A model generated the notes under the pieces. The model made no database searches and was not told where the DNA came from. It worked only from the letters and a program-made list of their open reading frames with translations. From assembly GCA_964016885.1 (NCBI GenBank), contig OZ024740.1:360654001-360718000 (forward strand): a DNA stretch of 64,000 nucleotides, written 5' to 3'. The translations under genes and the position numbers were made by a program. Source of the stretch: Eledone cirrhosa. Its lineage: Eukaryota. Shown here in pieces: positions 1 to 64,000 of this stretch (within the stretch, counting starts at the first letter, position 1; every line of letters begins with the position of its first letter).

Positions 1-56
1 ATGGAGCTCACGTTGAACACTACCGCCAAGTGCGAATTTTGCGCAGTTATTATATA

Positions 57-232
57 CGAGGGCAATCCCAAAAGTAAGGTCTCCTTCCGAAGAAAACATG
101 CGTAAAGATCGGTGGATCACTCTGGATGCTCTCTGCATTTTGGTTCCTGAGGTTTCCCAAAGCACCATCCACAGGATTTTAACGGAAAAGTTGCAATATC
201 GGAAGGAGACCTTACTTTTGGGATTGCCCTCG
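57..232 (+). mobile_element. Internally deleted Tc1/mariner element (MITE-like)
   Basis: 34-bp perfect TIRs CGAGGGCAATCCCAAAAGTAAGGTCTCCTTCCGA (57-90 / 199-232) with TA on both sides. The interior translates EENMRKDRWITLDALCILVPEVSQSTIHRILTEKLQYRK, resembling the mariner transposase HTH region. Confidence 0.9.
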
Positions 233-341
233 TATATATGTTATAGACATTTAGAACTTGTTTGTGTCTTATAAACTAAATAAAATAAATTAAACAGAAT
301 GTATATGTGTGACATTGTAGTTGATATAAAAAATAACTCAC

Positions 342-412
342 GTTAGATATCTACGTGCAGGTTCGTAGTTATTTATGAGCAGATAGTAGCAGCCAACAGA
401 CAACCAAGCAAC
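342..412 (-). CDS. CDC16: CDC16/APC6 coding exon 11 (gene continues beyond the window start)
   Basis: cag|VAWLSVGCYYLLINNYEPARRYL|gtgagt; matches the CDC16 TPR segment VSWFAVGCYY...ARRYL; phase consistent with exon 10. Confidence 0.92.
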
Positions 413-1188
413 CTGGGATGAAGAACATTTTAAAAAAAAATTGTTTCAAATAAAATGGTGGTATAAAGCAATTATCATTTTTCATCTAGAATATCATGTT
501 TTTATTTTGGCACAGAAACAAAAAATATATGTCTAATCATGCAAGCATAGGAAAACACATAAAAGATATATATAGAGTATCCAACATTTGTTCTGGGTCT
601 CTGCAGTCTGAGATTAAAAATCCTGTCAAGGACCACTTAGAATTTCATTCTTTCGGGGCAATAAAGAAAGTACCAGCCAAATAATGGTGTAGCCCTCTCT
701 CCTAATTTTTACATCTTGGATATTCCACTGGATCAAGAGCTTATCTGTGTCAGCTTGGACACAAAATCCTTAGTTAAAGCATATTACATACCACCAAGTT
801 ATACTTGATTGCAAGTGACAGTAGTAGTAGTATATGTATACACACGTGCATGAAAATATCTGTATTAACAGTTTGAATTATTTGCACATTATCAGTTGTC
901 TTGTTAGCCTAAACATGCCAAGCTTCTTCCTAAATAATCTATATATGGAAAGGAGCTGGTTATTAGATCAGATAAAAAAAAACAAAAAAACAATGTTTCC
1001 ATTGTTCTTTCTATTGCTGATACTATCTTTTGGTTGCAACTTCTGGCATAAGGTTGCCCATGCAGTATGTGTGTACATATATATATATATACACTGGAAG
1101 GCACTTATAATTACAAATAATGTTATATGATTTTCAATATATAAAGGTTATATGTTATATACTGTGCTTAATATTATCAGCCAGATAT

Positions 1189-3290
1189 GGGCCTTCGGAA
1201 ATAGTTGCTGAGATGCTGAAGGCATCTGGTTCGGTGGGACACACCATGGTCACCCGGATAGTTAACCAAGTCGTACAGAATGGGGTTGTTCCGAAGGAAT
1301 GGCGTAGCAGCATCATCGTTAACTGCTATAAGGGAAAAGGAGATGCCCTAGATAGGAGTAACTATAGAGGCATTAAATTAATCGACCAGGTCATGAAGGT
1401 CACGGAAAAAGTAATAGCGCAACTAATCAGAGAGAGAATTGATCTAGATGAAATGCAGTTCGGGTTTGTGTCAGGCAAAAGTACCACAGACGCTCTTTTC
1501 ATTGTACGACAACTACAGGAGAAGTACCTAGCTAAAAGTAAACCCCTATACTTAGCTTTTGTCGACTTGGAGAAAGCCTTCGACAGAGTCCCCCGTTCCA
1601 TTATCTGGTGGTCTCTTAGAAAACTAGGTGTTGACGAATGGCTTGTGAGAGCTATACAAGCCATGTATAAAGAAACAGTCAGTAAGGTTAGAATTAACAA
1701 CGAATATAGTGAAGAGTTTAGCGTAAAAGTTGGTGTCCATCAGGGCTCTGTACTTAGCCCCCTACTATTTATTATTGCCCTTCAGGCTATAACAGAGGAG
1801 TTCAAGACCGGCTGCCCATGGGAACTCCTATACGCAGATGATCTAACGCTCATAGCTGAATCAATGACCGAACTAGAGAAGAAATTCCAAACGTGGAAGC
1901 ACGGCCTAGAATCAAAAGGCCTTAAAATTAACCTGGCTAAGACTAAAGTTCTAGTTTGTAGGAAAGAAAATAAGGCGGCGGTCCCATCGGGGAAATGGCC
2001 ATGCTCAGTGTGTAGGAAAGGCGTAGGTAGAAACTCCATTTTATGTCCCAAATGCAAAGTATGGGTGCATAAAAGATGTAGTGGGATCACAGGTAAGCTA
2101 ACTAAGAACATAGATTTTACATGTGGCCGGTGCTCTGGTGCAATAAGTAGCAGCAAGTGCCCACAAAATACTAGCTCCTTCAACTACGCAGAGGGTTCTA
2201 TAGAAATAGTGGACAGCTTCCGTTATCTGGGTGACAAAATCAGCAGTGGGGGAGGGTGCTCTGAAAGTACAGTAGCTAGAGTCAGAACTGGATGGAAAAA
2301 GTTCAGAGAGCTTATACCACTATTAGCCGCTAGAGGGTTCTCCCTAAAAATGAAAGGCAGGTTATACGATGCCTGCATACGAACAGCAATGCTGCATGGC
2401 AGTGAGACCTGGGCATTGTGTGCAGAGGATATACGCAGACTAGAGAGGAACGAAGCTTGCATGCTCCGCTGGATGTGCAATAGTAATATACGCGAACGGC
2501 AAAGCATAAACGAACTAAGGAAAAAATTAGAAATAAGAGGGATCAGATGTTGTTTACTCGAGAGAAGGCTACGTTGGTACGGTCACGTGATGCGCATGAA
2601 AGACGACAGCTGTATAACAAAGTGCAGGGCAATAAAGATAGACGGTAGCCACGGAGTAGGCAGACCCAGAAAAACATGGGACGAGCTGATAAATTCCGAC
2701 CTCACACGCTTACACCTCTCCAAGACAATGTCACTGGACCGAGACCTTTGGCGGTACTCAGTAATAGAGAAGACCCGCCTTACCTAAATACAAAGTAAAA
2801 ACCTACTACAGTCAGTAGGCACCTCTATCAAAACACACCCCCGTCCCACCACCTCCACCCCACCCACACCGCCCCTTTCAATGTAAAGTTATGTTGGTCC
2901 CACAACATCCAGGCCGAAACAAATGAGATCGTGTAGGTGTCACGACAAAAAACACACAGTCCACGCTGTAAATGTGGCCGTGTAGGCAACACGGTAAAAA
3001 CCTCCCAGCCCCACACTGTAAATGTGGTTGGTGTTAGGAAGGGCATCCAGCTGTAGAAAACCCGCCAGACAGTCCACGCTGTAATGTGGCCGTGTAGGCA
3101 ACACGGTAAAAACCTCCCAGCCCCACACTGTAAATGTGGTTGGTGTTAGGAAGGGCATCCAACTGTAGAAAACCCGCCAGACAGTCCTATGCGAGCAAGA
3201 CAACCACTCTTGCCTCAAGTGGGAAAACCCCCGTCCAAACCCATGCAAGCGTGGAACACGGACGCTAAACCTGATGATGATGATGATGAT
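1189..3290 (+). mobile_element. 5'-truncated RTE-clade LINE (family A); uninterrupted RT-PHD-C-terminal ORF to 2787; (GAT)n tail; antisense in CDC16 intron 10
   Basis: ORF 1120-2787 has non-LTR RT motifs (NYRGIKL, QFGF, FVDLEKAFD, GVHQGSVLSPLLF, YADD, FRYLG) and an RTE C-terminus (RLRWYGHVMR, GRPRKTW). 3'UTR carries a ~113-bp tandem duplication (2956-3180). Possible GATAT TSD. The first ~23 aa of the called ORF are flanking DNA. Confidence 0.93.
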
Positions 3291-4071
3291 GATATCGTTA
3301 TTTAAAGGGATCTTTCCCAAAGTGATTACAATAAGCACTGGATTTGTAATAATTATGTAATAATTTAACAGGAGATATTTAAAAAATGGGTTTGTTAATT
3401 CAAATGTTTGTAGTATCTTTACTAATACACAGATTGTTGTGAAGTTCCAGTAAAGACTTTAATTTTTAATGTGATACAGCCATAGTGCTGTTTTGTACTT
3501 TCTAACAATATCTTGCTGATGTGGTTTCTTGAAGTACAGGACATAAAGAGACTCTTAACACCATGTAATGATTTAGCAAAAAATTTTAAAGCATGGGCTT
3601 GCTAATTCAAATGTTTATAGTGTATTTACTACTGGACAGATCACAGTTAAAATCTGCAGTAAAAGAGTAACGACTTCAATATTTCAAAATTTTGAATTAG
3701 TAAAATAAGTTTCTCCTTATTAAGTTGCTGTTTGGAAAAAAGTTTCTTACGTAAAATTATGGAAGTTTTTTTTAGATAAATATAAACATTTATAAATAGC
3801 TTTATATCATAGAACTGGGGGTGGTTTTAGGCAGTTAAAAATCAAGTGGGTGAAACGATATTGATATGGAAACAGTAACTGAGACATACATATACGCAAC
3901 ACACTTTCTTCCAGTTTTCATCTACCAAACTGACTCACAAGGCATTGGTTGGTCTGAAGTTATAGGAGATGACAAGGTGACAAAAAATTAAAATAATCCC
4001 CACCATACTAGTGCTGATGGATACTGAATCATATCAGAAAAGGAAAACATGTAAAAAAGTAAAACACTTAC

Positions 4072-4121
4072 CGGTTTAGTAGGATAGAGATCTACCAATT
4101 TATGGGACAAGTAAAATAGTT
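4072..4121 (-). CDS. CDC16: CDC16 coding exon 10
   Basis: cag|(E)LFYLSHKLVDLYPTKP|gtaagt, 50 bp; CDC16 motif LFYLSHKLVDLYP. Confidence 0.95.
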
Positions 4122-4922
4122 CTGAAAATAAACAAAGAACAATATACATATGATTAATTACTTATATAATATATATTACAGCATATAATGGGAGCTTCTT
4201 TCATGACACTACCACTATCACTTTATAAGGCTGGCTGGGTGCTTTTCGTCATGGCACCAGAACAACTACTTAACAGAGTGAAATGAGTGATTTTGTTGTC
4301 ATCGTACCAGCATGATCACCTTACAGGGTGGACCAAGTGTTTTTTTGTCATGGTACCAGCTCTGTGGGAGAGTGTCCAAATTTCCCTGTATGCATTGGTT
4401 GGACAAGGGAGGTGGATGTTGGATGGGGGTGGATTACATCATCATTGTTAAGCATCTATTTCCCAAGCCCACTTGGGCCAGATGGGCTGTCATGCTCTGC
4501 GACTAGGCCTTGACAGGAAAGCACATCTAGTTCATACATTCTTCATTTTATCGTGGTACAAAATGGAGCTGGTCAGGTTTTCCATGTTGACATGGGTTGG
4601 ATGGGGGTGCATCCATTTTTGTATGATGACATGGATGAGGTAGGGGCTATTTTTCCATCCTGGAAGGAGTTGGACAAGCGCGAGGGGGTGTCTTTCACAA
4701 CTGGCAATTGTTGGATGTTTTTGTGCATGAATACCTGCAAGTGGTGAGACACTGTGTTGGAGCAGACAATCCATGCCAGCATGAAAAGACATAAAAATGA
4801 TGATGATAATGATGTCCACACCAGTATCAACCTATACGTGTGATTCTCTCTCACACCTAAAATATTCATACCATTACTTTTTCTTGTAAATTATAAACTT
4901 ATCAAACATTTATGTCACTCAC

Positions 4923-5002
4923 CGTTTGACTTTTTTAGTTCCACTAGGACTGCGATATGTAAAGGGAGGCACAAACTGTTGTAGGGGTCTTTCTTCAAAA
5001 CA
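4923..5002 (-). CDS. CDC16: CDC16 coding exon 9
   Basis: cag|VLKKDPYNSLCLPLHIAVLVELKKSN|gtgagt, 80 bp. Confidence 0.95.
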
Positions 5003-6429
5003 CTGAAATATGAAAGGAGACATAAGAGAGAAGAGAAATTATATCAACTGCAATGAAAGAAAAACAAACAGTACTACTTATTTTAACTAGGTACAGTGGC
5101 AGATTAAAAACTAACTGGGCTGTAACCAAGGTCTCGAAATTAATTCTCTGCTACCACAAATAAAATTAAATTTTCAGTCAGTAGCTCCATACAAAGTTAA
5201 TCTGCCCCTGACTAGATACATGGTAAATTATTGATGTGGAATGGATAGAATCAGAGACAAATTATATAAATATATCATCACCATTGTTTTACATGTTTTT
5301 CAATGCTTGCAAGGGTTAGACAAGTTTTCTCCAGTACAGCATTTCTCCACTTGTTTCTTTGCTTTGTCATATCCTTTATTACAGATAAAAAGCATTCAGT
5401 ACACTATGTGTAAAATGGTACGGCAGGAGCCACAATAAAACACACCTAGTACAGTTTGTAAAGATGCTTGGCACTCTGAAAGGCCTCCAGATGTAGAAAT
5501 CATGCCCAAAATGGAACATATGAGCAAAATGTAGTCCTCCTGACCTTGTCAAGTCTTCGACCACAACAACCCATCTATCCATACCAGCATTGAAAAAGGA
5601 AGTAAAACAATGATTTGTGAGGTTTATCATCCTGAGATCAGAATCCATTTCTGGCCACATCTTTTTTAGTCTTTCTCTTTCATGATTTCTTTATATATTG
5701 TTTTCATCACTTAGTCAAAAAGGAGCGCAGTGCTTATAATCCTTTGGGGGCTTTCACACCATTTTCATCAATCAAATTTCACTCACAAGGCTTCAATAGA
5801 CTCAAAACAATGATAGACTTAGGACAGTTGTTCAAAATTCTGTTCATCAAACCTGGGACTTTATGAAGTAAAACACCTTATCCATTCAATCATACCTTTA
5901 CCCATTAACCATGACACTAGTATTAAATTGGTACACATGAATAACAAGCAAACTAGAAGTTTATTACAATGCATATCAACTCTAATTGGGAGTATAACTC
6001 TTTGAGGCAGGAAAAATTTTGTTCACTTTTTTGTTTCAAGAGGTCTGATTTTCTATATTATAGTCGATATGTATTGTATTAGCTTTTGAAAATGCAAAAC
6101 ATTCTCTTAAATTTCAGTCTTACTACATACCACTTAAGTTTTCCATTGTTTACATTCTAACATTCTATCTGAAAGATACAAGCTTTAAATTAACAGAAAG
6201 GAGTGGCAGAATTCCCCTTGGTGCTGTAGTAACAGAACCTTCCAGCATATGGCAGTAGCAGGATTCAATTACCACAGGTAATTCTGTTTTCACTTTTTTC
6301 CATCTGAGGGGGGTTATATTTTCAACGTTATTCAACAATATTATAATTAATATGAGTCATGGTGGCATTTGCAAAAGACAAAACATTCTCTGATGTTCCT
6401 AAAGTCTTTCAAACTACAAGGAGTTTTAC

Positions 6430-6563
6430 CTATGAGTGATGTTGTAACATCGGATGAAATCACAGTTATAATAATGACGTTCTGCAAGGTTCACTTCGAC
6501 ATCCAAGTTACTGGTGAAAGCTTCCAGTTGATTAGGGACATCCAGTTGTCCTGGCTTGTTGTA
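6430..6563 (-). CDS. CDC16: CDC16 coding exon 8
   Basis: cag|YNKPGQLDVPNQLEAFTSNLDVEVNLAERHYYNCDFIRCYNITH|gtaaaa, 134 bp; conserved LAERHYYNCDF. Confidence 0.95.
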
Positions 6564-6831
6564 CTGAAATCACACAGAAATCACACACTTTCAAAGATAT
6601 ATATATAACACAAATATATCTAACATATTCAAAATATACAAACCTGACACAACATGTGACATACACATAAGATATGGCAGGCAACATCATATACACAAGA
6701 AATGAGACATGTAACACCATACACACATACAAGAAATGAGACATGTAACACCATACAACACACGCACACAAGAAATGACAGACACATAACACCATAATAC
6801 ACACAACAACCAGACTCAACAGCGTGCCTAC

Positions 6832-6926
6832 CTTTTTAAGTCGATTTTCATAAAGAAATTTCACCAGGTCTCTCTCCTCTTCAGAACACTGCATACTAAA
6901 TGGAAGAGATTCTAAAAGTTCTTTTT
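6832..6926 (-). CDS. CDC16: CDC16 coding exon 7
   Basis: cag|(E)KELLESLPFSMQCSEEERDLVKFLYENRLKK|gtaggc, 95 bp. Confidence 0.95.
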
Positions 6927-7544
6927 CTGAAAAGAAAAAAGCATATAAAATGCCATAAATCATATAGTAATAATGGTTTCTAATTTAGGCACAAGGTCAG
7001 CAATTTTGTGAAGAGAGAAAGTCCATAACATTGACCCTACTGTTTGGCTGGTACTTTACTTCATCGACCAAGAAAGGTAAAGTTAACCTCAATGATATTT
7101 GAACTAAGGTAGTAAAGAGCCATAACTAGATATCGAAAACATAGTAATTACAATGAATGGAGAATGGAATTAAAAGATAATAATTATATATGACATCACC
7201 ATGTTGGCCTATTCAAATGGCATTGATTTACTAACATCATCATGTGACCTGAACCAACCAATTGAGGCCCATAACAATATGCCCCCCCCCCCTCCTCCTC
7301 CTCCTCACACACCTAAACTGCATTCTCCATCTTGTTTTTTTTATATATTTCCAGACATCTGAAGGAGTTAGGTGAATTTGAATCTTGAAACCATGGGTAA
7401 TGCAGAAATGAGCCCAACTTAATATAAATACTCTAAACTTCCACATTATGTGTTGATTGCTCACTTATATTCCAGCTATGGCATGTTTTCTACAGCTGGA
7501 TTCCCTTATCACCTGCCTACTTACCTATATACATACATACACGC

Positions 7545-7596
<52 letters not shown>

Positions 7597-7853
7597 GTAT
7601 GTATAGTAGTAATAGGTAGGTAAAAATATCCAAGGTATAGAACAACTCAAGTCCATAGGGTGAAATATAATTATTAGGACCAGTCACTACAATGGTGCCA
7701 TACCAGGTACATGTTTTGTTAGCCCTGTGGACCAGCTTGTTCAACCTTTGCTGATGAAAATGAACCAGAAAATGTTTAAACAAGAAGGAATATATATATA
7801 TATATATATAAATTATAGAAATTATTGTGAGCGTGAAGCCAGCAGTATTTCAT

Positions 7854-7887
<34 letters not shown>

Positions 7888-7911
7888 AAGAGAAAGAAGT
7901 GCAATAACTAC

Positions 7912-8071
7912 CTTCTTCAGCTGACAGCATATGATGAGCAACCAGTCGGTCAAATGCTTCAAAGCAGTATATGTCCTGATTTAATGCCAGCCGATAGTAA
8001 TCTGTGGCTAAGATACGGTTATCCATGGCTTCGTATATTTTACCACGTAGTAAATTTATACAGCTTTCTAT
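7912..8071 (-). CDS. CDC16: CDC16 coding exon 6
   Basis: cag|IESCINLLRGKIYEAMDNRILATDYYRLALNQDIYCFEAFDRLVAHHMLSAEE|gtagtt, 160 bp. Confidence 0.96.
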
Positions 8072-8811
8072 CTGATAAGGAAGGAAATAGACCAATAAAA
8101 TATGTTCTTCAGAATTTAAATATATTTCTGATAGAGTATAATCTGGAAACATTTCAAACCAAGAGATGTACAGGGGTTAAGAAGTACATTTCAATGTACT
8201 TCTGACAGGAAATATCTGGAAACAAACTGACAATACAGGTGTTGATAAGAAGTCCAACATTTAGGTGTTATTAAGAAATACAATATTTCAGACAATCCAA
8301 CTGTACAGGTGTTGGTTTTCAGACATACCAACAGTACAGGTGTTGGTTAAGAGGTAGGTACAGCATGAAGACGTACTTTGACAGAGAATAATCTGGAAAC
8401 ATCAACTAACAAACCAACAGTACAGGTGTTATTAACAAGTATATCATTTCATACAAACCAACAGTACAGGTGTTATTAAGAAATACAAGGGAAGTTAAGA
8501 TGCTGACACCTGACTCTGAAGACAGGAGTTTGAAATTTTAATCCTTTCAAGATTGTATTTCTAATGAAATATCTGCTTTTTCAATTAATTAATGAAGAAT
8601 TTTGGGGATCATATTTATGAAGATAGTAACTTAATATATGTTTCTTATACAAATTATGTAGGAAGATAACAATTTAAATAGGAACCTCTTAAAATGGGGT
8701 GGCTTTGTTACATAGGACCACAAGCTGGCTTTGGTTAAGTTAGCATCAAGAGGTTTTTTTTTAAATCAAAGAAGACCATAAAAAAAAAAGAATAAAACAA
8801 GAATAACTCAC

Positions 8812-8949
8812 ATTTTGTGTAGATATACTCAAATCTGACATATTTGTAGTTTGGTTCAAACTCTTGTTGGCAAATATTTTCATCTGATTAGAATTTTGGT
8901 CAGAAAGATTGATGATGTTTAAAGCAAACTGCCATTCTTTACATTCATA
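8812..8949 (-). CDS. CDC16: CDC16 coding exon 5
   Basis: cag|YECKEWQFALNIINLSDQ...SISTQN|gtgagt, 138 bp, phase 0/0. Confidence 0.92.
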
Positions 8950-9455
8950 CTGAAACAAATGGAAACATCATCAGGTCACATTTTCCTGCTTCAATTACCA
9001 CTATCACCACCATTGTCATCATTTAATGTAAACTTTCCGCTTTATAGAGTGGATTGTGTACATTTTAGCATAACAACAACATTAACACTTTGCATGGGAT
9101 ACTGTAGAGCTCCGAGAAGAGGCGACACAGTTTGATCACTCAGAAACCCACTTTTTGCTTCATCCTTTTCATGTTAAAATACATTTTTTCCATGGACAAT
9201 TATACATCATTTGAAAGTTCTGGATGTGAACTTTCTTCTCATATACTTATGATCAAAATCTGACACTTACATATCATGCCAGATTGCTTGTCACATATTG
9301 TGTGCCTCTGATTCAGCTTTGGAATTACATTAAAGGCACATATGTCAGTGGAATACTCAACCACTTACATGTTAATCCTTGCTGGATGTTCAATTGATTA
9401 AACTGTATATTCATCATCAAAACCAACATCATCAGTAAAATATAGTTATACTTAC

Positions 9456-9494
9456 ATGACATCTGGCAGCTAGATACCGACATGCTGGATGTGT
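9456..9494 (-). CDS. CDC16: CDC16 coding exon 4 (39 bp)
   Basis: cag|THPACRYLAARCH|gtaagt; conserved ACRYLAARCH. Confidence 0.95.
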
Positions 9495-10921
9495 CTGGAA
9501 AAAAACCAAAAATCAAATAAAGGAAAAGCCATTGGAATCAGTTTAACCCTTTTAATACCAAACTGCCTAAAGTCACCTTTTATTCTAAGATACTAAGCTG
9601 TTTGTTTTAAAATGTTTTTCGGTATCTAAAAACCTTCCATCATAATTTTATGCAAAAACCTCTGTTAAATTATATTTCACACATCAGCTTAGTAATGAGA
9701 AAGTTGATTATATTACTAAATTTCTCCAAATGCCTGCTTATTTTCAAATTTATTTAAAAATCATAGGCAGTATCTTTCATTAGAAATATGGTAACAATGT
9801 TTTGTATTCTGTGTTCAAATCCAACTATGGCCTACTCCGACGATAGACTTAATCCATCACTCCCTTTAACACCACCAGGTACATGTGTGCTTTTAGTAGA
9901 AATCACACCATTGCAAGCATTCAGGCCAGGTCTCCAATTTGTGGATATCTTCCACCTTCCCTCCAGCCTCAGAGATAGATAATCCCTTTTATCCTGTCTA
10001 AGCAATATAAAATTTCAAAAAAATTAACCCTTTCATTACCATATTTCTAATGAAGGAAATTGCTTATGATTTTCAAATAATCAAGAATTCAAAGGGATTT
10101 AGTAATACAACTGATTTTCTCATTGTTAAGCTGGTGTTTGGAACATAACAATGGTTCTGGCATAAAATTATGATGAAAGGTTTATAGATAAATATTAACG
10201 CTTTGAAGCAAAGACTTATGTATTGAAGACCAAGGATGGTTTTAGACCACAAGTGTTAAACAGATCATGTATTAAAACTATAGTGTGGAATGATCTGAAA
10301 TTTTTTTAATTTTGGTTTTCCGGAGATTTTCTTAGAGCAAGAATAGAATGATTTCATTTCAATTAACTACTACATTTCTAAAAGTTGCCTGATTTTTGTT
10401 AGACTTGTTTAGCAAACTACACTTAACATGGTAAAATTCACTATCTTTCAGAAAAGTGCCAGTTCAATCACTGGTTTACTTGGCTTTGATATTTTATGGC
10501 CGATTTATTTTGGATGATTTTTCAAGATATTTTGTGGATTTTTTGTGCAAAAGAACTGAATAATTATTAACTTTAAATTACTATAAAATTCTATAGACAC
10601 AATCTTCTTAGCTATTGTTTTTTGCTTCTTCTCCCTAAAGGTCTTATTCAACAGAACATTTGCAATAAACAATAGGAAAAACTTCATAAAAATATTTTCC
10701 CACTCTGGGTGCATTGTACCACTGTACAAAGTGTACTGGGTACATTAAATTATAGCACTAGAGAAGGTGCCAAGCCCTCAACAAGACTGAAGGGTTCTCT
10801 CTGCCCTATATTGCCTATATTGTCCAATCACCAACCACTTTACAGAATGGGAACCAAATAATCAAACACCAAGGTAACAATCAAACAAAGAGGAAAAGCA
10901 TAACAAACACAGTACACCTAC

Positions 10922-11019
10922 CTTGTCGAGCTTTCTACTGCAGAGAAGATGAGATGCTCGGTGGTACTGTCCTGTGAGGTAAAGGGCTTGAGCATACCAG
11001 TAAATGTCTTCAACAACAC
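10922..11019 (-). CDS. CDC16: CDC16 coding exon 3
   Basis: cag|(G)VVEDIYWYAQALYLTGQYHRASHLLCSRKLDK|gtaggt, 98 bp. Confidence 0.96.
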
Positions 11020-11644
11020 CTGAGCAAAAAAGCAAAACAATAAAAACAAACAAACAAACAAAAAATAATAAAGAAAAATTAAAAAAACAAAACAAGAGAC
11101 AACAGAACTACAGACAGTTTGACAAGAAAAACTTCATGTGGTCATTTGACTTGTAGAAACAGCATTTGAGTCTCCCTCTACTGTCTTAATACAAAAGACA
11201 CATTAAATAACAAATTTTATCTGGTCCTAGATGCAATATGCTTTAATTGTGAATGTAGCATAGCCAAATGGTTATGAAGTTCACTTCAGTCATAATGTTC
11301 AATCTCAGAGCATGGCATCTTGAGCAAATGTAACTTGCTACATCTTACTGTCAACCCACACATTATGAGTAAAATTGGGTAGATAGAAACTGTTTAGAAG
11401 CCCATCTGATGGACTGTACCTGTAATTCAAAGAGTTAGCCTGAATTTTCCTGAAAATTAAACTCAGGGTACATGTGTCAGCCACTTACACATTAATTTCA
11501 TGACCAAGCACTTCAATTGTTCAAACAGGAATGCTCATTGTGCAAACCCAACAATATATCCAATCCTGCCTAAGTTTTAATAAAAGATGACACAGTCATA
11601 ACTGAATAACACTATTAAAAGACTTCACAGTACTTCTGTCTCAA

Positions 11645-11835
11645 TCAGTAACACACCACTGTATTACAGTCACAACTAGTAACACACCACTGTATTACAG
11701 TGACAACCAGTAACACACCACTGTATTAGTCACAACCAGTAACACACCAATGTATTACAGTCACAATCAGTACTACTGTTTCAACCAGTAACAGACCACA
11801 GTACAACAGTCACAACCAGTAACACACCACAGTAC
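11645..11835. repeat. Minisatellite, ~30-bp unit (CAGTAACACACCACTGTATTACAGTCACAAC)
   Basis: About 6 degenerate tandem copies visible. Confidence 0.8.
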
Positions 11836-11883
11836 TGCAGATTCACATGTATTTCCAGTAGGCTACCAATAGTTATATCTTAC

Positions 11884-11938
11884 CATTTGACAAAGAAACT
11901 GCTTTATCCGCCCAGAAGACTGCTGACTCATATTGGTG
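11884..11938 (-). CDS. CDC16: CDC16 coding exon 2
   Basis: cag|HQYESAVFWADKAVSLSN|gtaaga, 55 bp; conserved SAxFWADK. Confidence 0.96.
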
Positions 11939-12368
11939 CTGAAAAATATGATACAAAATAAAGTAAAATATATATAAAAACAATAACGGTTTCTTATGTC
12001 TCTACAATAATATAGTTGCATCATGGTAAACCCATTGTAGCCACAAATAATAATTTTTAACATTTAACAGCAATTTGTCAGGAGGAGAAGGTTGACTAAA
12101 TCAACTCCGGTACATGATTAGTACTTTATTTTATCAATCCCCAGGAGGGTGAAAAGTGAAGTTGACCATGGCAGGATTTAAACTCAGAAAGTAAATTTTT
12201 GAGTGGAAGGAAAATCAATTAAATCGACCCTAGCACTTTACTGGTACCTTATTTTATTGACCCCAAGAAGGACGAAAGGCAAAGTTGAACTTGGCCAATT
12301 TGAACTCAGAAATGTAAAGAGCAGTAACTAAATGCCAAATAGCATTTTCTTCAACACTCTAATGATTC

Positions 12369-13072
12369 TAATAATAATAATAATAATAATAATGAAAATA
12401 TTGTGTACAGTGCTCAGGTGCACTACAACTCATCAAAAGTGTATGTATAGTACATAGGGTAATGTACAAACGTCAGGAAAATGAACAGTGCATGAGTCAT
12501 GATATACACGTGTGCATGTGTATGGAAGGGGGACATCAGGTGTAGTTTTGGCGAATTTCGGGAAGCATGATGGTTTTAAAGGATGCAGTGTCTTGGCAGC
12601 TAACAACTGATGCAGGGAGTTTGTTCCATGCTTCAGCAACTCTAAGCGTGAAAAAATGTTCCCGAAAGTCATGGGAGCTGTGTTGTTTTCTGATTTTGTA
12701 GGCATGTCCACGTGTGTGAGACACATGGAGATCAAAAAGGTGCTCAGGGTTGTTGTTGGCGAGATGGTTAATAACTTTCTGGGTGTTTACCAAGTCCATT
12801 GCCAGACGTCGGAGCTTCAATGAATCCATGCCCAGGGAAGCAAGGCGTTCAGAGTATGGTAGGTGTCTGATGGAGGGTATGCGCTTGGTTGCACATCCCT
12901 GAACAGTTTCCAGGAGGTCAATGTTCTGAGCAAGATAGGGGTTCCAGACTGATGATGCAAATTCCAAGTGTGGTCGTACCATAGCTGTATACAGCTTTAA
13001 ATAAATGGCTGGAGAGCGGCTAACAAAGGTCTTGCTGAGTGATGCCAAGACACCCTCGGCCTTCTTGACAAC
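12369..13072 (-). mobile_element. 5'-truncated CR1-group LINE (3' end) with (TTA)n tail
   Basis: Encodes LYTAMVRPHLEFASSVWNP...TRGHAYKI...FFTLRVAEAWNKLP; nearly identical to 23805-24505. Confidence 0.92.
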
Positions 13073-13464
13073 CCCTTCTCCTAACCTACAACACAATACA
13101 ACTACTACTGCTAACAACAACAACAATTGTTTCCACATTTAGCACAAAGCTAGCAATTTGAAGGGGAAGAGAGGAAAGTCAGTTAAATCAACCCCAGTGT
13201 GTTACTGGTGCTTTATTTTATCAATGCCATAAGGATGAAAAGCAAAGATAACCCCAGCAGGATTTGAATAATAATGATTTCTAATTTTGGTACAAGGCCA
13301 GCAAATTTAACCCCACTAATTACTGGTACTCATTTTCAGTTAAGTGAATTGGAACATGAAATGAAGTGCCTTACTCAAGAACATAATGCACAGCCCAGTC
13401 CAGGGATCGAACTTACAACCTTACAAACTAAATTATCCAATGTGTCATTTTTTAAAGGCTGTAA

Positions 13465-14030
13465 GGCATGATGTTTGAGGTTCCAATTGTCAAGGAGTCC
13501 TCCCTTCTGAACCAGCAGAATTGGTGCAGTAATACGCCAGATGCAGCATTCAGTAATCAGAAGGAAGGTAGGTGTAAAAGCCAAACTCACTGTCTTCAAT
13601 TCAGTATTCGTGCCAACCCTTACTTGAGGTCATGAATCTTGAGTAATGACCAAAGGAATATGATCATGAATATAAGTAGCCGAAATGGGGTTCCTCTGAA
13701 GGGACTTTGGAGTAACATTACTTAATAGAGTGAGTAGCTCAGAAATCAGAAAGTTATTCCAGGTAAAGCTGCTACTTCTCCGAACTGAGATCACAGCTCC
13801 GATACTATGGGCATATGATTAGAATGCTTCAGGAAAGAATTGCTGGGTGGATTTTACGGGCAAAACCAACCAGCAGGAGTAGACCCCAAGCAAGATGGTT
13901 CAATAACATCCATGAGTTTGGCTGGTCTCATTTGGGGATCCAGCTGGATTGGTTGGAGACAGTTGCTTCTGACAGGACCCGCTGGAGGGAGTGTTTGAGG
14001 ACTATGCCCCCACGGCCCTCTCAGGAATAG
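13465..14030 (+). mobile_element. Degraded RTE-like LINE C-terminal fragment (different family)
   Basis: Broken frames read FNSVFVPTLT*GHES*VMT...AEMGFL...LRYYGHMIRM...RPQARW. Confidence 0.7.
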
Positions 14031-14464
14031 GTGGGCGAAAAATAAGAATAAGATAAGGCGTGATCTGAAAGATTTGGCTGTTATTTCTAGCATGTCGAGC
14101 ACGTAGAAGCGACCTTGTTGCCACATCGATTTGGAATTCATAGCAACACAAACGACTCATACTTGTGTCTATGTTAGAAACCATTACTAACGCTATTACA
14201 CCAACAAATATACTGGGTTTAGGAATTTAATTATCTGGCATTTGAAATGAAAAAAAAACAAAACAAATTTACAGCCTGCGCCTATGCAATGGTATCACGA
14301 AAAGCAACGTGAAATGAAGCTTCTTGTGGAAGAACGTGATATATCAGCCGGTCCAGGAATTGAATCCACGATCCGTGAGTCCAACACTCCAACCACTAGA
14401 CTTCACTTAATTTTTGTTTGTGTCATTTCTAGAAAATACAGTTAATTGCCGCCACTTTCGTTAA

Positions 14465-15626
14465 CCGTATATACTCGAATATAAGTTGACCCCTATTTTA
14501 TGTCTGAGAAATGGGCAAAAATCTAAAACTGCGTGTATAAGTCCATACAGCTAATGAACACATGTTAGATGGCACGGATTTGAAATTCTCATGAGTGAAG
14601 AATATATTTATGAAATTTTAATATTTTGATATTTAAAATGTTTTAAGTATTTAATGTTTAAGAATATAGTTTTTGTTTCACAGCTCCATTACATAATTAT
14701 TTGTTACCATTTCATCTGTTTTATAAAGTTTCAACAAGTTTTTCGAACTTTTGTTTACTTCCGGCTACTCAGATGGTGAGAGTATTTTGCTTCTTTCTTT
14801 CTTTCTTTTTTTTTTTAGCAGACAACAATAGTGCCATCCCTTCAATGTAACCGGTTTTTATTTAAATTACACATCGAATGAAATGCGTGCCATAAAAATC
14901 TTGGAAACAATCTGACAGGTAGATTTTTACAAATACACGTCTCGCGCCAGCATGCCTCTCATTAAGTTAACTAAAAAAATTCAATATTCAACACTGGTGT
15001 GATTAAAAAAAAAGGACTTCTTTATTAGTACACTCAATTCGATTTTTTTACAAACCATGTAAGATGGTTAATCATTTTAATAGCAGCCTGATTATTACTT
15101 TAAAAATCACTAAAAATTTGGTATACTCTACTCTTTTATCCCATAGAGTTATATTTTGAGTTTAGGGAGACCATTAAACACTAGAAGAAGATCGAAACTA
15201 TGTACAAAGGGTGACATAATGATTAGGGAATAATTGAAAAAAAGTGATCGACTAAGATGTATATGATTCAGAGTAGCAATCTCGAGAAAGGAGGCAGAGC
15301 GAGAAAAAGCGATAGAATATAACACAGCGATAGAATATAACACAGAAGTAAAAATGAAAGAAACAGTTGGCGGAGTGCGTGTATGTGTATGGAATATTTA
15401 TGTATTAAAAAGTTCAAATTAGAAAAAATTGTTTGGAATGTTCTCAAGGCAATGCATAAACACCCAGTGAGATAGTAAATATAGAAAAACAGTGTCCAGA
15501 TATTTTAGCACCTTATTTACGTAGAATTTGAAGTTGGTGAAAATTGTCAAAATATTGACCTCGAATATAAGTGGATTCCCATTTTACCATCGATCTTTCG
15601 TCATATATTTCTTGGGTTATATACGG
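14465..15626. mobile_element. Non-autonomous pogo/Tigger-like DNA transposon
   Basis: Termini CCGTATATACTCGAATATAAG... and ...TATATACGG followed by TA; subterminal repeat CTCGAATATAAG at 15560; no transposase ORF seen. Confidence 0.65.
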
Positions 15627-15988
15627 TAATTATAATTAGAAGAGCCTTTATAGAATATAACGAAGATGTTGCAAATGGGATGTGTCAAGTTTCAAACGTT
15701 ATCATTAAAATTGCATCGGAGGTAGAAAAAAGTCAGAAATGCCGATGAGTTTAGCTTCCTCACCCCATCAAAAAATCCCATAAAATATTTACCTTCAAAA
15801 TAAAAATAATTTTAAAAAACTACACCGTTTGTACCGATAAAGACACACAAACATCAATGAAGCGAATGTTGAGGACAAAATATCTGGTCTGTACAATTAA
15901 TTGAGGGTTTCGATTCAGAGCCTTGTCAAGCAATAATGAGACAAACAGATGACTGGAGAATGACCGAACAATTATAAATCGTACTTAC

Positions 15989-16081
15989 ATTATCTATATA
16001 TTGACGGACACGCTCGCGAAGCTGTCGTAGGTTCATTCCGCATGATGTTTCTTCAACACAACCTTCAATTTCACCCGCCAT
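15989..16081 (-). CDS. CDC16: CDC16 coding exon 1
   Basis: MAGEIEGCVEETSCGMNLRQLRERVRQYIDN|gtaagt; MNLxxLRxRVRQY is the CDC16 N-terminus. The start could alternatively be the second Met at 16036. Confidence 0.93.
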
Positions 16082-16232
16082 TATTGTTATTTAATTGACG
16101 CATGCTTACAAAAGTATGATTGACCAATCAGCTTACAGTTAAGAAAACCAATTTCGTCACCCTACTAACTTCAATATAACGAGTTTCTATTGGTAAATAA
16201 CAAATGATGTTGCCATAGAAGCATAAACAAAT
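16082..16232. promoter_or_regulatory. Compact bidirectional promoter CDC16/AKAP14
   Basis: 151 bp between divergent ATGs; CCAAT boxes at ~16125, ~16149 and inverted (ATTGG) at ~16189; RFX X-box-like GTTGCCATAGAAGC at 16209-16222. Confidence 0.7.
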
Positions 16233-16239
16233 ATGGAAG
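16233..16239 (+). CDS. AKAP14: AKAP14 putative first coding segment (ATGGAAG, 7 nt)
   Basis: ATG GAA G|gtaagt is a consensus donor; phase 1 joins in frame to the acceptor at 26276, giving MEEPTNEMSELS... Confidence 0.65.
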
Positions 16240-16624
16240 GTAAGTCGGTGGTTATCGCACGCTTTCGATAGCTTCTAAATTTATGCAAAACAGTCATTTT
16301 TGAAATTTACATTTATGCATTTAGTTGACATGTAATGCCTTTAATGAAACAAGTTATATGACTAAATTTAGCAACAGGTAGTTGTTATAGCGATTGAAGT
16401 CGGGAAATTATAGTTCCCTTTATTAGTTTGTCTAAAGTCTGTCTCCGCACCCTGAGGTTCATCAGGCCGGTGCTTATCAGTGGCGTTAAACCACTGAGAG
16501 TTCAATACCCTTCTCTGGAATGTCCATCACAGGGTTAAACCTCCAGCTGTTGCTGGTACTAATTTCAGCTGAATATACTGGAGCAACGTGAAATGAAGTG
16601 TTTCGCTCCAGACCACAATCTGGA

Positions 16625-17250
16625 AGTATGTTCACTCAAAGCAGAGGCCTCACTCTCCAGTTGGTCCTCTTTGCAATCCCCACACAAGCCAGGTTATGGA
16701 CGACCCCAAGAAATGTGCAGAATGCATTGCTCAATGCTATGCAGGCATTTTCACTATTGAAGACCAGAGTGTACCATCTCCACCACCTCTGACATCAGAT
16801 TCTATTACAACTATGGAATTTACACCTGCAATGCTGCAACGTCGCCTCTCCTGGTCTTGATGGTGTTACGTACCTGCTTCTCAAACATGGTGGGTACTTC
16901 CTTCTGCACCAGCTATCACGCTTCTTCCAATTCTGTATGAACAACGGCGCTACTCCAGAACAGTGGAAAACTGCCAGTGCCATCCTCTGTTCAAAAAGAG
17001 TGACCGCACATCACCTGTCAACTATTGTCAATTCAGTCTTACTAGCTACATTGCCAAACTGAAGGAATCCTATGTCAGAGAAACACTTTGGAACTTCTGG
17101 AACTCTCACAATCTTATCCGGCCCTTGCAATTTGGATTTATCCCTAACTCCAGCTGCTGTGATAAACTTATCGAGTTTCTTGAAGACATTACCCGGATCA
17201 CTGATGGCGGCTCATGGGTGGATGTTGTTTACCTTGACTTTGCTAAAGTT
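16625..17250 (+). mobile_element. Degraded CR1-group LINE RT fragment
   Basis: Homologous to 22640-23285 (QFGFIPNSSCCD...WVDVVYLDFAK), with frameshifts. Confidence 0.88.
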
Positions 17251-17254
17251 TTCA

Positions 17255-17572
17255 GCGGGGGTTTGTGCCCCCGGAGAACCCTAATAGGGGGTTTAACCCT
17301 CATTAGGGTGTCTTAATATTATTGAAATTTGCTGAAATTTTGTGAATAGGCATCATATCTTGTCATTTACCTATGGTTTAAATTTCATATAAATCGAAGG
17401 TAAAAAAATTTTAAACAGGGGAACCCTTTCATTAAAATGTAATATACTTATCCAAGTACCCTGTAGTTTCAGAATATATAAGGTTATGGGGATCTATCTC
17501 CAAAACCATAGGAGGAGTTCATGAGAAACAAACAAACAAACAGACAGGAACTACAACTTTATATATATAGAT
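17255..17572 (+). mobile_element. Probable non-autonomous Helitron/Helentron-associated (HINE-like) element
   Basis: Interrupts the CR1 fragment; small GC hairpins, AAATTTCAT..AAATCG motif, 3' (AAAC)n-ACAGACAG...ACTTTATATATATAGAT end resembling such elements. Confidence 0.45.
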
Positions 17573-19727
17573 TTAATAAAAACCTTTTAGCTATTAATTG
17601 TTAATCATTTGATAATTTATGTAAATAAAAATTTCTACTTTCTCTCTCAATAAATGCAAATTAACCAACTGATGGCACAATATACTGACCCATTATCACC
17701 ATCATCACTTAACATCCTTTTTCCCTGCTAACAAAGGTTGAGCGTATCATCTCAGACCAAATCAGTAGTTAATAAGAGCTACTGACCTCTCAGATGGGCT
17801 AACGTCTGCATCTCATTTGCAGATCACAAGTACACTTTATCATAACACCAGCATTATGAAGGTTGTTATATCTTTGACACATTTGAAGTCTTCTTGTCCC
17901 TTTGTTTGGCAAACTTTCTATGGCTGGATGCCCTTCCTATCAATAACTACTTTACAGAGTGTACTGTGTACATTTTATCATGGCACCAACACTTAGGAGG
18001 TTGTTGTACCCTTGATACAAATGAAGAGTTCTTTTGACCCAATAATATGATAATATAATGTTAATGAATTTCAGCTTGAACCTTGCTGCATTCCTACCTG
18101 TAACTGTTTACATTTGTGAATGGCAAGATTACGAAGCATTGTGTTGAGGTTTCATAATTTTACAGTAAGGAGAGTAATTATTATGACTACACATTCTGGG
18201 ATATGGTAATTATAGAGAAGTAAATACAAATTGTCATCTTATATAAGAAATAATTGTGTGATATACTTTGTATCACACTAATTATAGCATTTAAGAAATC
18301 TGTAACCTAACATTTGTGTGAATTGTACAACAAAACCAATAATACCAATAATAAATTAAAACCAATAATAAATTAACATGGAAAAAGAATTAATCTCCAC
18401 ATGTGTTGTTTCCTTGAGCAAGACACTTTATTTCACATTGCTCCAGTGATATGACTGGGGTCCCTATCATTCCACTGCAAAGTGAACATGTAGGTGCCAC
18501 AGCAAATAAGCACCCAGCACTCTCTGTAAATGAGGTTGGTGTTAGGAAGGGCATCCAGCTGTAGAAATCAAGCCAGAATCAGTTCCCGTCCCACCCTTGC
18601 AAGCAGGGAAAAGCGGACGTAAAATGATGATGATTGTAACATTTATGTATGGGAAAATCCCTTGACTCACAAATGTTGATCTGCCACCTGTTAAAAGCTA
18701 AGGTCAACTTTTTCATGAGATATATGGAAAATTCCTGATTTTTAAACCATAAAATAGGAGATTGAATTTAACATAAGAATATATGGTACATGACATACAT
18801 AATACATAGACCAACAGACTTTTCTTTTTCTTTGAAGTCGATGATGACATTCCCCTTCATGGTAGCTGGCAATTAGGAAAAAGTCCAATATGGGACATAC
18901 AGGTTCAACTGTAAATGTTGCACATATGCTGCACTAGTAGACTCAATGGTCATTGCTACTGCTGCTAATGGTCATCGCTACTGCTGTCAAGTGAAACTTA
19001 ATCAACCCTAGGAGACGTGCAATGGTATGAGAGCACCAGAATTGTCAGTATTTTGCTGCATCTTCCTAGCTGGATAATGGAATATTTACAGTGTTTCAAG
19101 GTCTGCTATAGATTATTCTTGAATCACTTTTTCTGTCTGCTATGTACTCCTGCTTCACATGTAAGTTCACTGTAGATGGCTTTGGGCAGTCTGTTTCTGG
19201 CCATTCTAATAACATATCCCACCAAGCATAACTTTAATTTGATGGTATTACCTCCATGCAGGTGATTCTGCTGAATTCAATACTTTATTTTGCCAAACAA
19301 TCTTGAATATCTGACAAAGTGTTAAGTGAAAGGACAAACATTCACATACACTCATACTCATGCACATTAACATTCACGCACACACCATTGTTACTCAGGC
19401 ATTCATAAGACAAGGAAAGGAACCTCTACATAGTCACCCAATCTGCTAGAAATAGTAGCCAAATCTACCTCAAACCACATTCTACTATCTTAGAAAAGGA
19501 CAAGTTAGATAGTGGGATCCTATGTTCCCTGTATATAAGAAAAAAAACAGGATGGTCAGTAGCTGGAATACCTTTGATGATATGTCAGCACTATTAGTTT
19601 GAACACAGGGCGAAACAAAAACAACAGCTGTGTCATTCAGACACCTTTAACCACTAAATTAGTACATCTCCATCATTTGCTTAGTAATCATCTTGTAGGG
19701 CAAGTCACTATACCGCATAGATATTAT

Positions 19728-21562
19728 AGTACACCACACTATACTACATTATACCACACTACACTATTCTACACCATGCTACACTATACTACATCACACC
19801 ACACTATACTACATTACACCACACTATACTATTCTACACCATGCTACACTATACTACATCACATCACACCACACTATACTACATCACACCACACTATACT
19901 ACATTACACCACACTATACTATTCTACACCGTGCCACACTATACTACATCACACCACACTATACTACATTACACCACACTATACTATTCTACACCATGCT
20001 ACACTATACTACATCACACCACACTATACTACATTACACCACACTATACTATTCTACACCGTGCTACACTATACTACATCACACCACACTATACTACATT
20101 ACACCACACTATACTATTCTACACCATGCTACACTATACTACATCACACCACACTATACTACATTACACCACACTATACTATTCTACACCGTGCCACACT
20201 ATACTACATCACACCACACTATACTACATTACACCACACTATACTATTCTACACCGTGCCACACTATACTACATCACACCACACTATACTACATTACACC
20301 ACACTATACTACATTACACCACACTATACTATTCTACACCGTGCCACACTATACTACATCACACCACACTCTACTACATTACACCACACTATACTATTCT
20401 ACACCGTGCTACACTATACTACATCACACCACACTATACTACATTACACCACACTATACTATTCTACACCGTGCCACACTATACTACATCACACCACATT
20501 ATACTACATTACACCACACTATACTATTCTACACCGTGCCACACTATACTACATCACACCACACTATACTACATTACACCACACTATACTATTCTACACC
20601 GTGCCACACTATACTACATCACACCACACTATACTACATTACACCACACTATACTATTCTATACCATGCTACACTATACTACATTACACCACACTATACT
20701 ACATTACACCACACTATACTATTCTACACCGTGCTACACTATGCTACATTACACCACACTATACTACATTACACCACACTATACTATTCTACACCATGCC
20801 ACACTATACTACATCACACCACACTATACTACATTACACCACACTATACTATTCTACACCGTGCCACACTATACTACATCACACCACACTATACTACATT
20901 ACACCACACTATACTATTCTACACCGTGCCACACTATACTACATCACACCACACTATACTACATCACACCACACTATACTACATTACACCACACTATACT
21001 ATTCTACACCGTGCTACACTATACTACATCACACCACACTATACTACATTACACCACACTATACTATTCTACACCGTGCCACACTATACTACATCACACC
21101 ACACTATACTACATCACACCACACTATACTACATTACACCACACTATACTACATTACACCACACTATACTATTCTACACCGTGCCACACTATACTACATC
21201 ACACCACACTATACTACATCACACCACACTATACTACATTACACCACACTATACTATTCTACACCGTGCTACACTATACTACATCACACCACACTACACT
21301 ACATTACACCATACTACACTACATTACACAATATGACACTATACTACAATACTCCATACTACATTACATTACACACCACTATACTATATTACACTACTTT
21401 ATACCACTCTAAACTGTATGACACCACACTATATTACACCACACCACACTACATTACACTAGTCTATACTACATTACACCACACTATATTGTACCAAACT
21501 ATATATTACGCCATACTACACTATATTGCACCACACTATACTATATTACACCACACTACATT
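19728..21562. repeat. Satellite with a 5-bp base period and a 65-bp higher-order unit (20+20+25 bp)
   Basis: ACACTATACT-ACATCACACC / ACACTATACT-ACATTACACC / ACACTATACT-ATTCTACACC-GTGCC; homogeneous core, degenerate edges; resumes at 24506-24610 after the CR1. Confidence 0.95.
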
Positions 21563-21565
21563 ATG

Positions 21566-24505
21566 TATGTCCAAAGCTACGTGCTGCAGCTTCCTTGAAT
21601 CGGAACTCAGCACAACATGAAAGTTTTAGTCTGCGTGATGATGGGCAGATCTGGAGGTTTGTTAAGGCTGGTGAAACGTGGAAGAGAGATGTCAGCTGGT
21701 CTGAGTGCGCTCTACCCACAATAACTGGCAATGAAAAAACTGCAACAACTCTGGGAAACTAAACCAGAACAACCTGCCATCCTCTACACACCATCAACTG
21801 CAATTCCTTGTGTTGATTTGAATGAATCACAAGAAGTTTTTTTTCTGTGACATACGTATGACCAAGTCAACAATTCTGCTTGCTGTTGTTTATCGCCCCC
21901 CAAACTACCATCAGGACACACAGCTTTGCGATATCCGCAGAGCTGCTGCCAGGAAAACAGCCATTTATGTGTTTATTGGAGGTGACTTCAATCATCCTGA
22001 GATCGATTGGGAAACCTTTCGTTGACCACAAAGGGCAAACGATTTCCTTGAGCTAGTGCTGGACTCAAACTGGTCACAAGTAGTCACCTCTTCAACAAGA
22101 GGTGACAACACTTTGGGCCTGCTCTTCACCACTACTTCTGAAGTGGTTATCAGTTGTACTACTGAGGAACCTCTAGGCAACTCTGATCATGCTATGATCA
22201 TTGCCAATCTGGCTCTTGCAGGTAGCAACAAAAACCAGAACCATCTCCAATCTGCTTGCTTTGATTGGAAGAAAGCAGATTGGAACTTGTACTGCACTGA
22301 GCTACAGCGCCCAAACTGGCATGAGTTCTATAACTCTGGAGATGTGAACACTATACTCCAGAGCATCCTGGACTCAATATCGATAGCGTGTTCAGCATCA
22401 GTGCCACGTAAGAAAAAAACCACCCCAAAAATGCAATTTGGGAAACTTCAGCGGTCCGACTTGCCAGGAAAGAACGTCGGAATGCTGAACGGGAATATAA
22501 ACTGCATAAATCAGATGCCAACAGAAAAAAGCGGAATAAATCTTCCAACCATCTCAAGCAAGTGACAAAAAAGGCAGTGCTTGAATTTGAACAGTGCATA
22601 GCAACCAATCCTGACAGTAAGGTGTTCTGGAAATATGTACATTCAAAGCAGAGACCTCACTCTCCAGTTGGTCCTCTTCGCAATCCCCACACAAGCGAGA
22701 TCACTGACAATCCCAAAGAATGCGCAGAACTCATTGCTGAGTGCTATGCAAGCATTTTTACTGTTGAAAACCAGAATGTACCATCTCCACCATCTCTAAC
22801 ATCAAATTCCATAACAACTATGGAATTTACACCTGCAATGCTGCAATGTCACCTTAAGAATAAGCGCAATTATGCCTCCCTTGGTCTTGATGGTGTTACA
22901 TACCTGCTTCTCAAACCTGGCAGGTACTTCTTTTTGCTCCAGCTTTCTTTCTTCTTTCAGTACTGTCTCAACAATGGTGCTACTCCGGAGCAGTGGAAAA
23001 CTGCCAGTGCCATTCCCCTGTTCAAAAAGGGTGACCGCACGTCACATGTCAACTATCATCCAGTCAGTCTTACTAGCTGTATTGCCAAACTGATGGAATC
23101 CTGTGTCAGGGAAACACTTTGGAACGACTGGAGCTCTCACAGCCTCATCCGGCCCTCGCAGTTTGGATTTATCCCTAACTCCAGCTGCTGTGATCAACTT
23201 ATCGAGTTCCTTGAAGACATTACCCGGATCACTGACAGCGGCTCATGGGTGGATGTTGTTTACCTTGACTTTGCTAAGGCTTTTAATTCTGTGCCACACA
23301 AAAGACTTATGGCAAAACTCTCTGCAATGGGTGTGAAGGATGATCTTTTTAACTGGTTGAAGTCCTTCATTCTCAGCCGAAAAGAGGTAGTCACGGTTCT
23401 AGGACAGCATTCTTCACCATATGAGATGTCATCTGGTGTACAACAGGGATCTGTTCTTGGCCCCCTTTTGTTTGTTGCATACATTAATGACATAGATGCC
23501 AACTTAAAGAATGCCACGGTACTGAAATATACAGATGACATCAAGCTGTACCTTGAAATCAAAAGGACAGATCCTGAAATCTATAACTCTTTCCTACAAT
23601 CAGACCTGGACACAATGTAGCAATGGATCACAGATTGGCAACTGAAGCTGGCTGTGGACAAGTGTACCACCATGCATTTTGGGAGGTAAAATCCAGCGTC
23701 AACATACTCCCTCCACAACACTGATATCAAGAAGTCCCTTGTGAACGTGACCCGGGCATTACTGTCAGCAGCGATTTGCGTTGGACAAAGCACTTCTCTA
23801 AGATTGTCAAGAAGGCCGAGGGTGTCTTGGCATCACTCAGCAAAACCTTTGTTAGCCGCTCTCCAGCCATCTATTTAAAGCTGTATACAGCTATGGTACG
23901 ACCAACTTGGAATTTGTATCACCAGTCTGGAACCCCTATCTTGCTCAGAACATTGACCTCTTGGAAACTGTTCAGAGACGTGCAACCAAGCGAATATCCT
24001 CCATCACACACCTACCATACTCTGAACGCCTTGCTTCCCTGGGCATGGATTCATTGAAGCTCCGACGTCTGGCAATGGACTTGGTAAACACCCAGAAAGT
24101 TATTAACCATCTCGCCAACAACAACCCTGAGCACCTTTTTGATCTCCATGTGTCTAACACACGTGGGCATGCCTACAAAATCAGAAAACAGCACAGCACC
24201 CATGACTTTCGGAAACATTTGTTCATGTTCAGAGTTGCTGAAGCATGGAACAAACTGCCTGCGTCAGTTGTTAGCTGCCAAGACACTGCATCCTTTAAAA
24301 CCATCATGCTTCCCGAAATTCGCCAAAACTACACCCGATGTCCTCCTTCCATACACATACACACATGTGTATATCATGACTCATGCACTGTTCATTTTCC
24401 TGACGTTTTTACATTACCCTATGTACTATACATACACTTTTGATAAGTTGTAGTGCACCTGAGCACTGTACACAATATTTTCATTATTATCATTATTATC
24501 ATTAT
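21566..24505 (+). mobile_element. CR1-group LINE, 5'-truncated, disrupted ORF2 (APE endonuclease + RT), (ATT)n tail
   Basis: VYRPP, GDFNHPEIDW, TRGDNTL, LGNSDH (APE); YLDFAKAFNSV, SGVQQGSVLGPLLF, YTDD (RT); stops and frameshifts; inserted within the satellite. Confidence 0.95.
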
Positions 24506-25034
24506 TACACCACATTACACCACACTAAACTGTACCACACCATACTAAATTACACCATATCACTCTGTATTGCACCATACTATACTATACCATGGATATG
24601 ACACTACACTGAGAGATACCAGATAGCTGGTAATCTCCTGTGTAATGTATGTGTCCAAAACACTTAACTCTCAACCTACTCAGTTGACCTGGCTGTAAGT
24701 AAGGAACAATTTGCTGCATCAAACAGCCTGGAAACATGCTATATTGAGTTCAAATTCTAATGTTGATACAGCTTAGGATAAGATGGGTATTCCAAACTGA
24801 TTTAAAGACTTCAATCTCCAGTGCTACTCCTATGAGGAAGGTAGTTGCCACTACATTAAAACTTCCTTTGACCATAAAAATAAAATCCTAATTTAACCTG
24901 AGAAATACCTAATAAATACAAAACACTATTAAAAGGATCAAAAAAGGAAATGAAAAGAGGAAAAAGAAAAAAAGAATCAAGCAATGAAAGAAAGAGAGAG
25001 AGAGAGAGAGGGAGGGAGGGACAGTCACTACATC

Positions 25035-25850
25035 CCAGCCATACCCTGCAGACAAAATGGCAAAGGTGTTATCACAGAGAATGGCCAAAAACACCTGCTT
25101 CAACAGCCACTTCTCCTCACGAGGTTCCTTTCTCAAGCAGGTTGCTGTCTTTTTACTTTACAGAGGAAATCAGCAGTGCAGGAACCAAGGACACCGGAGG
25201 TGTTGATGAAGACCAGTGCAAAGGAGATGCAGTCGGTCAGGCCCTGGTATTTGACTATCTTCCTCTCCTCTGCGATGCAGGCAATAGAGTCTGGATATTT
25301 TTGGCCGTAACAACATGGTTGGAGGTGGAAAACATGTCACTGTATGCCACGTCCCAATTAGGAATTTGCCCACTCAAGAGGGAAGAGGGTTAATCTGTCA
25401 GGGTGCATGCCATCATCATAGTCAAAACCAGCTGGCTCCAATTGTGATGGCAAACCAGTTTCTGATGATGTTGATCAGAGCGGCATGACATGTGAGCCAG
25501 CCTACACTGAGGCAGCAAGATAACAGGTGCAGACTAAACTCATCGACCACTGTTCCATCTGTGTGGCTCACATACATGGAGACCGATGTACTGTGCCACT
25601 CTATTGTGGATGCACACCTCATCATGAAGGGTATCGGTTGATGAGAAAAGCACCACTGATTTGGTTGCGAGATGGAGCATAGGAAGGCAAGACAGTGTTG
25701 GTTTGAGGAAAGCTTGATCCACCTGAAGGTGGACTTGCACTTGATGTTGTCCTAGTTACATTGGACATCGGTAAGGCTTTCGTTGGTGAAGCAGTTTCTC
25801 AGGAAGAAGTGTGCTGGGTGCGCTTCAATGAGGCATAGGAAATAACAACC
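25035..25850 (-). mobile_element. Degraded CRE-like (restriction-like endonuclease) non-LTR retrotransposon 3' part
   Basis: Across frameshifts: VCEPH...VVDEFSLHLLSCCLSVGWLTCHAALINII (CCHC-knuckle region), PDRLTLFP...WDV (PD-D/E RLE motif) and EPREEKWLLKQVFLAILCDN (cf. QRLSxAxQRGN). Confidence 0.65.
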
Positions 25851-26275
25851 AGTTGCATAATCATTTTTAAATACATAATTATTAAAATAATTCTTATAAT
25901 TTTAAAGTTCAATTAAACTCTTAATATCCTGTTATGATTTAGCAGAACATGTTTAAAAGCAGGTTTGTTTATTCAAATGTTTAAACTATCTTTACTAGTG
26001 GACAGTTTGTTGTGAAAATTTGCAGTATTAGAATAAAGACTTTAATGTTTAATATGATGCAATCTTATTTGCTGTTTTGTACTTTTCAAGAATGCCTTGT
26101 CAATATGGTTTCATATAGTTTGTTCATTCAAATGTTTGTAGTATCTTTATTAAAGGACAAATTGTTGTGAAAAATGTGTAGTAAAGTAAGACTAATTTCT
26201 AATGTGATGCAGTTATAGTGCTGTTTTATATTTTCTAAGAATGCCTTGTTAATGTATTTTCTTTTAATATTTTAG

Positions 26276-26655
26276 AGCCTACTAATGAAATGTCCGAATT
26301 AAGTGCTAATTTGGCAGAGCTCTCTGACTCTGAAACAGAACTTCAGGCGCTGACCTCGGATTTTGTTGATGAAATCCTTGCAAAAGCTGTTAACTTTGTT
26401 CACGAAACACATTGCCCCAGCTGTAATGCTTACATTACCTCCAATTTGATCTCAAAAAACCAGTGTCCCTGTTGTGATAAATTTATTGATGAGTTTGTTG
26501 GATACGCTATAAAGAATGTCAAAGAAAAGCTAGAGGCTGAAGATGGACGAAATTATATTTTCAATGAGTATAAGCAACCGGAAAATATTACTTGGTTCAA
26601 TATTGAGCAGTATTCAACTAATTTTGCATTGGGAAAGATTGAGCAGTACATTCAG
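26276..26655 (+). CDS. AKAP14: AKAP14 coding exon 2
   Basis: tttag|...MSELS...ENITWFNIEQYSTNFALGKIEQYIQ|gtaag; NIxW motif opens the AKAP28 domain. Confidence 0.88.
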
Positions 26656-27544
26656 GTAAGACTTTATACTTGCTCTTCATATAGAGAAATATTGACTAAT
26701 CCATTCAGGTTAGCAAGTTTAAGGAAATTTTACAACTGCACAAATCTTTGAGTAAGGTGTCATGACCCTGTGCTTGATACTCTCTAAGTCTGAGAAGTAT
26801 TTGCAATGGCTATTTTGAACATTTTATGATTGTTTTAAGTCTTTTAACCATCATTTACCATGTAAGTGCATATAGTATTTGACACAAAATGAAAACTTAC
26901 TGCACAAAATTAGATTTAAAATTATGCAAGCAAGAGTCAACTGAAGTGATTATTAAAATAATCATTGCATATAAGGCTTCATATAGAGGACTGTAGTAGG
27001 TTGAATTACTCATGGGCTGTTGAACAAAGAGCCTATGCTTGTCATCATATGTCCATTTTATATTGTTAACAAGGATTCAATGGATCTTCACAGATAAAGT
27101 CAATAATTAATTAGAGCTACTGACCTGTCAGATGGGTCAAGGGCTACATCTCGCTTACATATCTTCCTGCACTCTACAGGGTGCACCAAGTGCATTTTAT
27201 CACAGCATCAGCACTAGGGAGGCTGTCACACTTTTGGCATAAGTAAAGAGCCATATTAATTCTTTGTTTGGCAAGTTTTCTACAGCTGGATGTCCTTCCT
27301 ATCAACAACCACTTTACAGAATGGGCTGGGCAAGTTTTATCATGCCACCATGAGTCTTTCTTTCTGCATCACCTCCCCACATGCAATATTTTTCTGTACA
27401 TTAAGAACACCAATGTCACTAACTTCCAGTTAACAAGGAAGCAGAGATATAGTTTCTCAACCTGCTAAATATAGCAACCAAATCTAATGCTCAACTATTT
27501 CAACCGTTGTTATCTGTTCATTTTGTCTTCACTTTTTTCTTCAG

Positions 27545-27724
27545 ACCTGGGAATTCCATCCAAGCTGGCAATATTGTATTGACTATATGTCTACAGAAGA
27601 ATCTGAATTTGATTACCATCACAAATTTCGAGTTCGCTGGAGTATTGCAACTCGTTGCAAACCAATTCCTCGTGCAACTGCCTGCACATATTTCACATTC
27701 CGTGTTTCAAAGATTAAACCAAAG
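27545..27724 (+). CDS. AKAP14: AKAP14 coding exon 3
   Basis: cag|TWEFHPSWQYCIDYM...FRVRWSIATRCKPIPRATACTYFTFRVSKIKPK|gtatat, 180 bp; AKAP28-domain core. Confidence 0.93.
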
Positions 27725-28531
27725 GTATATATTTAATGTTCTTTGTTTGTTTGTTAACTCTTACATTTGAAATGTACAAGTGTAACATGGTGCCCTGACC
27801 AATCTAGAAGGATAGTACCTTGGAATTATATTGAACCTCTGTTAGTTTCAACAATAAGTGTTCCATTTGTTTGATCAATGGAACAGCCTGCTCATGAAAT
27901 TAATGTATAAGTGGTTGAGCATTCCGCAGACACATGTACCTTTAATGTAGTTCTCAGGCAGATTTAGCATTGTGTGTAACAAGGCTGGCCCTTTCAATTA
28001 TAAGTATAATCCATCTAATGGGCTTCCAAACAGTTTCTATCCACCCAATTTCATTTACAAGACATGGGTCACACCCAGAGCTATGGTAAATGATACCTGT
28101 CCAAGATGCAAAACAGGAGGATTAAACCAAGAACCTAATGATAGCAAATAAAACTCCCTAACCATTTGGCCATGCTGCATCTACTTAGGCTTATTAAAGT
28201 GGAGCAAGGTAATCAGGGCCAAAATACAGCAGCAGAATGAGTTTAAATTTATATATATACTAGCAGAAAAACCACCCTTCGGGTGGTTTTCTACTAGCAT
28301 GTGTAGTGTGTATATTGATATTATATGAAAGTATATATGCATGTAGATATGATACATCAAATAAAATCGTAATTGACAATATACACACACAAATATATGT
28401 ATATATACACACAAATATATGTACATATATACACACAAATATATGTACATATATACACACACATATATGTATATATACACACACAAATATATGTACATAT
28501 ACACACACAAATACATATGTACATATAAGCT

Positions 28532-29540
28532 TCTCAGGAAGCTTAATTAAGAATGTAGGATTCACATGCAGCAGCTGTGCTGAAACAGCAAGCAAACAGC
28601 CACAGGAAACAAGTACCACCAATCTCTGGGAGGGCCCTGTAGAAACAGTAGACAGCTTCTGCTACCTAGGTGACCGAATTAGCAGCGGAGGTGGGTGCTC
28701 AGAAAGTACAATAACTAGGGTAAGAACGGGATGGAAGAAGTTTAGGGAACTACTACCACTGCTAGCTGCAAAAGGCTTCTCCCTCAGAATGAAAGGCAGA
28801 CTATGATGCGTGTATCCGAACAGCGATGTTGCATGGTAGTGAGACCTGGGCGCTGAAGGTGGAAGACTTACGTAGATTAGAGAGAAACGAAGCCTGCATG
28901 CTCCGATGGATGTGTAACAGTAATATACGTGAACGACAAAGCATAAAGGAATTGAGAGAGAGACTGAGCATAAGAGGAATCAAATGCTGCGTGCAGGAGA
29001 GGCGGTTACGCTGGTATGGACATGTGATGCGTATGAAGGATGACAGCTGCATAAAAAGGTGCAGAGCACTAGAAGTTGATGGAAACCGCGGAGTGGGGAG
29101 ACCCAAGATGACTTGGGATGAGGTGATAAAAGCCGACCTTACCCAACTACACCTCTCAAAGTCAATGACACACGACCGTGACTTCTGGCGTCACGCAGTA
29201 ATACAGGGTACCCGACCTCCCATGGGTACATGCTGAAGCATATAAACAATATGCCCCCACTCCCCCCACCGCAAGGTGGTCGTGGAGGTGCCACGGCAAA
29301 AAAGCACCCAGCCCACACTGTAAAGTGGACGTGTAGGCACCACGAAAAAGCACCCAGCACTCACTGTAAATGAGGTTGGTGTTAGGAAGGGCATCCAGCT
29401 GTAGAAATCAAGCCAGATCAGTTCCTGTATGAGCAAGGCATGGTCAGCCGACCAGACACTGCCCACAACAGGACAACCCGTCTAACCCATGCTAGCGTGG
29501 AAGAACGGACGTAAAACGGTGATGATGATGATGATGATGA
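28532..29540 (+). mobile_element. 5'-truncated RTE LINE (family B), (GAT)n tail
   Basis: SFCYLGD...RLRWYGHVMR...GRPKMTW with one frameshift near 28803; near-identical to the reverse complement of 47422-48432. Confidence 0.92.
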
Positions 29541-29565
29541 CACACGCAAATATATGTACATATAC

Positions 29566-30353
29566 ACGAACTAAGGAAAAAATTAGAAATAAGAGGGATC
29601 AGATGTTGTTTACTCGAGAGAAGGCTACGTTGGTACGGTCACGTGATGCGCATGAAAGACGACAGCTGTATAACAAAGTGCAGGGCGATAAAGATAGACG
29701 GTAGCCACGGAGTAGGCAGACCCAGAAAAACATGGGACGAGCTGATAAATTCCGACCTCACACGCTTACACCTCTCCAAGACAATGTCACTGGACCGAGA
29801 CCTTTGGCGGTACTCAGTAATAGAGAAGACCCGCCTTACCTAAATACAAAGTAAAAACCTACTACAGTCAGTAGGCATCTCTATCAAAAGACCCCCCCTC
29901 CCACCACCTCCACCCCATCCACACCGCCCCTTTCAATGTACAGTTATGTTGGTCCCACAACATCCAGGCCGAAACAAATGAGATCGTGTAGGTGTCACGA
30001 CAAAAAACACACAGTCCACGCTGTAAATGTGGCCGTGTAGGCAACACGGTAAAAACCTCCCAGCCCCACACTGTAAATGTGGTTGGTGTTAGGAAGGGCA
30101 TCCAGCTGTAGAAAACCCGCCAGACAGTCCACGCTGTAATGTGGCCGTGTAGGCAACACGGTAAAAACCTCCTAGCCCCACACTGTAAATGTGGTTGGTG
30201 TTAGGAAGGGCATCCAACTGTAGAAAACCCGCCAGACAGTCCTATGCGAGCAAGACAACCACTCTTGCCTCAAGTGGGAAAACCCCCGTCCAAACCCATG
30301 CAAGCGTGGAACACGGACGCTAAACCTGATGATGATGATGATGATGATGATGA
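29566..30353 (+). mobile_element. 5'-truncated RTE LINE (family A)
   Basis: Almost identical to 2510-3293, including the 3'UTR tandem duplication. Confidence 0.93.
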
Positions 30354-30590
30354 CACACAAATATATGTACATATACACACAAATATATGTACATATATAC
30401 ACACAAATATATGTATATACACACAAATATATGTATATACACACAAATATATGTACATATACACACAAATATATGTATATACACACAAATATATGTATAT
30501 AGACACAAATATATGTACATATACACACACAAATATATGTACATATACACACACAAATATAAATGTAGACATACACAAATATATGTACAT

Positions 30591-30893
30591 GGAGGCACAT
30601 GGCTTAGTGGTTAGAGCATTGGCCTTGCAATCAAACGGTTGTGAGTTCAATTCTCAGACCGGGTGATGTGTTGTTTCCTTGAGCAAGACACTTTATTTCA
30701 CATTGCTCCAGTTTACTCACTGCAAAGTGGTCGTGGAGGTGCCACGGCAAAAAAGCACCCAGCACTCACTGTAAATGAGGTTGGTGTTAGGAGGGGCATC
30801 CAGCTGTAGAAATCAAGCCAGAATCAGTTCCCGTCCCACCCTTGCAAGCAGGGAAAAGCGGACGTAAAATGAAATGATGAATGATGAAATGAT
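30591..30893 (+). mobile_element. tRNA-derived SINE with CORE-like centre and RTE family-B 3' tail
   Basis: A box TGGCTTAGTGG, B box GAGTTCAATTC, CCTTGAGCAAGACACTT core; tail matches 29275-29420. Confidence 0.88.
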
Positions 30894-30913
30894 ACACACA
30901 CAAATATATGTAC

Positions 30914-31565
30914 ATCATTCATCATTCATTCATTCGTCGACTACTGTCGAGATGATGGATCTCACTCTCATGCCCCAGAATTCCCTGTCCATATAGTGTG
31001 GTTCCCTGAGGAACAGGAACCCTGGTGCAGTTAGTTGTGTAATCCATCATCTTTTCAAATAGCTAATAATGTGTGTGGGCGCCACTACTACACACATGTG
31101 AAAGAATTTGACAGCCAAGTCTTAAAGAAGGTGCTTTCTCCTCCGTGTGGTGGGTTACCCGGCGCCAGATACCAACCTGGCATTTATACCCTCGCCCTAA
31201 TTGTTCGTGTTGCAAGCACTAGAGTAGTTGCTAACCAAAGCTACGAACCCACTCTATCCATCTGGAGATACGTTGTACTAGCTTACCAGCATACTAGTAG
31301 CAGGAAGTTGACTTTTCCGGCACTGCAGCGCCTTTCGGCGGGCCGTGCTGGTTTTGGATGGCCATTGACTCCAAGAGCTCTTAAGAGCTCCCAGGAGTTC
31401 CTTTGCCCTTTGACAGGTTTTGTTTTTAGTCCTGCAGGATGTCCAAAGTCACCCTCCTCACCAAGAAATGTTGGTGGGGTTGCCGGTTTAGTCGCCAACG
31501 ACCCGACCATGAGACAGGTTGTACTGGGATACATGTTACCAGTAGCACCAACTGGTGACCTGACA
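30914..31565 (-). mobile_element. Short non-coding RTE-derived element (5'UTR-like head plus (GAAT/GAT)n tail)
   Basis: GC-rich 650-bp island inside a microsatellite; the minus strand ends ...GTCGAC(GAAT)n(GAT); the head resembles RTE 5'UTRs from recall only. Confidence 0.5.
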
Positions 31566-32510
31566 TATGTACATATACACACACAAATATATGTACATAT
31601 ACATACAAATATGTACATATACACACACAAATATATGTACATATACACACAAATATATGTACATATACACACACAAATATATGTACATATACATACAAAT
31701 ATATGTATATATACACACACAAATATATGTACATATACACACACAAATATATATGTACATACACACACAAATATATGTACATATACACACAAATATATAT
31801 GTACATATACACACACAAATATATGTACATTTACACACACAAATATATGTACATATACACACACAAATATATGTACATATACACACACAAATATATGTAC
31901 ATACACATACAAATATATGTACTTATACACACACAAATATATGTACATATACACACACAAATATATGTACATACACATACAAATATATGTATATATACAC
32001 ACACAAATATATGTACATATACACACACAAATATATATGTACATACACACACAAATAAATGTACATATACACACACAAATATATGTACATATACATACAA
32101 ATATATGTATATATACACACACAAATATATATGTACATACACACACAAATATATGTACATATACACACACAAATATATGTACATACACATACAAATATAT
32201 GTACATATACACACACAAATATATGTACATATACACACACAAATATATGTACATACACATACAAATATATGTATATATACACACACAAATATATGTACAT
32301 ATACACACACAAATATATATGTACATACACACACAAATAAATGTACATATACACACACAAATATATGTATATATACACACACAAATATATGTACATATAC
32401 ACACACAAATATATATGTACATACACACACAAATATATGTACATATACACACACAAATATATATGTACATATACACACACAAATATATGTACATACATAC
32501 ATAAATATAT
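31566..32510. repeat. Minisatellite, ~22-bp unit ATATGTACATATACACACACAA
   Basis: About 43 copies; the same unit occurs at 28380-28526, 29541-29565 and 30354-30590. Confidence 0.95.
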
Positions 32511-32524
32511 GCATACATAGCCAT

Positions 32525-32943
32525 GTGGAGGCACATGGCTATGTGGAGGCACATGGCTTAGTGGTTAGAGCATTGGCCTTGCAATCGAAAGGTTGTGAGT
32601 TCAATTCTCAGACCAGGTGATGTGTTGTTTCCTTGAGCAAGACACTTTATTTCACATTTCTCCAGTTTACTCAGCTGTAGAAATGAGATGATAGGGACTG
32701 GGGTCCGTATCATTCCACTGCAAAGTGGTCGTGGAGGTGCCACGGCAAAAAAGCACCCAGCCCACACTGCAAAGTGGACGTGTAAGTGTCACGGAAAAAA
32801 AGCACCCACCACTCACTATAAATGAGGTTGGTGTTAGGAAGGGCATCCAGCTGTAGAAATCAAGCCAGAATCAGTTCCCGTCCCACCCTTGCAAGCAGGG
32901 AAAAGCGGACGTAAAATGATGATGATGATGATGATGATGATGA
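32525..32943 (+). mobile_element. tRNA-derived SINE, longer copy of the 30591 family (partial copy also at ~18400-18635)
   Basis: Same A/B boxes, core and RTE-type tail, ending in (GAT)n; the first 18 bp are duplicated. Confidence 0.88.
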
Positions 32944-32949
32944 TATAAT

Positions 32950-33385
32950 CATTATCATCATCATTTTATGTCAGCTTTTGCATGCTTGGATGTGTTGGAT
33001 GGGCCTTTTTTAACACAGCATCCCTCTACTGGTTGAAGTCCTTCAGTATCTCTTCTGTAAGCTTCAGTGATTTGAGATCAGCTCTCACAACTTCTGCCCA
33101 GGTCTTTCTTTACTGTAGCTTACTTCCAGTGGGATTTCTTGGCATTTCTTCACCCAACAATCATCAGCTATATGCATCATGTCCATACCAGCTAAGTCTG
33201 CTCTCCTGCACACTACATTTGATTCCTCTTATACCAAAGGTTTCTCTCAGCTCATCCACACTTTGTCATTCATGCTCATTAACATTGAACATCCATTGAA
33301 GCATGCTTACTTCATTTCTCTATAACCTTCACATATCCTCTGTATTCATTGCTCATGTCTTACTACCATGCTACATTGTGTATTG
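32950..33385 (-). mobile_element. Old RTE 3' fragment
   Basis: Degenerate match to the RNEASMLxW...RLxWYGH region. Confidence 0.75.
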
Positions 33386-33400
33386 CACACACACACACAG

Positions 33401-33401
<1 letters not shown>

Positions 33402-33439
<38 letters not shown>

Positions 33440-36400
33440 TTTACATCCCTGCTTGCAAGGGTGGGATGGGTCCTATTCAGCACAGCATCTCTCCACTTGT
33501 CACGGTCCTTCGTTATCTCCACCGTGAGCTTCAGCGATCTGAGGTTTGCTCTCACCACCTCCACCCATGTTTTTCGTGGTCTTCCTCTACTACGTCTTCC
33601 TTCAACTGGCATTTCTTCTTCACCCAGCGGTCACCCTCCATGCGCATCACATGTCCAAACAATTGCAATCTCCTCTCCCGCACACTACAATTTATCCCTC
33701 TCAAATACAGTCTCTCTCTCATCCATGCTTCTTCGTTCACGCACACTGACATTGCACATCCAATGGAGCATGCTTGCCTCATTTCTCTCCAGCCATTGAA
33801 TATCCTCTGCAGTTGCTGCCCATGTCTCACTACCATGCAGCATCGCGCACCTCTCACAGGCATCGTATAACCAACCTTTCATACGGAGGGACAAACTCTT
33901 CTTTATCAGCAGTGGAAGCAGCTCCCTAAACTTCTTCCAACCCACCCTTATTCTAGATACTATGGACACAGAACACCCCCTCCTATGCTAATCTGATCAC
34001 CTAGGTACCGGAAGCTATCAACCACTTCTATAGAACCCACCTGCATTTGAAAAACGTCTCTATCAATGCGACTTCTACTGTCAAATTTCCCTGTACATCT
34101 ACTGCATACGTAGTTTCGCTACCTGTTAGTTTGCCTGCTATCCCACTACATCTCTTGTGTACCCAAGATCTGCATTGTGTACATTTTATAGAATTTCTGC
34201 ATATCGAACATGGCCATTTCCCTGACAGAATCAGAGTTTTGTCCTCTTTTCTACTCATCAATACTTTTGTCTTAGCTAGGTTCACTCTAAGTCCTCTTGA
34301 TTCCAACTGCTGTTTCCATAGCCATAATTTATTCTCTAGCTCCTCTACTGATTCTGCTATAAGAACCAGATCGTCAGCATAGAGAAGTTCCCATGGACAG
34401 CCAGTCTTAAACCTTTGTTATGGCTTGGAGGACTATAATGAACAAGAGTGGGCTGAGGACCGAACCCTGATGTACTCCTACTTGTATCTGGAATTCCTCA
34501 CTAAACTCCATTCCTACCCTCACTTTATTGACAGCACCTCTGTACAAAGCTTGCACTGTCCTCACAAGCCATTCCTCAACACCTAGTTTCCTTAGAGACC
34601 ACCAGATGACAGATCAGGGTACCCTATCAAAGGCCTTCTCTAGGTCAACAAAAGCTAAGTATAGAGGCTTATTCTTCTCTAAAAACCTCTCTTGTAGTTG
34701 TCTCACTAAGAAGAGGGCATCTGTTGTACTTTTCCCAGGCACAAAACCTCTGCATCTCATCTAGTTTGACCCTTTCTCTAATTAGTTGCGCTAATATCCT
34801 TTCTGCCATTTTCATAACCTGATCCATCAGTTTTATGCCCCTATAATTGGTCCTCTCCAGAGCATCCCCTTTGCCTTTGTAGCAATTTATGAGAATACTG
34901 CTGTCACAGTCTTTGGGTATGACACCGCCATATATAGCCTGATTGATGATGCGTGCAACCAGTTTAGTGCCTACGTCCCCTGATGCCTTCAGCAACTATC
35001 CCTGATGGTCCAGCGGCCTTACCATTTTTCATTTCCTTAATCGCCTCTTGGACTTTATATTCGTCAATCTCAATAGCTGGTCCCTCTGTCGGGTCCACTG
35101 GTGGTAATTTCTCTCTCTGCCATTCGTTCTCCACATTCATCAGTCTCTCATAATGACATTTCCAGGCCTCCTTTTTCTGATCATTCGTGACACTAAGTAT
35201 ACCGGCATCATTCCGAACACACTTATCTCCAATAACATCCTCATTTGCACTGACACACTGCCTTGCAATGTGGAACACCGCACGTCTCTGATCTTCCCGT
35301 CACAGAATATTGGCAAATCTCCTACTCTCAGCCTCCCTGTGTGCTAAGTGCACTTGACATCTAGCTTCTCTCTTAGCGGCTGTATATCCTTCTCTACTCC
35401 CACCATTTTTCTAAGCATTCCATGCTAGTCTTTTGTCTCTAATTGCGCTATCTACCGTGCTGTTCCACTACCAGGTCAATCTCTGTCTGGTTGGAGCTCT
35501 GCTCCAGCCATACGTTTCTTCAGTCATCTGCAGTAAGTTGTCACTAAGAAATTCCAGTTATTCATCTATGTTATAAGACGCTAAATCGTCTTCTTTTTCG
35601 TCATACACATCTTGAAGGACTTTCTTAAATTTGTATTTTAGTGAAAGGTCTTTTAGCTTCCAGACCTTTCTTTTCCACACCTTCCTGTATGTCTCATTCT
35701 GTCTCTTGCTTACTGAGATATCTTACTAACCTATGCTGTGGGGTACATTCTTCCCCGGGGTATGCCTTAGTATTTGAAACCATCTGCCTGTCTCGCTGCC
35801 TAACTAGCAAGAAGTCAATCTGGCTTATGTGCTCGCCTGATTTGTAGGTTATGGTTGTGGTTGGCAGGTTTCTGGAAGTTAGTGTTGCAAATGGTTAGTG
35901 CACTTGCATCACAAAATTCAAGAAGCCTCACTCATTTCTTGAGCCATAACCATGCCCACCATGTACCCCAGTGTAACCATCCTGGAGCTGTCCAACATGA
36001 CCATTGAAGTTCCCTGCTAGCATAACGATGTCTCCGTCCTCTGTCATTGCGGCTGTTTGTAAAAGTTGCTCATAAAAGCAGTCTTTCTCTTCTTTACCTA
36101 GGCCTGCTTGGGGAGCATAGGCAGAGATGATTGTCAGTAGTCTCCTGCCTACAACTAATCTAAGCTTAATTACTCGATTATTAACTTGAACTACCTCTAT
36201 TGTCTTATCGATCCATCTCTCAGCCAGTAAAATGCCTACTCTACCTAACCCACCCAGAAAAGCTTATAACTAAGATGTTTGCCTGCGATTAGTCTTGCAG
36301 AGGCACCTCTCCATCTCACCTCTTGCATGCAGCACATATCCACATGCCTTCTCTCCAGCATCTCCACTATTTCACCAGATCTACCTGTGAGAGTGCCAAC

Positions 36401-36990
36401 ATTAAGTGTGGCAACTCTGAGATGCGACGTCTACATATTCTTGTTCTTTTTCCTGTAATGCGATTGCTTGATGACGATAGGGGGTTCTCGCACATGGCCT
36501 CACCAGCCATCCCCCTACCATGCACAGCCCTAACATGGTTAGTGTTATTGCTGATTACGCAGTTGTTGCAATTCTCATTTGTTGTGCTCATAGTTTTTGG
36601 CAGTAGTATATATACTGGTTGGATGCCCTTCCTAACACCAGCACCACTTTACAGCATGGACTGGGTGCTTTTATTCGTGCTACTAGCACTAGAGAGGTTG
36701 TCTTACTGGATTCAGGGGCCCTATCCACCCCTACATGTTTTACAGTATGGACTGGGTGCTCTTATTTGTGCCACCAGCACTAGGGAAGTTGTCTTACTGG
36801 ACTTAGGGGACTTCTCTACCCCGCACCAATTTATTTGGAGTGGTAGCTCTCCTAGACGGGTTGCCTACATTACGACTTATGGAGCCTCCGTCCGCCCCTT
36901 GTCTGTTCTATGATATATTCACAAGAGAGTGGTTAGCATACAGCATCAGGAAGTATACCGAGTGTGATGTAGGTGGGGTGGGGCGGGTAG
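33402..36990 (-). mobile_element. Near full-length degraded RTE LINE (APE endonuclease, RT with PHD insert)
   Basis: Minus strand reads LRVATLNVGTLTGRSGEIVEMLERR..DMCCMQEVRWRG (36425->), SAYAPQ, GNFNGHVG, NCYKGKGDALER, YADD, GKWPCSIC..VHKRC; many stops and frameshifts; (GAT)n tail at 33402-33440. Confidence 0.9.
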
Positions 36991-37105
36991 GGTTTAAGTG
37001 AAAGCCATAATGGCTTATACGTACAAATTTAACACAAATTTCAACACAGTTTATAAATCACTTATATATATACAAATCTCATATACATATACAAATCTCA
37101 TACAT

Positions 37106-37156
<51 letters not shown>

Positions 37157-37287
37157 ACCGAAAAAGTTTGGAGATATAAATATAAGTTATCTTTACGAAG
37201 TTTTCACAATACATACATTTGTATGTGTAATGGCTTACACATACAAATTTAACACACATTTCAACACAGTTTATATCACCTACAAAT

Positions 37288-37328
<41 letters not shown>

Positions 37329-37363
37329 CTCATACATACATACATACATATATATATATATAT

Positions 37364-37610
37364 AGGTGTCACGACAAAAAAACACACAGTTCACGCTGTA
37401 ATGTGGCCGTGTAGGCAACACGGTAAAAACCTCCCAGACCCACACTGTAAATGTGGTTGGTGTTAGGAAGGGCATCCAACTGTAGAAAACCTGCCAGACA
37501 GTCCTATGCGAGCAAGAAAATCACTCTTGCCTCAAGTGGGACTACCCCCGTCCAAACCCATGCAAGCATGGAACACGGACGTTAAACGTTGATGATGATG
37601 ATGATGATGA
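37364..37610 (+). mobile_element. RTE family-A 3'UTR-only copy in (TA)n
   Basis: Matches 2935-3290 with a single (non-duplicated) unit. Confidence 0.85.
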
Positions 37611-38303
37611 TATATATATATATACAACCAACAAAGTTTGGAGATATAAATATGAACACTTATCTTTACAAAGTTTTCACAAGATATATATAGAAATCAT
37701 GCCAAAAGAGTTGAAAGGACTCTTCAGTTGTGTCTTGGGCACAACAACCTCTCTAGTGTTGGTGAGCTACACAATAAACTTATCCAGGACATGCTATAAA
37801 GTAGTTGGTGATAGGAAGCGCATTCTGCCTTAGAAAACTTGTCAAACAAAGAGTTGAGAGGCTTCTTCAGATGTGTGAAACATGATAACATTCCTAGTAC
37901 TGGTGCATAATAAAATGCACTCAGTAGATTGTGGGACCATATGTAAGCAAGATGCAGATTTCTGTCCTATCTGGGAGGTCAGTAGACCCCCTTCAGTATT
38001 AACTCAGTCTGTGAAGAAACTGTCCAACCCTTGCTAGCGGGGAAAGCAGATGTCAAATGATGGTGACACAAGATATTAACCTTTTCATTGCCATATTTCT
38101 AACGAAAAGCACTGGCTATGATTTTGAAAATAATCATTATTAAGCTGGTGTTTGGAGCATAACACCAAAGGTTCTTACATAAAATTATGATGGAAAGTTT
38201 TAGATAAATATAAACACTTTAAAACAAATATTTTTTTTTATCAAGAGGATTAACTGATCAGTGAAAGCGAAATAGAATAAAGTTTCATAAATTTTCATTT
38301 TAG

Positions 38304-38356
38304 AATTATCCAGTTGAAGTCTCGTTTGTTATTGAAACTAACCAGCTTGTTCATTG
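38304..38356 (+). CDS. AKAP14: AKAP14 coding exon 4
   Basis: tag|NYPVEVSFVIETNQLVH(W)|gtaag, 53 bp. Confidence 0.9.
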
Positions 38357-39830
38357 GTAAGTTTTAACTTCACATCTTACTTTCTGTATCTCTTACCTTC
38401 TTCATCTTCTCCTTCTCTCATTTTCCTATGGTTGTACATTCCAATGCTAATTATTCACCTCTGAAGGGAAAATGATATTTATTGTAGCTGGGGAACTTTG
38501 CTCAACTCTGTAAAGTAGCTGGTGATCAAACAGTGACAGTGTAGGGTAGAGAGAACTCTTCAGTATGTTGGGGCATATAACAAACTTTCTAGTGCTGGTG
38601 ACATGATAAAATGCACCCTGTAAGTGAATGATAATTGAACAGAGACATATAGGATAGAGACATCTCTTCAGTCTTTTTGAAAACATGACACACTCTCTAG
38701 TGCTGGTGACATGATAAAGTGAAGCCAGTACACTTTTTAACCTTCTGGAGGCTCCAGGTGCATTAAGTTACTGATAGAGTAATCTTCCCTTAATACATAA
38801 TGCAGCGTCAAGGGAAGCAATTCATAAAAATTTCTAGCATGCTAAAGGTAATGGTTGGTAATCAAACAGAGACAATTATAGAGTAGAGAAGACTCTTCAG
38901 GCTTACCTAGTACACGATAACCTCTCTAGTGCTGGTGACACAATAAATGCGCACAGTAAATTGGTTAGCATTAGGAAGGGTATCTAGCTATAGAAACCAT
39001 GTCAAAATATGAAATATATAAGCAAGATGCAGTTCTCTGACCTGTCTAGCCTCAGATAGTGATAACCTGACAACCCATGCCAACATGGTAAATGATGATG
39101 ATGACGATGGTGGTGGTAGCAGTGGTGATGGTGAGGAAGTTGATCTGTGAATAGGTCAATAGTATGGCAATCATTTGTAAGATTATAGTTAACTAATCTC
39201 AATGTGCCAGATAATGAACTGCTCTTCAAATGGTATTTTAATACAATAGAAGTACCAAAGCTGTCAATCACCAGGAAATGAAAGTGCATGTGGGTGCAGG
39301 CATAGTTTTGTGTTTGTGTGTGTGTGTATGAATCAAAGTTGTAGCTGCCATATAGCAGGTACTAATCGAGTTGTTTGAGGCAATCACAAGCACTCAATAG
39401 AGCGATATGTATGTATATATATGTATATAGCAAATTTTAACAGGAATGTGTGGTTGATGTATATATATTTTTTAAAGGAGCATTTCATACTTATATACTC
39501 CTCCGTCTTAGCAATGTTATATAGATGTAGTAGTCCTATTATAATTACCAGTTTAGCAGAGTTATAGAAATAGTGATGTAATAGTTATAGCGCCATGATT
39601 AACCAGTTTGGTAGAAAGTTATGATAGGAATATCGACAACGACTTTAGCATGTTTTACATTATTTATTAACAAAGGTTGAGCTGAGTAGAGCTGACATGC
39701 CAAGAGAAATAAAACAAATGAATTAAGATTTTCAGAAGGCACAGTCTACTAGCTGAAGTGTTGCCTGGCCGTCGTTATGTTGTTGTGTTACATATTGGCT
39801 AGGGATTTCACGGCGAAAGAAAAAATAGTT

Positions 39831-40073
39831 GTTTACCTTTCCACGGTCAGGCTGCAAGAGAGAGATTTTTTTAGCTGACGCGGGGAATTTTTCCCTCAGG
39901 GTGCATAGAGATATTTATCTTTCCACAGTCAGGCTGCAAGAGACAGATTTCTTGAGCTGACACAGGAATTTTTCTCTCAGGGCCTGTAGAGATGTTTACC
40001 TTTCCACGGTCAGGCTGCAAGAGACAGATCTTCCAAGCCAACATGGGAATTTTTCCCTCAGGGCACGTAGAGA
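39831..40073. repeat. Three tandem copies of an ~81-bp GC-balanced unit
   Basis: TTTACCTTTCCACGGTCAGGCTGCAAGAGA...GGAATTTTTCCCTCAGGG...AGAGAT repeated three times. Confidence 0.85.
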
Positions 40074-40210
40074 TACATTCTCCTCCGCTGGCGATCATTG
40101 GCTGGGCTGAGCCAAATAACGCACGAAGAATGTATATGAGCCCGTGGAATGTAGGTCACTACAAAATTATTCATTAAAGTAAATACCAAATACGTTTTTA
40201 CATTAAATAT

Positions 40211-40255
40211 TGATTTACGAACGTTTTGTCCCTTTCTTGGGACTTGTCAAAATCA
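40211..40255 (-). ncRNA. Degenerate minimal type I hammerhead ribozyme (probably dead) between 33-bp inverted repeats
   Basis: Minus strand: TGATT-TTGACAA-GTCCC aagaaa GGGAC-AAAAC gttc GTA-AATCA; stems I and II intact, three core transitions. Confidence 0.5.
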
Positions 40256-40546
40256 GTTATTTAAGATTAAAAACCTCATTATAGACCTCACCAAACCACT
40301 CAACAGCCAGCAGCTTAATGTAAAAACGTATTTGGTATTTACTTTAACGTATAATTTGCTTCATGTGTAATTATTATCTTTAGCACAATAGGATTTTGTA
40401 TACATGCTTGTTTGGGAAATTCTTTCAAAGAAGTATGAAACAGACTTTTGTACTGCTTATTATGATAAATTACTGTATTTTGAGCTATTTTTAACTTCTC
40501 CACCTATTTCTAATTTTTTATATTGTTTTTGTAAAAAACGATATCT

Positions 40547-40585
<39 letters not shown>

Positions 40586-41826
40586 TATGTATGTGTAAAT
40601 GTCTTTGGTAGTGTACAGAAAATATGTTAATAAAGTCTACTTGTCAGTAGAAGTAATTAAACACAGTTTATCACTTGGATCAAAAAATAAAATAAAACAT
40701 CGCTTATATTATAATTTGAATTTAGTGTTTTTGTCTTTCAAGAGACTTATCAAAATATAATTTTAAACTCCAATTTGAGATGTGCAGAATAGGCAGACCC
40801 AGGAAGACATGGGATGAGGTTGTGAAGACTAACCTTAGAAACTAAACCTTGCAACATAACTGACAAAGGACTACAAGGACCGCACTATGCTGTGCTTATG
40901 AAGACCCAGCCAACAGCATACAATGTGGACTGACTTATACCCTCTTCCTTCCATCACCCCACCCATGTCTCCTCAGGCATTCATTCTTTAGCTGCCTCCC
41001 CCTCAAATGCCCTTTCACTCCTTAGCTGCTTCCCCCTCAAAAGCTATTTGATACCCTCACTATTGCACCCTAGTAGCTACTCTCTTCCCTCCATGCCCCT
41101 TGCACTAGCTGCTATCCTCATCATTACTACCCATCCATGCCCCTTCATGTTTTCATTCCTTAACTGCCCCCCCCCCCCCCCCCCAGATACACTCACCATT
41201 ACACCCTAGTAGCTACTCTTTCCATCTCCTCTTCCTGGCACTGCTGGTGAATGCTACCACCATCCATGCCCTATCTCTTCCCCACTCATCACATTTCACA
41301 CTTACTTGCTTCGTGTCACCCCCCCCCCCCCCACACACACACACATAGAGCAAGAAAAAACCCTCCCAACGGGACAAGGACCAACCCGGCACACCTGATA
41401 AGGTGGTTGGCAACAGGAAGAGCACTCTGCTGTAGAAACCATGCCAAGAAAGGGGGAGGGTGAAAGCACCTTTCTGTCATAACATGGTTCAACATCCTCG
41501 CTATGATTTACATGATAAATGCACCCAGTATATGCTGTAAAGTGGTTGGTGATAGGAAAGGTATTCAGCTGTAGAAAACTTGCCAAACTAAGAGTTGGGA
41601 GGACCCTTCAGTTGTGTCAAAGATATGACAACCTCCCCTGTGCACTCAATAGAATGTAAGTGAAATGCAGACCCCCAGCCTGTCTGGGAGTACAGTAGCC
41701 CCACTTCAGTAGACCCTAAAAACCTATCAGGGAAAGCAGATGTTAAATGATGATGATACATACTAGATATTAGCTTCAAAGACAAGATTTACAATATTTC
41801 TTCTTCACTCTTACACAAAATTCATC

Positions 41827-41930
41827 TTGTACCCCTCCCCTCCCACCTTTTCATTAAACATCAAACCAAACATAGGTAAGAAATTTCAGTCTCTGACAGA
41901 TAAGCATTTTCCACCACAACAAATAATTTA
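41827..41930 (+). mobile_element. Penelope-like element coding remnant
   Basis: PPTFSLNIKPNIGKKFQSLTDKHFPP resembles the PLE post-RT motif NPPFSxNVKTNIGxxFLxLIDKHFP (from recall). Confidence 0.55.
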
Positions 41931-42226
41931 TCACAATAAAATAGTTGAAAATAACTCCTTGAAGAGAAAAAAGTTGATAATCACCTGTGGGACTCAAGCC
42001 TCTTATCTGTCTGTATGTCGAAAAGCTGTGTTACCATGGCTCTAAATTGGGGAGATAACTACTTGAGGCAGAAAAATTGGATAGCTATTTTTGGAATTTG
42101 AACCACACATCGCCCTATGTCCCAGCAGAAAACGGTGTTATCAATACACTGAAGTGTATTTAGTTATGTACCTTTATGTTTCATTTTAAATCCTACTGTC
42201 ATTACTTTTTTCTCTTTATTCTTCAG

Positions 42227-42308
42227 GCCTGGTAAAACTCGCTTTCGAGAGAAATGGTTGAAAGATGTTATTGAAAGTAAAATAAAATACTGCCGTTTAT
42301 ATTTTTAA
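42227..42308 (+). CDS. AKAP14: AKAP14 last coding exon
   Basis: cag|(W)PGKTRFREKWLKDVIESKIKYCRLYF*; conserved PGxxRFRExW; AATAAA at 42312-42317. Confidence 0.92.
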
Positions 42309-42519
42309 ACAAATAAAGGAATTGTATGAATACATTAAAACTCCTAATGGTTGCAAAGTTGTTGTGTTTATTCTTTTTTTCATCAGTTATGCCAGAAAAA
42401 AGAGGACTTTTCAGTTGCATAAGGCAGTGGTATCCAACCTTTTTGCACTACAGACTGGTGTCATGAAAAACAATTTCTCCATGGACCAATGGGGGAGGTG
42501 GGTAGTGTTACGCACATAA

Positions 42520-43720
42520 CAAAATACAATAAACAATTTTTTCCATACTAGCATGGGTTAGATAAGTTGTGCTGTTGTGAGGCAGAACTCTTTCTGGCTT
42601 GGTTTCTTCTGGATGCCCTTCCTAATACCAACCAATTTACAGTGTGTACTAGGTGTTTTTTATCATAGCACCAAAACAACCACTTTACAGTGTGGGTTGG
42701 GCCACCAACATGACCACATGACAGTGTGAATTGGGCACTTTTTGTTATGATACCAACACAACCACTTTACAGTGTGGACTGGGTGCTTTTTGTATTGGCA
42801 CCAAAACATCCACTTTACAGTGTGGACTGGGGGAGAGGTAGATCTAGGATGGAGCACTTATTAGGTAAAGGGCGAGGTGTTAGGATGTGGGTGGAGTGTT
42901 CTGATGGAGGTGTGTAGAGGGTAGGAGGAAAGTGGTGCATTATGCTTCAACCCATGCGCATGGGAAGGCGGGTTTTCTGTATTACTGCATAACGCCAGAG
43001 ATCTCGATCCTGTGTCATCACCTTTGAGGGGTGCAATTGTGCAAGGACAGCTTTTATCACCTCATCTCAAGTCTTCCTATTCCATATCTTCCATCAACTT
43101 TGAGCGCCCTGCACTTTTTTTATACAGCTGTCATCGTTCACACAGATAACATGTCCATACCAATGTAATCTCCTCTCCTGCACACTGCATCTGATCCTTC
43201 TTATGCCTAGTTTCTCTCTGAGTTCATTTATGCTTTGCTGTTCATCTATATTACTATTACACATTCATTGAAGCATGCCAACTTCATTTCTTTCCAATCT
43301 TCAGAGGTCCTCTGCACACGGCACCAAGGTCTCACTATCATACAATATTGTTGTTCAAATACATGCATCATACAGTCAGTCCTTCATTTTGAGGGGTAAA
43401 CTTTTGAACTAACAGTGGTAGTAGCTCCCTGAATTTTTTCAATCCCATTCTGCTGAACTTTCGGAACACCCTCCTCTACTACTAATTTGGTTACCCATGT
43501 AATGGAAACTCTCGACTATTTCTACAGAGCCATCTGGGCATTTAAAGAAGCTAGTATCCTGTGGGCATTGCTACTTACTGCACCAGTGCATCAGCTGTAT
43601 ATAAAACCTACATTCTTTGATAGCCTGCCTGTGATCCCACTACATCTTTTATATACCCATAGCCTGAATATGGCACATAGGATGGAATTTCTTCCTATTC
43701 CTTTCCTGCACACTGAGCAG
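42520..43720 (-). mobile_element. Degraded RTE LINE 3' part
   Basis: Homologous to families A/B from the PHD region through the 3'UTR; many lesions. Confidence 0.85.
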
Positions 43721-45152
43721 AGCTGGGCCCTATTTTCTTTTCTTGGCAATATTCCCACTTTGATCCTATGTCTGTTGGATCAGAGCTGAGCTTGGACTAA
43801 ACAACAACAATAATATTTTTTTCCTTTTGAACTTATATATATATATATATATATACATATATATTTTCCTTTTTGTTTATTTTCCTACCCTGTTCTTTTT
43901 CTGTCTACCTTATTATTTTGTCTTTCTTTTCTTCGCCTCTAAATATTTACTCTTATATATTTGTTGTATGGAGATAAAATATATCTAAACTGTTACCATC
44001 AGTGTAATGCAGTGAAAATCTACTATTTACTTACAAAAATAACAACTTTCTGTTGAGAGTATAGGGAAGTGGACATTTTCTTCACAATATCAACCAACAT
44101 AACCTTTAACTAATGTAGTGGTGTTTTGGTAGGAGCGGCCATAGTTATAACATCCAGAAGAAATTTCTTAACCCTTTCCGGATCATATTTCCAATGAAAT
44201 ACATAGCTAAGGTGTTTCAATTCATTTTGAAAATAATTTTTAAAAACTGTTGGAACAATTAAATAAAATAACTTTTACTTCATTTTAGAATATAATATGA
44301 GAAGTTCTCAAAGGAAGAACAGTTGCGAAGAGGCTTACTTGTTGGCTTTCAGATGAGTTGTCCCCCTTCGTATTTTATAAGGGGGATAATTGAGTAGTTT
44401 CTTGTGTATACCTTATGTTGATACGACATGGTCGAATAGTTAACAAGTTCGCTTCGCAATCGTTGGGTCCTGAGATCGAAACCACAGCATGACATCTTAG
44501 CAAGTCTCATTTGTGGATGGATTGTACTTGTAATTCCAAGAGCCAGTCTGTTCACATACTGTATCGCGCCAAATCACCCCGATAATTACGTTGAAGGTAC
44601 ACATTTCTGTGATTCTGTGGAATGCTCAGCCACTCACACGTTAATCTCATGAGCAAGCTGCTTCACCTTGTATAACTAATTCGTTAAATGACGATTTTTT
44701 TTATTTTATCATAAAACCAGGAGCATTTTCAGGCGGTTTGGTGTCAATGGTGTGAAGTATGATATAGCAGTGAAATATGGAATTCAAATGGAAATCTAGA
44801 GCCTCTCTTGAGTTTGTTAAGTAGCATGGAGTGATAGGGATTAGGTTTTTTATCTGGGCATGTAGACATGTGTATGTGTGTGTAAATGTAAGTATATGTG
44901 TGAGAACATCCAGTTGACATAAGATACATTTAAAAGTTGAAATGTAGTAGCCCCAATGTAAACGTCTATAACAATAGCAGATCACTATAAATAACAATTG
45001 AGAAAATTTGGGTAAAATACTCATCGAAAAAGGGAAAAGATACTTTTGTCCACTTTTTTCCATCTCAAGGGGTATTTTACCCAATTTTCTCAAATATTAT
45101 TCATAGCAACTTACTATTGTTATAGTCATTTACATTGGGACGATTACATTTC

Positions 45153-45208
<56 letters not shown>

Positions 45209-45212
45209 TTAT

Positions 45213-45601
45213 GGTCACTCTAATTGTGGAACCTGCGCTCACCTCATAGAAGGCAACACGTATACATTTCAATCAGGACAATTTTGCTGTAAAAAATCAC
45301 TTCACCTGCTCATCAAAAAATCTACTTTATGCTATTAAATGTAAAGGATGCAATGAAGATTATATAGGACAAACTAAACTCACACTCAGAAACAGAATGA
45401 CAATTCATCGCCAACAATTACGAGACCCTACCACAAGACAGATACCACTCAGTGTACATCTAGACATATGTGCAAGTAATAAGACACCCAAATTCCAAGT
45501 CTTCCCATTTTATCTTTGCGCTGACAATACAACAACAAATACGAATAAATAAGGAAAATATGTTTATTCAAAAATATAGACCAGCATTAAATATAGTTTA
45601 A
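45213..45601 (+). mobile_element. Penelope-like element GIY-YIG endonuclease remnant (two frameshifts); putative 3' region extends to ~46631
   Basis: NCGTCAHL...FTCSSKNLLYAIKCKGCNEDYIGQTKLTLRNRMTIHRQQ...HLDIC...KENMFIQKYRPALN*; GIY-YIG with CxxC as in PLEs; bounded by (TA)n. Confidence 0.88.
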
Positions 45602-46629
45602 TATACATTATGTCAACACCATAACATGCTAACCATCCAAACAGACATACATACAAATACACATAACACCTTTTTTCGAAAATAAAAACCAGAGCTAAAT
45701 AAACCTTAACATATGTTAATACTCTAACACCTTAACATGCTAACCCCCCCCCTCCACACACACATATAACTCTCTCCCCCATTTCTACTAATAGAATCAT
45801 CTTTCTACACACACACACACACACACCAGCACACAAATAAGCATACATATCTCTACTTTCTTTATTTCAATAGAAAGTCTAAATTTTGACACCCCAGCAC
45901 ACCAGCCATATTCACTGAACCAGAACAATTCTCCCCATCCCATTTTTCTTGACCATTATCTTTTGTTTGGCACAACATTCTCTAAAAGGCTACAAAAGAG
46001 GTGCAAAATGTAATGTACTTGTTCATGTGACAGTCATAATTTCATTTATAACCAATCAAATTACATTTCAGCACATCAGTCATACTCAGAACAACTCTCT
46101 CCATCCCTTTTTCTTGACCATTATCTTTTGTTTGGCACAAAATTCTCTAAATGGCTACAAAAAAATTACAAAATACAGGTGCAAAATTTAATGTACTTGT
46201 TCACGTGACAGTCATAATTTCATTTATAGTCAATCAAATTACATTTATAAAAAAAGCCTTCGTGAGCCACTTTTTTTTAAAGTAAAAAGAAATTCAAACA
46301 CAAACTGGCACGAAAGCTCATGTGCTTATTCATGTGACTGCATCAACCAACCAAACTTCACTCATGTATGAAATAACAATCTGAGTCCCCCTTTTTTTGA
46401 AGGCAAATATAATAAGAACTTTGTAACGCGAACTGGCACAAAATTTATTATACTTATTCACATGACAGTTATCAACCAACCAAATTATTTCTCTAAAAAC
46501 CTAGCATTTCAAGCCATTTTTTTCCATAAAACAGAAGTAACATTCAAACACCAACCAGATGTGAGAAAAACCACAAACCCTCCATCTCAATTCTACTTTT
46601 GAAAAGCACAAGAACTGCTATTAATTCCA

Positions 46630-46706
<77 letters not shown>

Positions 46707-46711
<5 letters not shown>

Positions 46712-47421
46712 TACTTTAAATTGAATCTGGCAAACCATATTGCTATAGTTAGTATTTTTTTCACCCTAGTGAACTTGGTCCCTTACAATTCGAACACATG
46801 CATGTTTATATTTGTGTTTATCTCTCTTGTATATACAATTATATTACACGGCTCAGAAAAACTTCTTTCTTTGAGCTATTTAAATGTAAGAGACTATTTT
46901 GAGTTTCTAACTCAACATCTGATATTGTCGGCCCCTTCTTGTCGAGCTAATTTAAATGTTTTGTGAACCCGGCTGCTATTTTTAGCAGCGTATGTTTACG
47001 AGGCACGCTAGGTTCTGATGCCATGTGCGTTATTTCCTATTTGCACACTATTCAGTCTACTGATATACTTAGAAGTGAAGGGATTACTAATTTTTACACC
47101 CAATGAAGAGCAGAAAATTGATAATTTCCTTCACTAAATAAATTGCGAAACAGCTAAGCTGTCTGGGTGTTTCAGCCCAATATAGGTTTGTTCTTATTTT
47201 TCTTGATTTATTACTTTAAATTGAGTCTGGCAAGCCATATTGTTATAGTTAGTATTTTTTTCACCCTAGTGAACTTGGTCCCTTACAATTCGAATACGTG
47301 TGTTTATATTTGTGTTTATCTCTCTTTTATATTCAATTATATTACACGGCTCAGAAAAACTTCTTTCTTTGAGCTATTTAATTGTATGAGACTATTTTGA
47401 GTTCCTAACTCAATACCTGAT
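46707..47421 (+). repeat. Partial tandem repeat (~500-bp period; ~215-bp direct repeats at 46707-46923 and 47207-47421), pLTR/retrozyme-like
   Basis: Two similar copies of ATTTATTACTTTAAATTGA...CTAACTCAA.A.CTGAT flank a hammerhead motif. Confidence 0.85.
47096..47170 (+). ncRNA. Type I hammerhead ribozyme with a C3A core change
   Basis: ACACCCA-ATGAAGA-GCAG...TTGC-GAAAC AGC taa GCT GTC-TGGGTGT; 7-bp stem I, GUC site. Confidence 0.72.
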
Positions 47422-49346
47422 CATCATCATCATCATCACCGTTTTACGTCCGTTCTTCCACGCTAGCATGGGTTAGACGGGTTGTCCTGTTGTGGGCAGT
47501 GTCTGGTCAGCCGACCATGCCTTGCTCATACAGGAACTGATCTGGCTTGATTTCTACAGCTGGATGCCCTTCCTAACACCAACCTCATCTACAGTGAGTG
47601 CTGGTGCTTTTTCGTGGCGCCTACACGTCCACTTTACAGTGTGGGCTGGGTGCTTTTTTTGCCGTGGCACCTCCACGGCCACCTTGCGGTGGGGGGTGTG
47701 GGGGCATATTGTCTATATGCTTCAGCTTGTACCCATGGGAGGTCGGGTAGTCTGTATTACTGCGTGACGCCAGAAGTCACGGTCGTGTGTCATTGTCTTT
47801 GAGAGGTGTAATTGGGTAAGGTCGGCTTTTATCACCTCATCCCAGGTCATCTTGGGTCTCCCCACTCCGCGGTTTCCATCAACTTCTAGTGCTCTGCACC
47901 TTTTTATGCAGCTGTCATCCTTCATACGCATCACATATCCATACCAGCGCAACCGCCTCTCCTGCACACAGCATTTGATTCCTCTTATGCTCAGTCTCTC
48001 TCTCAATTCATTTATGCTTTGTCGTTCACGTATATTACTGTTACACATCCATCGGAGCATGCAGGCTTCGTTTCTCTCTAATCTACGTAAGTCTTCCACC
48101 TTCAGTGCCCAGGTCTCACTACCATGCAACATCGCTGTTCGGATACACGCATCATGCAGTCTGCCTTTCATTCTGAGGGAGAAGCCTTTTGCAGCTAGCA
48201 GTGGTAGTAGTTCCCTAAACTTCTTCCATCCCATTCTTACCCTAGTTATTGTACTTTCTGAACACCCACCTCCGTTGCTAATTCGGTCACCTAGGTAGCA
48301 GAAGCTGTCTACTGTTTCTACAGGGTCCTCCCAGAGATTGGTGGTACTTGTTTCCTGTGGCTGTTTGCTGCTTGCTGTCTCAGCACAGCTGCTGCATGTG
48401 AATCCTACATTCTTAATTAAGCTTCCTGAGATCCCGCTACATCTCTTGTGTACCCATTGTTTGCATTTGGGGCAGAGAATGGAGTTCCTACCTACACCTT
48501 TCCTACATACTGAGCAAGGCCATTTCCCTGAGGGGATCTGGGTTCTGTTTTCTCGTCTACTTACAAGGACCTTAGTCTTTGTCATGTTGACTTTGAGACC
48601 CTTTCTTTCTAGTCCCTGCTTCCAAATTTGGAATTTATTCTCTAGTTCTACCATAGATTCAGCTATGAGTGCGAGGTCATCAGCATACAGGAGTTCCCAT
48701 GGGCATCCGGTCTTAAACTCTTCCGTTATTGCCTGCAGGACTATGATGAACAGGAGAGGGCTAAGAACAGCCCTGGTGGACCCCAACCTGTACGCTAAAT
48801 TCCTCGCTATACTCATTGCTAATCCTAACTTTGCTGACTGCTCCCCTATACATGGCTTGTACCGCTTTCACAAGCCATTCATCTACTCCTAGTTTTCTAA
48901 GAGCCCACCAGATTACAGCACGTGGAACTCTGTCAAAGGCTTTCTCAAGGTCGACAAATGCCAAGTAGAGTGGCTTACTTTTAGCTAGGTACTTTTCCTG
49001 TAATTGCCTCACAAGGAAGAGGGCATCGGTGGTGCCTCTTGCTGGTACAAACCCAAATTGCATCTCGTCTATTTTCACCCGGTCCCTAATCAGCTGTGCT
49101 ATAACTCTTTCTGTTACTTTCATGACCTGGTCCATCAACTTTATACCTCTATAGTTTCCTCTATCTAGTGCATCGCCTTTACCTTTGTAGCAGTTGACAA
49201 TGATGCTACTGCACCAATCTTTTGGTATGGCACCTTCTAGTATTACCTGGTTAACGATACGTGTGGTTATAGTGTGACCTACAGACCCAGATGCCTTCAG
49301 CATCTCGGCAGCAATACCCGATGGACCGGTTGCCTTCCCCATCTTC
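47422..49346 (-). mobile_element. 5'-truncated RTE LINE (family B) with 9-bp TSD
   Basis: TSD ATACCTGAT at 47413-47421 and 49347-49355; RT ORFs 48761-49348 and 47722-48816 separated by one frameshift near GVHQG; PHD insert; (GAT)n tail. Confidence 0.95.
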
Positions 49347-49372
49347 ATACCTGATATATATATATATATATA

Positions 49373-49700
49373 TCATCATCATCATCGTTTAACGGCTATC
49401 TTCCACGCTTGCATGGGTTTGGACGGGAATTTTCCCACTTGAGGCAAGATTGTTTGTCTTGCTCGTATAGGGCTGTCTGGTGGGTTTTCTATGGCTGGAT
49501 GCCCTTCCTAACACCAACTACGTTTACAGTGTGGACTGGGAGGTTTTTACCGTGTTACCTACATGGCCACATTACAACTGTGTGTTTTTTGTTGTGACAC
49601 CTACACGACATCATTTATTTCGGACTGGATGTTGTGGTACCAACATAACTTTACATCGAAAGGGGTGGTGTGGATGGGATGGGGGTAGTGGGACGGGTGT
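49373..49700 (-). mobile_element. RTE family-A 3'UTR-only copy in (TA)n
   Basis: Reverse complement matches 2836-3290. Confidence 0.85.
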
Positions 49701-49857
49701 CTATATATATATATACATATACATATGTGTGTGTGCTTATACATATATATATATAAGTATTGAAATTTCCGTTGAAAACAGAAAAGGTCATAGAAGTGAA
49801 GAGTGCTCTATGTAAGTACCAGAGCAAAATTTAATGTATAAAAATCAATACAATATA

Positions 49858-49935
49858 ATTAACTCATTACCAGAGGTTTCCCGAATGAGGCGAATACGAA
49901 AGAAACGTCTTCATTCGTTCGTCAGACGAGGCAAT
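49858..49935 (-). ncRNA. Type I hammerhead ribozyme (minus-strand copy)
   Basis: Mirror copy of 50313-50390 with one extra stem I mismatch. Confidence 0.75.
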
Positions 49936-50312
49936 ATAAAAAACATGGGTAAATACTTGGAAAGTCTCATCAAGAAAAGCAAAAAAAATATTGACAAAGG
50001 AATTAGAATATGAAATATATAAAAATCTTTCAAGAAATATAGTTAGGTGTGTGTATATGTATGTATATACGCTCACAGATGTGCATATATGTATATGCAC
50101 AAATGTATACGTATAGTGAAAAAGTGTGCGTAAATATATAATTTAGGGCAAATGTATCTGTGTATCTGTAAACTACAGACAGAATAGATACATCATAAGA
50201 ATATGAAGGCGCGCGCATAAACACACCTACACACACGTATTCTAATTCATTTGTCAATATTTTTTTTGCTTTTCTTGATGAGACTTTCCAAGTATTTACC
50301 CATGTTTTTTAT

Positions 50313-50390
50313 ATTGCCTCGTCTGACGAACGAATGAAGACGTTTCTTTCGTATTCGCCTCATTCGGGAAACCTCTGGTAATGAGGTAAT
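50313..50390 (+). ncRNA. Type I hammerhead ribozyme with intact core
   Basis: ATTGCCTCGT-CTGACGA-aCGAATGA...TCATTCGg-GAAACC tct GGTA-ATGAGGTAAT; 10-bp stem I (2 GU pairs), 7-bp stem II with an A.G first pair, short stem III; predicted cleavage after A50380. Confidence 0.78.
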
Positions 50391-50496
50391 TATATTGTAT
50401 TGATTTTTATACATTATATATATATATATATATATTAGCCGCAGCCTAAAGCTTCGTTAATGTTGTACTAAAATTTGTATATATATATATATAAAA

Positions 50497-50607
50497 GAAC
50501 GAGTAGGACCCCGACGGCTGAGCTCAAGCCGTTTTGACGGCTAAGTCTGGAGTCCAGAATTAGCCGTTGAAACGGCTTAAGCTCAGCCATCGGGGTCCTA
50601 CTCGTTC
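50497..50607. repeat. 111-bp palindrome (55-bp arms, 1-nt centre, 5 mismatches)
   Basis: GAACGAGTAGGACCCCG...TCTGGA-G-TCCAGA...CGGGGTCCTACTCGTTC. Confidence 0.93.
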
Positions 50608-50687
50608 CTATTACCCACTCTACTACCCTAAGTATTGAGTACTTTGGTGCGTTATGGTCCACCTGGTTCCTTACCACATTTCCTCCG

Positions 50688-50737
<50 letters not shown>

Positions 50738-50946
50738 ATGTATGTGTGTGCCTGTGTGTGAAGACTATTTTACCTGCTATATCAAACATTAAACTAATAT
50801 ATTTCTTCCTTGTACTGTATTATTTCCCTGTGTTGTTTATCCAATGACTATATATATATATATATATAATCATACACATATATACATACATCACACAGTC
50901 ATTCACAAACACATATGTACACTCACACATATACATATATATTTCA

Positions 50947-51134
50947 TAATTGTTTCTACTTTTGGCACAAGGCCAGCAATTACCCAGTACATTACTGGTA
51001 CTTTATTTTATCTACCCCGTAAGGATGAAAGGCAAAGTTAACCTTGGCGGGATTTGAACTCAGACCGTAAAGGGACGTAATTATGCTGGAAAGCATGTCG
51101 CCCGACCTTCTACTGATACTGCCAATCCCCCGCC
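50947..51134 (-). mobile_element. tRNA-derived SINE of the GCCTTTCATCC..GGGGTCGATAAA family
   Basis: Minus strand has A box TGGCAGTATCAG and B box GAGTTCAAATCC; many older copies (~6970, 12070-12365, 13135, 57230-57470, 60350-60560, 62210-62600). Confidence 0.85.
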
Positions 51135-51643
51135 CTATTATATATTTCATAATGTAGCTGTCGTAAGACATATACTGGTATGTGTTTTACAAGTTACAAC
51201 CATTATCTGATAGCAAACCTCTATACCTAGAATAGATAGAATGAGATGGTTTATTTTATATCAATATGTAGGTCTGGGTATACATGGTTTGTACATGTGT
51301 GTCTGTAGATATGTGAGTCTGAGTATATGTAGTCTGTAAATAAGTATATATGTGGGTATGTACACATATGGGTTTGTAGATATGTAGGTCTGTGTATATG
51401 TGAGTCTGTACATATGTAGATTTGTGTATATGTGTAGGTTTGTGTATATGTGAGTCTGTGTATGTGAAAGTTTGTTTATATGTAGGCCTGTGTGTGTGTA
51501 AGTTTGTGTGTTTGCAGGTGTGTACATATGTACATCTGTACATATGTGTGCCTGTAATTATGTGAGTCTGTGCACATAAGTATGTAGATATAAGGGTCCA
51601 TGCATCTGTGTATGTGATAGTTTGTCAAAATTTGTTAAATTTA

Positions 51644-51849
51644 TCAAATCTCAGTTTTTATGTCGGCATCAGCTGTTAATTCCATGTCTTGTAGTGCCAG
51701 CCTTTGTTTTTCTTTCTCCGGGCTGTTAAATTTCATCACCTTGCTTATTAATAGGAATACAAAGAAGGCTGCTACCATTAAAATACAAAGTAAGAAGAAG
51801 AGATACTCTAGATGGCCCTGATTAATGTCTTTATCATTTAACCAAGGAT
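51644..51849 (-). CDS. SLC15A4: SLC15A4-like peptide/histidine transporter, last coding exon
   Basis: cag|(D)PWLNDKDINQGHLEYLFFLLCILM...DADIKTEI*; typical POT-family INxGHLxYxFFLL. Exact paralogue uncertain. Confidence 0.88.
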
Positions 51850-51950
51850 CTGTGGAAATGAAAAAACAAAAAGATTAAGAAATGGTCAGAACATTAATTT
51901 ATGTATATCCTAGATTGAAGGCATATATGTAGAACCAGCACTATCATTAA

Positions 51951-52172
51951 CCCTTTAGCATTTAAACCGGCTGTATCCAGCCAGAACTCTCTCACCTCTT
52001 TCTGTTCAAACTGGCTGTAACTGGCCACTCATACCGATGTTAAGGTATTGTTCTCAAAATAAATAATATCAAAATCTCGTAAATTCGATATTATGTGAGA
52101 TAAATATGAAAGGTGAAGGCTATTACCATGAAAATATAATAGTATACATAGAGTAATTTAAATGTTAAAGGG
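51951..52172. mobile_element. piggyBac-type MITE
   Basis: TTAA|CCCTTTAGCATTTAAA ... TTTAAATGTTAAAGGG|CTAA; related TTAACCCTT-starting elements at ~9543, 10024, 38076, 44168 and 63630. Confidence 0.65.
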
Positions 52173-52334
52173 CTAAGGCCAATTAGGCAGCCACCTAGAG
52201 TGCAGACCTGAGAGAGGCACGTTACTAAACCTCAATGGATCTCAGTGTGATTAAATGGTATTTTCATTATTCTATTGACTCTGTATTTTTTGCAATTCTG
52301 TTGTTTTTCATTTATTAACTGGTTGAGATCTATA

Positions 52335-52472
52335 ATAATAATAATAATGAAAATATTGTGTACAGTGCTCAGGTGCACTACAACTCATCAAAAGTGTATG
52401 TATAGTACATAGGGTAATGTACAAACGTCAGGAAAATGAACAGTGCATGAATCATGATATACACATGTGTGC
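52335..52472 (-). mobile_element. Extremely truncated CR1 3' end with TSD ATCTATA
   Basis: Nearly identical to 12380-12515; TSD at 52328-52334 and 52473-52479. Confidence 0.88.
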
Positions 52473-52767
52473 ATCTATACCAGATATGAATTCAAAATAT
52501 ATCTCATTTTGAATTTGCCGCTAGCACAGTCCTTAGGCAAATGAGTCATTCTTCCATGTGTGACGTCACTACTTGCTGTCAACTGACTTAGCCATTGTAG
52601 CAGTAATTTCTCGATGCACAAAATGGACAGACCACTTCACACTCTTTTGCTATTTTAGTTACATGGTGGTGGTGTTGATGATGATGATGATGGCAGTGGT
52701 GGTGGTGGTGGTGGTGATAATGGTGATGAGGATGATGGATGATGAGGATGACGTTGACAAGACTTAC

Positions 52768-52902
52768 CGTTCTTAGTTGATGCATTGACAATAGCAATAA
52801 TGGCTGTTGATAGGAAGTTTCCAATACCAGTTGTGAGTAGGAAAATTCCCATAACCAAACCTTTTAGAGTGTCTGGTGCTTGGGAATAGGCAAACTCCAA
52901 AC
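52768..52902 (-). CDS. SLC15A4: SLC15A4-like exon
   Basis: tag|(G)LEFAYSQAPDTLKGLVMGIFLLTTGIGNFLSTAIIAIVNASTKN|gtaagt. Confidence 0.92.
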
Positions 52903-53055
52903 CTAGTAGGAAAGAAATATATAAAATGTAGTAGTGGGTGGTGGTGGCAATAATGATGATTATACTGACTAGGGGGTTTTCTAAAATAATATTAAATTTT
53001 TTTTTTTTTAATCAGAAAAAAGCAGCAATTTTAATTGCTTAAATTTCTTTTTTAC

Positions 53056-53256
53056 CTGTGACACTGGTAAATACTTCACTGGACCCAATGAGTGCAAACT
53101 GAGGAATTTGGGCAAATATAGAGACATGAGAAGCATTGTAAAGTTTATCAGCCAAGATCTGTTCTATACTGCCATGCTGTCTTAAGTCTTTTACACGGAA
53201 TATCTCCAAAATTCCAGCCACAAGCACTGACAGTGAAGATAATATTAATCCAAAAC
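53056..53256 (-). CDS. SLC15A4: SLC15A4-like exon
   Basis: tag|(G)FGLILSSLSVLVAGILEIFR...SIFAQIPQFALIGSSEVFTSVT|gtaaaa. Confidence 0.92.
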
Positions 53257-53756
53257 CTAGAGAAAAATGTAGGAAGAGGTAATTACAACTTAGAACATCT
53301 GTGAAGCAAGTCTCAACTCTTGACAACAAAAGGTTTCTCTCTATGAAAGAAAGGTCAGTTGTAAGAAGTGAGTTTGTTCTGATGAATGTGTCATGTTATT
53401 GTACATATAAACAACAAAGCATGGATGAGTTGAGAGAAAAAAATGTGTATAAGAGGAATCAGATGCAGACATGGGCACTAATTAGAAAGACATGAGGCTA
53501 GAATGCTTTGATTATTGTGCATGAACAGTGAAACATGGATGAGCTGAAAGAAAAACTGAGTGTAAGAAGAATCAAATGTAGCATGCAAGAGAGAAGACTG
53601 TGCCAGTATGCTCATGTAATGCAGATGGAGAATAGCTATGGGGTGAAGAAATAACATGAATTGCAAGTGGAAGGAAGATGCAGAAGAAGCAGATTAAGGA
53701 AAATCAGAGAGTGGATCTCAAATTGTTGAAACTCAGAGATGATGAAGGAATGCAAC

Positions 53757-54273
53757 TGTAGCGAAATCTGTCCACATCTTGACCCCTGAGTGACACTTAA
53801 TGGTCAAATTCTGGGTTACCTCCTTTTTGGCGTAAACAAGTTGATGCGTGGGCGATCTCTCGAGGCAGGGGACAGAGGAAGCGACAGATATAAATAGCCT
53901 GTCACAGACCAAGCAGAAGGCAGTTTGGAGCAGTTCCTAATAGAGTAATGATGTAAAACATTAGCCTTCTACAGACCCCTTGGGGTCTACAGACCTTTAA
54001 CTCTCTCTCTCCTGGTTTTACAGACTCTAGCCTTCTCTTGTCACTGAGTTTTGAATACTACCTTACTGCTACAACTAACAAACAATATCTTGCCACTCTA
54101 TTTCAGCATAACGAAATAACAGCAAAAACATCATCAACTTTTATGATTTGTAGTGATCTTATTCTTTGTTCCTTTATTTGCTGAAGTGAAGTAAATTTTA
54201 TATTTAAACGAAACCATTTATTTTGTCGTGTTATTTCACCTCTAACAATACTTACTAACTTTGCTTCGCTTCA
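53757..54273. mobile_element. Solo LTR (517 bp) inserted in an old RTE fragment (~53290-54365)
   Basis: TGTAGCGAA...TTCGCTTCA termini; 4-bp TSD CAAC (53753-53756 / 54274-54277); TATAAATA at ~53890. Confidence 0.8.
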
Positions 54274-55710
54274 CAACAAGGGGAGAGAAGTTGTGATAAA
54301 AAAGACCTGTCCAACTTATACAAGCATGGAAAAAAAGGATGTAAATCACATGATGGTGATGATGATGGCTGTTAGTTATACACAAGACATGACTGCTGGT
54401 ATAAGCAGGGCTCCTAATATTGTCTGTTTAGTCCTTTTGATACTAAATGCTTGAAACCATCCATGGTTCTATGATACAAACCTGTTTATATTAAAGTGTC
54501 TATATTTAAATACTTTTCATCATAAAATACTTTCATGTAAGAACCTTTTTAAATTCCCAAAACCAATTTACTTATTGATTATTTTCCGAATTATTTGAAA
54601 ATCATAAGTTGTATATTTCATTAAAAATATGGTAGTCCTTCTCTCCATTTACTGCTCTATTAAATGCTACCATGTAATGAAGCATGGCACCTGACCTGAC
54701 TACCCAACCCATCCACTCAACATCACTCTTAACTGCCCACATCTCTTTTACTATTATACTACATCTCTATTCCCCCACCCATCTATCTCTTTACCTACTT
54801 CCCACCTTGGTCATTTTCCTCCCCTGCAGGGTTTATTTTTAGGAAATTTTAGAACTGCACAAATCTTTGAAGCTGGTGGCATAACATAGTGTTTGATATT
54901 CTCTGAGTCGGGAAGCATTTTTAATGGCTGTTTTAAACAGTTTATGAATGTTTCAAGTTTTTTAACTCTCATTTACTATGTAAACACATGAAGTAGTTCA
55001 TACAAAATGTAAACTTATTGCACAAAATTAGAACTGCACAAAATGACATTTAGAACAACACAAACAGGTGTCAACTGCTCATTAAAATAATCATAACTGC
55101 CTCCACTCTCTTTTCCTCCATATTGCTCAATCCACCCCACCAAATTTTGCTATTCCCCCTTTATACCAAATAGATAAGAGCAGAAACCTTTCCTACCCTT
55201 AACTATCCACCCTCTTACCAACAATCACCATGTAACTCTAGCACTCTATTTATCTTGCATATCTATACATCATGTACCTGAGCCCACCTTAGCTACCACA
55301 CCCCTCCCATCTCAGCTCTTGATTACGTTCAGTACAAAGTGACCTTTTCTATAGTCCTATAGTCCTTCTCAGCCAATATTATTCACTATTGGTCAAGCCT
55401 GCCTTGGAATAAACTGCACTCAAGAGAGTGGGTGCAACAATAAAAGGCATTTAGTACACCAAGTGAAGTGACTGGACAATAACAACAGCAACAATAACAG
55501 CAGCAACAGCAACAAAAGCACTTGTAATAACAACAAAAACAAGTCACAAGACTAATAGAAGCAGTAGTAACCACGAGACCAGCAGTAGTAACAACTTCAA
55601 CACTAACAACAGAGGCAGTAGTAACGACAGCAACTTCAACACTAACAACAGAAACAGTAGTAACAACAAACAATATAACAGATATAATAATAATAACAAC
55701 AGTTATTTAC

Positions 55711-55894
55711 CAATTCGTTGCAGTGGCGTTGGATTTCTACCAATCTTTTGAAGATATTTGTAGACAAAGTCTAGGAGGGGTATAAGAATTAAGATAATGA
55801 CCACGTTGAAGACATTTAGCACAGCCACTGGCATAGGAGCACCTTTTATAGAAATGTTCATCACAGTGCCTTGTAAGAAGTATGTAGAAGACAT
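55711..55894 (-). CDS. SLC15A4: SLC15A4-like exon
   Basis: cag|MSSTYFLQGTVMN...PVAVLNVFNVVIILILIPLLD...PTPLQRI|gtaaat. Confidence 0.92.
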
Positions 55895-56074
55895 CTGAAA
55901 TAGAAGATAATAAAAAACTTATACTGGTACAGGCGGTATGGTTGTGTGGTTAAGGGGTTAGCTTCATAACCACATGGTTTCAGGTTCACTCGCACAGCAT
56001 AGCCCCACAGGCAAGTGTCTTCGAGTATAGCCTTGAGTTGATCAATGCCCTGTGAATAGAATTTGGTTAATGCT

Positions 56075-56450
56075 TGCCTAAGTACAAAGCAAAACCTACA
56101 GTCAGTAATCAAATATACACCCCCCTCCCACTACCCCAACTCCTCCACCCTCATCAACACCACCCCTTTCTCTGTAAAGTTATGTTGGTACCACAACATC
56201 CAGTCTGTGTAGGTGTCACGACAAAAAAACACAGTCCACGCTGTAATGTGGCCGCGTAGGTAACACGGTAAAAACATCCCAGTCTACACTGTAAACGTGG
56301 TTGGTGTTAGGAAGGGCATCCAGCTGTAGAAAACCTGCCAGACAGTCCCATATGAGCGAGACGACCAATCTTGCCTCAAGTGGGACAACTCCCGTCTAAA
56401 CCCATGATAGCATGGAAGATAGACGTTAAACGATGATGATGATGATGATG
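56075..56450 (+). mobile_element. RTE family-A 3'UTR-only copy
   Basis: Matches 2780-3290 (single unit); (GAT)n tail. Confidence 0.85.
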
Positions 56451-57793
56451 GGAACTGCAGAAATCTGTCATATGTGTTTTTGTGTATATCCATGTCTTTG
56501 TCCTTGTTTATGTCCAGTAACTTAACAATTTGACAAAAAGAGATCAATAAAATAAGTACCAGACTTGAAAAAATAAGTGCTGGGCTCGATATGATCCACT
56601 AAATCTCTTCAAGGAGGTGCCACAGCATGACAGCAGTCTATTGACTGAAATCCAATAAAAGAGTAAAGCAATATAGTTGGTATGTATTGGAAAAGTTCTC
56701 CGGAAAACATTGATAGAACTGGTATAGTTAATTAGCAGTAGCACTAACAGACCATGATTCAGAATACAGGCATGATTCAGAATACAGGCAGAATAGAAGC
56801 ATGTATAATAAATTTGTAGATAATAATTCATGAGGTGGGTATTTTAAGCCATGATCATGTCACAGCTGCCTAAATAACCATGAGAGAATGCCAAATACTA
56901 GTATTTCAGGATCTTTGTCCATCTTCAGTGACAATCACTCATTCAGTACTGAGGCAAAATAAATGAAGTTAAATCTCAGAATGATGCCCAATGGGTAATG
57001 ACTAGAGAAGCTTCTCCACCAGTTTATATAAATATATATATATATTTAATGCTTAGTCAGGAAGGGCTTCTGAAACTGGTAGGAGGGAAGGAAAAAGGGA
57101 GCGAAGATGGGAGATATCTTCAAACTGTCCTGATCTGAATATCCACAACAGTATGAGCTCTGTTAAAGGCTCACAAGGACCAAGTGGTTAGGTTAAACTG
57201 AGTGACAGATTAAGTCTATCTTCCAAGTAGGCCATAGTGGTATTTGAACTCAGAACACAAAGTGCCAGAACAAAATTCCATCAACCCACCACCCATGAAA
57301 TGGCCTTTTAATTCAATGACCCCGAAAATATGAAAAGTAAAGTTGACCTTGGCAGTATTTGAACTGAGTATAGTTTGGGGAATGAACCACACAACATGAC
57401 TGGTGCTTATTTTATTGATATCTGAAGAGATGAAAAGCAAAGTTGATCCTGACTGTGGCTGAAGTTGAATTGAAGAACATAACTAAATATAGGTATGATA
57501 TCCAGACTAATTGGTCTCAGATCTTGACATTTTGTCCACCCTATACCAACCACCCCTATGCTCATCTTTATACACACTAACCCTACACCCCCACCCCTAC
57601 ACTCACCGCCCATATGTCCACCCCTTACACCCACCACTCTTAGACCCTCTACTGCTATGTCCACCACCTCTACACCCACCACCCCAATGTCCACCCCTAC
57701 ACCCACCACTCATATGTCCACCCCCATATCCACTACCCCAATGTAAAAAATATATGAAGTAAAAGTGAAATATAATCCTAGTATTCTACTAAC

Positions 57794-58020
57794 TTGGGAA
57801 TAAATGGCCCAGTAAAAGATGATGGCAAAGAACACAGGTAAAACTTTCAAAGAACTCAAGACTCCATCAACGGTTTCAGCATCAAACGATCCTCCATTTT
57901 CTCTCTTGGCGCCATCAAGACTACTGATCTTCTTACCCGCCAATTTTGCTTGATTCTTTATCAATTTATGTCTTTGGAATCCTTCTCGGATTATTTTAGC
58001 ACTCTGCGAGAGAGCACTTC
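57794..58020 (-). CDS. SLC15A4: SLC15A4-like exon
   Basis: cag|(G)SALSQSAKII...LDGAKRENGGSF...VLPVFFAIIFYWAIYSQ|gttagt. Confidence 0.92.
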
Positions 58021-59231
58021 CTGCAAATGAAACACAAAAAATAAACAATTACAGAATTTATTCTGATACAGAGGTTAGACTTATGCATCCCATGATGAAA
58101 TTCTCCATTTTGCTCTATTGTCTGCATCTCCCCTCACCCACAACTTGGCTTTCATTTCCTCCTCCATCATCTTTAATCATATCTTCTTTGGTCTTCTTCT
58201 TCTCCTACTTTTCTCCACATTGATTCAAATCCCTCCTCTCATCCAATCACTTTTATCATTCCTCAACTCATGACTCAACCATCTCAATCCATTTCTCTTC
58301 ACAATATCTATCACTGGCTCCAATACTCTCAGCCATTCACTTTCATTCTTCTTCAGCATATAATCCAACCACCATTTCATTCTCAAAATGTCTAACTCTC
58401 ATAAATGATGGAACTTTTCACACGTAGTACTTTCCATTCTGTTTTAGTGAGACTCCTCTCCTGCATATATCCCTTAATTCTTCTATAAACCTGTGAAAAT
58501 GCTAAAAAGCTTTAGTCTAAAGCGTGTTTGATAGTAACATTGTGGTCTTATAAAATGAATATCTTTTGCAAAACCTAAGGTGAATGTTGCCTCATGGCCC
58601 CAATGGAAGAAGAGGTGCTAAAAGTGTCAGATCAGCCACAGAGATCGTTCTTGCAAATTGCCATCTCAATCTTATTTGCAGTAAATGGAGAGAACGTTTG
58701 AAAATCCAGGATGTCAGATGTTTTCATTACTATGGGTTCAACAAGAAGACAATCTACCTGTATTGGCTTGTTCATGTAGACAGTTATTTCTTTCTCGCTC
58801 ACAGTAAATAGGGAGGTGGTTTGGGGACCCAAGATGCCAAATGTCTCCACACCAATATGGGTTAGTGTTTTAGCAACCAAAAGTATTCATCAGCATACAT
58901 TCTGTCATAAACTCTTGCATAACAATTGCTAAACTACTTATTTTTCTAATACCACTAAATAAATCAGTCAGGAGGAATGTACTGCTGTATGTTACAGGCT
59001 GTTCCTGGCACCACTTGGAAGAGCCACACTACCAGTAAATAAATTCATGAAGGTCAACCACAATGAAGATTGTGATAGGAAAGTCACTGTATGAGACTGT
59101 CGTAAAAAGTGAAGGGACCTTCGTTTGTGTCTCCACACATATCCAGACTGAGTCTCCTTGCATGATGTTCCCCTGTTTCACATCTGGCCAGAGAACATAG
59201 CAAAACTCACACACTCATTTGCACCAGTTAT

Positions 59232-59412
59232 TTGGCAGTATCGGTAGAGGGTCGGACGCCGTGCTTTGACGCATAGAGTTACGGTCCTTGCCATTCTGAG
59301 TTCAAATCCCGCCGAGGTTTACTTTGCCTTTCATCCTTACGGGGTCGATAAAATAAAGTACCAGTAATGCACTGGGTAATTGCTGGCCTTGTGCCAAACG
59401 TAGAAACAATTA
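59232..59412 (+). mobile_element. tRNA-derived SINE (same family as 50947)
   Basis: TGGCAGTATCGG...GAGTTCAAATCCCGCC...GCCTTTCATCCTTACGGGGTCGATAAA. Confidence 0.85.
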
Positions 59413-59913
59413 TAAGGACGTCCACACTCAACGCTGCCCATGGACCAAGAGAGGAAGATAGTCCATTCTTCTGATGTGATGTCACTGGCCCCTCAATTCC
59501 AGCAAGACCGCCCCTGCCTTTCCAGCTCCATAGCCCCACAGAAACATCCTGAAGAAATAGCCTCAAATGTTCTGCCTTAACAACCAACACATAGACAAAT
59601 TGATTGTGACTTCTACGTTAATTTTATGAGCAGGTTGTTGCACTGATGAAAAAACTGAAACATTTCTCATCAAAACTGATGGAGGTTCATTCTATTGTCT
59701 CTGTAACTAATGAACTAATGTACTTATCTCTCAACTGTAGAATCAACCAGGCTGTAAGCAGATGCCAAAGACTGAGAGAGTGCTATTATTGTGAATATCT
59801 ATCCCAAGGTCAGCTTTGATCCCACAGACCTAATGCACAGAGGTAGTCAGCCTATGTGCACTTGGACTACAATCCAGTGGTATTTGTTAGAACTGTTCTA
59901 GTATAGGAGCATT

Positions 59914-59960
59914 GATGATGGTGGTGGTGATGGTGATAGCAACAGCAACAGTAGCAGCAA

Positions 59961-60043
<83 letters not shown>

Positions 60044-60069
60044 TTGGTGGTGGTGGTGGTGGTGGTTTT

Positions 60070-60110
<41 letters not shown>

Positions 60111-60158
60111 GGTGGTGGTGGTGGTGGTAGTAGTAGTAGTAGCAGCAGCAGCAGCAGT
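59914..60158. repeat. Compound trinucleotide microsatellite (GCA/GTA/GTG)
   Basis: In-register runs of TAG, TGG and CAG. Confidence 0.95.
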
Positions 60159-60170
60159 TGTAGAACTTAC

Positions 60171-60340
60171 CTCTAGGTTCAGAGTGTTTATAAATATTGC
60201 GTCCTGAAACCAGTATGATCATTGCCAACACCATGGTGATAAACGGTATTAAATAACCAATTTCAAAAGAGATATTCTGCTGTACTAATGCCACAGCTGA
60301 GTATGCAATCAGTGCCCCTACATTGATGAACCAATAAAAC
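60171..60340 (-). CDS. SLC15A4: SLC15A4-like exon
   Basis: cag|(W)FYWFINVGALIAYSAVALVQQNISFEIGYLIP...SEPR|gtaagt; PTR2 signature FYxxINxG. Confidence 0.94.
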
Positions 60341-62658
60341 CTGTAATATGGAACAGAAAATAAAGTACCAGTAATACACTGAAATAATTGCTGGCTTTGT
60401 GCCAAAAGTAGAAACAATTATTATGTTCTAGGGAGATGAATTGACAAATCCTGCTGAGGTTAACTTTGCCTTTCATCCTTACAGGGTTGATTAAATAAAG
60501 TACCAGTAATGCACTGGGATAATTGCTGGCCGTGTGCCAAAAGTAGAAACAATTATTATATTCTTAGTGGATTGACAGAGTTATTAAAACATCAGACAAA
60601 ATGCCTTAACACTTTCATAATACTATTTCTAATAAAATACATCACCATCATCATCATTAAACGTCCACTTTCCCTGCTAGCAAGGGTTGGAGAGGTCTAC
60701 ACTGACCAAGTCACTACTGAAGCATGTCTGCAGGCTTCTCAGACAGACTGGGGGCTTGCATCTCATTTACATATGATATCTATTTCAAAAAGTTATATAC
60801 GCTCTATTTCAGTTGATTATTGAAGAAGTTTGAGCGATTTACTAAAAGAAGAAGAAGAAGAAGAAGGAGGAGGGGGGTAATGTTTTACATCTAGCTGTAA
60901 AACATTACTTCATAAATGGATCAATGATGCAAATGAAACCTGTAATTCAAAAGCACAGTCTTGTACACGGAATCTCCTTGAGAATTATGTTAAGGTACAT
61001 GTGTCTGCGGAATACTCAGCCACACACATGTTAATTTTATGAGTAGACAGTTCCATTGATCGAAGAACTAGAACACTCGTTGTTGAAACCGACAGAGGTC
61101 CATTCCCCTTGCCAACAAAAATATTCAGAATTTTAGAAGAAACAATGAGCACAGTTGAGAGAGGTTCCCAAATCCTTGACTGTTGCTTGTGAATGTGGCA
61201 GCAAGGGCTGCTACTCTGTGACCCCTTTGGACACTGTGCTGTCCTGATTCTTGAAATGGATCACAGTGACAGATTGAGGGAGAAGTGAGTCTGATGCCAT
61301 GGTCAAATGAATCAAACACCAACAAGGTAGTTCATGCCCAACCACCTAAACAAGTAATCACCTCTGACACAATTGACAGTGATGATGGTGCCTGAAATTG
61401 AAGCAGAATCAAATGAGTCTCCCTGTAATTATGAAACCGTGGCTGGTTTCATAGCTACTTCAACTCTCCCTTCAAAATTATTTACAACTTTCCCTCATAA
61501 CACTTTTTGTCTACAGGACTTTTCCTTCAGAGTTTGTTTATCACACTGTATATCACACAGTGTATCCCACAGTTTATCACAATTTATCCTTCTCAATATA
61601 TTCCACATTGAATCACACAATTTATCACACAGTGTGTCACACAGCATATCTCACAGCTTATCATGTAGTATATCAAACAGTATATCACACAGTATATAAC
61701 ACATCGAAAACACACACACATACTCACACTATATATCAATAAAGTATTGAGGTAAAAATTCCTTAGGGGCGCACTCTGCATGTAGTGTATTCTAAATATG
61801 GTGAATGAAAAAAATCTATAAAGAACTGAGGATAGTCTCAGAGTTTTTAGAATGTGGGACTCTATATGTATGTATACATTTCATCCTATGTACTCAGGCA
61901 CATTCAATTCTACTCTTTGTTGACATGTCAGATCTGACCATGGAAATAATGTTTTAATTGGTCTTTTCATTGCTGATACTATCTGCTGGTTACATTACAA
62001 CTCATGGTAGAAGAAAAAAGCTGTTTGTCAGATTGGACCAAAGAAACAATGGCAGAAGGATCAATGTGAAATAAAGTATTTTGCACAAAAACACAACACA
62101 CTGGATAGTTCATAAATTGACCTGATGATTGTGAGTTCAAAACCCTAACCACTAGGCGACATGCCTAGTGGTTAGGATTGTGACATATGAAATTCTTGTA
62201 AACATATGATAATTGTTTCTGATTTCAACACAAGGCCAGTAATTTGAGGGGAGAGAAAGCTGATTTTATTTTATCAACCCCAGAATGATAAAAGACAAAG
62301 GTCACTTTGGCAAGACTTGATCTCAGAATGTAAAGAGCTGGAACTATTAAGTATTTGTCCTATGCTTTAATGACCTGTTGTAAATATATGATAATTGTTA
62401 CTACTTTAGGCACAAGATCAGCAATTTGAAGAGGAGGGGAAAGTCAATTAAATCGACCCCAGTGCATTACTGGTACTTTATTTTATTGACCCCGTAAGGA
62501 TGAAAGGCAAAGCTAACCTCAGCAGGATTTGAACTCAGAACATAAGAGCCATAACTCTATGCTGCAAAGCATGGTGTCTGACGCTCTACCGGTAATGTCA
62601 ATCTAAATATGGGATAAGGATAACAATAAAATGTCTTTGTTTTAAAGACTCTACAAAC

Positions 62659-62798
62659 CAGTTAAAGAATCTCTGTACCATCTTAGGTCCAAGATCATCA
62701 ATCTGTTGTGCTCCAAAGGGTGCTACATTGGCTTTGATGCCTCCAGTACCTATTGCAATCAGCAACAAAGCCATGATGAAGTAGACTCTTCGAGATGT
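62659..62798 (-). CDS. SLC15A4: SLC15A4-like exon (upstream exons lie beyond the window end)
   Basis: cag|TSRRVYFIMALLLIAIGTGGIKANVAPFGAQQIDDLGPKMVQRFFN(W)|gtttgt; PTR2 motif GTGGIKANVxPFGAxQ. Confidence 0.94.
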
Positions 62799-64000
62799 CT
62801 GGAATGAAAAAGCACTTGTTATGTGGACTCAATAGTTAGAAGTACATTATTATACTCAGAGCCAGAATCTGGGTATTTACTGCCCTAGGCTAACTCTACT
62901 ATGCCCAGTTTTGCATCCCATTCTCCCAAATAAAATAATTTCAAGTTCCAGTTTGGAAAGCTGATAAATCTATTTTTTGACACTTCTTGTACTGACCAAA
63001 ATAAGAAAAATGACTAAGTCTGCATTTTTCACAAAACAGTCCACACTCACACAATGCAAAACTAATTTCACTGATCATAACATCATACAACCTTCTCCAC
63101 CATTTTGTATATTTTCACAATGCTGCTGCACAGCAAAGATATTTAGTGATTTATATATTAATTGCAGAAAATTATTATAGATAATGTAATTATACAAATT
63201 AGTTGCTGGGTCCATTTTATCATGGTACTAGTTGTCCCATTTTACAGAGTGGACTGGATGCATTTTGTCATGGCACCACCAGCACTACTATTTTTCAGAG
63301 TGTACTGGCTGTATTTTATCATGATATCAGCACTAGCACTTTACAGCATATGCTGGGTGCATTTTATCATAGTACCAGCACTACCATTTTACACAGTGTA
63401 CTGGGTATATTTTATAAGTATTTTACACATTTGACTGGATGCATTTTATCATAACACCAGCAATCTGGTTGTAAAAAAACAAATGCTTCAACAAAAAAAT
63501 AATGTCTTCCCTATGTAAACATGGAAAATAAAATAATGTTCTTTGCCAGACTAGTAGTTTAAATAATTTCTCATTGGTACCAAAATATTCATTTTGGAAC
63601 TATTCAATATTTACCTATTTGCCAGTCTCATTAACCCTTTTGTTACCATATTTCCAATGAAATATATTATCTACATGCTTCAAGTAATTTTGAAAATAAT
63701 CAGAAAATTTAGAAGGATTTAGTAAAACAACTAACCTTGTCGTTATTAAGTTGGTATTTGGAGCATTATTTGACAAAATTGCTTGTATAAAATCATATTG
63801 AAAGATTTTATTATAAATATGAATTTGAACTTTTTAAAATCTTTTTGTTGCTATATTTCTAATTGAAGACATTGCATATGGTTTTCAAATCATTTTGAAA
63901 ATAATAAAGAAATTGAAGGAATATAGTAATATTTAGTAAAGTTTCTTATTATTATGTTGGTATATATGGAACATAACTTAATAGAGGCTCTTACATAAAA

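Follow-up and report, generated by a model that had tools for sequence, protein, structure and literature searches.

Opposed hammerhead motifs in Eledone cirrhosa very probably mark one Penelope-like element insertion with two head-to-head 3' ends

Our analysis of a 64,000-nucleotide stretch of Eledone cirrhosa DNA (hereafter, the window) indicated that an inverted repeat carrying two opposed hammerhead motifs is, very probably, a single insertion of a Hydra-clade Penelope-like retrotransposon (PLE) in (TA)n, in which two 5'-truncated 3' ends of the element, each with a hammerhead motif, are joined head-to-head. The locus as such is ordinary, one among dozens of such pairs in the genome, and the arrangement is not a host device.

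The arms of the inverted repeat lie at 49829-50010 and 50238-50419; they are 182 nt long, 98% complementary and 227 nt apart. The near-perfect 179-bp repeat with 2 mismatches, reported in a preliminary description made from the letters of the window, is real and extends to 182 nt: the mismatches of the 179-nt core are at 50249/49999 and 50386/49862, and a third, at 50417/49831, marks the edge where the arms diverge. In the alignment to other copies of the element, a minus-strand half (49755-50239, about 485 nt) reaches 50239 and a plus-strand half (50238-50416, about 179 nt) begins at 50238, and the two nucleotides TA at 50238-50239, which fit both halves, form the head-to-head junction. The left half is a 5'-truncated copy with the long (tailed) 3' end, consisting of the spacer, the arm and the tail. 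The 227-nt spacer (50011-50237, minus strand) is 3' UTR of the element and belongs to the left half only, and the tail of about 75 nt occupies 49755-49831 on the same strand; the continuation of this half to about 49755 and its inclusion of the entire spacer were absent from the preliminary description. Since this half merges into (TA)n, its outer end at 49755 can be placed only to within a few bases. The right half, likewise a 5'-truncated copy, has the short 3' end, and (TA)n comes after it. The target is seen as a TA-rich microsatellite on the left (49702-49754) and as (TA)n on the right (50417-50435), with no discernible target-site duplication. With 2 differences in 179 nt between its arms, the insertion is young.

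Other repeats were observed around the insertion. Directly to its left is a fragment of a non-LTR retrotransposon (47722-49372, minus strand) in two frames, matched by RVT_1 and by a PHD finger; at 46680-47421 and 46000-46472 there are direct repeats, whose periods are about 500 nt and 129-178 nt, and a GIY-YIG fragment at 45250-45552 on the plus strand (PF01541, E 4e-5), with two Cys between the motifs, appears from its sequence to be a remnant of another PLE clade. The segment 50497-50690 is a second, very abundant repeat with a hairpin of 55-nt arms (50497-50607) inside its own (TA)n tract. It adjoins copies of the PLE also at loci L002, L008, L010, L025, L110 and L112, probably through a common TA target. 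Fragments of ORFs from another PLE-like family were seen near these insertions at L036 (202-1164) and L037 (9367-9900).

Two complete type I hammerhead motifs are present in the arms, on opposite strands and at the positions previously claimed, and both have the core CUGANGA / GAAA / NUH with three stems. The plus-strand motif (50313-50390), which has the family-typical sequence, shows CUGACGA at 50323-50329, GAAAC from 50368 and GUA at 50378-50380, with a predicted cut after 50380. Its stem I is of 10 bp (50313-50322 with 50381-50390), its stem II is of 7 bp beneath an A50330.G50367 pair, and its stem III is of 3 bp with a 3-nt loop. In the mirror motif on the minus strand (49858-49935), CUGACGA begins at 49925 and the cut is predicted after 49868; a private change at 49862, found in 1 of 116 copies, breaks one pair of stem I. 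When the 64 kb window was scanned with a type I descriptor, exactly these two sites were recognized, whereas 60 Markov controls gave 0.03 on average. The Rfam hammerhead models, which had been proposed as a check, gave no match over the window (E<=1) or in 50280-50420 (E<=10), and the Rfam miRNA matches in the window were TA/CA repeats.

The A.G pair at the base of stem II had been regarded as a defect of the window copy that may impair catalysis. The family contradicts this, since the A is found in 116 of 116 copies and the G in 114 of 116 (a set partly selected on the ribozyme region), and the copies not chosen by the ribozyme 22-mer gave 61/61 and 60/61. In place of an R10.1-Y11.1 closing pair of stem II, the family as a whole has A.G, which is its normal state and not decay. 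Substitutions defining subfamilies fell on 0 of the 50 positions of the core and stems and on 14 of 115 positions elsewhere (p=0.006; 61 copies from few lineages, with sites that are not independent), suggesting that the ribozyme likely matters to the element and is selected for it. No compensatory stem changes were found among the 116 ribozyme copies of this young family. Our literature search found no publication on hammerhead variants with a 10.1/11.1 mismatch. Hammerheads without helix II are described in PMC544870 as slower, yet not always inactive, and many of the Hydra-clade motifs in the supplement of PMC8557442 can, on our reading, also be taken to have a non-pairing U.U or additional bases at 10.1/11.1.

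In the folding predictions, the active fold lay above the ensemble by 3.4 kcal/mol for the plus motif and 5.7 kcal/mol for the minus motif, because the 3' side of stem II can alternatively pair with the 3' strand of stem I. In a transcript across both arms, the arm hairpin (about -355 kcal/mol) was predicted to outcompete the ribozyme fold by about 120 kcal/mol, in agreement with the earlier proposal that a long dsRNA hairpin would compete with self-cleavage. On these models, the predicted ribozyme probably cleaves weakly alone and may need the help of a protein or a dimer; weak, assisted cleavage of this kind would match, by analogy, the low activity and the dimers reported for PLE hammerheads in PMC4209133 and the protein-dependent cleavage of a PLE ribozyme in PMC11167929. 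The ribozyme would probably serve the element in the processing of tandem transcripts, and in the dead, promoter-poor fragment of the window it is probably a passenger.

The arm represents the 3' end (pLTR) of a PLE that is young and present in many copies. A search with the arm gave 1451 candidates, the best 40 of which were at 95-100% identity, and a ribozyme 22-mer had at least 633 exact copies, against 0 for its reversed control. At 30 loci, homology ended abruptly 3' of the arm and tapered in the 5' direction, like that of a 5'-truncated retroelement, and longer copies led upstream of the arm into an ORF. Among 20 loci around the ORF matches, which were chosen for long open frames, six had an unbroken frame of 719 codons (712 aa from the first Met) and three had frames of 712-716 codons. 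At L065, L067, L074 and L077 we found pLTR-ORF-pLTR units in tandem, which measure about 3.6 kb and have a single RT/GIY-YIG ORF; in tandem copies the tail is continuous with the following unit, first with its 5' UTR and then with its ORF, and the ribozyme lies about 240 nt upstream of the next ATG. Partial tandems (pLTR), inverted 5'-truncated copies, a tail at one end and a hammerhead motif in the pLTR are characteristic of EN+ PLEs. The preliminary description was right to suggest a PLE pLTR, possibly inverted, as the ORF of the element, the motifs in its alignment and the inverted copies show.

The 712-aa ORF contains YRDD and xVY...YxG/R/E/N motifs conserved over 13 aligned relatives, and its neighbours in the ESM Atlas carry the GIY-YIG, RVT_1 and HTH_animal families; on both grounds it is a single ORF with RT and GIY-YIG endonuclease (EN). 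Of 8000 candidates scored against the protein, 1196 were relatives, with a best identity of 59%. A Pfam search of the ORF gave no RT or GIY-YIG match, and a PDB sequence search gave no match. The marks by which section 11 of PMC8557442 (Craig et al. 2021) defines the Hydra clade were used for the assignment. RWK and the change of DKG to DKT appear in the alignment as RMRWK and SDKT, and the CxCX5C linker as CSCRIKSEC; the EN is C-terminal, without CCHH and without Cys between its two motifs, and CxxC and CxH stand around E and N (CTLC..E; N..CPH). The single ORF, the type I hammerhead at the 3' end and the (TA)n target are likewise common to the clade and this element, 106 of 109 non-internal ends being short or long and then followed by TA repeats. 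The unit differs in its length of about 3.6 kb (L065), owing to a 3' UTR of over 1 kb, from the 'generally <3 kb' of the clade, which the paper states as a tendency and not as a definition. Naiad and Chlamys were rejected, since the EN is C-terminal here and a hammerhead is present, in contrast to their N-terminal EN and lack of a canonical hammerhead.

By eye, the nearest named member is Hydra-1_Obim (PMC8557442), whose conserved protein blocks match and whose protein is of 709 aa. The ribozyme sequence of the window family is different and its pLTRs are clear, whereas the listing of Hydra-1_Obim has 'no pLTR'. The tail of about 75 nt also exceeds the 30-40 nt described for PLEs. On its sequence, compared by eye with the published Hydra sequences, the element belongs to a new family within an already known clade. 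A hammerhead on both strands, as in the window pair, is found in Penelope-13_HM, a Repbase Hydra-clade family in the supplement of PMC8557442, but there a long body follows, while both halves in the window (about 485 and 179 nt) are short. The min-HHRs of PLEs (Cervera and de la Pena 2014, PMC4209133) are, likewise, of type I, located in pLTRs and provided with a long stem II and a weak stem III, and 'dual min-HHRs ... 100-700 bp but in opposite strands' were reported among them; they have a conserved G10.1-C11.1 pair where the window family has A.G, and differ from our motif, with its long stem I of 10 bp and a stem III able to form 3 bp by itself. PAc, a Poseidon element of Anolis (Frangieh et al. 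2024, PMC11167929), shares AT-rich targets and two fixed 3' ends that lie just past the ribozyme and bound a tail, but belongs to another clade, and its ribozyme overlaps the start of the ORF instead of lying upstream of it. The head-to-head arrangement, opposed hammerheads included, is thus already published for PLEs, and PMC3846280 and PMC8557442 (Fig. 2 legend) describe inverted pLTRs of which one has a tail. In the literature we searched, which left most subscription papers outside, the one-tail arrangement is stated qualitatively and a counted rule for the pairing of the ends was not found; the rule described below goes beyond the literature found.

The two halves in the window end at two fixed sites of the family, namely a short end 36 nt past the predicted cut and a long (tailed) end about 75 nt further. 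Among 127 distinct copies of the ribozyme region, 54 had the short end, 52 were tailed in (TA)n, 18 were internal and three were other; exact ends numbered 441 short and 349 long genome-wide. The short end at L075 is not followed by (TA)n. That a pair has one end of each kind was first noted on 13 pairs and tested afterwards. The first 100 ribozyme matches contained 12 pairs within 10 kb, against 0.26 expected by chance, and all were divergent; 10 combined a short and a long end, and the others were L115, where a long end is paired with one that stops 22 nt before the short site, and L114, with two short ends and a fragment of another Hydra-like family in between. We then scanned 190 listed ends covering C1 and C2 up to 301 Mb, with the 10 long ends beyond this point excluded. 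All 19 divergent pairs within 10 kb were short plus long (p=1.8e-6), no convergent and two tandem pairs were seen, and the 14 pairs that were new were all confirmed in sequence. In total, 35 of the 37 inspected pairs fit the rule, L114 and L115 being the exceptions. No tail-to-tail ribozyme pairs were found at the single narrow spacing searched (200-230 nt apart).

The arms of 22 pairs differed by 1.3% within a pair and by 4.3% from pair to pair (0 of 20000 permutations), and the halves of one pair share the subfamily and even private variants; note that shared variants within pairs could also stem from gene conversion between the arms. Among 35 pairs, the short-ended half exceeds its partner in length in 19, and the tailed half does so in 16. 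The two halves of a pair were thus shown to come from one common source and to be truncated independently. The junctions carry either overlaps a few bases long or insertions repeated locally, features that resemble the scars of polymerase-theta end-joining. In six of the 14 new pairs, a truncation falls within one ribozyme, indicating that the presence of two intact ribozymes is incidental. Since such pairs recur genome-wide, are often cut in a ribozyme and have been published, a reading of the ambisense pair as a special or regulatory unit is not supported.

Some individual loci deserve description. An independent pair on another contig (L023, 1097-1751) has both truncation points within about 7 nt of those in the window, and L129 shares one of these points, so that a truncation hot spot is possible. 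At L036 (2379-6426), three copies lie in a row, a long one and then a short/long head-to-head pair, which suggests repeated insertion in the same TA tract. The junctions at L110 (4373-4390) and L111 (1672-1711) carry short repeated templated insertions. At L114 (4560-7232, minus strand), a second Hydra-like family is fused head-to-head to a copy of the window family; it has a 503-codon frame, with its first residues from the reverse of the window element, a CNCX5C linker and a candidate hammerhead core near 4820-4780, and the fusion may be a mixed-family event or a nested insertion.

Two fixed ends, one of each per pair, a common source and independent truncation fit paired priming at two RNA start sites, and paired target-primed reverse transcription is, in our judgement, the probable origin of the pair. 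L1 twin priming, in which two primings at one target produce an inversion joined by microhomology, yields two non-overlapping segments, unlike the present pairs, in which both halves contain the same 3' end. In the proposed series of events, the RT/GIY-YIG protein, probably as a dimer, would nick the symmetric (TA)n target on each of its strands. Of these nicks, one would prime where the short end lies on the element RNA, and the other where the tail ends, about 75 nt further 3'. The two cDNAs would terminate early, and host end-joining would fuse their 5'-truncated ends. The strict combination of one short and one tailed end could tentatively be ascribed to a single RT-endonuclease dimer priming both strands from adjacent start sites of one RNA, a possible form of the mechanism for which we claim less; here the RNA might be circular or a tandem transcript, and the trailing enzyme would displace the leading cDNA. 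PAc is described in PMC11167929 as nicking and extending both strands from two adjacent RT start sites, with a predicted dimer and a protein-assisted ribozyme. In the in vitro results of that paper, start sites showed no strand or order bias and no difference between the strands, so our account of the pairing rule is inferential.

A different route from the same element to the inverted half, self-priming or fold-back of the first cDNA (or an antisense template) with endonuclease trimming of one end, seems to us unlikely. It would account for the near identity of the halves and for the junction at L123, where the two half starts lie 11 nt apart inside stem II; fold-back was proposed in PMC3846280 from palindromic junctions, and Craig et al. 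attribute the tail to endonuclease resolution (PMC8557442). However, a fold-back copy must nest in the first strand, and in the 19 of 35 pairs with a longer short-ended half, that half could not have templated the tail of the other, unless the tail was trimmed after the fold-back. Moreover, the junctions are mostly non-palindromic, with two start points that are usually far apart. That the inversion is an assembly or chimeric-read artefact of the fold-back type is far less probable still. PLE inversions do trouble assemblers (PMC8557442), and the contigs and reads matched were variants of the family and related repeats in other organisms, with no listed record spanning the junction with 31 letters on both sides or showing an empty site; but the arms differ at two internal sites, each stops at one of the two natural ends of the family with a different flank, the junction joins non-adjacent positions of the element, so that a simple fold-back does not produce it, and 36 other loci have the same plan with other junctions.

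Co-option by the host, in which an extended SLC15 3' UTR would carry the long dsRNA hairpin as an ADAR/Dicer substrate in competition with self-cleavage, is highly improbable, only marginally less so than an artefact. The neighbour on the minus strand is indeed of SLC15/POT type: five of the six exons tested match PF00854, four of them above the curated cut-off, and the last coding exon (51644-51874), which has no Pfam match itself, is assigned through the upstream exons. As the preliminary description stated, the minus ribozyme is sense to this gene and downstream of its stop, the coding sequence ending at 51644, 1.78 kb from the minus cut site, and the predicted stability of the hairpin would silence the ribozyme fold. 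Nevertheless, two AATAAA signals (51255 and 51007), which follow the stop by 0.4 and 0.6 kb, come before the element and leave the proposed link to SLC15 unsupported; the ribozyme on the sense strand is the one with the private break in stem I, the insertion is young, and the same architecture is found at dozens of loci, often cut through a ribozyme. The sequencing runs listed included none from RNA, an outcome that is not evidence about expression. A non-LTR retrozyme, defined in 10.64898/2026.07.22.740005 by tandem arrays of short non-coding monomers that all carry a hammerhead, or a MITE bounded by terminal inverted repeats, is the least probable reading of all. The type I hammerhead with a short stem III and the shortness of an element flanked by inverted repeats and TA recall them, but the first 100 matches included no same-strand pairs within 10 kb and therefore no short tandem monomers, and both are ruled out, as long as no identical copies of the composite occur elsewhere, by the finding that the arm forms the 3' end of a unit with an ORF and that the inner ends differ between loci.

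Each insertion of this kind would be a potential source of long dsRNA if read through. The fixed A.G at the base of stem II, together with a core that does not vary, makes the ribozyme a natural hammerhead variant of interest for cleavage. How PLEs make inverted pLTRs and tails is stated to be an open question in PMC8557442, and this young family gives countable constraints on the answer, namely that the two ends of a pair are of different types, that its halves have one source and independent truncations, and that its junctions resemble repair. If true, priming by a single dimer on one RNA would account for tail, inverted pLTR and opposed hammerheads by a single event, and since intact ORFs exist, the family is suited to reconstitution and offers a ready system for testing this form of paired priming.
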